Origin: Leucoraja ocellata
Taxonomy: Eukaryota
Direction: 5' to 3'
DNA: 64,000 nt
NCBI GenBank assembly: GCA_036785375.1
Contig: JAWMAR010001141.1
Coordinates: forward strand, 124,001-188,000
This document shows, piece by piece, positions 1-64,000 of the stretch. Made by a program: the position numbers and the translations under genes. Position 1 is the stretch's first letter; each line of letters starts with the position of its first letter. The notes beneath the pieces are model-generated. The model ran no database searches. It was given only the letters and a program-made list of their open reading frames with translations, and was not told where the DNA came from.

Positions 1-577
1 AATCTAACTCTCTCTTGAATACATCCAGTGAATTGGCCTCCACTGCCCTCTGTGGCAGAGAATTCTACAGATTCACAACTCTGGGTGAAAAGGTTTCTAC
101 CCCATCTTAACTTAGTTGTGTGTGTTAGTTGTCTGTGCGTTATGTGTGTGTGTGTGGGAGGGAGGGAGAGGGATGCCGGGGTCTGGGCAGACGGGTGTGA
201 GTTGAGGCCGATGTTTGTATACAATGCCCCAACCCCCGGCCCAGCCCTCCGTGTATTGTTCACCGCCTCTCCCCGGGGAGAGAGAGGGGTGGAGCCCGAG
301 CTGTGTGCGTAAAGCACGGCAACTGGAGGGGCAGGAGCGCTGCCGTGAGCGAACGACCCACCTCCCCCTCTCCCCCTTCTCCATTCCCCCTCACACCCCC
401 CTCCACGTCTACCCCTTTCTTCCCCCTCCACCCCTCTACTCTATCTCCACCTGTGGTAGATCTACTTACATACACAGAAGAAACTAAAAATTGTTTCTCA
501 ATCAGTTCCCGTCAGTGCAGTTAATAAAATTCGGCATTCAGACCGAACAGTGGCTTTGCTTTGACAGGTGCCTAGCT

Positions 578-1005
578 GTCAAAGTATGGGCGAGGTTAGA
601 TGTGTTGGTGTATGATGTATGTGGAGGGGACACAGTCCGTTAACCAGTCTTATTGCCTGTGGGAAGAAGCTGTGTAGCATCCTGCTGGTTTTGCAGCTGA
701 TGCTCCTGTACCTCTTCCCAGGTGGCAGAATGGAGAAGATGTGGTGTGATGGATGATAGGGGTCCTTAATAATGGAGATGGCTCTGCTGATGTTACGCTT
801 CTGATAGATCTCCAACAGGAAAGGGAGTGGAGCACCAATGATCCTTCTGGCTGTCTTCACTATCCTGTTAAGTTGTTTTTGTTCATAAGCCTTGCAGCTC
901 CCAAACCAGGAAGTGATGCCGTGGGTCAGTATACTCTCGATGGTGCCCCTGTAGAAGGACCTTAGGTGAACAGTAGGGAGACCTGCTTTTCTTAGTCTCC
1001 GGAGA
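578..1005 (-). mobile_element. Rex1/Babar-type LINE 3' fragment
   Basis: LRRLRKAGL..FYRGTIESILT..ITSWFG..HPSHHIFSILPPGKRYRS..SFFPQAIRL, typical RT C-terminus of this clade. Confidence 0.8.
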
Positions 1006-2559
1006 GGGTGGGACCCTCTGGATACATGGATAGGACAGGTTTGAAGGGACTTGGACCAAACGTGGACAGGTGGGACTAGTGTTGCTGGGACATGTTGGGC
1101 GGTGTGGGCAAGATGGGCCGAAGGGCCTGTTTCCGCACTGTAACACTCTATGACTCTAACACATGTGAAACTCTGCAGATTCAGGAGCTGAGGTGGAGAC
1201 ACATCATCACATCAGTCCAGGTCAGCTCACAAGCCACAAGACAAATGCCTTGAAGGAGAACTCAGAGGCTGGGGAAAGCAAAGTGTGTAGAACAGCTCGA
1301 GCAGCAGAGTCTGTTGTAAGGCAGCTGGTTTTTCTCAGAAGGGAGAGATTACCACAACTTCTCCAAATGCTAAATTGGACAGTCACTCTGGTGCTTCCTC
1401 ATTTGAGATGCTCGCCTGTTCCCATTGGCTGGCTTTCACAGGTTTTTTCTTTGAATGTGCTAAGGTTTATGTTCAACATTTCCCATTGCAGTGCGTGGAG
1501 GGAGTGCCGTGTGTCTTTGATAGACACTAAATGCTGGAGTAACGCAGCGGATCAGGGGGCATCTCTGGAGAGAAGGAATGGCTGACGTTTCGGGTCAAGA
1601 CACTTCTTCAGACCAACAGTCAGAGAGGGAGGAAGTCAAGAGATATGCAAGGGGTAAAGCATTTAGCTGATCTGCTGTCAAGTCACTGAGAAAGTTCACC
1701 TGGAGATAGTTAGCACCAGAATAGTGGAGCAAACTCTCGGTTCTGGGGGCAAGAGTTACCCCTATACCCATAATCAACAAGGCCAGCTGTGGGGTCATTT
1801 TCTACAGGGAGTTAGCTGTGTACAATTTGGCTGCACACAGCATCACAACAGTCATTAGTGCAGGGAAGAACAAGTCTGCAAGCATTTTATCTTTAGCAGC
1901 TCGTAGCCCAGTAGTCTGCTCTGTGGCTCAAAATAATTCAAGATGCTGGCAAATAATTCTGAAGAACAGATCATGTTCATTAGTACTAGGAGAAGAATTA
2001 GGCCATTTGGCCCATCAAGTCTACTCTCCTCCAATCAATCATGGCTGATCTATCTTTCCCATTCAACTAAATCCTCCTACCTTTTCCCCAGGTCTCCTGA
2101 CACCAGTACTGATCAAGAATCTATCCATCTCAGCCTTAGAAATACCTATTGATGGCCTCCACAGTCTGTGGCAATGAATTTCACAGTTTCTGTCTCACAA
2201 AATTCCTCCTCATCTCCTTCCTAAAGCAACGCCCTTTAATTCTGAGGCTGCGACCTCTGGTCCTAGAGTCTCCCACTAGTGTAAACATCTTCACCCCATC
2301 CACTCTATCCAGGCCTTTCACTATTCAGTAAGTTTCAATGAGGTCCACAAGGCAAGGCAAGCTGTAGATAGTTATCTCCCGACTTGGCTGCACACAACAC
2401 GACAACAACCGCTGATGGAAGTCTCTACAGGAACTAACGAGTGTTGAGCAATTCATCATCAGCTCCCCACACAGTACAGAGAGGTCTGTGGTTACAAATA
2501 ATTCAAGGCGCTAGTAAATAATTCTAAAGAACAGAGCATTTTGTAAAACACCGATTTAC

Positions 2560-2656
2560 CTGGTGTGAGACCAACAGCGACAAGAACCAACAGAGCGACT
2601 GTTCCCCTGGATCTGGGCCATCTCTGGTGGGTGAATTCTCCCTGTCCCACCGCCAT
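2560..2656 (-). CDS. Probable signal-peptide exon of a third gene continuing left of the window (MAVGQGEFTHQRWPRSRGTVALLVLVAVGLTP)
   Basis: GACATGG Kozak context, hydrophobic core, CAG|GTAAAT phase-1 donor, non-repeat sequence, same strand as genes A and B. Confidence 0.6.
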
Positions 2657-4003
2657 GTCTCGACTACGTTGGATCGGTTTGGTCCCTGCACTGCGTTTGA
2701 GTTGTCCTCTTCCTTCTTCACAACTGAAGTCAAACAGTCAATTTCCGTTTAACAGGACATGACTTTGCAGTGGTTCAAGACTTAACTTGGTAACTCACTT
2801 ACCACCTCCCCCAGCCTCCTCACCACGGACAATGCCCCTATCAGGAGTGAGCTGCAACACTCTCCAGTTGCCTGGATTGGAGCATCTCCTCGAAGCTCTG
2901 CTTCATCCTGGTGACGTTTGCCCACTTGACTGGCGCTCTGTCCACCACCGCAAACATTCCCTTGCCCACCCCCTCAAGCCCCACCCCAAATGCGGGCACA
3001 CTGTGTCTGAACTTGTATGGGATTAGGAGGCAGAGATCAGCCATGTTTGAATGGCAGAGTATACTGGATGGGCCGAATGGCCAAATTCTACTCCTGGAAT
3101 GTGTGAACTTGTGATCTGTTTACCCACCTATTTGTCCAGCCTTCCTCAGCTTCTCATCTGTTGAAACAATACCCAGAAGAAAAAAGACACCAACGGAATG
3201 GAGATGAGGAAACACTTTTTCACCCAGACAGTTGTGAGTCTGTGGAATTCTCTGCCTAAGAGAGCGGTGGAGGCCGGTTCTCTGGATGCTTTCAAGAGAG
3301 AGCTAGATAGGCCTCTTAAAGATAGCAGAGTCAGGGGATATGGGGAGAAGGCAGGAACGGGGTACTGATTGTGGATGATCAGCCATGATCACATTGAATG
3401 GTGATGCTGTCTCGAAGGGCCAAATGGTCTATTGCTGCACCTATTGTCTATTGTCTATTGCCAAACGCGATCAGATAAGTCCACTCACGTCACCAGATAA
3501 ACTCCTTGAAAGACAATTCACATACTTGAGCATCGGAGACCGGGTAAAGCTGAGTTTGAGGATGTGATTCATAAAATCATAGAGTGATACAGCAGGGAAA
3601 CAGCTTGCCCAATGCCGATCAAGATGTCCCATGTACGCTGGTCCCTCTTTAGTTTAGTTTAGTTTAGAGATACAGTGGGGAAACAAACCCTCCGGCCCAC
3701 TGTGTCTGCACCGTCCAGTGATCCCCGCACAGCAACACAAATGTTTACATTTACACCAACCCAATTAACCTACAAACCTGTACGTCTTTGGAGTGTGGGA
3801 GGAAACTGAAGTTCTCAGGGAAAACCTATGCAGGTCACTGGGAGAAAGTACAGACTATGTACAGACAAGCACCTATGGCCAGGATCGAACCTGGTTATCT
3901 GGCGCTGTTATACCATGTAAGGCAGCAACTTTATGGCTGCACCACCATAAAAACCAGGCCTGCATTTGACCCCTGTCCCTACAAACCTTTCTTATCAAAA
4001 CCT

Positions 4004-4650
4004 TCATAGCGAAAGGATTTGAGTATAGGAGCAGGGAGGTTCTACTGCAGTTCTACAGGGTACTGGCGAGACCACACCTGGAGTATTGTGTACAGTTTTG
4101 GTCTTCAAATCTGAGGAAAGACATTCTTGTCATAGAGGGAGTACAGAGAAGGTTCAACAGACTGATTCCTGGGATGTCAGGACTTTCATATGAAGAAAGC
4201 CTGGATAGACTCAGCTTGTACTCGCTAGAATTCAGAAGATTGAGGGGGGATCTTATAGAAACTTACAAAATTCTTAAGGGGTTGGACAGGCTAGATGCAG
4301 GAAGATTGTTCCCGATGTTGGGGAAGTCCAGGACAAGGGGTCACAGCTTAAGGATAAGGGGGAAATCCTTTAAAACCGAGATGAGAAGAACTTTTTTCAC
4401 ACAGAGAGTGGTGAATCTCTGGAACTCTCTGCCACAGAGGGTAGTTGAGGCCAGTTCATTGGCTATATTTAAGAAGGAGTTAGATGTGGCCCTTGTGGGT
4501 AAGGGGATCAGGGGGTATGGAGAGAAGGCAGGTACGGGATACTGAGTTGGATGATCAGCCATGATCATATTGAATGGCGGTGCAGGCTCGAAGGGCCTAC
4601 TCCTGCACCTAATTTCTATGTTTCTATGCTCCTGCACCTATTTTCTATGT
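4004..4650 (+). mobile_element. CR1-type LINE 3' fragment
   Basis: LYSLEFRRLRGDLIETYK..FFTQRVVNLWNSLP; (TTTCTATG)n tail. Confidence 0.9.
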
Positions 4651-5351
4651 TTCTATCCACGTACCATGTCCTTATGCTTTTCAATGTTGTTACTAGTACC
4701 TGTCTACACTACCTTCTCTGGACATGCTCCCTCCATGTACCCATCAGCCTCTGTGAGATTACATTGTAGAGGTCGGATTATCCTGTACCTGTATCCTGTG
4801 TATGGCTTGATTGTAATCGTATATAGTGTTTTCATTGACTGGATACATCATACATCAGAAAAGCTTTTCACTGCACCTCTGTACACATGACTATAATAGG
4901 CTAAACTAAAGAGGTTGCCACAGATTCCTTGAATGCAAACATGAAAAGTCATCGCGGTGCTTCCTCATTTCAGAAGCGGTCGGATTTCACATGGTTTTCA
5001 ATGTGAGACCTGTGGTCTAAGTTCAACATTTCCCACGCTGTTTCTAGCAGGAGTCCTGTGTGACTTTACCACGCTAACTGAGCCACATCAAGGCCCAGTG
5101 TTGGGTCCTGCAGTGCAAGCTCAGTGGGTGAAAATAGTAAGATTAAACGAGAACTTACCAGTTTGAAGTTTGATCTGTATTTTATGAGGAGTTACGATGA
5201 GGGATTTCGTGAAGAAGCCCCCTTCCACGCATGCGTGGCATACTTCAAAGCAGCGGTGTGAGGTCACAGGAACCTATAATGATCTAACATAGTAAGATTA
5301 CCAAAGAGATACCAGTTTTTGATATGATCATAAGAGGGTGGGAGCGGAGGG

Positions 5352-5464
5352 CACGAAATCCCTCATCGTAACTCCTCATAAAATACAGATCAAACTTCAA
5401 ACTGGTAAGTTCTCGTTTAATCTTACTATTTTACTTCGGAGTCACGTGAGTGACTTCGTGAAGA
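5352..5464. repeat. DIRS internal complementary region (ICR)
   Basis: 5352-5432 is the exact reverse complement of 5131-5211; 5429-5464 is the exact reverse complement of 10025-10060; the two join at TTTT (circle-junction sequence). Confidence 0.95.
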
Positions 5465-5699
5465 TTTCAAAGCTCTGTGACCTCATGCCGTGGAACGAGT
5501 CCATGCTTCACAAACTGCCTTGGGTATTGGGAGAGAGCATCATTAGTAATTTTAAAACACAATTATACAAAGAGTTGTGTGGTATAACGAAAAAATATAT
5601 AACATTTTTTAAAATTTGAGAATCATAGCCCTGTAACCTTTCGGGCAAATTATTTTGTTGAACATAAAATGTTTTCTTAATACAATGATGGCTCCAAAA

Positions 5700-6330
5700 A
5701 ATAACTGGTTTATTATAAAACCTGTGGAAAAACCCTTTTTGAATGACCATCCTGCCATTCTGAGGATTTGGTCTGTGGGTACCTGTACAATGTTTGCTGC
5801 GGATGTTGCTGCAGCCCTGGTGGAATGAGAGTTAAAACATTAGTGTCTATTTCTGCCATTTTTAGGACCTATTTGAGCCACCTTGATATAGTTTGAGTCG
5901 TGACCCTTTCATGCGGTTTCTTGTAAGAGATAAACAACTCCATTCTCTGACCTCGAATGTTCTTAGTATATTCTATGTATTGTTAGATGTGTCTTGCTAT
6001 ACACAGTCGTTTGCCATATGGGTGTACCATAAATTCAAACACTTGACCAGAGGAACCCGATCTGTTTTCTTTTATTAAATCCTGTATGACAACACCAGTT
6101 TCTCGGTGAGATGATCAGGGAGTCCAGGCTCAGTTTGCTTAATGGCTGGACTTGTTGTGCGGTAAATAACACCATGAGCATAACCATCTTCCTGGACTGT
6201 TACTGAAGTGACAACGCTGTTATGAGCTACAAGCTCCTCAGCATGTTGAGAAACGACACCCACGTCCCAGATTTCGGAGTACCTGGTTTTCTTACCAGGG
6301 GTGCGTTCCCACCGCGTGCCGCTCTGTTCC
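5700..6330 (-). pseudogene. Degenerate DIRS tyrosine recombinase ORF remnant
   Basis: H-x-x-R (HSTR), AGW and the catalytic-Tyr region FHRFYNKP read in shifting frames. Confidence 0.8.
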
Positions 6331-6859
6331 TTGTGATAGGTAATTGGAGAGTGCACTTGTGGCACTATTGATGGCACTGTAGCCCCATCGATTATCATAA
6401 TGGAGTCTTGTTAAAAATCCAATACGGCCAGAAATTCTTGGCCTGTTGGTCGAGGTTGTTGTCCAAGCAGTATATGCCCCATTCTTGATGTGTCCAAGGT
6501 ACTGCTTCCGTGTTGACAGTCTTAGTGCAGATGAGATGAGATTCATCGTCCTGTCTGACAGCCCACTGCCGTGTAGTGGGTCTTTTAGACTCTACCAATC
6601 AATAAATCCATAGTCTTATGGCATGGATGACTGCCTCCAGTCACTGGATAAATTAATAATTTTTGGCTATGTACATTAGGGAACATGGTTCTAACACCAT
6701 CCCCTGTATGACCGAATACCATGATTTAGTAGGCCAGTCGGGTACTCTGAGAATTCCAGATGCCGAGTGAAGTTCAATTTTCCCTAGTACCCCATTGATG
6801 GGGCCGAACGGGGGAAATACATCACCCTATGGCTTTGTTTACATAACAATGCCAAGCTG

Positions 6860-7300
6860 GTTTTAGAATTTTAGTAAATAATATTGGGGCTGATGATTGC
6901 CCCTTTTGTAAGCTCTATATTGCCAAAGTTCCTCTTTTGAGTCAATGCCTGCCATATAGAAAACCGCAGCTGACACCAAGTCTTTATCAATAATAAGAGT
7001 ATCCATCTTAAAATGAATATCTAGAACAAATGTGTTTAGGGTTAAAATCAAATGATAATCCTGCAACCCTACTCTATTTTATTTAATAAATATGTTTGAT
7101 ACAATTCTAATGTTCCATGAAAAGTATGCTCAATCACACCTTTCGTGTACAATTTTTTGTAGCACCATGTGGGTTTTAGATTGTTTGGTTTATGTAAGGA
7201 CAAAATGCCCTTCTGGTGTATGTTGTACTGTGGTTATTGGGATGAGTAAATCCTATCAGATAACCCTGAATACTGCTGAGATTATATGAATCTGTAGTGA
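6860..7300 (-). pseudogene. Degenerate, internally deleted DIRS reverse transcriptase remnant
   Basis: ORF 6863-7066 contains LNTFV..HFKMDT..MAGID..LWQYRA, resembling DIRS RT motifs with deletions. Confidence 0.7.
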
Positions 7301-8827
7301 TTATATACCATACATAACTGTAGTGTTGCAACCTCCCCTCCATCGTAGGTCCCTATTTTAACAGAATAAACCCCACCCACCTACCTCCATGGTTACTGGT
7401 GGTTGAGTTATTTCCTTGGTTTTTTGAAAAGGAGGTTCTGGTTTGATATCTCTTGTTCGGGGTTATGTGGGAGGTTGAGGCTTCCGCATCTTCCAGGGTG
7501 GCCGCCCTGGCCATACCCTAAAAAAGGATCCTGCGGGTTATATTGATTTCTGGCACTGCCACTGGTATGAGCCACATTTTTTATGGCCTTGCCTGTGGCT
7601 GGTATCATGCCCCAAAATAGGCCCTTGCGCTGGCCTTGATGAGCCCCAGTGTCTTGGCTTTGTCCACCCACGGTTCTTTGTTTGCAAATGGTAGCATTTT
7701 GGGGTCCTAGTGCTGGCTGAATGGCCGCCTTCCACGTGTAGTTCAGGTCATATTGCATATTACTAAACAGAGCTAGTGCGTCTTGATGGTCTTGGTTACC
7801 TACGTTTAGTCCAGGGTGCGGGTGTATGCTATGATGCCTTCCGTGAATCCCTTTAAGGTTCTCTGGATCTTGAGGTCCTGGTTCCTGATGTTCGTCCCCA
7901 TATGCTGCCAAATGCATTGGTTTACACTGGGCACCTGTAATGCCTCACCGTTGCCAGGTGGCAGATGTCTGGCCAGTGTCTGTAAATTTTTCTTGTTGGC
8001 GTTTGTGGCCAGACATATAGTAATACTATTGCCATCCTGGATCCAAGTCTACCCATGTTTGACTTGGCTAAAGTAATCAGCCACCATGTCCAGCAGAGTC
8101 CCTGCTGTGTTAGGATCATGGGATGCTGTATTACCAGGCTCTGGCCCATCAGGGTCCTGCCTACTCTTTTTTATAGAGTTAGAGATCTCTAGGGTCCCGC
8201 ACGGGGTACCCATGTGGGGCTTAACTGCTGCCCACTTGTCTTTTTGTTCTGCGGACCCCTCTTGCAAGTCAACCCAGAACTGACCCACAGTGCTCCCCTC
8301 TGATGGGGTAGAAGCATTGTGCAGCCCTCAAAGAGGTACTGCTGTGGTTTTATCACGTTGGAGCAAGACTCCATACACCGCTTCTTCCACTCCAGCCCTC
8401 TCAGCGCTGGTTGGCGGCAGTATTATGCAAAGTCGGACCCTCTGAGTCCACTACCTTGTTTGATATGTGTCTAGCCTTACCGCTCGGCCGCATGGATCTG
8501 GCCGGTGCGGGGCCGACATCGGGCACAGCTGATCCCACTACGGATGATCCAAGTGCCGCTGGCTGCTGCTGGCTGCCCGCTGTTCCATGGTCCTCCTTCT
8601 CCAGTTTTGTCCTTCCTTCCGTGGAGTGGATATGGCCGGTGTGGAGGATAACTGGCACAGCTGCTTCCATCTATTCCTTTAACCCGGCTCCAACGCTCTC
8701 AGCACTCCTGGCTGCTCCTTTATCTTAGACCCCTGGGACCGACCCCCATACTGACGGTACTGGTCCCTTGCAGTCGTTGCAGACGGTCAACCCCACTCTA
8801 ATGCCCTCAATTCTGGACACTCCTACT

Positions 8828-8885
8828 TATATGGTCCTTAGATAAGGGACATATAAGACATTCAAACTGATGATAACAGCTACTA
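8828..8885 (-). pseudogene. Second, more diverged partial U2 copy (about U2 nt 34-92) in tandem
   Basis: TAGTAGCTGTTATCATCAGTTTGAATGTCTTATATGTCCCTTATCTAAGGACCATATA aligns to the copy at 8894-8989. Confidence 0.75.
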
Positions 8886-8893
8886 TAGTTTTT

Positions 8894-8989
8894 ATTTAAT
8901 ATATGGTCCCTAGATAAGGGATGAATCAGATATTAAACTGATAAGAACAGATACTACACTTGATCTTAGCCAAAAGGCCCAGAAGTGAT
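8894..8989 (-). pseudogene. U2 snRNA-derived sequence, about nt 1-96, truncated before the Sm site
   Basis: ATCACTTCTGGGCCTTTTGGCTAAGATCAAGTGTAGTATCTGTTCTTATCAGTTTAATATCTGA...GGGACCATATATTAAAT matches the vertebrate U2 5' half; followed by AAAAA instead of GGATTTTTGG. Confidence 0.93.
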
Positions 8990-10383
8990 TATTGTAACTA
9001 AAAACCCCGCTGGGACCGACCCTGGTACTCACATACTGGTCCCTTGTAGTAGATTGCAGCCAGTCAACTGCAAAGTCCTTTGCTGCCGAGAAATGAATTT
9101 TCTCACCGTGCTGGAGCGAAGTTGGGCACCGGTGTTTTCCCTCTCCGGGAATCGATGTGCCCATGCTGCTCCTGCCGTTGCCAGCTCCTGCCGCTGCCAG
9201 CGCTCCTGCCGTTGCCAGCTCCTGCCGCTGCTGCCGCTGCCGCTGCCGACTGCCGTTACTGCTCTCCTGCCGGCTGCCTGCACTCCGCGGTTCTCCCGCC
9301 GGCATTCTGCAGCTAACATGGACCCAGTCCATGTCTGCACCTAAAGGTAAGTGGAAGGAAACGCAGAGTCTCCTACCTGCGGTTCCCGACTTTTCATACT
9401 CCCGCTGGTGAACGTTGTTCCCTGCGTGTCGGGTTGGAGCCGCTCGGACCGACCCCGGTGTTCACGGGCCTGGTCCATTCGCGGCAGTTCCTGTACCTAT
9501 GGATCCCCTGGACCAACCCCGGTGCTTACCTTTTGAAGAAGGTTTTCAGCCCGGACGTCCAGTTCCTACTCCATAGTGCCGCTGCACTCGCTGAGCGTTT
9601 CCAGCCCTGCTGTGTACCCCGGGTACTTACAGCGCTGGTCCCTGCTCTCTGTCCCGCAGCCTTCGCGCTGGCCGCTAGCGACTGTTCCAAGCCAGTCTCG
9701 CTAAAGACTGGCATACGGGACCTCTTTGCTTTGCTTCCCGCCCGGCCGAGAGGTGAATTTTGCCGGTGCGGGAGCAAAGTCGGGCACAGGTTGTTCCCCT
9801 CCAGGGAAACTCGTGCTGTTGCTGCTGCCGGCTGCTCGCCCTCCACGGGTCTCCCCGCCAGCTTTCCGCAGCCACCTAAAAGTAAGTAGTAAAAAGGGAA
9901 AACGCAGAGTCTCTTACCTGCTGTTCCCGACTTTCAAATTCTCCCGCTTGGGGAACGCCGTTCCCCCCTGTGTGACTCGTTGCAATGCGTGTAGCGATAT
10001 GACACGCATGCGTGGAAGCGGGCTTCTTCACGAAGTCACTCACGTGACTCCGAAGTAAAACTATTGAGTGAGTTAGAGAGATGTTGGTTCAGTTCCCCCT
10101 CCAGAACGCTGAGCACGGAAGGAGTGTTGTACCGGGGGAGCTCTGCTATGGAAACATAGAAAATAGGCGCTGGAGTAGGCCATTCGGCCCTTTGAACCAT
10201 TCAATATGATCGTGGCAGATCAACCTAAATCAGTACCCAGTTCCTGCTCTCTCCCCATATCCCTTGATTCTGTTTGTCTTATGCACTGTGTCTAAAGTAG
10301 CTGAAGGTGCTGTCACTCTGATGAGGCATTTAGCTGGCCTGCTGCTCTGCTGTCTGCTCTCACAAGCCTGCTCTCTCTCTTCA

Positions 10384-10710
10384 GGGCGGCACGGTGGTGC
10401 AGCGGTTTGCTGCTGCCTCACAGCGCCAGAGACCCGGGTTCGATCCCCACTACGGGTGCTGTCTGTGTGGAGTTTGAATGTTCTCCCTGTGACCTCGTGG
10501 GTTTCCTCCTTGTGCTCCGGCTTCCTCCCACATCCCCAATCCATGCAAGTTTGTAGGTTAAATACCTCTGAAAATTTTGTTGCAAATATGTAGGGAATGA
10601 ATGAGAAAGTGGGATAACAGAATTAGTGTGTACAGGTGATCAGTGGTCGGCGTGGACTCGGTGGATCAATGGTCCAGTTTCCATGCGGTATCTCTAAACC
10701 AAACTAATCA
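10384..10710 (+). mobile_element. HE1-type SINE
   Basis: Head, core and tail as in 14776-15090. Confidence 0.85.
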
Positions 10711-10717
10711 ACCAAAC

Positions 10718-11187
10718 AAGATTGATCCCTGGGATGGCGGGACTGTCATATGTGGAAAGATTGAAAAGACTCGGCTTGTATTCGCTGGAGTTTAGGGGAT
10801 CTTATAGAAACATGTAAAATTATAAAAGGACTGGAAAAGCTAGATGCAGGAAATTAGTTCCCAATGTTGGCTAGTCCAGAACCAGGGGCAACAGTTTTGG
10901 AATAAAGGGGAGGCCATTTAAGACTGAGATGAGAAAAAATGTTTTCACCCAGAGAGTTGTGAATTTGTGGAATTCCCTGCCACAGAGGGCAGTGGAGGCG
11001 AAATGACTGGATGGATTGAAGAGAGAGTTAGATAGAGCTCTCGGGGCTGCTGGAATCAAGGGATATGGAGACAAGGCAGGCACGGGTTATTGATTGGGGA
11101 CGATCAGCTATGATCACAATGAATGGCGGTGCTGGCTCGAAGTGCCGCATGGCCTCCTCCTGCACCTATTTTCTATGTTTCTATGTT
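10718..11187 (+). mobile_element. CR1-type LINE 3' fragment
   Basis: Same ORF2 C-terminus and 3' UTR as 4004-4650. Confidence 0.85.
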
Positions 11188-11489
11188 TATCTTTCTCATA
11201 CCCCACGTTATCCTTGCCTGTTCCTCCATCGAAACTAGCACCGATCTACAATAAATAGCTACATGAATCATATTACCAGACACAGCACCCCAAGTATTGT
11301 ATAAGCGTTGCATAATCACTTGCTTTTAGGAAAGAATTATGCCAAAGAGCAGAACTGGTTTTGTTTAAAAGGCTGTTTATTAACAAACATATTTTATTGG
11401 TTAACCTAAGCTGCTCTTGTCATTGGAGGCGAGAACAGTAAATTAGTGATCAATTGATATAATAACCAGATGGGTTTTTCAAAAGCATC

Positions 11490-11995
11490 GTGTTATAGGA
11501 AAGATGTTGTCTAGCTAGAAAGGGTACAGAGACGATTTACGAGGATGTTGCCAGGATTACATGGTCTGAGCTATAAGGAGGTTGAGTAGGCTGGGATTCT
11601 ATTCCTTAGAGCGCAGGAGGATGAGGGGTGATCTCATAGAAATGTATAAAATTACGAGAAGGATAGATCGGGTAGATGCACGTAGTCTCCTGCCCAGAGT
11701 AGGGGAATCGAGGACCAGAGGACATAGGTGTAACGTGAATGGGAAAAGATTCAATAGGAATCTGAGGGGTAACTTTTTCACACCAAGGATGATGGATATA
11801 TGGAACAAACTGCCAGAGGAGGTAGTTGAGGTAGGGACTATCCTGACGTTTCAGAAACAGTTAGATAGGGTACTTGGATAGGACAGGTTTCAAGGGATAT
11901 CGGCCTGGTGGGACTAGTGTAGCTGGCCTGGGACAAGTTGGCTGGTGTGGGCAAGTTGGGCTGAAGGGCCCGTTTCCACACTGTGTCACTCTATG
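11490..11995 (+). mobile_element. CR1-type LINE 3' fragment, second subfamily
   Basis: GFYSLERRRMRGDLIEMYK..WNKLPEEVVE. Confidence 0.85.
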
Positions 11996-12392
11996 TGCAT
12001 GGCAATTATTTTGGAAAAGAACTTCATGAAAGGATTTGAAGGCATTTCCTCTGTAAAACCAAGGCATTGGGTCTGTGTCTGAGGGTGAATCGAGAAGTTA
12101 ACCCTCACTCTAGTTTAGTACAGAGTTACCCCTTCTACTCAAGTAGTGTCGCAGTATTTATCTGTTACAACACTGACATTAGGGTGGCATAGTAGCACAG
12201 CGGTCGAGTTACTGCCTCACAACGCCAGAGACCCAGGTTCAATCCTGACTACGGTTGCCGTCTGTATGATCTTTCTGTGACCACATAGGTTTTCTCCAGG
12301 TGCTCTGGCTTCTTCCCACATTCCAAAGATGCGCAGGAAGGAACTGCAGATGCTGGTTTACCCCGAATATAGACGCAAAATGATAAGAGTAA

Positions 12393-12620
12393 TGCCACTG
12401 TCCCACTTAGAGGAGTCCTGAACATAAACCTCTGGAGACTTTGCGCCCCACCCAAGGTTTCCGTGCAGTTCCCGGAGGTTGCAGGTGGTTGCCGGAGGTT
12501 GCAGGTAGTGGAAGCAGGTAGGGAGAGTGACAAAAACCTCCGGGAACCGCACGGAAACCTTGGGTGGGGCGCAAAGTCTCCTGAGGTTTCCGTTCAGGTT
12601 TCCTAAGTGGGACAGGAGCA
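12393..12620. mobile_element. PIF/Harbinger-like MITE, family 1
   Basis: Long TIRs (..CTGTCCCACTTAG..), flanked by TAA/TTA; second copy at 58799-59001. Confidence 0.8.
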
Positions 12621-13002
12621 TTACTCAGCGGGACAGGTGGCTTGTTTGTAGATTGATCGGCTTCTGTAACTTGTCCTTGGCGTGTAGGATAGTGCAAGTG
12701 TACGCAGGATCATTGGTCATTGTTCACTTTAATTGGCTTCCGTAAATTGTCCCTAGTCTGCAGGATAGAACCTGTGTACAGGTGATCTTTGGTCTGTGCA
12801 GACTCGGTGGACCGAAGGGCCTGTTTCCGCTCTGTATCCCTAGTCTAAAACTAAATCTAAATAACATATAGACTCTGATTCAATGCCAGGCTGTAGAAAT
12901 GAAGCTAATAACTGAGTTGAAAGGACCCATTAAAGTTAACGTACAAGTTTGAAGTGTTGAAAGCAGATACACTATAATTATAATCCAATTGTTGAGAACG
13001 GA

Positions 13003-13140
13003 TCAATTCTGGCATGAGAGATTCTCCTTCTCTTCGTGGTCTGGTGTCTGATGAATATCGCGGAAGGTTTCTTGTGTCTGAGTGCTGGATTTATCCGTGG
13101 TCGTGTCACTTAATTTACCTTCTTCGTCATCTCTGGAAGA
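13003..13140 (-). CDS. Gene A exon 6, acidic Ser/Thr-rich tail (SSRDDEEGKLSDTTTDKSS...ENLSCQN*)
   Basis: ccttcttttgaaag acceptor in phase 0, 45 open codons to TGA; AATAAA signals on the minus strand near 11376-11398. Confidence 0.7.
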   Translation of the reverse strand, partial: SSRDDEEGKLSDTTTDKSSTQTQETFRDIHQTPDHEEKENLSCQN

Positions 13141-13282
13141 CTTTCAAAAGAAGGTCAAAATGTTATTGTTAAACAGTATGTCATCCGTCGATCTTTAAGC
13201 CAAAACAAATTTAAATCTTTTATTGATTATTGATTCCACCACAGAATGCTGAATATGGCTCTCTTTTAATTCTTGTTATAAT

Positions 13283-13680
13283 CATGGGCTTGTACACTCT
13301 GGAGTTTAGAAGGATGAGAGGGTATCTCATTGAAACATATAAGATTGTTAAGGGCTTGGACACGCTAGAGGCAGGAAACATGTTCCCGATGTTCGGGGAG
13401 TCCAGAACCAGGGGCCACAGTTCAAGAATAAGGAGTAAGCCATTTAGAACGGAGACGAAACGGAGTCTGTGGAATTCTCTGCCTCAGAGGGTGGTAGAGG
13501 CAGGTTCTCTGGATGCTTTCAAGAGAGAGCTAGATAGGGCTCTTAAAAATAGCGAAGTCAGGGGATATGGGGAGGAGGCAGGAACGGGGTACTAATTGGG
13601 GATGATCAGCCATGATCACATTGAATGGCGGTGCTGGCTCGAAGGGCCGAATGGCCTACTCCTGCACCTATTGTCTATTG
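13283..13680 (+). mobile_element. CR1-type LINE 3' fragment
   Basis: GLYTLEFRRMRGYLIETYK; (CTATTGT)n tail. Confidence 0.85.
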
Positions 13681-14775
13681 ATTTAATTGGAACAATAAAT
13701 GAAATGGGTTAGCTGAAGGACGATATTGTACTTTATGTTTTTTTTTAAAATGATTAGCATGGTTCAGTTACAATTTGCCAACGAGCCATCTTTATATAGT
13801 CATAGTGTGACACAGTGTGGAAACAGGCTCTTCAGCCCAGTTTGTCCACACCAGCCGACATGTCGCAGGTACACTAGTCCCACCTGCCTGCGCTTGGTCC
13901 ATAACCCTCCAAACCGGTCTAACCTTTTTTTAAATGTTGGGATAGTCCCAGCCTCAATTACTTCCTCTGGCAGCTCGATCCATACACTCACCACCCTTCG
14001 TTTAAAAAAGTTCACGAGTCAAGAGTGTTTTATTGTCATATGTCCCAGATAGGACAATGAAATTCTTACTTGCTGCAGCACAACAGAATATGGAAACATA
14101 GTACATATTGGGAGAAAAAAAAAACTTCAGTATGTATATATACACATACACACACACTCAATAAATAAACAAATATAGTGCAATAATAATAATAGTCTAC
14201 TTCAATAGTTAACCCTCAGATTCCCATCACCTTAAACCTCTGGGCCACAAATTCACCCACTCTGGGCAAGAGACTCTGTGCATATATTTAGATTAAAACA
14301 GGACTATATTGTACTTCTGTTATAATGTGAATATATGAAGATGACCCTGTGACACGTTGTAGCTGAACCATGCTCATCATAAGATAACAACAAGTAGAAG
14401 CTAAGGAGGTGATCTGCCTCTTTACGACAGTTCTGCCATGTGTTCTCTGGAATGCCGAAGGTTGAGGGGAGACCTATATAAAACTATGAGCGGCATTGAG
14501 AGGGGAGACAGCCAGAAACCTTTTTCCCCAGACTGGAGAGCATAGCTTTAAGGTGTTTGGGGCAATGTTTAAAGGACATGTAAGGCCCAAGTTTACTTTT
14601 TTTTTTTACACATAGAGGGTGGTGGGTGACTGGTTTGCACAGCTGTGTGTGATGGTGGTGGAGGCAGATTATGAAAGTGGCATTTAAGAGACACTTGGAC
14701 AAGCACATGGATATGCAGGGATACTGATTATGTGCGGACAGAAAGGGGTTAGTCTCACTATCATTGTCAGTACAG

Positions 14776-15090
14776 GGGCGGCACGGTGGCGCAGCGGTAG
14801 ATTTGCTGCCTTACAGCGCCTGTGACCCGGGTTCGATCCTGACTACGGGTGCTGTCTGTATGGAGTTTGTACGTTCTCCCTGTGACCTGCGTGGGTTATC
14901 TCTGGGAGCTACGGTTTCCTCCAGCACTCCACAGTCGTACAGGTTTGTACGCTAATGGGCTTCGTGAAATTGTAAATTGTCCCTGGTGTGTGTCGGATAG
15001 TGTAAGTGTGCGGGGATTGCCGGTCGGCGCGGACTCGGTGGGCCGAAGTGCCTGTTTCTACACTGTATCTTTAAAATAAACTAAACTAAA
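14776..15090 (+). mobile_element. HE1-type tRNA-derived V-SINE (representative of more than 20 copies in the window)
   Basis: GGGCGGCACGGTGGCGCAGCGGTAGA head with A/B boxes, central GGTTTCCTCC(C)ACACTCC domain, GGGCCGAAG..CCTGTTTC tail, (CTAAA)n end. Confidence 0.88.
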
Positions 15091-15344
15091 CTGCAGACAC
15101 TGTGGGCCGAAGGGCCTGTTCATGTGCTGTACTGTTCTGTGGTCTGTATTTTTAATCTTATACACCAACTCCATCTGATCCCCATAACCCTTGGGCACTC
15201 ACATGCGCCCAGATTGTACTTGGCGTTTAGTGGATTATGTGGAACAATATTGTATAGAATACATCGCATAAATAAATATCCAAGCGATAGCATAGAGACA
15301 CATTCTATTAATGATCAGACAGACATCAGATGAGAATTCCTTAC

Positions 15345-15400
15345 CACAGAATTGCAGACAGCATTATATTCTTCTTCTTTGTGACCGATTCCTTTCTTCC
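15345..15400 (-). CDS. Gene A exon 5, cytoplasmic (GKKGIGHKEEEYNAVCNSV)
   Basis: catccttag acceptor, GTG|GTAAGG donor, 56 nt like gene B exon 5. Confidence 0.8.
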
Positions 15401-15542
15401 CTAAGGATGATAAAGAAATAGATTGCAGTAATATGACTACAAATTAATCCGTTGCAGTACATATTTTAATGAATAGTTGTCTGCAGTGTGTTTTGATATT
15501 TGCAATAAGCAAGTCGACTGAAAGGTAATTTTTTACTTCAAA

Positions 15543-15865
15543 GCAGCACAGTGGTGCAGCGGTAGAGTTGCTGCTTTACAGCGCCGGAGACACGGGTTCA
15601 ATCCTCATTACGGGTGCTGTCTGTACGGAGTTAGCACGTTCTCCCCGTGACCTGCGTGGATTTTCTCCGGGTGCTCTGGTTTCCTGCCACACTCCAAAGA
15701 TGTGCAGGTTTGTACGTTAATTGGCTTCTGGAAATTGTCCCTTGTGTGTAGGATAGAACTAGTGTAGGGGGTGGTCGCTGGTTGGTGAGGACTCGGTGGG
15801 ACGAAAGGGCCTGTTTCCACGCTGTATCTCCAAACTAAACTAAATTAAACTAAACTAAACCAAAC
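15543..15865 (+). mobile_element. HE1-type SINE
   Basis: Head, core and (CTAAA)n tail. Confidence 0.85.
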
Positions 15866-16826
15866 TCAAAAGATGTGCATGTTTGTAGGTTAATTGACTT
15901 CTGTAAATTGTCCCTTGTGTGTGGGATGGAACTAGTGTACGCTGGTTGGACTCGGTGGGCTTATGGCTGTATCTCTAAACTAAACTAAACAGCAAGAAAA
16001 CATTATATCTCAGAAGATGTCCCTTTAAAACACATCCAAGCACATCATGTGTCACTGTAGGATTGCTATTTTTTTTTTAAATGTCAGCCTGTCTTTAATC
16101 CACCTGAAAACACCAAAATGGCTCCTCTTGCTCTTGGTACTGATTTAATAATTCAGTAAATGAATAATTGAACCATACTGTGGTGATGGAGGATGGACTT
16201 GAATGAATGTCACACACACAGGACCTATTTTATCACTCCTATGATTGGAACGTTATGTTACTGTCCTTGTGCATACTTGTGTCTTGTATGTACAGCATTG
16301 TATATTGTTCTCTGTCTATTGCTCGATTCGAGTCTGTAGTGTCAGGGCATATTCTTATTCATTGTTCGTCTCGAGTGCAGCCTCTCCATAGATTCCTGCA
16401 GGTGTCAGCTGGTGACACTGTGAGCCAGAGGTTGGGGGGGTTCAAATCCCACTGCCATATGAGTCGAACACAAAGATCGTGTCTAACCATTCAGCGTGGA
16501 ACTCAAGCACTGAATTATTGTTGGAGATGCTGTCGGATGAGACAAGTAACTTAGGCTTTCCCTGTTTTCTCTGAAGGGTCTGTTAAGCTGCTGCATGCAA
16601 GAATTTCATTGTTCTGTTTTCAATATATTTGATAATTAAATACTCTTAACTTGGCTTGAGGATATATGAGGTCGTTAGCCAAGGTGAATTGATTACTATT
16701 TGCCCCACATGATCCATGTCCTAATTTTATTGAAAACACAAATAATCTGAGTATTAACACATCAGTTTGCATGTTTTCCCCGTGACCGTGTGGGTTTTCT
16801 CCGGGTGCTCCCGTTTCCTCCCTAAA

Positions 16827-17511
16827 CTTTAGAAGGATGAGAGGGTGTCTTATTGAAACATGGAAGATTATTAAGGGATTGGACACACTAGAGGCAGGAA
16901 ACATGTTCCTGATGTTGGAGGAGTCCAGAACCAGGGGCCACATTTTAAATATAAGGGGTAGGCCATTTAGAACGGAGATGAGGAAAAAGGTTTTAACCCA
17001 GAGTTGTGAATCTGTGGCATTCTCTGCTTCAGGAGGCAGCGGAGGCCAATTCTCTGGAGGCTTTCAGGAGAGAGTTAAGGGCCTGTTCCACTTGGAGATT
17101 TTTTCAGCGACTGTCGGCGTCATATCAGGGTCGCCAAAAGATTTCGAACATTTCAAAATCCAGCGGCGACAAAAAAAATGTTGCGACACTTGAAAAAACA
17201 GTGCGCGTCATATGCCATCACGCCGAGTCACCACCGTGTCATATGTCATCACACCGCATCATCACCGTGTCATACATCATCATGCCGCGTATATTTCTGT
17301 GACCTGATCTGTCAGTCAATGATGCCGGCAGTCGGCGAGAAAATCGGCAAATGGGACAGACCCTTAGACAGAGCTCTTAAAGATAGTGGAGACAAGGGAT
17401 ATGGGGAGAAGGCAGGAACGGGGTACTGATTGTGGATGATCAACCATGATCACAGTGAATGGCGGTGCTGGCTTAAAGGGCTGAATGGCCTACTCCTGCA
17501 CCTATTGTCTA
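16827..17511 (+). mobile_element. CR1-type LINE 3' fragment interrupted by a MITE
   Basis: ORF2 C-terminus split at GAGAGTTA by the insertion at 17078-17364. Confidence 0.85.
17078..17364. mobile_element. PIF/Harbinger-like MITE, family 2
   Basis: TIR AGGGCCTGT(T/C)CCACTTGG, TTA target; second copy at 49541-49762. Confidence 0.8.
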
Positions 17512-18059
17512 TCCCAAAAAACATGCGGTGTTTGTAGTCGAGTTTAGTTTCTTAAGTTTGGTTTACTGCCACATGTGCCGAGGTACAATAAAAAGCTTTT
17601 ATGATATTTGGCCTTTGTAAAATTGCCCCTGGTGTGTAGGGAATGGACGTAAATGTGGGATAATGTAGAACTAGCTTGAGTGAGTGATCAATAGTCGGTA
17701 TGGATTTGGTGTACCATGTCGTATCTGTAAACTAAACTAAAAATCATCCCATTTGTTGCCATTTTTTCCACATTTTAAACAACTCCAAAGTAATGTTTGA
17801 TAGTGTGCTCTTTTTCTGTTTCTTTTCCTTTGTTTTAGCATCTATTTTTAGAAGTGGAATTAGGATTTTGTTAATACATAATATATAATTTTGATAATTC
17901 AGGTATACCTCACAAGCACATGGATGGATGGAGCTTTATTTTGTATCTTTTTGATGTAAATGTTCCTGGAGTATTTTTGTGGTCCCTTCAAATCAAATTT
18001 GCAACTGTACACAGGGGTGTGAATTTGCTTGGAGTTGCTCACCATCAAAGGAATCTAGT

Positions 18060-18515
18060 TCAAGTTCAAGTGAGTTTATTGTCATGTGTCCCTGATAGGA
18101 CAATTAAATTCTTGCTTTGCTTCAGCACAACAGAACATAGTAGGCATTGACTACAAGTGTGTCCATATACCATTATATAAATATATACACACATGAATAA
18201 ATAAACTGATCAAGTGCAAATAACAGATAATGGGCTATTAATGTTCAGAGTTATGTCCGAGCCAGGTTTAATAGCCTGATTGCTGTGCGGAAGTAGCTAT
18301 TCATGAACCTGGTTGTTGCAGTCTTCATGCTCCTGTACCTTCTACCTGTAGGTATCAGGGAGATGAGTGTGTGGCCAGGATGGTGTGGGTCCTTGATGAT
18401 ACTGCCAGCCTTTTTGAGGCACCGACTGCGATAGATCCCCTCGATGGCAGGGAGGTCAGAGCCGATGATGGACTGGGCAGTGTTTCCTACTTTTTGTAGT
18501 CTTTTCCTCGCCAGG
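18060..18515 (-). mobile_element. Rex1/Babar-type LINE 3' fragment
   Basis: ORF 18251-18586: LPAIEGIYRSRCLKKAGSIIKDPHHPGH..GRRYRS..SYFRTAIRLLN. Confidence 0.8.
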
Positions 18516-18634
18516 GCACTATCGTCTGATCTATCGTCATCAAAAAGACAGCCAACTACATCAAAGACCCACACCATCCTGGCCATCTCACCACTGCCAT
18601 CAGGAAGAAGGTACAGGAGCCTGAGAACTATAAC

Positions 18635-19585
18635 TAGAACTTGGGAATGTGAGGAGCCATCTTGGGGAGCGGCTGCTAACCAGCAACCGTCCGTTTACTT
18701 TGCTTTTTAAAAAAAAAGGTTTTTTAGTAAGTCCTGTGTTTCGTCCGTTGGAGAAATTGACTTTTTAATGTGGGGGGTTGGAGGCAATTTTACTTCTAGG
18801 TCCCTACCTGGTCGATGAGGCAGCTTTTTCTCCGGGCTGCCCGTCGACCGTCCTCATGGCCTACCAGCAGGCTTGGAGCGCCGTTTCCTGGCGGGGACCG
18901 CCCAGCACCTCAGCCTCGGTGGCGGCGCAGTGCTGGGGCGCTGTCGCGGAGCGGGCGATGCCTTGCCTGGGTCGCCGTGCTGGAGCTCCGGTGAGCTGTG
19001 TCCGCCGTGTTCGACACGTCCGGGCTGCGGAGCGGGCGGCGCCGATTTCAACATCTGGAGCCTGGGAGCTCCAGGCCGGCGCGGCCTTGTCGGCTTCGGA
19101 AGCCGCGGTCTCCAGCTAGGAAGCGGCCATTCCAAGTGGCCCAGCCGCTGAGAGAACTCTCCCGACGCTGGGGCAAGATCACCTGGTGAGAACGGCCAGG
19201 AACATCGGGCCTCCGTAGAGGCAATTGCGGTGGCCTCAATAGGCCTGACTTTGGGTGAACTTGGGGTTGGGGACTGGACATTGTGCCTTCCCCCACAGTG
19301 GTATCCATTGTGAGGGGATGATTTTTTTGTTGTCTGTAAGTAATCCTGTTAGTCTTTGTCCAAGATGGCTGTCGGAAGGGAGAGTGGACGCTGGCGCGCG
19401 TTAGCTGCCACTGCTCTCTTTTTCACATTGTGTTTTTGATTTTTTGTTTTTGGATTGAATTCTGTTTTTAATTTGTGTTTCTGTGATGTCTTTATTATTT
19501 ATTTTATTCTGATTATACGTTTTTTATTCCTGTTAATCTCTGTGAGGTGTCCTTGAGATTTCTGAAAGGCGCCCAAAAATAAAAT

Positions 19586-19616
<31 letters not shown>
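18635..19616 (+). mobile_element. GC-rich non-autonomous retroelement, copy 1, (TTA)n tail
   Basis: Interrupts a Rex-type fragment with TSD TATAAC (18629-18634, 19617-19622); core shared with 29310-30233 and 60617-61447. Confidence 0.75.
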
Positions 19617-19620
<4 letters not shown>

Positions 19621-19980
19621 ACGTCCAGGTTCAGGAACAGCTTCTTCCCTGCAGCCATCAGGCTATTAAACACTACAACCTCATACACTCTGAACTACAA
19701 TAGACTATTATTATTATTATTGCACTGTTATTGTTGGGGGTTTTTTTCTGAGTTTTTGTTATATTATTTATTATGAATACATATTCTGTTGTGCTGCAGT
19801 AAGAATTTCATTGTTCTATCTGGGACATATGACAATAAAACACTCTCGACTATTGTAGGGTTAGAACTGAAGAAATGGGAGAGATTTCTGGAGAATTCCA
19901 CATTTCCCTCTTCAGCTCATCCACTGGATGTAGAAAGTTTTCTCATGTACTAATGGAATGTTTAAAGTTGCGTCACTTAC

Positions 19981-20084
19981 CCGCTGCGGAATATTTCCTG
20001 CATTTTATGACAAAAACAGCAGTAACAATCAAAACAATCAAAACTCCAAATATGCTTCCCAGAAGAATGGATATATTTACGGAA
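19981..20084 (-). CDS. Gene A exon 4, transmembrane (ISILLGSIFGVLIVLIVTAVFVI-KCRKYSAA)
   Basis: ttattcccacag acceptor, CGG|GTAAGT donor, phases 2/1, hydrophobic helix followed by basic residues. Confidence 0.9.
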
Positions 20085-20184
20085 CTGTGGGAATAAAATA
20101 AAAGCAAAAGTTAATTATCCCAAGCCAATTTTCATACTTGTTGTTTCTTACGGTTTTCAATTTTCTATTCCCATTTCTGTTAGA

Positions 20185-20790
20185 TCATGTCATAAATGAC
20201 AGGAGCAGAATTAGGCCATTCGGCCCATAAAGTCGACTCCGCCGTTAAATCCTGGCTGATCTATCTCACCCTCCTAACCCCATTCTCCTGCCTTCTCCCC
20301 ATAACCCCTGACACCCGTACTAATCAAGAATCTATCTATCTAATTCTGCCTTAAAAATATCCATTGACGTCCTCCACGGACTAAAGAAATTCCTCCTCAT
20401 CTCCTTCCTAAAGGAACGTCCTTTATTTCTGAGGCAATTACCTCTAGTCCTAGACTCTCCCACTAGTGGAAACATCCTCTCCACATCCACTCTATCCAAG
20501 CCTTTCATTATTTTGTATGTTTCAATGCGATACCCCTTCATTCTTCTAAACTCTTGCGAGTACAGGCCCAACGCTGTCAAACGCTCATTCATAACTCACT
20601 CATTCCTGGGATCATTCTTGTAAACCTCCTCTGGACCCTCTCCAGACTCAGCACATCCGTCCTCAGATACGGTGCCCAAAATTACTCACCATGCTCCAAA
20701 AACGGCCTTACCAGCGCCTTATAGAGCCTCAGCATTATATCTCTGTCTTTGTATTCTAGCCTTCTTGAAATAAATGCTAGCATTGCTAGC
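20185..20790 (-). mobile_element. CR1-type LINE 3' fragment
   Basis: ORF 20332-20592 GLYSQEFRRMKG..IETYKIMKGLDRVD. Confidence 0.85.
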
Positions 20791-20883
20791 ATCTGTTGCT
20801 AAAACCACTGATGTTTGCGGGATGCAGACCCCCAGACACTAACTATATACCCAACACCAGGTACATACACAAGTCACATGGGG

Positions 20884-21396
20884 ACATGAACGATGTGGAG
20901 GTTTGCAAACTGCTAACGCTGAAGGGAGACAGAAGGAACTGCAGATGCTGGAATCTTGAATAAGATGAAAAGTGCTGGAGCAACTCAGCAGGTCAGGCAG
21001 CAACTGAGGATAGACACGGATAGACAATGTTTTGGGTCAAGATCAGCTTTACAAGCACAAAGTGCTGGAGTAACTCAATGGGCCAAGCTGCATCTGTGGA
21101 AGGAATGAATTGGCGATGTTTCAGGTTGGGACCCTGCTTAAGATTGAGACACAAAGAACTGCAGATGCTGGAATTGAGAGTAAGTTACCGTAGTAACTCA
21201 GTGGGTCAGGAGACACGTGGAACCCCAAAACTGCAGTCTTGACCCAAAACATTGTCTATCCATTGTCTATCCTCAGTTGCTGCCTGACCTGCTGAGTTGC
21301 TCCAGCACTTTTCATCTTATTCAAGATTCCAGCATCTGCAGTTCCTTCTGTCTCCATTCAGCTTTAGATGTTTGCAAACCTCCACATCGTTCATGT
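20884..21396. repeat. Inverted repeat, ~160-bp arms (20884-21042, 21237-21396)
   Basis: Arms are near-identical reverse complements. Confidence 0.9.
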
Positions 21397-21932
21397 TCCT
21401 ACGGAAACACAATTGAGCACGTTATTAGAGAGCAATCAAGAGAGGAAGCCCTGAGTAATATTCACCCTTAGAATGAAGTTCCCCCTAGGAATCTACATGA
21501 GCGGCAACTCAGTTTAAATATAGAATCATATTTACACCATAGTTTGTTGCAGGTTGTTATACTTCCTATTTAAAACTTTATTTTTATTTTCAATTGGCAA
21601 TAAAAGAGTAACTGAAAGTAACATGGGGAAGTTCATTTTAAAATAGCTTGTGGTTTGGGCCAATACCAGAGGTGAGTGGTTTAATTTAGTTTAGAGATAC
21701 AGTGCGGAAACAGTGGAGGCAGATGGAATGAAAGTGTTCGAAGGGGAACTAGGTAGATACTTAAACATGAAAAGTTTGCCGGGATCCGTGGAGAGTGAAG
21801 GATAGTGAGACCAACTGGGTTACTCCAACACAGAGCTAGTTGAGATTAGATGGGCTGAACAGTCATTTCCTAAGATGTAATAATCCTGCGATTCTGTAAT
21901 CAGTTAGTACAACAAATTGATATTAGTTTAGG

Positions 21933-22182
21933 TTACACAAAAATGCTGGAGAAGCTCAGCGGGTGAGGCAGCAAATATGGAGCGAAGGAAATAGGCGACG
22001 TTTCGGGTCGAGACCCGAAGGGTGTCGACCCGAAACGTCGCCTATTTCCTTAGTCTAAAAAAAGGGTCTCGACCCAAAACATCACCCATTTCCTTCGCTC
22101 CAAAGATGCTGCTTCGCCCACTGAGTTTCTGCAGCATTTTTGTCTATCTTCGATTTTCCAGCATCTGCAGTCCCATCTTAAA
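21933..22182. mobile_element. Penelope-like terminal-repeat remnant arranged as an inverted pair (representative of many)
   Basis: GCTGGAG(T/A)AACTCAGCGGGT..CAGCATC / GGAACTGCAGATGCTG repeats with GGGTCTCGACCC GAAAC motif; family assignment from recall, not from a search. Confidence 0.6.
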
Positions 22183-22189
22183 CATTAGT

Positions 22190-22514
22190 TTAGGTTAGTT
22201 CGGTTTGGAGATAGAGTATGGAAACAGGCTATTCGGCCCACCTAGTTCGTGCTAACCAGCCATCATCCGTTCGCACTAGTTCTATGTTATCCCACTTTCT
22301 CATCAACTCTCTACACGTTAGCGACAATTTACAGAAGCCAATTAACCTAAAAACTGCAGGTCTTTGGGATGTGGGAGGAAGCGGGAGCACGCAGAGAAAA
22401 CTGAAGGGGTCACAGGGAGAATGTACAAACTCCGTATAGACAGCACCCGTAGTCAGGTTCAAACCCGGGTCCCTGGCGCTGTGAGGCAGCAACTCTACCA
22501 CTGCACCACCGTGC
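22190..22514 (-). mobile_element. HE1-type SINE
   Basis: Reverse-complement head, core and tail. Confidence 0.85.
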
Positions 22515-23280
22515 TGCTGCAGGAGATGCTTGGCGCTTTCATCCATGCATTAACAGCAACAGCTGCACAATCCAAATCATTACAGAGTTTTGGATGCAAG
22601 TACAAGCTTGTATTTTCTCCACTCTTTCATCAACAGTCTCATCTGGGCATTGATATTGAGCGGGTTCCATGGCTGTGGTTGAAATGTGGCTTGTAAAATG
22701 GAATTTGCTTCGTGATGACTGATCTGGGCCAATTTGTTTCAACGAAGAAGATCCACTAAAAGCATTATCATTCCATTCTCTTATTAGTGCTCTTGCGAAG
22801 GCAAAAGTGTCTAATATTTTGCACACTGTTTTCAACACTTGGTCAACACAGCTAATATAACTGCAGCACTCAAAGTTCACTAAAGGTCAAATCAGCAGGA
22901 AAATGTGTCAGTTTTGTTGATTGCGTGACCTAGATTTGTCACGGAAGTGGTTGCGAAAGTGGGATAACGTCGGAGCTAGTCTGAACAGGTGATCAATGGT
23001 CAGGGTGGACTTGGTGAGTTGAGGAGCCGGTTTCTATGCTATATCCCTAAACTAAATCTTCAAGGCTTTGTGGGATAAGAAGTAAACTGACACCAACAGT
23101 AATCATGCCAGAGGAAGTTGAATTGAATAGTTTATTGTCACATATAACAAGTCACAGTGAAATTCTTGGCTTGCATACCCATGGTATGCGATTAGTCACC
23201 AGGTAAAGGGCACTGACTAAGTTACAAAGTATTTGAGGTAGATACTACAACAACATTTAAAAGACAGTTGGACAGGTACA

Positions 23281-23586
23281 GCACGGTGGCGCAGCAGTAG
23301 AGTTGCTGCCTTTCAGCGCCAGAGACCCAGGTTTACGGGTGCTGTCTGTACGGAGTTTGCACGTTCTCCCCGTAACCTGCGTGGTTCTCCCCGTAACCTG
23401 ATTCTCCGCGATCTTTGGTTTCCTCCCACACTCCAAACACCTACAACTTTGCAGGTAAATTGGCTTTCTAAATAATGTGAATTGTCCCTAGTATGTGTAG
23501 GATATTATTATGTGGGGATCACTGGTCGACACGGACTCTGTGGGCCGAAGGGCCAGTTTCCACACTGTATCATTAAACTAAACTAA
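23281..23586 (+). mobile_element. HE1-type SINE nested in a CR1 fragment
   Basis: Head, core and tail; flanked by AGGTACA on both sides. Confidence 0.85.
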
Positions 23587-23674
23587 GGTACATGGATACG
23601 GGCATTTGGATTGGCTTATCGGATGTGCGACACTATGACAACCAATTCTGTTTATTTATCTATTCCACTGTTAC

Positions 23675-23741
23675 CTTTGATTTCCGTGATGAGCTGTTTC
23701 CTGAAGTTCAGGAGATATTGTAGGTGGTTGTGTTGTTGGAT
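23675..23741 (-). CDS. Gene A exon 3, Pro/Thr-rich stalk (DPTTQPPTISPELQETAHHGNQ)
   Basis: gtttttcag acceptor, AAG|GTAAC donor, phases 1/2, open frame. Confidence 0.8.
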
Positions 23742-24079
23742 CTGAAAAACAATCGCACAATTACACTTCACAGTTTGTATACGTTTATATCCAACACATT
23801 GTTTATATAGAGATAACATTTTGTCTTTGGCCTTTGGAAAAGTTGAACAACCATTCTGTGAAGGAACCTACACAGAGTTTATTGTGGCATGGTCTGGTTT
23901 AGTTTAGTTAATTTAGAGATATAGCATGGAAACACCATGGCCTCACTGTGTCTACGCCGACCATTTGTGACGTTTGTGACCAACAGTTTCTGACGACTAT
24001 AATTTGACCATAGATTCATAAATTGTAATAAAAATCTGAGTATTTCTTATTTAAAAGCATTATATCAGTCTTTTCTAAT

Positions 24080-25750
24080 AGGGTGATTTCACCAAAGGTC
24101 AAATGAGCGTAGATCCCCCCTCACGTGACCGAAAATTTTAACTGGAGGACATCTCTCAGTTTGGTACATGTAAGTGAATGGGGAAACACGCACTTTCCCA
24201 CCCGTTAAAAACATGGAAAACGGCCGATTTTTGAGCTGAAATTTCTGTGCTAGTCGGGGTGACCGTGAAGCACAGCGACCTAAATTTTCAGGCAAAACAA
24301 AAGATAGAAAGTGAGGTAATTACAAGAGGGAACTGAAGGTAGAAAGCGGCGGAAGTGAACAGCTGACATTTGCCGTGGTGATTTTAAGATCCAAAATATC
24401 GGGAATTATCGCGTTTGCTCGCTGAATTTCATCAAAAGTAAGTTAGATTTGCGACCATCCGCGCCTGCGCAGTGGGGGGGGGGCGGGAAGCTGGTGACAA
24501 AAGACGCAGAAGTTGGTGACAAAGGACGCACAATGACGTCGGCTCTCCGCGCGTGCGCAGTGGGGGGGGGGGGGGGATCAGATCGCCGCCATTTCAAATG
24601 CAACGCCTCGATGCTCCGGGCCTAGTCTGTGTGAGTAGAACCGTGGAATATTGCGTTGCGTTGCGGGGAGGGGGAAATCTGTTTGTTTTATATCGGGGTT
24701 TTAAACTACCCTCGAAGGGTCCAATCCGACCCGCGGGATGATTTGGGGGGGAAAAGGGAGATCCCTCGTCGCGTGCCCGCGCTCCCCCCCGCCGGGCCCT
24801 CGCACCTCACCATCGCCTTAGTTTATCGGAGTGAATGACGGGCCCCGCACTTCGTTCTGCACCCTGCCTGCTGAGTGCCACTACGCCAACGGCGATAACC
24901 GCTTTCAAAACAAACCCTCCATGCCGAGGAGGGAGGGAAGGAGGAAAGAAGGGGGAGGCCTCCTTCCGCCGTCTGAAGCAATGATACTAGAGGAGCCTCC
25001 TAGTATCTTTGGTCTGAAGCACCTGCACCGCTCGGCCCCGCACCTTCCTGTTTGCTGGCGGAGGAGTGGAGGCGGACCAACTACCTCCCCCTTTGGCGGT
25101 GGGCAGGGACGGGCTGCGGGGCGATGATGCCGGTGTTGTCCGAGGAGCGCTGACCTTCCTCCTCTGCCCCTTCCCCCCTCTCTCTCGTACGCCCCCCCCC
25201 CCCCCCCCCTTATCCTGGGACCAACCCTCTCCACCCCACACTGATTCAAATTCCCCATCTATTCAGTCCTCACTGCCACCCCCTGTGTTCCCCTCCCCAT
25301 CTACCCGCTGTGCTCCCCTCCCCATCTACCCCCCCCCCCATCTATTTATCCTGCACCGGTCTTCCTATCCACCTCGCATTGATTATCCTGCACCCCCCCC
25401 CCCCCCCCCATCCTACACTGGTCCCCCAATTCATCCTGTACTGACCCCCTTCCCATCCATCCTGCACTGTCTTTCCCCATTCATCCCGCACAGACCCCCC
25501 GATCCACACTATGCTGACCCACCCCCATTCATCCTGTACTGATCCACACATTCATCCTGCACTGATCCCCCCCCCCATCCATCAGGTACTGATTACCCCA
25601 TCTATCCCGTACTCCCCCACTGACATCTCCTGCACTCTCCCCTCACAATTTTATCTACTCAACCAATACGCACTAATCCCCCTGCCTCACTCCATCCATT
25701 CTGCACTGATTGCCTTCTCAAAGCCCCCATCTATCCGTCCCGCACCGACA
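24080..25750. other. CpG-island-like and C-rich low-complexity block in intron 2 of gene A, probably part of an unclassified transposon
   Basis: High CpG density, twin GCGCSTGCGCA motifs, TGACGTC, poly-G/poly-C tracts, degenerate ATCCTG(C/T)ACTG repeats. Confidence 0.4.
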
Positions 25751-26394
25751 ATTACAATGTTTGATAATGGAATGCAGTCAAATGTGTTTTAATTCTTAAT
25801 GTTATTATTTGTTTTAATCTATAATGATGGATTAATTAAATTGTGAACCAGTGAAACATTAAAACTGCAGTGTTCAATTGTTACTGCTACCGTGGCATTT
25901 TGACAACTTTAAACATATTGTCAAAAGAACATTTGCTGCATTTGAAGTCCTTTGGCCATCTCTTGTCAGTTAGTGTAATGTTTAACCTGTCAGATGGGTA
26001 TAGTCGGTTTTAACAGCTGTTATCATAAAAATGTCCTTGCAACCTGTATATTTTGTTGTGGATAAATTATGTGGGAAGCGAGAGTGTTTCTGTACCAATA
26101 GCAATAACGACCCATGCAATGGCCATGTCATGATAATTTTTGGTCCTTCGCAGAAACGATGCTTGCATCAATCTGTAGTGTGCATGGTTAAGCATATATG
26201 TTACCATGGTCCAGGATTTATTGACACACGTTGATCATACGCTGAATAATCCAACCACATATTTGTTTGGAAGTGGAAATAAATAATAGAAATTGCATTC
26301 ATTGCAACGTGTAAAAAGAGTTGAGATACTGTGTTATAATTTTGCTGTATGTCATTGTGGTATATATCATGTCTTGATTGCTGAATATGTTGAA

Positions 26395-27447
26395 TTGACA
26401 GGTGAATTGATCATGGGGAACAAGGACATGGCAGACCAATTGAATAACTACTTTGGTTCTGTCTTCACTAAGGAAGGCATAAATAATCTGCTGAAAATAG
26501 CAGGGGACCGGGAGTCAAATGAGATGGAGGAACTGAGTGAAATCCAAGTTAGCCAGGAAGTGGTGTTAGGCGGCAGATTAAAGGCCGATAAATCCCCAGG
26601 GCCAGATAGGCTGCATCCCAGAGTACTTAAGTACACATTGGCTTCACTGTGATGGATGTTTGTGTGGATTTAATTATGTGTATGTCTGTAAGACAGTGTC
26701 TTTGTTTGTATGGCTGTGGAAACAACATTTCGTTTGAGTCTCACTGGGGCTCAAATGATAATAAATTTGTATTGTATTAAGGAAGTAACCCCAGAAATAG
26801 TGGATGCATTAGTGGTAATTTTTCAAAACTCTTTAGATTCTGGAGTAGTTCCTGAGGATTGGAGGGTAGCTAATGTAACCCCACTTTTTAAAAAGGGAGG
26901 GAGAGAAAAAACAGGGAATTACAGACCAGAGGAAAGGCATTTTTGCCATAGAGGGAGTACAGAGAAGATTCACCAGACTGATTCCTGGGATGTCAGGACT
27001 TTCATATGAAGAAAGACTGGATAGACTCGGCTTGTACTCGCTAGAATTTAGAAGATTAAGGGGGGATCTTATAGAAACGTACAAAATTCTTAAGGGGTCG
27101 GACAGGCTAGATGCAGGAAGATTGTTCCCGATGTCGGGGAAGTCCAGAACAAGGGGTCACAGTTTAAGGATAAGGGGGAAATCCTTTAGGACCGAGATGA
27201 GAAAAACATTTTTAACACAGAGAGTGGTAAATCTCTGGAATTCTCTGCCACAGAAGGTAGTTGAGGCCAGTTAATTGGCTATATTTAAGAGGGAGTTAGA
27301 TGTGGCCCTTGTGGCTAAAGGGATCGGGGGGTATGGAGAGAAGGCAGGTACAGGATATTGATTTGGATGATCAGCCATGATCATATTGAATGGCAGTGCA
27401 TGCTCGAAGGGCCGAATGGCCTACTCCTGCACCTATTTTCTATGTTT
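26395..27447 (+). mobile_element. CR1-type LINE with large internal deletion and a nested ~145-bp insert
   Basis: KSPGPDRLHPRVLK|EV..VPEDWRVANVTPLFKKG..GNYRP joined to the C-terminal LYSLEFRRLRGDL; insert near 26632-26777 flanked by TTAAG. Confidence 0.85.
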
Positions 27448-27838
27448 AGTTTGTGACTATTTGAAGCATAAATAATATGTGAATGCTTCATTGAGCATAA
27501 TTCCGACTGTTAACTATGCACTTCATCCAAACACATTAATGCACGCATCATGCAAGCCGTCTAAAATGACTTCTTCCCGACCCGAAACATCACCTCTTCA
27601 CGTTCTCCACCGATAGGCTCAAACAGCTGGAGTAACTCAGCAGCATCTCTGGAGAAAAGGAATAGGTGAAGTTTCGGATCGAGACCCTTCTCCAGAGATG
27701 CTGCCTGACCTGCTGAGCTACTTCAGCATTTTGTGTCTTTCCTTAGTAAACCAGCATCTGCAGTTCCTTGTTTCTACACCCCATTTGGTCTGGGTATATG
27801 GGAACATCTCATCAGGAAGAAATTAAGATTGATCTTAC

Positions 27839-28159
27839 CTTCTGTAACATTCAGTCGCACTGGAACCATTCTGTCATAGCCGAGTTGCACAATGCCGCAC
27901 CAGTAAAGCCCAGTGTCGTTGGCAGAGAGTTGGGTCACTTTAGTGATAAATTCTCCAGCAGTTTGGTTGTCCACCATTCTTATTCTATCATCAATGTTTT
28001 TATGTTGGCTTGCAGAATTGACCAGAACACTGCAGGATTTCCAATCAGAACCCTTGCACCAGTACTTTTCATGATACTTGTAATATGCATGATACTGGCA
28101 TCTTATGGTAACGGCTCCTCCCAAGGTCCCGGACACTAGCTTCGGCCCAGTTAATGCAG
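27839..28159 (-). CDS. Gene A exon 2, Ig V-set domain of CD300/pIgR type
   Basis: ORF 27774-28217 gives VTIRCQY...KYWCKGSDWKSC (C-x7-C)...DTGLYWC; acceptor tacttacag, GAAG|GTAAG donor. Confidence 0.95.
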
Positions 28160-29309
28160 CTGTAAGTACAAAGCACAGTTGGCAATTACTCTGTCCAGCA
28201 AAACGCTTGGAGGTCATCAGAGGACGAGCACTAATGTCTTATTTTGTTGTCTTGGTTTTTTCTTTGCACTGTCTTCCTTCTTTTTATGGTCTTGGAGTCC
28301 ATAGAGTCATGCAGCGCTGAAAGCGGCCCTTCGGCCCAACCTATCCCATTAAAAGTGACATCCAGGCATACACAAATGGACACGGACATGCACACATACA
28401 CAAATACACGTACGATACAAAAACATGCACATCACATGCATGGACACAAACACGCACATATGCATGCACATACACATGCCCTTCGAGCCAGCACCGCCAT
28501 TCAATATATGATCATGGCTGATCATCCAGAATCAGTACTATATTCTTGATTTTCCCCCTTATCACTTGATTCTGTTAAGAGCTAAATCTAATTCTCTCTT
28601 GAAAACACCCAGTGAATTGGCCTCCACTGCCTTCTGTGGCAGACAACTCGCTGGGTGAATAGGTTTTTCCTCATCTCAGTCCTAAATAGCCTACCCCTTA
28701 TTCTTAAACTGTGACTTCTGGTTCTGGACTCCCCCAACTTAATGGTGGCTTCCTGCACTGAGCCATTCCTGACAACCCAAAGTTGGTAATAATAATCGTA
28801 CATGAGGCCAGCGTTTGTACAGATGACCTGGAGGATTGACTTTAGGCATGTTAGCTGAATCGGGACTTCACAGTTTGTCTTGGCATCGACATGTCATCAA
28901 TTTCTATCCGATTCCAGCAAATACTCTCTTTCCACCAGCTATGAAGGGACTGGTCCCCGCTTCCCAGGTTCGATCCTGACTACGGGTACTGTCTGTGCAG
29001 AAACAATCGCAATGTTTAAGAAACATTTAGACATGTACATGGATAGTACACGTTTCGAGAGATATGGGCCAAATGGAGGAAGGTGGGAGGAGTGTAGATG
29101 GGACATGTTGGTCGGGGTGGGCAACTTGAGCCGAAGGACCTGTTTCCATGGTGTATTTCTGATTCTATTTCTAGTGTATGGGTAATCGATGGTCGGAGTT
29201 TTATGACCGTTGGCAGATCTATTTCCCTCCTGTGAAAAATAAAGTTCCTATTGTATCGTATAAATGTAAACACTGTTGTAAGGGGCTGTACTATAAGGCT
29301 TTGTCATAG

Positions 29310-30233
29310 TAATAATAATAATAATAATAATATTTATTTATATAGCACTTTTAAACAAAATCACTTTGAACCAAAGTGCTTTACAGAGATTGATTAAACT
29401 AATTGAATAGATTAAATGTCAATAAATCCATATAAAATAAAAAAGAAAAAGAAAAAAGACACAGAACAGTACACTACAGAAATCAACAAGAAACGTCCCC
29501 TCACAGCAGAATTCACTGTGAGGGAAGGCACTAAAAATATCCAGTTCTCCTCCTCGTAGTCCACCCGAGGTCGGGGTCTATATGTGGCCTCCTCAGCCAA
29601 CCCGGTGTTTTCAGGCCCTCCTGCCGCAAAGCTGGATCATCGGCGTCAGGTGAACATCCTTCAGCGGCTTGGACTGAAGCGGCCGCTTCCTCCCCGAAGA
29701 CTGCATTGTCCAAAGTTCTCAGGCCGCGCCGGCTGGACCTCTGACTCTGGCGATCCCGGATCCCAGGCTCCGCGGTGTTTTAAATCCAAAGTTCTCAGGC
29801 CCGCCCGCGGCTGGACGCTCTGCAGCCGCAGCTCAACGATGTTGCAGTCGGCGTTCACAGTGCCCCGGAGCTTACCGCAAGGCGACCCGGTAAGGCATCG
29901 CCCGCTCCGTGTTGGTGTCCCAGCATTTGCACCACCGGCGAAGCTGTAGTCCCGGCAGGAAACGCCGCTCCAGCGCTGCTCCAACTCGATGGTAGGCCGC
30001 ACAGAGAGGACGAAGATGCGGTTCGGAGGAAAACCGCATCTCCGACCAGGTAGGACTGGGATTAAAATAGTTTCCCCCTTCCCCTCCCCCCACCCACCAC
30101 ATAAAAGAAGACCTCCAACAAACATTTTGTAGTGACAGGACTAAAAATAAAAATAAAAAAGGGTGAAAGGACGGACTGCAGGCGGAGCAGCCATACACAA
30201 CGGCGCATCACCCCTGCAGTCCGCCATCTTGTG
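29310..30233 (-). mobile_element. GC-rich non-autonomous retroelement, copy 2, (TTA)n tail
   Basis: CAAGATGGCGG 5' end, shared core CCTACCTGGTCGGAGATGCGG...GAGCGGGCGATGCCTT...GTGCCTTCCCTCACAGTG. Confidence 0.75.
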
Positions 30234-30979
30234 CTATCATAGTGAACATACTAAGTATCTCAGAGGAAGAGAAGTGGAAGGTTGTGGGTGGGGGTGGGTG
30301 GGTGGGGGGGGTCATTAAATGTGTCGGGTCCCAGCAGCTTAAAGATAATAGAAACACCAGCAATGATTGTGAAACCAGTTGCTGGTAAACTTCCCAAAAA
30401 TGCCGTTTAAAGTCTATCGAGGGAGTTGTTTGTTTCCTAACCAAGGGCACTATGGTTAAATATTTAGAGACAGGGTCATGTTCTGTAGATAATACCTATC
30501 CCACAAGCTTATGCCAATGCACTGAGGTTTAAATGCGTTCTGCTTCTTCTGTATTCACAACCCAATGATTCGCACCAGGATCAAGACTCAACTAATTTCT
30601 AAAAGAGGGCTTGGTTTAGTTTAGTTCAAGGTTTCAAGGTCAGTTTATTGTCACATGTACCAATTAAGGGATACACCAAGGAAACGGTCATAAAACACAA
30701 AATACATGAACATTGCAATGAGAGTGTTGCTGCCTTACAGCGCCAGAGTTCCGGGTCCGATCCTGACTGCGGGTGCTGTCTGTGCGGAGTTTGTACACTC
30801 TCACTGTGGCCGTGTGGGTTTTCTCTGGGTACTCCGGTTTCCTACCACTTTCTAAAGAGATGCAGGTTTGTAGGTTTAATTGGCTTCTGTAAATTGTCCC
30901 CAGCTTGTAGGATAGAACTAGTGTGCGGATGATCGCTGGTTGCCGTGGACTCGGTGGGCAGAAGGGCCTGTTTCCACGC

Positions 30980-31047
30980 TTGTACTCTTTCAGGCATGTA
31001 GTGTTTAGTTCAACTAAACTAAACACTATATGCCTGAAAGAGTACAA
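30980..31047. repeat. 68-nt hairpin, 31-bp stem
   Basis: TTGTACTCTTTCAGGCATGTAGTGTTTAGTT-CAACTA-AACTAAACACTATATGCCTGAAAGAGTACAA, single G-T pair. Confidence 0.9.
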
Positions 31048-31619
31048 CTACAAGTATATTTTTTAGGGTGTAGTGCCCTTAAAGGCAAAGTTCTCTGTTT
31101 AATTAGAGCTCCTCCTAATACCTATTTCTTCTGCCACGTACCTGCTGCAGCACATACTCTTTCTAGAGAAGGACAATATTTATTTCTCAGCCTTAATCAC
31201 TGAATAATGATGATTATGTTGTTGCTTGTGGAAGCTTTGAATGTTGTGGCAATGTTCCTTGACATCAATGGCTTTATTTTTAAAATAATTTAATAAGTCT
31301 CAAGAAATTGAAGTTTATTAAAGTTACAATATAAAATCAAATTTTCCTTAACATTCCTCTCCGTGGGCCAAAGGGCTTGTTTCCCGAAGGGCTCTATCTG
31401 CAAACTAAACTAAATTAAACTAAACTGGAGTGAATGATAGTTGAAATAAAACATAATTTGTTATGAAGAAGGGTCTCGACCGGAAAAGTCACCCATTCCT
31501 TCTCTCCCGAGATACTGCCTGTCCCGCTGAGTTACTCTCGCATTTTGTGTGTATCTTCGGTTTAAACCAGCATCTGCAGTTCCTTCCTACATAAAACATA
31601 ATCAAATAGTTTTGCTTAC

Positions 31620-31668
31620 CTGCCAATGAAAAGGTGGTCAGGAACAGAGTAAAATGAATATATTTCAT
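31620..31668 (-). CDS. Gene A (CD300/pIgR-like receptor) exon 1, signal peptide MKYIHFTLFLTTFSLA
   Basis: ATG, hydrophobic leader, CAG|GTAAGC phase-1 donor. Confidence 0.85.
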
Positions 31669-34331
31669 GATTAATAATAATTTGTCAATCCTTCATATGA
31701 ACGCCACTTTGCGCTGTGTACGTTTGTCCGGATCCTGTCATTTGCTGCCTATCTGGACTTAGCAAGAATAAAATGTTTGCAATAGATTGTGTAACCTCCC
31801 ACAAGGTTATCTGATGGCCAAGATAATGTTGCATATGTCAAAGATGTGTTTTCCCTGTTTCGAGCCTACTTCATCAGGTGATATTCAGTGTGTGCTTATT
31901 TGTATTTCTGGCATGGATCGCATAGACCATGTCACAACTGCTGGGTCATAGGAACCAGGACCTATGAAAGAAGTGGCTGTGTCTATAAGTTGTACGGACA
32001 CATCTTGTGCAACATATGGTCTTTTTTTTTACACAGAATTACAGAATATTGAAATTCGGTGCTTGGATTGCAAAGTCTACAATTTTCTTTCCAGTTCCAG
32101 ATATGGGAGCGATAGATCTGGTAGACACACAGAGTCTCTTGCCTGGAGTAGGAGAATCAAGTACCAGAGGACATACGTTTAAGGTGATGGGAAAAAAAAT
32201 TAATATCAACCTCGGGGGTTACTTTTTCACACAAATGGTGGTGGGTGTATGGAACGAGCTGCCAGAGGACATAGTTGAGGCAGGGACTATTGCAACATTT
32301 AAGAAGCATATGGACAGGTACATTTGATAGGACAGGTTTAGAAGCACATAGGCCATGTGCAGGCAGTAAGGCTAGTGTAGAAGGGACACAAAAATGCTGG
32401 AGAAACTCAGCGGGTGCAGCAGCATCTATGGAGCGAAGGAAATAGGCAAAGTTTCGGGCCGAAACCCTTCTTCAGACTGATGGGGGGCGGGGAGAAGATA
32501 GGAAAAAGGAGGAGGAGGAGGACCCCGGGGGCTGAGGGATGGGAGGAGACAGTCCGAGGGCTGAGGAAGGGGAGGAGACAGCAAGGGCTAACAAAATTGG
32601 GAGAATTCAATGTTCATGCCCGCAGGATGGTTGGTGTGGGCAAGTTGGGCTGAAGGGCTGTTTCCATGATGTATGAACCTATGACTCTATGACACTATCC
32701 ACTGTGTATTTAATAGAACATAGAACAGTACAGCACAGGAACTGGCCACATTCAATCTCTGTGTAAAAGATAATCTCCTTTAAACGTAGCCACTCTCACC
32801 TTAAAGCTGTGCCCTTTAGACTTCAGCATTTTTACCACAGGACAAAGATTCTACCTTTGATTTACATATACAGACTTTGCAATCAGAGAGATGAGAGGTG
32901 GAAAGAAAAGCTTCGTAATCCAAGCAAGCGTTTGTAAAATTTTAATACCAACATGGACGTAAAGAGGAGCACAATCATTTAAACATGAAAAGTGGTCACG
33001 TATTGATAAAAAAAAAGTTTCTTGGAAGCTAGTAATCGTTCGAATGCAAAGTTAGACTGAAAAGAAATGTGAGCTATTCAGGCAATAATACTACAGAAAA
33101 TACATTAAGTATATTGTATTTCAATTTCTTAACACGTGGAATGTAGAAATCATTATTTAAAAGTCAGTAACTGTTACAAAAGACATTTTAAAACATAATT
33201 TTTTGAGTTACTGTCAAGTTGTAGTTCAAATTTGACATAACAAACAAGATTTCAGTATCATTTGCACAAATACAAAGTTTAATGTTGCGCTTGTATCAGG
33301 GAACAAGAATTCATTGCTCAAAAAGATATTAGAACATAATTCATTATCAACCTTAACATAAAATGCAACTATTGTCTTCCTGGTTATCCATTGCATCACT
33401 GCAAATGGACTCAGTGAAGCCTTTTATTCCCTTTGCAATAAATTAAGAAGATTCAGTTCATTCTCAACCTCAAGTTGATTGTGTGTTTGACACTACATAT
33501 GTTTCTTTACAAAACCACACTCCAGTGGTAAGACTCAATATCGTACAGGTCAACAAAGTCGCTCAGCAATCATTGATCAGCTGTGCAAAGGTTCTTTGAT
33601 CACCTTGACCAAAATTAAAGCATTAATTAGGGGAAGGACCATTCTACTTGACTCAACAGTGACTAAAGTACCCAAATGGTTCTGCAACTCAGGGCACATC
33701 TCCAAGGTTCCAAGTTGTGGTCATGTAGCATCACATTGCAATATGAATTTAATATTGATGTTAGTAAACGTTAATTCTTAAATGATTCACCTCGCACATT
33801 GCAGACTTAAATCTCCACAGATGTGTGTGGACAATGTGGAACTGTGGACGGGTTAATACCTCAAGTTGGATTTTTGGTGAAATTAGTTGGAGCTTATATC
33901 TCAAAGTGATAATGATTGGATTGGATCCAATATAACAAGGATGGAAAAATGTAATTTCTGACAATGCCACTTGATATGGAATTGATAAAAGAGTACCTAG
34001 CCTTTCAGCCCAAGTGTTTACGATTCATTTGAATCTCGTGCACCTGTCTCCTGTCCTCCATGTACTGGTTCCCATCTTTTCTACATATCCAGTTCCTAGT
34101 CCCTTAGTACTATGTCCGGGGTGGGAGATTGCAACCTTCATGTGGTCCACCCTGTTTCGACAAATGCAATCAACCTGGTGTGCACAGTCAAATAAGATCA
34201 AATAGAAAAAGTTGTCCTACACCTTTAGGCTGTGCACGCCATACGCAAGAAGAAGAAGAAAAAGTCCTATGCCCTATCTCTCTTCTCCTTAACGGCACCT
34301 ATTATCCATCTTAATTTCAGCTCTCTTCTTG

Positions 34332-35140
34332 TTTAGTTTAATGTAGTTTAGAGATACAGTGCAGAACCACGACCTTCGGCGCAATGAGTCTGCGCCAACC
34401 ATAGATCCCCGCACATTAACACTATTCTACACACACAAGAGACAATTTACAATTTTTACCAAAGCCAATTAACCTACAAACCTGTGCATAATTGGAGTGA
34501 GGGAGGAAACCAGTGCTCTTGGGGAAAACCCAAGTGGGTCACGGAGAGAACGTACAAAGTCCGTACAGACAGCACCCATAATCGGGATCGAACCCGTGTC
34601 TCTGGCGCTGTATGGCAGCAACTCAACCTCTACGCCACAGTGCTGTTAATTCTGTGTCTCCCAGCGGCTCAGCCCACAGTTGTGGTTGGAAATGAAGCTA
34701 AGATCATTTCCCTTTAGTTGGTCAACAGAGTCTATCATTGTTCCATCACAATGAATCATGTGCAGCTGCATCCATACCTTTAATGCAGAACTAAACCTGG
34801 AGAGCAGAACACCAGACCACAAGGATAGCACGGTGACGCAGTGGTAGAGTGCTGCCTCACAGCACCAGAGACCCGGGTTCGATCCTCACCACGGGTGATG
34901 TCCATATGGAGTTTGTACATTTCTCCTGTGACCACATGGGTTTCCTCCAGGTCCTCCGGTTCCTCTCGCATTCCAAAGATGTGCGGGTTTATAGGTTAAC
35001 TGGCTTCTGCAAATTGTCCCTAGTGTGTAGGATGTGGGGATAGCATGAAACTAGTGGAAGCGGGTGATCGATGGTCGGCGTGGACTTAGTGGGCTGAATG
35101 GCCTGTAGCTACGCTGTATATCTAAACTAAACTAAACTAA
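34332..35140. mobile_element. Head-to-head pair of HE1-type SINEs (34332-34645 minus, 34825-35140 plus)
   Basis: Two complete SINE copies in opposite orientation. Confidence 0.82.
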
Positions 35141-36331
35141 AGCCACAGCACATCAGTCAAGTTAAGTGCAAATAGGCAGTCCATGCATTATGAATAACTA
35201 AAGCCTACATCAACTGTATGCAAAATAAACAAATGATTAAATAGTGAATAATCAGGAAGAAATGCTAGTTGTACATGTTCCCTCATGTTGTTCTGGTGCA
35301 GTATGTAGCAGAATGGCACAGCCATCTTACAGCAGACAACCCAGAAATGCAAGGATCCATCAAATAACATTGTGTTTCAACTTCCTGTTGCTCCCCGTTA
35401 TATCTGAAGCAGCACCTTCCACCTTTCTGTTTATCCCTGAATCTGAGAAAAGGGATGTGGCACAGTGGCGCAGTGTTCGGGTTGCTGCCTCGCAGCGCCA
35501 GAGACCCGGGTTCAATCCTGACTACAGGTGCTGTCTGTACGGATTCTGTACATTCTCCCTGTGACCATGTGGGTTTCCTCCTGGTGCTCCGGTTTCTTCC
35601 CACACTCCAAAGACGCACAGGTTTGTAGGTTAATCGGCTTCTGAGATAGTGTTTTTTGTACGGGTCGGCACGGACTCGGTGGGCCGAAGGGCCAGTTTCC
35701 GCGCTGTATTTCTAAAGTCTAAAGCTTTTTCTTTTGCTGGGGAATGACTGTGTAGTTGAGTAGGATATTAGTGAAGTTGACTAAAATGTCACATCTTAGG
35801 TTAAATGGGCAGGTTAGGTTAGAAGAGACAGCTATTCGGCCCCTTGAGCCTCTTCTACAGTTCAATTGGATCGTGGCTGATTTGTATCTAGAAGTATCTT
35901 GGGTGGTGAAGATCAGATTCCCCAGCCTAGCAAACTTTTCAATTGTCCTCCCTCCCCTACCACCATGCGCACCTCAGCAAATATTTGAGAGAGGAAATCC
36001 CATATTTCCATTTCATTTTGTGTGAAGAAAAGAACTGAGATCTATTTGACTTCCCCTTAGCAAAAAAAAAAACCCCTGGAAGAAATAAATGAGCCAAGCA
36101 ACATATGCAGAAACAAAGTCATGGTCGATGTTTTGGCTCAGAGACATCGGCCATCTCTTTGCGTTCACAGATGTTGCTGGCTTGCTGAGTTCTTCCAGCA
36201 GTTTTTAACGTGGGATTATGACCCGTGGATGAACACAAGGTGCAAAATGACACGTGTATCCAAATGGAATAAGTTGTGACTTGGAGGGATGTTGTTCTGC
36301 AAAGAATGGCTGGAACATCAGGGGAAGAATT

Positions 36332-36523
36332 TTACTTTTTGAATGCAATTGTCGAATACTCTAACGGTTCTGCGTTTGGAGGCTCGGTAACCGGCGGCTT
36401 TTTCTCTTCTTGAACCTTGGGGGGGTTGACGTTATCGTACATGGTGGAGTCTTCCTGGTGGTTGTTGCTCTGCTGGATTGCTACGGTGGCGTAGGTAACT
36501 CCGGCTTCCATCTCTTTGGCCAA
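36332..36523 (-). CDS. Gene B exon 6, cytoplasmic tail with VTYATV, TMYDNV and LEYSTI motifs, stop codon
   Basis: ORF 36332-36571; acceptor tgtccgcag in phase 0; ITIM-like and ITSM-like consensus matches. Confidence 0.9.
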   Translation of the reverse strand: MAKEMEAGVTYATVAIQQSNNHQEDSTMYDNVNPPKVQEEKKPPVTEPPNAEPLEYSTIAFKK

Positions 36524-39052
36524 CTGCGGACATTGAGAAGGAAAGAAACAAAACCGATGTGTTAGAAACAAGGGAACTGCAGAGGTTTAAGAAGGAACTG
36601 CAGATGCTGGAAAATCGAAAGTAGACAAAAATGCTGGAGAAACTCAGCGGGTGAGGTAGCATCTATGGAGCGAAGGAATAGGCTATGTTTCGGGTTGAGA
36701 CCCTTCTTCAGACTGATGGGGGGAGGGGGGGGCGGGAAGAAGAAAGGAATAGGCGGAGACAGTGGGCTGAGGGAGAGCTGAGAAGGGGAGGAGAAAGGAG
36801 GGACTACCTGAAATTAGAGAAGTCAATGTTCATACCGCTGGGGTGCAAACTGCCCAAGCGAAATATGAGGTGCTGCTCCTCCAATTTTTCGGTAGGCCTC
36901 ACTCTGGCCATGGAGTAGGCCCAAGACAGAAAGGTTGGATTCTGATTGGGAGGCGGAGTTGAAGTGCTGAGCCACTGGGAGATCAGGTTGGTTATTGCGA
37001 ATCGAGTGGAAGTTCTGCAGTTGCTGGCTTACAAAAAAAACCCGCCCAGAGTGCTGGAGTAACTCAGTGGGTCAGGCAGCATTTCTGGAGAACTTGGACG
37101 GGTGACGTTTCTGGTCGGGACCCTTCTTGGACTCTGGCGAAGGGTCTGAAGAAGGGTCCCGACTCGAACTGTCACATATCCATGTACGAAGTTTGTATAT
37201 TCTCCCTGTTTTTCTCTATTCAACAGCTAAACCAACCTCTCACCAACGAGAGCGGTCCTGACCTCCCGTCTACCTCATTGAAGACTTTTGATCTATCCTT
37301 AATTGGACTTTTCTGGACTTGAACTAAACGTTATACCCTTTATTCTGTATCTGTACATTGTAATCATGTCTCGTCTTGCTGCTGACTCGATAGCACGCAA
37401 CAAAAACGCTTTTCACTGTACCCCAGGCCACATGACAATAATAAACTAAACTAAAACAAAACTAAACTAATTCCCAGAGGTTCCCTGCTCCCCAGAATTT
37501 AGACAGTGGATTTGTGCAGCTTGGGACTAGTTTTGAATTGAACACACTTACTGTAGATAGAGTAGAGATTTAGACACTTAGATATGGACGAGAGGGGATC
37601 TATAGAAACATAAAAAATTCTTAAGGGATTGGACAGGCAGGAAAAATGTTCCCCGATGTTGGGGGAGTCCAGAACCAGGGATCACAGTTTAAGGATAAAG
37701 GCCATTTAGGACTGAGATGATGAAAAACATTTTCAGCCAGAGAGTTGTGAATCTGTGGAATTCTCTGCCACAGAAGGCAGTGGAGGCCAATTCACTGGAT
37801 GTTTTCAAGAGAAAGTTAGATTTAGCTCTTTGGGCTAACGGAATCAAGGGCTATGGGGAGAAAGCAGGAACAGTGTACTGATTCTAGATAGACAATAGGT
37901 GCAGGAGTAGGCCATTCGGCCCTTCGAGCCAGCATCGCCATTCAATGTGATCATGGCTGATCATCCCCAATCAGTACTCCATTCCTGCCTTCTCCGAACA
38001 TATTGAATGGCTCGAAGGGCTGAATGGCCTACCCCTGCACCTATTTTAAAAAAAAATATGCCTGGAAAAAGTGAAACCTGATTAATTGAAGATGTACTTT
38101 TGTCCAACAAACTAAACTGCTGGCTCTAGCAATAATATATTTCCCAGTAAAACAAACAGTGGTGCTGGAGCCAATAACATTTGTACAAGAAAGAAAGTTG
38201 TTGATTAACAAAGATGTGCAACTTTGTAGGTTTCCTGGGCTCCGTTAAAAACATTGCTCCTAATGTGCAGGGAGTGAATGAGAAAGTGGGATAACATAGA
38301 AAGAGTATGAATGGGTGCTTGGTGGTTGGCATTGGTGAGCCAAAGGGTCTGTTTTCATGCGGTATCTCTAAACTAAATTCAAGTAACCAAGTTTGATATT
38401 GATATAGTTTAATTTAGTTTGGATTTACAACATGGAAGTCCTTCTGCCCGCCAAGTTCCTGCTGGCTAACAAGTGTTCTATCTCACACGCTGGGGACAAT
38501 TTTACAGAAGCCAATTAACATACAAACCAATATGACTTTGGGACGTATGGGTTTGTGGCTTCTCTGCATGATTACAATCAAGTCGTCCACAGTGTTTGAG
38601 AATGATCTGCCATGATCACATTGAATGGCAGTGCTGGTTCGAAGGGCCGAATGGCCTACTCCTGCACCTATTGTCTATTGTCTATTGTACAGATACAGAA
38701 TAAATTTTAGTGCAAGATAAAGTCCAGTAAAGTCCAATTGAAGATAGATCAAAGGTCTCCAATGAGGTGGATGGGAGGTTAGGACCACTCTTGTGGGTGG
38801 ATGGTTGAATTGTCAAGTAGAGGAAACCGTAGGCAGAGGAAAATGGGATGAATCTTAATCCAAGGATCATTACACACTCTCAAATTGACAGAAGAATCCC
38901 ATGAAAGGCCACAAAGGGCTGGAGTAACTCAGCGGGTCAGGCAGCATCACTGGAGAACATGGATAGATTACATTACAGATTTAGACCCTTCTTCAGACTT
39001 TGAAGCTAACATATCTGAAGAAGGGTCTTGATCTGAAACGTCACCTATAAGT

Positions 39053-39328
39053 GGGGCGGCACGGTGGCGCTGCAGTAGAGTTGCTGCTTACAGCACCAGG
39101 TGCTGTCTGTCTAGAGTTTGTACATTCTCCCCACGACTGCGTGGGTTTTCCCTGGGTGCTCTAGTTTCCTGCCACACTCCAAAGACGTGCAGGTTTGCAG
39201 GTTAATTAGCTTCGGTGAAAATTGTAAATCGTCCTTAGTGTGTAGGATAGAGCGAGTGTATGGGGATTGGTGGTCGGCGTGGACCGAAGGGCCTGTTTCC
39301 GCACTGTATCTCTAAACTAAACTAAACT
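39053..39328 (+). mobile_element. HE1-type SINE
   Basis: Head, core and (CTAAA)n tail. Confidence 0.85.
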
Positions 39329-40957
39329 CTTTGTGTCTTTTTGTGTATTATCCAGCATGTGCAGTTTTTGGTATCTACATAAAAATCCCCAGGGTTTACC
39401 TAGTAAAAGAGCAGGAGAGCTGCAATTGACGTTGTTGCCAATAGTTTGTCCTTAACCCACACTGCTCAGAGAAAAGTGAAAAGAGATTATCTGGTTGTTA
39501 TCATGTTTCCATGTGAGGAGTTGTTGAACTGGAGAGGCTTGGCTGAACGTACAATCAGGACATTGAACTGATAAAGGTGAACGGGATTGGGATTCATCTG
39601 AGGGCAAAGCTTTTGATTAATAGGAAAAGTTCAGCAGCCAGAGTAAAGCAGATGTTTGTGCATTGACTAAATATGATAGCCCTGAGAGTTAGCGTAGACT
39701 TGATGGTCCGAAATGGTGTTCATCTATCTTATAACAAAATATGGATCAGAAGAGTGAGTGGCGCAGCGCCAGAGCACAAGGGATTTGCACATTCTCCCTG
39801 TGACCGCGTGGGTTTCCTCCAAGTTCTCTGGTTTCCTCCCACATCCCAACGACATGCGGGTTTGTAGGCTAATTCTTCTTCTTCTTAAACTTTTTGCTCC
39901 TCTTGAGAGCATAGGCCATTGACAAATGTCCTCCACCTCACTCGGTTGTTGGCAGTTCTTTCAAGATCTCCCTATGCAGGCTAATTGGCCTCTGCAAATT
40001 TCCCTTAGTGTGTCGGGAGTGGATCACAAGTCGTCTTATATAGAACTTGATTGTAACCATGTATGTGTAGGAAGGAACAGCTGATGCTGGCCTATACCAA
40101 AGATAGACACAAACTGCTGGAGTTACAGAGCGGGTCAGGCAGCATCTTTGGAGAATAGAAATAGGTGAAGTTTCATGTTGGAACCCTTCTTCAGACTAGA
40201 TGTCATCATGTATAGTCTTTTTGCTGACTGGATAACAAAAATGCTTTTCACTGTACCTCGGTACATGTGACAATAATAAACTAAACTAAGTTAGCGTGAA
40301 CAGATGATAGATGGCTGGCATGGACTCGGTGGACTGAAGGGCCTGTTTCCATGCTGCATCCATCAATCATGAGTGTGAGTGGCAGGAATGGAACATTTAA
40401 TAATTATAGTACATCAACACATTTAGTCAATTCAAAGAAATACAGTAAAAAAAAGTAAAGATATTATATTGGAATGCATAAACTGTTGTGGTCACCCAGA
40501 GATGATGGATAAGCTGAGACTTATTTCTCTGGAGCAGAGGAGTTTGAGGGGGTGTATAAAATGGTCAGGGACCTAGATTCACAAGCTTTATCCCAGGGTA
40601 GGGGAATTTAAAATTAGAGGTTAAAAATTTGAGGTAAGCAGGGACAGATTTACCAGGGACTTTTTAAATCTATCCTCCCCAGGGTTGATCTATGGCATGT
40701 TTAAGAAAGAACTGCAGATGCTGGAAAAATTGAAGGTAGACAAAAATGCTGGAGGAACTCAGCGGGTGAGGCAGCATCATCGGAGGATGCTGCCTCACCC
40801 GCTGAGTTTCTCCAGCATTACCTATGGCATGTTTAAGGTGAGATGTAGCTCACATTTTAAATGTGTCGGAAGGAACTGCAGATGCTGGTTGAAACCAAAG
40901 ATCGACACAAAATGCTGGGGTAACTCAGCGGGACAGGCAGCATCTCTGGACAGAAGG

Positions 40958-41955
40958 AATGCCTTCTGGGGTGCCTCGGGGATCTGTGTTGGGTCCTTTG
41001 TTGTTTGTCATGTACATCAATGATCTGGATGAAGGTGTGGTAAATTGGATTAGTAAGTATGCAGATGATATCAAGATAGGGGGTGTTGTGGATAATGAAG
41101 AGGATTTCCAAAGTCTACAGAGTGATTTAGGCCATTTGGAAGAATGGGCTGAAAGATGGCAGATGGAGTTTAATGCTGATAAATGTGAGGATAAATGGCA
41201 GGACAAATCAAAATAGGATGTACATGGTAAATGGTAGGGAATTGAAGAATACAGTTGAACAGAGGGATCTGGGAATAACCGTGCGTAGTTCCTTGAAGGT
41301 GGAATCTCATATAGATAGGGTGGTAAAGAAAGCTTTTGGTACGCTAGCCTTTATAAATCAGAGCATTGAGTATAGAAGCTGGGATGTAATGTTAAAAATT
41401 GTACAAGGCCAATTGGTGTACAATTTTGGTCGCCCAATTATAGGAAGGATGTCAACAAAATAGAGCGAGTACAGAGGGGATTTACTAGAATGTTGCCTGG
41501 GTTTCAACAACTAAGTTACAGAGAAAGGTTGAATAAGTTAGGTCTTTATTCTTTGGAGCGCAGAAGGTTAAGGGGGGACTTGATGGAGGTCTTTAAAATG
41601 ATGAGAGGGATAGACAGAGTTGATGTGGACAAGCTTTTCCCTTTGAGAATAGGGAAGATTCAAACAAGAGGACATTACTTCAGAATGAAGGGACAGAAGT
41701 TTAGGGGTAACATGAGGGGGAACTTCTTTACTCAGAGAGTGGTAGCGGTGTGGAATGAGCTTCCAGTGGAAGTGGTGGAGGCAGGTTCGTTGGTATCATT
41801 TAAAAATAAATTGGATAGGCATATGGATGAGAAGGGAATGGAGGGTTATGGTATGAGTGCAGGCAGGTGGGACTAAGGGAAAAAAGTTGTTCGGCAGGGA
41901 CTTGTAGGGCCGAGATGGCCTGTTTCCGTGCTGAAATTGTTATATGGTTATATGG
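40958..41955 (+). mobile_element. CR1/HER1-type LINE, 5'-truncated ORF2 with frameshifts
   Basis: GVPRGSVLGPLLFVMYINDLD..YADD..GLYSLERRRLRGDL; short-repeat 3' tail. Confidence 0.92.
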
Positions 41956-42258
41956 AATGGGTGACGTTTTGGGTGGAGACGGGACTGAAGAAGGGTCACC
42001 CATTCCTTCTCTCCAGAGATGCTGCCTATCCCGCTGAGATACTCCAGCATTTTGTGTCGATCTTTGGCTCACATTTTAAATTTTGGTTTCTCTATTCTGA
42101 GAAGGTTTACAACTTTGATTGCAATAGTAAATAAAATTTGTTGACCGAGATATCGTAGTTGCAAATAAAGAAGATGTGTATCACAATTGCAGCGCGCCCC
42201 TTAAATAATTTTGCAGGCACTGAAACTTCCAATGTTGCCAAAAGTTTGTAGGCCTTAC

Positions 42259-42314
42259 CATAGAGTTCGACTTCGGGACGGAGTTCTCTATTGTTGAGTC
42301 GCCTTCCTTCTTAT
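42259..42314 (-). CDS. Gene B exon 5, cytoplasmic (DKKEGDSTIENSVPKSNSM)
   Basis: T-tract + AG acceptor, ATG|GTAAGG donor; 56 nt, same size and phase (1/0) as exon 5 of gene A. Confidence 0.85.
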
Positions 42315-42964
42315 CTAAAAAAAACACAAAGATATTAAGTCGTGCCAATCGAAAACATTTAAAACATTTTTTGTCAAATGTAATTTCTAAAATGCACTGG
42401 TTTTTTTTTAGCATGCATACCCAAATGTTAAAAGAAAAACCTAAATAGATGCTGTGTTAATAAAGAGTCATAGAGTGACACGGTGTGGAAACAGGCCCTT
42501 CGACCCACCGAGTCCGCGCTGACTATTGATCAACCCGTAAACTAGCACCACCGAGCGCATTCGGGGCCATTTACAATTTACGTAAGCCAATTAACTTACA
42601 AACCTGTACATTTTTGGGATGTTGGAGGAAACCGGAGCACCCAGAGAAAACCCTCACAGACACCGGGAGAATGTACTGACTCCTTACAGACAGCACCCGT
42701 AGTCGGGATCGGACCTTGGTCTCTTGTGGTGCGAGGCAGCAACTCTACCACTGCGCCACTGTGTAATACTAAGATTTCCTGGTCTTTTTATAAACTTGGC
42801 CCACTCACCTGTCCCTTCACCTTCAATCTCCTGCATTCCTTTAAATTCCACTTTACAGCCATCCACACGTTCACTCGCACCTGTGAACAATTAAATGCAA
42901 AGGCCGAGCTTTAAAGATAGAGTCAGATCAACAATTATCATCCAGGTGTGATGCTGATTAGTTT

Positions 42965-43265
42965 TTCAGTTTTAGTTTTAGAGATACAGCGCGGAAACAC
43001 GTCCTTCTGCCCACTGTGTCCACGCCGACTAGCGATCCCCGTACACTAACACTATCCTACACATTAGGGGCAATTTACAATTATACCAAGCCAAATACCC
43101 TACAAATTTATACGTCTTTGGAGTGTGGGAGGAAACCGGCGGAGCACCCGGAGAAAACGCACGCAGGTCACAGGGATAACGTACAAACTACAGCACCTGT
43201 AGTCAGGATGTAACCCGGGTCTCTGTTGCTGTAAGGCAGCAACTCTACCGCTGCGCCACCATGCT
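42965..43265 (-). mobile_element. HE1-type SINE
   Basis: Reverse-complement head, core and tail. Confidence 0.85.
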
Positions 43266-43439
43266 GTCAGATTAGTTGAAAGTTGTTTCGGATCATTTGT
43301 GTTAATTGGGCAGGATGAGATCTGTTACTCAACAATGACTTCCCTTGTCGTTTGCTGTGCTTAGACACACTCTCCTATTTACTTAACATGATGCAACGTA
43401 GAAAGCATACTGTTAGCTTGCGTCCCAGCTTAGTTTGGG

Positions 43440-43935
43440 AACAGCCCTGCCTAAGACGGCAGAAAATCGCAGAGAGTTGTAGATGTAGCCCAGACTCCCC
43501 ACCATTGACTCCATCTACACTTCACGCTGCCTCGGAAAAGCAACCAACATAATCAAAGTCTTGTCCCACCCTGGTCATTCTTTTTTTTCCCTGCTCCCGT
43601 CAGGCAAAAGATACAGAAGCCTGAAGGGGCGCATCACCAGACTCAGCAACAGCTTCTTTTCCTCTTTTATTAGCCTTTTGAATGGTAGCTTCCTTAAGCT
43701 AAGGTACTGTTCGATTCGCCTCTTCCCCCATTGCAGACATTGGACTTTGCCTCTGAAACTGATGCTCTACAATGCTGAGAACTATATTCTGCACTGTATC
43801 TTCTCCTTTGCTCTACCTATGGTACTTATGTTTGACGATTGTATTTATGTGTAGTATTATGTGATCTGGTTGGATAGCATGCAAACCAAAGCTTTTCACT
43901 GTACCTCAGTACGTGACAATAATAATCCTAAATAT
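43440..43935 (+). mobile_element. Rex1/Babar-type LINE 3' fragment
   Basis: SHPGHSFFSLLPSGKRYRSLK..RLSNSFF. Confidence 0.7.
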
Positions 43936-44131
43936 AAACCAAAGAGAATTTTATACAGAAATAATTTAATCTAAAGAATTGAACTGTGTCTTGGGTTTAT
44001 AATTGATATTTTGGTATTTTGTAGTAATATACAGTAATTTCTGCCTAATCTACATACCTTGCTGCTCAAACTAAACAGAGGCACAAAAAACTAACTCCTA
44101 ACAGAACATCAATATATAATTTAACAAGCCA

Positions 44132-44698
44132 TTGGGGGAGACCAGAACCAGGGGTCACAGTTTACGAATAAGGGGTAGACCATTTAGGATTGAGATGAGG
44201 ATTTTTTTTTTTTACCCAGAGAGTTGTTTCACACAGAGAGTGGTGAATCTCTGGAACTCTCTGCCACAGAGGGTAGTTGAGGCCAGTTCATTGGCTATAT
44301 TTAAGAGGGAGTTAGATGTGGCCCTTGTGGCTAAGGGAATCAGGGGGTATGGAGAGAAGGCAGGTACGGGATACTGAGTTGGATGATCAGCCATGATCAT
44401 ATTGAATGGCGGTGCAGGCTCGAAGGGCCGAATGGCCTACTCCTGCACCTAATTTCTATGTTTCTATGTTGTGAATCTGTGGAATTCTCTGTCGCAGAAG
44501 GAAGTGGAGGCCAATTCGCTGCATAGTTTCAAAAGAGAGTTAGATTTAACTCTTGGGGCTAAAGGAATCGAGGGATATGGGGAAAAAGCAGGAACGGGGG
44601 TACTGATTTTGGATGATCAGCCATGATCATATTGAATGGCGGTGCTGGCTCGAAGGGCCGAATGGCCTACTCCCGCACGTATTTTTCTATGTTTCTAT
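44132..44698 (+). mobile_element. Nested CR1 3' fragments (one copy inside another)
   Basis: Two successive 3' UTRs, each with a (TTTCTATG) tail. Confidence 0.8.
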
Positions 44699-46009
44699 CA
44701 AACAAGATTACTTAGCAGGTAGTAAAACAGGAGATGGACACACAAAGCTGGAGTAACTCAGCGGGTCAGGCAGCATCTCTGGACAAAAGGAATACTGTAG
44801 GTGGTGTTTCGGGTCAAGACCCTTCTTCAGACTGAGGGTCTTGGGAAAAGGAAACGAGATATAGAGAGATAGAGAACAAATGAATGAAAGATATGCGTGG
44901 TCATAGAGTTGGTGAGCACGAGGACTCACAGAGGGGGAGCAGCGAGAGAGGATGTTGCAGAACTCTCGACGGAGGGAGGAGGAGAACTTCTTCAAAGTAG
45001 GCATTCCTTGAGGAGATTTGACAGTGAAGCAGATGATATGTGTAGGAAGGAACTGCAGATGCTGGTTTAAACTGATGATAGACACAAAAAGCTGGAGTAA
45101 CTCAGCGGTTCAGACGGCATCTCTGGAGTAACGGAATAGGTAATGTTTTGGGTCGAGGCTCTTCTTCAGACAGTCGGGGGAAAGAGAAACGAGAGATGTA
45201 TAGAACAAATTAACGAAAGATATACGTGGTCGTAGTGTCGGAGAGCAGGAGGAATCACGGAGGGGGCGCAGAAAGAGAGGATGCTGCTGAACTCTCAGGG
45301 CCTGTTTTATTAACAAAAGAATCATTTCATATTAGCCAGCTCACTCATCTCGTGTGTTGATAATTGTTCGAGAAAGTATAACTGTTTTGTTTCTTTGCAC
45401 AGTACCAGACTGGGGGTGGACTTGACTCTGAGAGACTGCTGACAAATGGTCCATTAGCACATGAAAATCACCTTTGTGCAGCTCACGTGACTCTCTAAGA
45501 TTTTAAGACCGTCAGCAAGGAACAATGCATGCAGCTTTGTACCACACACAAATTGTCTCAACGCTAGTGGCAATCATGTCACCATTATATTGTACTGAAT
45601 AGACAGACAGAGTAACAGAACTCCTATTCTTCCAAAGAGATACAGGAGGTTTCAGCAATTCTGGCAGACCCCTTTAATGAGATCTATGCCAGAACGAAAT
45701 AAAAAAATATGAGGTTATTGAAATAAAAATATGAGGAGATTTCTGCCTGACAACATGCACACAGTTCTCAAGTGCAGATGTGTTTAGATTATTGCAAACC
45801 AAGACTCGACCATTAAAACAATGCTTTAAATTCTGTTTGGGTAGCTTACAACTTAACGACATGGACATTGAATTCTTTAATTTTAGGTAACATCCCACCC
45901 CATTCTCTTTCTTCTCCCCCCCACCCCCACCCTTCCTTTCCTGACCCTGGTACAGACTCATTCTTCCACTGTCCCAACCAGTCTTTCCTCCTGTCCCTTC
46001 CGTCCCCTT

Positions 46010-46300
46010 CCACTTCCGTCCTCCTTCTCAGGGGCGACTGCGCCTTTGCAGTTGCAGCTCCTAGACAGTGGAACAGCATCCCCCTTCCCATCGGAACTGT
46101 CCCTCCATCGACTCCTTTAAGTCAAGACTAAAACCTTATCTGCACTCCCAAGCCTTTCCTGACGTCCACTGAGCGAGGGCTATATGTATGTATATATGTA
46201 TGTAGTTTGCTTGTTTATACTATTCTAATAACAAACGTAAAGCACTTTGGTTAACGAGAGTTGTTTTTTAAATGTGCTATGTAAATAAATGTGACTTGAC
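46010..46300 (+). mobile_element. L2-type LINE 3' fragment
   Basis: GDCAFAVAAPRQWNSIP motif and GTAAAGCACTTTGG...AAATGTGCTATGTAAATAAA tail. Confidence 0.7.
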
Positions 46301-47482
46301 TTCTCCCCCCTCCCCCTCCCCCCTCCCTCCCCCCTTCCTCCTTATGGCTTAACATTTCACTTTATAAAACGCATACTGAACCTCCAGGTTCAGGGGCAGT
46401 TTCTTCCCAGCTGTTATCAGGCAACTGAATCATCCTACCACCAACTAGAGAGCGGTCCTGACCTCCCATCCACATCATTGGAGTCCCTTGGACTATCTTC
46501 AATTGGACTTTACAGGAATTTATCTTGCACTGAATGTTATTCCCTTTATCACGTATCTGTAGATGGCTGTTTAGTCATGTTTAGTCTTTCTGCTGACTGG
46601 ATAGCACGCAACAAAAAAGATTTTCACTGTACCTCAGTACACATGACAATAAGTAAATTAAATGTGTTTCTATCCTCTTCCCCTTATAAACACTTTGTTA
46701 TCTTATTTACCTTTGTTCCCTTTTTATCATCATTTTGTTTCAGTTTTCACCCCCAACCTTTTTCCGCCCATCTGCCAATTAGAAACCCCCAACAACTGTG
46801 TCCAACTCACACTTGGAGGTATAAGGAGCTGCAGATGTATTTTTAGATGTTCCAACTCTCATTTGCCAGGCTTTGTCCCGCAACAACTCTTTTCCAGCTT
46901 TCTCTCCTCCAATGCAATGTGTCTGAAGAAGGGTCTTGCCCTGAAGGGTCACCTATCTGTGTCCTCCAGAGACCGACACAAAAAGCTAGAGTAACTCCCA
47001 GCGGGACTGGCAGCATCTCTGGAGAAAGGGAATGGGTGACGTTTCAGGTCAAGACCCTTCAGACTAGTCAGGGGAAAGGGAAACGAGAGATATACACGAA
47101 GATGCAGAGAGACAAAGAACAATGAGTGAAAGATATTCAAAAAAGTAACCATGATAAACCATGATTCTCCAGCAGCTGCAGTTCCTTCTTGACCATGATA
47201 AAGGAAACAGGCTATTGTTAGCTGTTTGTTAGGTGAAAACAAGGCTGGAGCAACTTGGGTGGGGGAGGGATAGAGAGAGAGAGGGAATGCCGAGTTTACT
47301 TGAAGTTAGAGAAATCAATATTCGTACCATTGGGCTGTAAGCCACCCCAGCAAAGGATTAGATGTTGTTCCTCCAACATTTTGTGTCTATCTTCTGTTTA
47401 AACCAGCATCTACAGTTCATTCCGACACATTATTTCCTCCAGAGATGCTGCCTGACCCACTGAGTTACTCCTGCACTTCATG

Positions 47483-47797
47483 TTTAGTTTAGTTTTTTTA
47501 GTTTAGAGATACAGTGCGGAATCAGGCCCTTTGGCCCACCGAGTCCGCGCCAACCAGCGATCCCCGCACACTTACACTATCGTACACACTAGGGGCAATT
47601 TACAATTATACCGAGCCAATTAACCTACAAATCTGTAGGTCTTTGGAGTGTGGGAGAAAGCCAGAGATCCAGGAGCAAACCCACGCAGGTCATGGGGAGA
47701 ACGTGCAAACTCCGTACAGACAAGAACCCGCTGGATCGAACCCGGGTCACTGGCGCTGTGAGGCGGCAACTCTACCGCTGCGCCACCGGCCCGCCCT
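47483..47797 (-). mobile_element. HE1-type SINE directly downstream of tRNA-Lys
   Basis: Full head to tail; the head starts right after the tRNA terminator. Confidence 0.88.
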
Positions 47798-47806
47798 AAA
47801 AATGAA

Positions 47807-47879
47807 CGCCCGAACAGGGACTTGAACCCTGGACCCTCAGATTAAAAGTCTGATGCTCTACCGACTGAGCTATCCGGGC
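47807..47879 (-). tRNA. tRNA-Lys, anticodon TTT
   Basis: 73 nt GCCCGGATAGCTCAGTCGGTAGAGCATCAGACTTTTAATCTGAGGGTCCAGGGTTCAAGTCCCTGTTCGGGCG; intact A/B boxes and cloverleaf, no encoded CCA, followed by TTCATTTTT Pol III terminator. Confidence 0.97.
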
Positions 47880-47998
47880 CCTCTTGCTCTATGCATGTTC
47901 CCAACATCTACAGTTCCTTGTGTCCACATCCATTTAAAACCTAGGTTAGTGTGTGCCATTGAAACAAGGTTTGACCTTGCATTAGTTTCTGAACTTAC

Positions 47999-48099
47999 CA
48001 TTATTTTTGTTCTTTCTAATTTTTCTGATAACCAGGAACAGGAGTCCGATAAACATAATCGTTAATATTCCGAAGACTAGTCCGATTATTAAGAAAAAC
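47999..48099 (-). CDS. Gene B exon 4, transmembrane (FFLIIGLVFGILTIMFIGLLFLVI-RKIRKNKNN)
   Basis: Uncharged hydrophobic run followed by basic stop-transfer residues; pyrimidine tract + AG, ATG|GTAAG donor, phases 2/1. Confidence 0.9.
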
Positions 48100-49358
48100 C
48101 TTGGCGGTTAAGAAAAAGAGAAAATCATTAAAATAATTGCAGACATATCGGCTCGCATATCAGAGAAACATGAAAGATAACAATGAACAATTATGCAAGA
48201 TCTTATTATTTCTGATTTAATGTATGGTACCACTTTCTAACCTCTCAGTACAGTCAAAGTTGCAGGCAACTCCTTTGCATTTATTTAATTCCAGTAGTTT
48301 TTAATTTTTAGGTTTAGAGATTCAGCGTGGCAAGAGGCGCTTCGGCCCACCGAGTCCACGCCGACCAACTGTCACCCGTTCATTCTAGTTCAATCCTAGC
48401 CACTAGGGACAATTTACAGAAGCCAATTAACCTATAAACATGCACGTCTTTGGGATATGGGAGGAAACCGGAGCACCTGGAGAAAACCCACGTGGTCACA
48501 GGGGGAACGTACAAACTCCAGACAGACAGCACCCGCAGTCAGGATCGAACCAAGGTCTCTGGCGCTGTGGGGAAGCACTGTGTTACCCCTATTCCATATC
48601 CATACCATTCCCCTCAGTTATACATTTCTCTAAGCTGGTTCTTCATTTAGATTTTAATCTTTAGACTTAAGAGTTGCAGCGCGGAAGCAGGCCCTTAGGC
48701 CCATCGAGTCCACGCCAACCAGTGATCATCCCGCACACTAGCACTATCCCTCACACTAGGGCCAATTTACAATTTTACCAAAGTCAATTAACTCACAAAC
48801 CCGCACGTCTTTGGGATGGGGGAGGAAACCGGAGCACCCGGTGAAAACCCATGCGATCAAAGGGGGAACGTACAAACTCCACACAGACAGCACCCGTAAT
48901 CAGGAACAAACCAGGGCCACTGGCGATAAGGCAGCAACTCTGTACAGTAGTTTATTAAGGATATTTGTTTGTATTGTACTATGGTGGTGGGATCTGGTTT
49001 GTTTTATTGTAGTGTAATATTATTTTTTTAAGAATTGAATACATTTTTTAATTTAAAAACAGGCAGCAACTCTACCGCTGCGCCACCGTGCCACTTTAGA
49101 ATGACCCTATTCAGTTCAGCATTGTGTTCTTACGAGATAGGTATGCAAAAATCCTATGTTTCCCACTTTAATTAATTAATTGATGTCTTTAATTTATATT
49201 ATTTTTATTTATTGATCAATTGTTTATCAATATTTTGATTTATCTAACATAATTTAATTTTTTTACTGTTATGTATATAGGAACTGCAGATGCTGATTCA
49301 CACTGAAGAGAGACACAATATGCCGGAGAAACAGGCAGCATCTCTGGAGAGAAGTAAT

Positions 49359-49394
49359 GGGTGACGTTTCAGGTCGAGACCCTTCTTCAGGCTG
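49359..49394 (-). ncRNA. Minimal type I hammerhead-ribozyme-like motif in a Penelope-like repeat
   Basis: CUGAAGA-A-GGGUC-UC-GACCU-GAAAC-GUC; core, stem II and GUC site present, stem III reduced to the palindrome ACGU. Confidence 0.55.
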
Positions 49395-49540
49395 AGAATC
49401 AGGGGAGAGGGAGACGTAGACATATGGAAGGGTAAGGTGTGAAAACGATTTTTAGAATCAGTCAAGGTGGCAGAGTGAGCTGTCTGAACGGAACAGAGTG
49501 GGCAGTGGGCCTGGGCTTGCTCATACTGCCTGTGGCTTCT

Positions 49541-49762
49541 GGGCCTGTCCCACTTGGCGATTCTTTCGGCGACTGCCGGCGTCATATCAGTGTCGCCAAA
49601 AGATTTTGAACATTTCGAAATCCAGCGGCAACAAAAAAAATGTTGTGACACTTGAAAAAACACCGCGCATCAATACGTCATCACGCCGCAAATTTTTCGG
49701 TGACCTATTACAGTCAATTATGCCAGCAGTTGCCGAAAACATTGCTAAGTGGGACAGGCCCT
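49541..49762. mobile_element. PIF/Harbinger-like MITE, family 2
   Basis: GGGCCTGTCCCACTT ... AAGTGGGACAGGCCC; interior matches 17078-17364. Confidence 0.8.
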
Positions 49763-52230
49763 TTAGTCTTTGCTCAAAGTCAACTCTGTGTAGAAGGGTT
49801 TCCACAAGAGTGAGGGAGATGTGGGTGGGATTTGGGGAACCCTGTGGTTGTACAGGATACGTATATGGAGAGGGTGTCTCCAGTAGTTGGAAAGTCTGGG
49901 GACAGAGAACACAGCCCCAGAAGAAAAGGACGTACCTTTGGAAAGCAGATGAGGAGGAATTTCTTTAGCCCGAGGATGGTGAATCAGTGGAATTCATTGG
50001 CACAGACAGCAGTGGAGACCAAGTCACTGGGTATTTTTAACGCGAAGATTGATAGGTTCTTGATTAATAAGGGCGTCAAAGGGGGAGAAGGCAAGAGGAT
50101 GGAGTTGAGGGGGAAACATAAATCAGCCATGATTGAATGGCGGAGCAGACTCGATGGGCCGAATGCCCCAATTCTGCTTCGATGTCCTATAGTCTTATAG
50201 TTTAAGATCTCGCATCCCATAAGAGGTGGTTGTGAGCTATGTGGTGGGATCAGAATTAATGCTGGGCCTTCAATGGCCTTCATTCTACTGCTCTCTGTCG
50301 GTATAGATACAGCCGACACCAGGGGAACCATCTCTCTGATGGGAAAGGAAATCTTAAAAATATTTACTCGCTCAAAAATCAGGAACAATGTTCTACTCAG
50401 CTCCCCAAACCTGCTCTGTCTGCCCTTTAATAAGCTCCTGACCTCAGCCGCTGTCTGTGTGGAGTTTGCACGTTCTGCCTGAGACCACGTGGGTTTCCTT
50501 TGGGTGCTCCGGTGTCATGGAACAAAGAACAGTACAGTACCGTTAGAGACCCTTCGGCCCACAATATGTATGTGCCGAACATGATGCCAGGTTAAACGGA
50601 TCTCATCTGCCTGCACGTGATTCCCTGCCATTCCATGTCCCTATTTAAAAGCCTGTTAAATGCGACTATCATATCTAAAAAGAATGCCCACATCCCAAAA
50701 ACGTGCGGATTCGTAGGTTAATTGGTTTCCGTAAATTGCTTCTAGTGTGTAGGACGTGGATGTGGAAATGGGATAACATAGAACTAGAGTGAATAGCTGA
50801 TCGATGGCCGGCATGGACTAAATGTGCCTGTATCTATGCTGCATGTTTCAATCAATCGATCAAGATCGTTACCCCAACAGTCCCCCTATAGCCTTTCATA
50901 CCCCTGCTCATCAGACCGTTCTTCTTAAAATGTAGTCATAGGTTCCACTTCCACTTCCAAGGAAGAACATTCCGAAGACTTAATAGCATCTGAGAGAAAA
51001 TAACTTCCTCTCATCTCAGTCTTAAATGAACGCCCCTTGTTTTTAAACATGGACTCCAAATTCTAGACTATTCCCACAAGAGGGAGCAATCTCCCCATCT
51101 CCAGATTTAAGGATGTTCCACTTTTCATTAAGTTACCTTTCAGTCTTCTGAGGTTCAGTGGATATGCAATTCTGGACCAGACCAAAATTTTCTTAACAAA
51201 GACAACCCTTTATTCTATTAAGTTCTTTGAACTGCTTCAACTGTGGCCTGGACTAGAAGGCACGAGTGATGGGAGGAAATTGGATAAGTTGTGTCTGTTT
51301 TCCCTGGCAAAGGAGGCTGACAAGATAGAGAGATATATGAAATAATGAGAGGCCCAGTATTGTAGAGAGCCACAGTCTGTTTCTCATAGTGGAGGTGTCA
51401 AAAACTAGAGGGCACATTTTTAAGGTGAGAGGGAGGAGGTGAGTAACTTGGAGAGTAGTTGGTATCTGGAATAAGCTGCCAGAGTGTGTACTGGAGGCAG
51501 GAATACTACAAGGTAACTAAATGAATATTTGAATGAGCAAGACATTGAAATTTAGTTCAGAAATACAGCACAGAAACAGGCCTTTCGGCCCACTGAGTCA
51601 GCGACTCCCATACACTAGCAGCTATATTTAAGAGGGAGTTAGATGTGGCCCTTGTGGCTAAAGGTATCAGGGGGTATGTAGAGAAGGCAGGTACAGGATA
51701 CTGAGGTGGATGATCAGCCATGATCATATTGAATGGCGGTGCAGGCTCGAAGGGCCGAATGGCCTATTCCTGCATCTATTTTCTATGTTTCTAAGTATCC
51801 GAACACTAGGAACAATTTACAATGCATACAGGATTAACCAATTAACCAACCAACCTGCCGTCTTTGGAATGTGGGAGGAAACCAGAGATCCCTGAGGAAA
51901 CTCACGCAGGTAACAGGGAGAATGTATAAACTCCGATCAGACAGCACCTCTAATCAGGATCGAACCCGAGTCTCTGACACTGTAAGGCAGCAACTCTGCC
52001 GCTGTGCCGCCCTGCCATCCCAAGCTATTTGGAATTAATACAGTGAAGTGTATAGGTACACAGGTACAATGGTCAGGATAGACATGTTTGGCTAAAGGGC
52101 CTGTTTCTATGCTGTACAACTCCAAGATTCTTTGACCATACTTTATTGATATCCTTCTTTCAATATTTAGCGCAATATAGTCCATTTGTTATTTTTTGTG
52201 CAGAATGACAAAAATATATTTGATGTTTAC

Positions 52231-52267
52231 CTTAGTCTTTCTTTGTCCGAAGGAAGTAGCGCTTGAG
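52231..52267 (-). CDS. Gene B exon 3, short stalk (AQALLPSDKERL)
   Basis: ttttaccag acceptor, AAG|GTAAAC donor, phases 1/2 fit both neighbours. Confidence 0.75.
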
Positions 52268-52933
52268 CTGGTAAAATGTATGAAAACATAATTTTATCTT
52301 TCACTATTTCACCAACATTGAGTTGTGGATTTACTGTTATAATGCAACACAAACAGAAAGAACATCCTAATAAATTAACAAGTGAAGGTAGAGAGAGAAA
52401 ACAAACGGAGTGACAAAGAAATCAGTGAACTGCAGGTCAGACCTTGATCTTTTAATTGTTTTCTTTCTCTCCTAATGTCTTTGTTAATCTATTAACAAGG
52501 TGGCTTCATAAACAGTGTCCTTTGATTCTCCAGATGGGTTTCTGTGGGTCTTCAATCTACAGCAGGTGAGCCGGGCCAGATTCAAGCTGCGTTCTTGCGG
52601 GCAAGTGCAGATGATTCCATTATGTTACTGCCTTGTCTGCTCATGTTCATAAGTTATATTAGCAGGATTAGGCCAGTCGGCCCATCAAGTCTACTCCACC
52701 ATTATATCATGGGTGATCTATGTGTTGTAAATGGTGGAAAGGCTTTGGGAGGTCGGGAGATGAGGTACAAGAAAACCCCACCTTTCATCCAAATTTTAAA
52801 ACCAAAAGTATGAATCGCACTGGAAAAAAAGACTCAAAGTGCTGGAGTAACTCAATGGGTCAGGCAGCATCTCTGGAGAACATGGATATGTGATGTTTCG
52901 GGTTAGGTCCCTTATTCAGACTTGACCTGAAAC

Positions 52934-53433
52934 TAGGGTTGCCAACTGTCCCGTATTAGCCGGGACATCCCGTATATTGGCATAAATTGGTTTGTCCCGT
53001 ACAGGACCACCCTTGTCCCATATTTGACTGTTACTACTCGGGTCGGGTGGATTGTCGGGTCGGGGCGTCCGGCCCTGTCTCACCCGTCCAGACGTAGTGC
53101 AGCCCATGGAGTGCAGCAGCAGCGCCTCGCCCGTGGCCCCGTTGTTCGGCAGCCCGGCCAGCTGTCCGACCTTCCGAACTTGGTTTACCGCCGTCACCAC
53201 CACCCCTCCTTCTCATGGCCGATCATCGGTTCATGAGTTGGACGGAGTGCCGGACTTTGCGCGCGAAGGCACGCAGCCCGGGCCAAAACTCCTCAGCTGG
53301 CCCACCGGCCGGGCTTTGTGTGCAGTGCAGCACCCGGGCCAACTCATCATTCACCCACCAACGGCTCAGTCGCTCAACGAATTGCCATTGGGGATTTGTC
53401 CCTCATTTGGGAGTGAGAAAGTTGGCAACCCTA
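52934..53433. mobile_element. hAT-like non-autonomous DNA transposon
   Basis: TIR TAGGGTTGCCAAC/GTTGGCAACCCTA and 8-bp TSD CCTGAAAC/CCCGAAAC. Confidence 0.85.
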
Positions 53434-53910
53434 CCCGAAACATCACCTATTCATGTTCTCCAGAGAGGGCATAAATTTAAAATGAAGGGGGAGAGCTTTG
53501 TTAGGATTCTGAGGGGCACCTTTTTCACACAAAGGCGGATGGGTTTATGGAATGAGTTGCTGGAGGAGGTAGTTGAGGCAGGTACTATCGCTACGTTTAA
53601 GAAGCAATTGGACATGTGTAGGACAGGTTTAGAGGGATTTTGGCAAAACACAAGCAAGTGGGACTAGTATGGATGGGACATGGGTCAGTTGGGCTGAAGG
53701 GCCTGTTTCCACACTGTTATGACTCTATGACTCCTTGACTATGCTGGCTGACCCATGGAGTTACTTCAGCAGTTTGTATCTTTTTTTGGGGAGAAACTAG
53801 CATCTATATTAATGTTCCATGTTCAGTTTAGTGTCCAACCATATGCTTAGTTGAACAAAAATATAGAGACAAATTGCATATATATGAATGAACACAAATC
53901 TACATCTTAC

Positions 53911-54246
53911 CTTCACGAACATTAAGCTCCACAGGATATAATGGGTCCAGAAGGTGATACCTTTCTATTCCACACCAATACCAGCCCTTGTCGGCGTTTG
54001 TTAGTCTCTCCATTCGGATTTTAAGTTCTCCTTTGTTATTATCAGCTGTTATCGTTATTCTGCCATCTTTGCTTTTCCTCACAAGGCCCTGTGTTTGAAC
54101 TAAAATCACGCAGCTTCGTCGATAGTATCCTTTGCACCAGTACTTCTGTTCGCTGCTGAAGTGCTTGTTGAATTTGCATGTGATTTCCACTACGTCTCCC
54201 ACGATTCCAGTTGCCACGCTCGGCCCATTGATGTCGGCGTGTGTCA
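53911..54246 (-). CDS. Gene B exon 2, Ig V-set domain of CD300/pIgR type
   Basis: ORF 53900-54271 gives ITC...KYWCKGYYRRSC (extra C-x7-C)...DKGWYWC; acceptor ctctcag and GAAG|GTAAG donor, phase 1/1. Confidence 0.95.
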
Positions 54247-54334
54247 CTGAGAGGTCAAAAACATGCATCAAATGTACAAGAGGGGAACGCTGCTACTGTT
54301 GGGCGCTAATGAGCTCCTTTGATGGTGACACATG

Positions 54335-54835
54335 TTTTCTTTTTAAACCAAAAATAATTTTAATCAACTATTTACCAAAATACACACAAAAATACAAACA
54401 ACCCACTGCCGTAACACAAAATAAAGTAAATATTCTTCAATATGAAATCACTATTTTCGTATCCTTATCGAGGATACATTCCACCCCACACAGTGCCCAG
54501 CGGTCCTGGAAATCCCCCAGGGTACCCGTGGACAGCGTGTAGTCCCTCTCTAGTACTACCCGGGCGCGGACGTAACCCCACAAAAGGATCAGGCAGCCAG
54601 CTCGGGCGGAGCACCCCTTCTGCCTGTCGCTGTGATTTGCGGATGGCCAGCTTGGCCAGGCCTAGGAGCAACCCAACCAGGACATCTTCGGCCCTCCTAC
54701 CCTCTCCCCTAACCAAAAACGAGGATGGTGGGGGTGAAGTGCGGGCAGAAGACGAGGAGCAGCCCCTTCAGGTATTGGAACAGGGGCTGCAACGTCACAC
54801 ACTCCATGTACACGTGGAACACAGACTCAGGCGGC
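54335..54835 (-). mobile_element. Tx1/L1-clade LINE ORF2 3' fragment
   Basis: ESVFHVYMEC..LQPLFQYLKGLLL and LLLGLAKLAI motifs, A-rich 3' end. Confidence 0.7.
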
Positions 54836-54882
54836 TGGTGACCAGCGAGTTGGCGACCAATGGTGGGGTACAGTATTGGCTG

Positions 54883-54981
54883 TAGGCTGTGGTGTCGTAC
54901 ATGTGGAGTACAGCCTAGGCTGTGGTGTCGTACACGTGGAGTACAGTCTAGGCTGTGGTGCTCTACACATGGTGTACTGCC
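54883..54981. repeat. 33-bp minisatellite, 3 copies
   Basis: TAGGCTGTGGTGTCGTACAYGTGGAGTACAGYC units start at 54883, 54916 and 54949. Confidence 0.9.
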
Positions 54982-57900
54982 TTGGAGAAACTCGATGGGT
55001 CAGGCAGCATCTCTGGAGAACATGGATATGTGATGTTTGGATCGGGACCCTTCAGACTTGAGCCAAAGCATCACCTGTCCATGTTCTCCAGAAAAACAAA
55101 GCAATTGACTATACCTAGGTACAAGTGGCAATAAAGTATCATTCATTCATTAAAGAAGTGAGGGTTAGCAGGGACAGGTTGGGCTGAAGGGCTTGCTTCC
55201 AGGTCATCTTAGCCTCTCTTATCTTGCACCTGGTCTGACTGTTTGACTAACAATTGATTACTTCTGCATTTCTGTCCAAAACCAAATTGCAGACAGTTTG
55301 ATGTTCTAGTTTGCATTTTCTCCCTGTGACCTTGTGATTTGTAGGTTTATTGGCCACCATAAGTTGCCCCCTAGTGCGTAGGGAATGGATGAGAAAGTGG
55401 GATAACATAGAACTAGTGTGAATAGGTAATCAATGGTCGCCATGGACTCAGTGGGCTGAAGGGCTTGTGTCCATGCTGTATCTCTGAAACTAAAACTAAA
55501 TGTATGGTTTTGCTGAAAATACAATCTTAATGGAAGTGATTATAGTTGCAAAGTTTTTAGGTCCATTTGTTTTCAAATGCAAATGGACATGATCTCACTT
55601 TCAGTAAAGAACCATAGGGTCATACGGTGTGGAAGCAGGCCCTTCGGCCCAACTTGCCTGTGTTGACCAGCATGCCCCATCTACACTTGTCCCACTTGCC
55701 TGTGTTTGGCCCATCTCCCTCTAAACCTGTCCTATCCAATTACCTGTCCAATTGTTCCTTAAACATTGAGATAGTCCCTGCCTCAACAACCATTGAACCA
55801 AATGACACTAAATACCCCAGAGAGAATGGAAGCGTACAAAATGTGCACCCACTACTGATTTGTGCGAGTCATTCTTTAAAAAATGTCCCATTGCATTGTC
55901 AATTCAGGGTGACCAGTGTAGAATGGCACATAGAAACATCAGAAAGAGTAGTCCTTTTATGTAGTCTGGCGTTCCACTTCAGGAAGACTCCTCCCAGACT
56001 AATATCCTCCTCATTTACCCGTTCAATATGAAATGTGCATTAGCATTATCTTGTCCCTGGCACCTTCAATGGTGATCATAGACGTTTCTTCAGTACTTGT
56101 GGTCCATTACCTAGCTAATCTGTTAAGAACATTTTGCAAAGGCTGTGGGTAATCCAAGAAATGACATTTTAAGTTAAAACTGGATCCATGTAAATCAAAA
56201 ACTAGATCAACTAGATGGGAGGTGTCGAGCAGTCTTGACTCCCATCTACTGCATTGGAGACCTTTGAACTGTCTTTTTCTTGCACTAAACATTATTCCCT
56301 TTATCCCATATCTGTACACTGGATGGTTTGATTATAGTCTTTTTGCTGACTGGATAGCATGCAACACAACTTGCAAGCTTTTCACTGTACTTCGGTACAC
56401 GTGACATTAAGAAACTAAACTAAACCCTAGGAGATTTAGGGATTCTATGAATCCAACAAATAATTTAAATTCACCTCTGAGATCTGCCATCTCATCTCTT
56501 CCTCTTTCTGTCTTTTAGCACAATTCTATCATGAAAAAATACGTTGATTGATTCTGTCTGACTAAATAGGTTGAACTCAGAGAAATTCTATTTGGAAATT
56601 ACAATATTAACAGAAGAACGATCACACATACAGTGCCATTCATTGTTCAAAGTTGTTTCAAAGTGTTTCATAACCAATAAATATTTTTTCAACTGCATTT
56701 TAATAGAACACAGCATGAAGAACAGTGCAGTTCAGGAACAGGCCCTTCGGCCCACAATGTCTGTGCTGAACATGATGCCGAAGGGCCTGTTTTCACGTTG
56801 TATATCTACACTAGAACTAAACCCAAATCCTGAACAAGTTTGGCCTGTCGGTAATAATTAAGCAATTTCATTTCATGTAATTCAGCTCAGCAGAATTATT
56901 TATAAATTCTTTAAACTAATCGGCTCGTGAATGGTTTTGACAGATGCAATCGAACAAAAATTCCCCGATCAAAACAAGAGTGTACAAAGTTGCTTCAATT
57001 AAACCTCATTGCATTCATGCAGGGGCTCATTACTACTGGTCAGCAATGCCAGAAACAGGTCGCCATATTAGACTACCACTTTATATGGATAATGACTGGC
57101 TGCTGTAGTTGTACTATGGTTAATATTAATGTTAAAAGATAATGCGGTTAGCTAATGTAGAACATGGAAAAGAGCCGTATAGGGACAGGCCCTTCAGCCC
57201 ACAATGTCTGTGCTGATCATGATGCCAGGATATTATATGTGTAGGAAGGAACTGCAGATGCCAGTTTAAATCAAAGATAGACAAAAGAGGCTGGAGTAAC
57301 TCGACGGGTCAGGCAGCATTTCTGGAAAAAATGAATAGGTGAAGTTTTGGGTTGAGACCGTTCTTCAGACTGAGAGTCAGAGGAAAGGGAAACGAGAGAT
57401 ATAGATGTTGATATAGAGAGATAGAGAACAAATAAATGAAATATATGAAAGCTATGATCATTGTTACATTTTTGCATATCTTTCATTCGACCCAAAACAT
57501 CACCTATTCCTTTTCCCCAGAGATGCTGCCTGTCCCGCTGAGTTACTGCAACTTTTTGTGTCTAGCCAGGATACACCCCTCCATTCCTTTTATCCCCTTG
57601 CACCTATCTAAAAGCCTCTTCAAATCCCAACAAAAATCTGTATTTTTCAATCCAGTTTTAAATTTCTTAATTTTCCATTACAGGAAATGAAAGCTTTTAA
57701 ACTACATTTAAACATGTTTGTTTTTTTTTCTCCCATGATTCTCCAAACTTTGCACAAAAATTGACGTTTTAAAAAAAAAACCTTTATTCTCACAATTATG
57801 CTCTCCCTGATAGGTCTCAACCCAAAATGTCATCCATTCCTTCAACCCAGAAATGCTGCCTGTCCCGCTGAGTTACTCCAGCAGTTTGTGTCTATCTTCT

Positions 57901-58132
57901 GCGTAAACCAGCATCCGAGGTTCCTTCCGACACACACAATTACATTTCTCTGAGAGTTAAAAATGAAACTTTATGAATTTAAAAGAAAATTCCATGCTGA
58001 AGGGCAGTTGAAGGATATTTTGTACCGATGAACCGAATGTTGCGAGCAATTCCAATAGATCCTTGGTCAGACAGATACAAATCCAAATTTACAACACTTA
58101 AAAAAATCCAAGCAAGGCAATGGTTTTCTTAC

Positions 58133-58172
58133 CTGAGAGAAAAACAACGGACAGGAGAAGAGTAAGACCCAT
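58133..58172 (-). CDS. Gene B (CD300/pIgR-like inhibitory receptor) exon 1, signal peptide MGLTLLLSVVFLS
   Basis: ATG in GAAATGG context, hydrophobic leader, CAG|GTAAG phase-1 donor in frame with the V exon. Confidence 0.85.
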
Positions 58173-58236
58173 TTCTAATTACTCTTGTTAACTCCACTTT
58201 AAAAGCAGCTCTTTCGTCTGAGGTCCTACTTCTGTG

Positions 58237-58262
58237 CAGCTGTGTGTAAACTTCCACTTCCC
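58237..58262 (-). promoter_or_regulatory. Putative proximal promoter of gene B: tandem ETS/PU.1-like GGAAGT sites and E-box CAGCTG
   Basis: GGGAAGTGGAAGT and CAGCTG 65-90 nt upstream of the ATG; short motifs, function inferred. Confidence 0.35.
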
Positions 58263-58798
58263 CTCCACACTTGCAAGACCATGACCTCAACTCAAATGGA
58301 GAATAGAAAGTGCAACTTCTTGTTTTGATAGCCTCAGATTTAGCCCCATAAATCAGTACCAAGGCATCCATTGTACAATGCCCAGGCCCCTGTGAAAGCC
58401 TAATTGTTTGCTTTCTGAGCCTTGTTGGAAGAATTGAATCCACTGTGTGATTGTTCGTGACGAAAAGACTGTTGCAAGTAGAGTTAAAAATCTTATGGCT
58501 GTTGCAATCCCTATTAAATGCTTCAAATCCTGCATAATGCATTTGGTACGATGAGCTCTGCTGAAAAAATTGCCGAACAAATTTACATCTAAACTCATTA
58601 TCATTCTTGGGATTATTTATTGTGGATGGGCCGAGATGTGAGGATGGCTGGATAGGCTGGGTCTTTTATAACTGGTTTGCTGGAGGCTGAGAGGAGACCT
58701 TTACTATGCTTTACTTTAGAGATACTTTACAGATACAGCACTGAAACAGGCCCTTCGGCCCACCCAGTCCGCGCCGACTAGCGATCCCCATACACTTG

Positions 58799-59001
58799 TG
58801 CCCCTGTCCCATTTAGGAAACCTGAACGGAAACCTCTGGAGACTTTGTGCCCCACCCAAGGTTTCCGTGAGGTTCCCGGAGGTTTTTGTCAGTCTCCCTA
58901 CCAGCAACCACCTGCAGCCTCCGGGAACCGCAAGGAAACCTTGGGTGGGGCGCAAAGTCTCCAGAGGTTTCCGTTCAGGTTTCCTAAGTGGGACAGGGGC
59001 A
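58799..59001. mobile_element. PIF/Harbinger-like MITE, family 1, inserted in an HE1 SINE
   Basis: Near-perfect ~85-bp TIRs TGCCCCTGTCCCA(T/C)TTAGGAAACCTGAACGG... Confidence 0.85.
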
Positions 59002-60616
59002 TAACACTATCCTACACACATGCGGGACAATTTATAATTTTACCAAAGCCAATTCACCTACAAACCTGCACGTCTTTGGAGTGTGAAAGGAAACTGGAGC
59101 ACCCGGTGAAATCTCACGCAGTCACGGGGAGAATGTACCAACTCCATATGGAAAATACAGTCAGCATTGAACCCGGCACTGTAAGGCAGCAACTCTACCA
59201 CTGTGCCACCTTGATAGAACTACAGTATATATAGTTGTGAGTGGCCGAAATACGGTAGACGGTTAGAACCTTTTTGCCCAGGGTAGAGATTTCAAGGACT
59301 AGTGGGAAGAGCTTTAAGGTGAGGGGGGAGAAAATTCAAAGGCGATGTGCGGGACAAATTTTTCCACAGAGTGTGTTGGGTGCTTTGAATGCACTGCCAG
59401 AAGTGGTGGTGGAGACAGACACAAGAATGGCTTTTAAGAGGCACATGGATCTGCAGGGAACGAATGGCTATAGATCATGTGCAGACAGAGGAGAATAGTT
59501 TAACACGGCAATTTTCTCCGGGTGCTCCGGTTTCCTCCCACACTCCAAAAACGCACAGGTTTGTAGGTTAATTGGCTTCGGTAAAAATAGTAAGTTGTCC
59601 CTCGTGTGTAGGATAACACTCCTGCTTGCTAGTCAGCATGGAGTCGATGGGCCAAAGGGCCAGTTTCCGCGCTGTTTCTCTAAAGTCTAAAAGTCTAAAG
59701 ACTCAGTGAAGCCAGCTGGTGGCCGCTCACCCCGCCCCTGTGAACTTTCCCGTCATACTGTAGCTATTTCTGTGCTTCTCTCCCACGCACTTCCTGTTCA
59801 TTTCTGATTTACAAGCAGTTTGGCTTACTCCTATTGAGTCATATAGCACAGGGCCTTTGACCCAACTTGCCCATGCTGACCAAGATGCCCCATCTAACCT
59901 AGGCCCATTTGCCCACATTTGGCTCATATCCCTCTAAACCTTGTTCAGATATCTATTGCTAGCCCTAGTTTATCCTGGTCTTTTCATGGTTGCAGGTCCC
60001 CTCTCCCTCCATAATCAGCCTGGGGAAGGATCATTTGGACTGGTACATGGCTAAGGTAGGTCTTGCGGAATATGGGCCAAACACAGGCAGGTGGGACTAG
60101 CCTAGACGAGACATGTTGGTTTTCATGGACAAGTTGGGCCAAAGGGCCTGTTTCAATGCTGTATGATTCTAGGATTCTGTCCCAACCTGAACGGTCACAT
60201 ATCCATTTTCTCTGGAGATACGGCATGTCCCACTGAGTTACTGCAGCATTTTGTGTTTACCTTTGGTATACACCAACATCCTTTTTATTACGTTGCCTAT
60301 TTCCTTCGCTCCATAGATGCTGCTGCACCCGCTGAGTTTCTCCAGATTTTTTGTGTACCATCCTTTTTATTACATTCCCTCTCAACCTTTTCTTTTCTTT
60401 CTTACAATGGGTCTCAGTAATAGAACTCTGTTGTAACTTCGGGACTCGCACGGTAACTTTGATAGGACTTACAATGAAGACCACATTTGGTGCTATAGCC
60501 ATTGACCCTAAGACATATGAGCAGAAATAGGTCATTTGGCCCATCAAGTCTATTCCGCCATTGAATCATGGCTGATCTATTTTCCTCTCTCAACCCCTAT
60601 CATAATTTCATAAGGC

Positions 60617-61447
60617 ATCGAGGGGGCGCAGTCGAGGATGGCAGACCTGCCTGCAGCTGTCGGTCCTTTCACCCTTTTAAAATTTTTTTAGTATGTTAAA
60701 AGTTCGTTTGAAGGTCTAACCTTTTTATGTGGGGGGGAGGGGGAAACTATTTTCTCTCAGTCCCTACCTGGTCGGAGATGCGGCTTTCCTGCGGGCTGTA
60801 TCTTCACCCCTTCCTCGCGGCCTATCAATGGGACTGGAGCGGCGTTTCCTGCCGGGACCGGACAGGGCTTCGGCGGAGGTGGCACAGCGCTGGAACGCCA
60901 TCGCGGAGCGGGCGATGCCTTGCCTGGGTCGCCGTGCGATGGGCTCTGGAGTGCTGAGACCGCCAACTGCCAACATCGCAGAGTTGTCATTGCAGAGATT
61001 ACAGCTGCGGGTGGCGCTGACTTGAAACACCGCGGAGCATGGGAACTCTCGCCGAGATCGCCAGTGTCGGAGCTCCGACCAGCGAGGCATGTGGACTTCG
61101 GGAGCCGTGGTCTCTGGCAGCAAGCTCCAGTTCCAGACGCTCCAAGCCGCTGAAGAGTGTTCTCCCGACGCCGAAGCCCCATCATCCGGCGAGAGGGCCT
61201 GTAACATCGGACCGTCGTTGCGGCTACTGCGGAGGCCTCAATAGGCCCGACCACGGGTGAACAAGGGGAAGAGAACTGGACTTTGTGCCTTCCCTCACAG
61301 TGGAAACCATTGTAGAGGGATGTTTTTATGTTGTATGTTCAATTCTTTTTAATATGGTGTCTTACTTTTATTGGTGTGCTGCAAATGGCAACTCAAATTT
61401 TATTACGCCAGAAATGGCGAATGTGGCAATAAATGTCCTTTGTCCTT
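60617..61447 (+). mobile_element. GC-rich non-autonomous retroelement, copy 3, (TGTCCTT) tail
   Basis: Same core as copies 1 and 2 with a different 3' tail. Confidence 0.72.
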
Positions 61448-63434
61448 AAGTTGGTCTGAGCTTCTTCAAGTGTAGCTCGGTCCAACTGATACCACCACCT
61501 GGAAGGACCAGGTGGAAGCTGGCTGGTTCAACACTATTGTCAGTCGCCCATGATCCCCATTGCTCAGTTACTGTTTAAAAGTGCGTACTGTAGTTACATT
61601 GCTGAATTGGATACATGTTGACCTGGAACAATGATTTGTGAATGGACGATGAAATCTAGCAAAGCAACTGGACAATTGTTCATTAAATTCCAGGAATACA
61701 AAAGCAACATCAGCAGTGGTAGCCGTGAAGCCTAGTTTAGAGATGCAGTGTGGAAATGAGCCTGTCGACCCACTGAGTCCATACTGACCAGCGATCAGCC
61801 GTATACTAGTTCCATCCACACTAAGGGCAATTTTCAGAAGCTACTTAACTTAAAAACCTGTGTAGAAAGGAATCGCAGATGCTGGTTCATACTGAAGATA
61901 GGTGTGAGGTGCTGGAGTAACTCAATGGTTATACATCTTTTCTGGTGAAAAAGGATGGGTGACGTTTCAGTTCTGGACCCTTCACACCCCATTTGAAGAA
62001 TGGGCCCAATTTGAAACGTCTCCCAACCTTTCACTCCAGAGAATCTCTGAGAGATGTTGCCTGACTCATTGAGTTACTCCAACACTTTATATCTATCTTC
62101 AACTTACAAACTCGCACATCTTTGGGATTATATGACCGCATGGGTTTTCTCAGTTTGCTCAGGTATCCTCCCACATTCCAAATACATGCAGGCTTGTAGG
62201 TTAATTGGTTTCTGTAAATTGGTGTGTAGGAGAGAATTGTGCAAGATAGAATGGGTGATCACTGGTCAGTCCAGACTCGGAGGGCCGAAGGGCCTGTTTC
62301 CGTGAGGTATCTTTAAGCATAAATACAGAGTGCAGAATATAGTTCTCAGCATAGTAACACATCAGTTCCATATAGGAAGTCCAATGTCTACAATGGGGTA
62401 GAGGTGAATTTGACAGTACCCTAGTTTATGTAAGTGCCATTAGTGTTAAAGCGAAATTGAGCATTGAATGACTAACCCCTGCTTCTATTTCTTATGCTCT
62501 GAGTCATCAAGTCATGCTTCCAACTCATCAGTTCCAGTCACGCACCATATTGATTTCAAAATATATTATTGGCTGTGTCTGAGTCTGGAACACACTCCCC
62601 AATTGTGATGGAACCTTTGCCAGGATAGCAATGGTTCAACGAGGCAGCTAACAGCCACTTCAACGAGGGCAGTAAGGAATGGGCGATATGCACATGCCTT
62701 GTCAGCAACACTACAACCCCCAAATGAGTAAATAAATGCAGACGGTGAGGAAGTTCAGGTTTCCCCATGTCTGCAATAGTTTTAGAAAGTAGTGTGCAGA
62801 AGTGATGACAGTTTAAAAAAAAAAAATCTCATGAGTGTGGTGAATTTTTCCACAAAATAGTTTATACCACGTTTCCTTTTTTTTTTAAATCACGAGAATT
62901 CAGAGACTGCTTTATTGATAAACAAGTAATTTTGCAAACATGGCTGGCTTTCATTAAACCAAGACCAAATAAGGTGCAAATAAAATGTTGCGTTCATGCA
63001 TAATTGTGAAGTTAATTGCCTCAAAGCACCAGGAGACCCGGGTTTGATCCTGACCTGGGGTGCTGATTGTGTGGAGTTTGCAGGCTGACCCCCTAGGTTT
63101 CCTCCGGGTGCTCCGACCTCCCACTTCCCAAAGACGTACAGGTTTGTAGGTTAATTGGCCTCAGTAGAGAGTGGATGGGAAAGTGGGGTAACATCTAACG
63201 TGTGAATGGTGATCAATGGTTGATACGGACTTGATGGGCCGAAGGGCCTGTTTCCATGCTTTATCTCTCGACTAAACTAAACTAGTTCCTGACTGTGAGC
63301 GTTAGCAACCTGCATTGTACATTGGCAACTTGAGCTGAGTACACAAAATAGTTTCTGATCTTTGGTTCAAAGAATGAGAAATTGGTTATTGACTGCCCAA
63401 AATAACCAACCCAGCTGTTAATGCTACGTGACAA

Positions 63435-63525
63435 TCATAAATAGTTCCCTATTTCATGTAATTCTGTGTGAATCTCCTCACATCTCTGCTGGAATATTGG
63501 AGAATTCTCAGGGGAATTGACATTA
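63435..63525 (-). CDS. Possible terminal coding exon of an upstream gene beyond the window
   Basis: Acceptor-like gcgacacag, then open frame NVNSPENSPIFQQRCEEIHTELHEIGNYL*, and AATAAA near 62911; frame ambiguous. Confidence 0.25.
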
Positions 63526-63589
63526 CTGTGTCGCAAGCAATCAGGAAAAACACTAAAGGTTTAATGCTCGAAATTACACAGGGTCTCAC

Positions 63590-63905
63590 AATGGCACAGT
63601 GGTAGAGTTTGTTCCTCGCAGCGCCAGAGATCCGTGTTTGATCCTGACTATGGGTGCTGTCCGTACAGAATTTGTACGTTCTCCCCGTGACCAGTGTGAG
63701 TTTTCTCCGGGATCTCCGGCTTCCTCCCACACTCCAAAGGCGTACAGGTTTGTATGGTCATTGTCTTGGTATAATTGTAAATTATCCCTAGTGTGTGTAG
63801 GATAGTGCTAGTGTGTGGGGATCGCTGGTTAGTGCGGACTAGGTGGCCGAAGGGCCTGCTGCCATGCTGTATCTCGAAACTGAACTGAACTAAACTAAAC
63901 TAAAC
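63590..63905 (+). mobile_element. HE1-type SINE
   Basis: Head, core and (CTAAA)n tail. Confidence 0.85.
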
Positions 63906-64000
63906 TCCTCTTCTGTAAAAGTTAGTCATAGCTATCACTGTTATGAACAAACGTGAACATTCTCAGTCCAGAAAATAACAGTGTGAAGCTTTACACTTCA

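Follow-up and report, generated by a model that had tools for sequence, protein, structure and literature searches.

We identified in the window (the whole 64,000-nt stretch of DNA analysed here) a young member of a non-autonomous DIRS family that numbers several hundred to a thousand copies and carries two pieces of U2 snRNA sequence in its leader. The cassette is present throughout the family, which has lost its coding capacity and has an intact partner family; the two pieces were captured one after the other and have decayed without compensatory change. Moreover, the capture of snRNA recurs across DIRS families and extends to U1 and U6, which the original prediction, made from the sequence of the window, did not include. 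Two successive captures, in which the DIRS RT switched onto co-packaged U2 RNA and back and the captured sequence was then carried as a passenger, probably account for the cassette.

The DIRS element and its U2 cassette

The window element is DIRS-like by structure and not autonomous (Table 1). The DIRS order of gag, RT/RH/MT and tyrosine recombinase is present as relics (tblastn with the intact family), ITRs and an ICR are found, and the ends are T-rich and lack a target-site duplication, as judged by eye from the flanks of 20 family copies. A Pfam scan of nine window fragments returned no relevant family. The reading frames of the window copy are broken, the longest stop-free stretch in the pol/recombinase half of 28 copies being 111-191 aa, and pol residues 280-619 are missing in 28/28 full-length family copies. 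On either side of the element lie 3' fragments of an abundant LINE-like repeat (3970-4660 and 10700-11190, 75-88% alike), which is probably of the CR1/L2 family. The window also holds a tRNA-Lys(TTT) gene at 47807-47879 (-), with 74 bits.

Table 1. Features of the DIRS element in the window (window positions).
Feature	Position	Strand	Description or basis
Non-autonomous DIRS element	5131..10060	-	4,930 bp; T-rich ends; without target duplication
Left ITR, 63 nt	9998..10060	-	Element nt 10-63 pairs with nt 4819-4873; nt 1-36 with ICR
Putative splice-like module in leader, 42 nt	9876..9917	-	5' splice-site match, pyrimidine tract and AG
Upstream copy of cassette-bracketing duplication	9004..9068	-	Repeat comparison
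Younger U2 capture, nt 1-96, ending before Sm site	8894..8989	-	Rfam and comparison with host U2
Older, decayed U2 capture, remainder (about nt 29-90)	8828..8890	-	Derived changes in common with single-copy subfamilies L232, L234, L239, L245
Downstream copy of cassette-bracketing duplication	8730..8791	-	Repeat comparison
gag relic	7887..8096	-	tblastn with gag of intact family L171, E 2e-14
pol relic	6588..7567	-	Intact-protein residues 1-263 and 626-703; RT core to RNase H deleted
Tyrosine recombinase relic, with stops and frameshifts	5729..6591	-	Comparison with intact family
3' region	5131..5464	-	ICR 5464-5352; right ITR 5242-5188; 3' end 5211-5131

The cassette matches the Rfam U2 family at 8989-8884 (-), with 102.4 bits and an E value of 1.6e-19. 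The reference used was the host's own 191-nt U2 gene (locus L041), from which the sequence derives. The first piece (8989-8894) is about 96% identical to U2 nt 1-96; it begins 1,071 nt into the element and stops two bases short of the Sm motif of the host gene. The second piece (8885-8828) corresponds to nt 34-90 at 86% and is extendable to about nt 29. The original prediction had described a 96-nt U2 5' half in sense, stopping just before the Sm site and followed by a second, more diverged partial copy, and this description is confirmed by Rfam and the host gene. Of the five As after nt 96, which the original prediction had noted as fitting a one-off 3'-truncated retropseudogene, two belong to the older U2 copy.

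When 20 copies were selected by the recombinase end, 19 proved to have both U2 pieces and the twentieth matched only the element's 3' part. U2 was likewise present in all 30 copies picked by a motif in the downstream flank (26 double and four single, the first 30 of the motif matches). Copies with U2 at the same position, which the original prediction had named as a check, are thus the rule. The flank motif, 15 nt long, matches exactly at 1,029 sites (control 3), a figure that does not equal copy number because some subfamilies carry the motif twice, and the double-cassette junction does so at 554 (control 13). The cassette is spanned by all of the 40 best matches to a 701-nt query that encloses it, a biased set, and no U2-free member occurs among 125 loci with the downstream flank, a set that was partly U2-selected. 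At locus L036 the match is confined to 7054-5131. The copies nearest to the window copy are 97-99% identical, and the window subfamily was therefore mobile recently.

An intact, apparently young autonomous DIRS family (L171, L173-L178) encodes a gag of about 357, a pol of about 700 and a recombinase of 324 aa, with RVT_1 and Phage_integrase above the Pfam cut-off and Dam weakly matched. The window family resembles it at about 95% in the 3' end and ICR and at about 70% in the coding relics. Because the intact family has near-identical ends and the window family is without coding capacity, mobilisation of the latter is likely to occur in trans. Rfam families were found in 0/20 other DIRS loci, intact ones included. 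As a query, the intact-family recombinase returned 24,857 first-look candidates. At locus L283, a family-A copy directly adjoins other DIRS ends and coding parts in opposite orientation, which suggests insertion of one DIRS element into or next to another.

The history of the cassette is recorded in its subfamilies. One of them has just one U2 piece, nt 1-90 (97-100% identity), directly abutted by the copies of a 106-112-nt duplication. The direct repeats of about 60 bp that the original prediction had placed around the cassette do bracket it (62 nt at 85%; repeat family D6, with a third copy at 9440-9479), and they are what is left of this longer duplication. In other single-copy subfamilies U2 has decayed to 81-90% and the branch-point sequence is altered. 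The second piece of the double cassette has derived changes in common with these decayed subfamilies, and the fresh first piece includes nt 91-96, absent from every single-copy subfamily; together these features therefore point to a second capture from U2 RNA. An old U2 1-90 decayed first, and its front, some 28 bases, was then exchanged for fresh U2 1-96, the position of the 5' junction being kept exactly. Repeated capture, which had been proposed from the unequal divergence of the two copies, is thereby substantiated. A tree of the flanks, distorted by copies with insertions or deletions, served only to group copies.

Recurrent snRNA captures in DIRS elements

We found 13 snRNA captures in DIRS elements (10 U2, one U1 and two U6), in lineages that are mostly 53-81% identical in the recombinase region, row D of the identity table being misaligned and not comparable with the other rows. 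All 13 are in sense orientation (two-sided p 0.0002). In a scan for short duplications, the longest junction repeat was at most 6 nt in 13/13 captures versus at least 10 nt in 20 of 40 U6 loci outside DIRS, some of which are duplicates, and an L1-type target duplication of 8-30 nt was seen at none of the captures. Alignment places the start of nine of the ten U2 captures at nt 1. The upstream flanks inspected are unlike the upstream DNA of the U2 gene, and the 3' flank of the gene is absent from every capture. Five lineage-level captures stop at nt 90-96, immediately ahead of the Sm site, and four U2 captures end with about 3-5 extra As.

The captures occupy unrelated positions in their elements (ITR end, leader, RT and MT), and several have deletions, a duplication or microhomology at their junctions, the microhomology being short or absent at several junctions and most captures being without a close empty parent on hand. 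Family B, which is derived directly from the intact family and is 96-99% identical to this parent, carries U2 1-95 and three As in place of 139 nt of the methyltransferase region, with a 3-nt microhomology at the 5' junction. In one capture, U2 and the intact family's leader match over 6 nt. Element nt 61, where the left ITR ends on its inner side, is the starting point of two long and independent U2 captures (1-181 and 1-174; L292:790 and L293:790, G000:C57 and C99), found in two DIRS lineages about 53% identical in the recombinase region. One further DIRS copy (L261, G000:C134) contains two U2 captures at separate sites (about 5-88 and 1-171).

A search with a U2 5' pattern gave 414 exact matches, the first 100 of which were classified (87 read and 13 recognised by position as known family copies). 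Of these, 70 belong to the window family and 14 to seven further captures in DIRS; 13 are Keno-like heads, ORF1 confirming four and a common head sequence the others, one is unclassified and two lie outside DIRS. The share of the window family agrees with the original suggestion that a DIRS family disperses U2-like DNA. A U2 3'-half pattern has 545 matches, many in arrays, and added one DIRS capture and one retrocopy outside DIRS. The reading of 114,466 candidates as a U2-derived SINE was rejected on the strength of these exact counts.

Among the matches classified, and with Keno excluded, 10 of 13 U2 events lie inside DIRS and three outside, DIRS making up, on a rough estimate, no more than about 3.6% of the genome. 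For U1, one event lies in DIRS and five outside (30 of 32 pattern matches and six further loci), and for U6, two of 42 loci are in DIRS. The comparison of U2 with U1 inside and outside DIRS (10:3 versus 1:5) gives p 0.04 from uneven samples; a p-value for U2 versus U1 and U6 together is based on a rough count and was not relied on. DIRS-internal events are over-sampled because DIRS elements amplify. Keno-like Tx1 elements (L090, L092, L093, L099, L260, L264-L266) carry roughly 50 nt of U2 5' sequence as a head and encode a zinc knuckle in ORF1, and their junctions in U2 gene arrays join poly(A) to U2 nt 38 (nt 37/38 junctions in L260, L264-L266). LINE-type snRNA retrocopies are also present in the genome (L123, L196, L220, L301).

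Origin and role of the captured sequence

The sense orientation of the captures, their start at nt 1 without gene-flanking DNA, and the deletions, duplication and microhomology at their junctions fit a switch out and back during minus-strand synthesis. We hypothesize that snRNA, mostly U2, enters DIRS particles and is co-packaged with the RT. During minus-strand synthesis the RT would leave the DIRS RNA and enter U2, in many cases immediately 5' of the Sm site or where a short oligo(A) ends the RNA, copy U2 to nt 1, and return to the DIRS RNA, an upstream return giving a deletion (as in family B) and a downstream return a duplication (about 110 nt in the window family). After decay of the first copy, a second switch returning through the 5' homology of the old copy would yield the tandem cassette, with gag, RT and recombinase provided in trans by the intact family. 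Use of U2 as a primer was rejected, the captured pieces being in sense. Precedents for single components of this scheme are reported: MLV packages pre-U2 and adenylated non-coding RNAs (PMC4378196), template switching gives rise to snRNA-LINE chimeras, and snRNA copies linked to LTR elements have been described in small numbers (PMC4476161, citing Giles et al. 2004). According to PMC7192593, the left repeat is largely missing from the DIRS-1 transcript, for which no primer is known; the two independent captures at nt 61 sit where the model in that paper puts the RNA 5' end.

A related explanation retains the same route of capture and proposes that a fresh U2 5' half helps the non-autonomous RNA in stability, export, packaging or splice-site shielding, so that lineages with a new copy are favoured. 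The lack of a U2-free member in the partly U2-selected downstream-flank loci, the dominance of the re-captured double form (26 of 30 motif-picked copies) and the amplification of several U2 carriers, all of those examined having broken frames nonetheless, agree with this proposal. So does the branch-point sequence at nt 33-38, intact in 18/18 double copies (motif-picked, from the 22 of 30 left after duplicate removal, and resting on one capture event), as does the oldest-looking single-copy subfamily, in which the duplicated flanks are 8-10% apart and U2 departs from the host sequence at 0-2 of 90 sites. This better preservation of U2 than of the flanking duplication is a weak hint of either refreshing or constraint, and together with double-form dominance and the intact branch point it would fit selection, refreshing by homologous switching, or chance. 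Against useful cargo, the young U2 piece changes as fast as its flanks, with 0.36 non-CpG changes per site versus 0.31-0.50 in 93 double-cassette copies (seven with large gaps having been dropped, and many having been picked by similarity to the window or by an exact U2 pattern, so that change in nt 11-45 is masked). Moreover, the 84 changed cells in stems I, IIa and IIb (38 haplotypes) comprise 13 wobble, 71 broken and no compensatory changes, subfamilies with a damaged branch-point sequence and U2 at 81-90% were still amplified (4 of 30 motif-picked copies), the captures lie at unrelated positions and intact elements lack U2. The original prediction had raised the possibility of a functional Sm-less U2 mimic and named compensatory change in stems IIa and IIb as a check on it; the stem comparison and the rate both speak against the mimic. 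We therefore regard useful cargo as unlikely; the U2 sequence is likely to be a passenger, and snRNA captures are likely to reflect a copying habit of the RT.

A variant of this proposal, which we consider equally doubtful, is that DIRS particles select U2, possibly via the leader module, and that a fresh U2 5' half favours non-autonomous elements that renew decayed cargo. Candidate splice-like modules of 33-42 nt similar to that in the leader occur in the leaders of other DIRS families (L170-L189, L283-L292), including the intact one, where the module lies just before an ATG; the window has a second module of this type at 9383-9341. A 5' splice-site match was found in 24 of 34 DIRS loci scanned. 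Precise removal of the leader module was seen in none of 113 copies, and one of 30 deletion types in these copies has GT..AG ends (8744-8456, four copies), which, given its poor splice consensus, was taken as chance and rejected as a sign of spliced genomic copies.

Other routes would bring U2 sequence into genomic DIRS DNA. Insertion by LINE machinery of 3'-truncated (tailless) U2 retrocopies into genomic DIRS copies, amplified later, would draw on a process that has left LINE-type snRNA retrocopies in this genome, and would suit both the 5'-complete, 3'-truncated pieces, which resemble tailless retropseudogenes (PMC5322556), and the extra As that end four U2 captures. It is nevertheless improbable in view of the uniform sense orientation, the absence of 8-30-nt duplications (that of the window family, at 110 nt, being far beyond this range), the concentration of U2 events in a DIRS fraction that holds only 2/42 U6 loci, and a second capture that kept the old 5' junction position exactly. 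Recombination or repair at the DNA level could have copied pieces of U2 genes into DIRS DNA, and such genes are abundant, as the 3'-half matches and their arrays attest; the starts at nt 1 in 9/10 captures, with upstream flanks unlike U2 gene upstream DNA and without 3' flank, therefore point to an RNA template and make this route very improbable. Finally, a one-off U2 retropseudogene in a dead copy would be compatible with the broken frames of the window copy, and is ruled out by the same-position cassette in both independently picked sets (19/20 and 30/30). Switching of the DIRS RT onto U2 RNA and back thus remains the preferred reading.

Comparison with known systems

DIRS replication is poorly understood (PMC7192593), and captured snRNAs offer a genomic record of host RNAs likely to lie beside the DIRS RT and of where that RT leaves its template. 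Annotation will also list the hundreds of mobile U2 pieces as U2 genes or pseudogenes, and U2 reads can be absorbed by them. We found no description of snRNA capture by DIRS in the literature as judged by titles and abstract starts; Repbase, subscription journals and supplements lay outside this search and may hold prior art. The window family resembles DIRS-like tyrosine-recombinase retrotransposons (PMC7192593, PMC9210276) in its ITRs, ICR, gag-RT/RH/MT-recombinase order and lack of target duplication, and differs by the pol deletion common to the family and by its snRNA pieces; the term snRNA does not occur in the accessible part of PMC9210276.

Among elements that combine small-RNA sequence with mobility, Cassandra, Helenus and Ajax (TRIMp3; PMC10886601) are likewise non-autonomous dispersers of small-RNA-derived sequence, being LTR elements with 5S or tRNA sequence in their LTRs and proposed Pol III promoters; neither DIRS nor snRNA occurs as a term in the accessible part of that paper. 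The window DIRS element, in contrast, has inverted ends and an internal, decaying piece that begins at the RNA's first base without gene-upstream DNA, and it does not have small-RNA sequence in direct LTRs with a PBS and PPT. U2 promoters are located upstream of the RNA, and the cassette begins at nt 1. SINEU of crocodilians also contains U2-derived sequence, in the form of a U1/U2 head at the 5' end of a short non-LTR element moved by non-LTR machinery (PMC4494074, the accessible part of which does not use the term DIRS), whereas U2 here lies well inside a DIRS element. Keno inserts into U2 genes (PMC4494074), and the Keno-like elements of the present genome are a separate class: Keno and Utopia leave U2 halves outside the element, and in the window U2 lies within it. 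Tailless retropseudogenes (PMC5322556) are made by L1 and defined with 8-35-nt target duplications; the captures share their 5'-complete, 3'-truncated form, and 0/13 have such a duplication, the oldest capture being associated with one of 106-112 nt.

In its working, DIRS snRNA capture is like a retroviral transduction or an snRNA-LINE chimera. Retroviruses package host snRNA in the form of pre-U2, together with adenylated non-coding RNAs (PMC4378196); for DIRS such packaging is proposed from the captures, which have been amplified to hundreds of copies. Template switching likewise joins snRNA to a retrotransposon in U6/L1 and other snRNA-LINE chimeras (PMC4476161), where the snRNA, mostly U6, forms the 5' end of one insertion that has a target duplication. 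Capture by DIRS, conversely, would need a switch both out and back, and its product is internal, still mobile and mostly U2.
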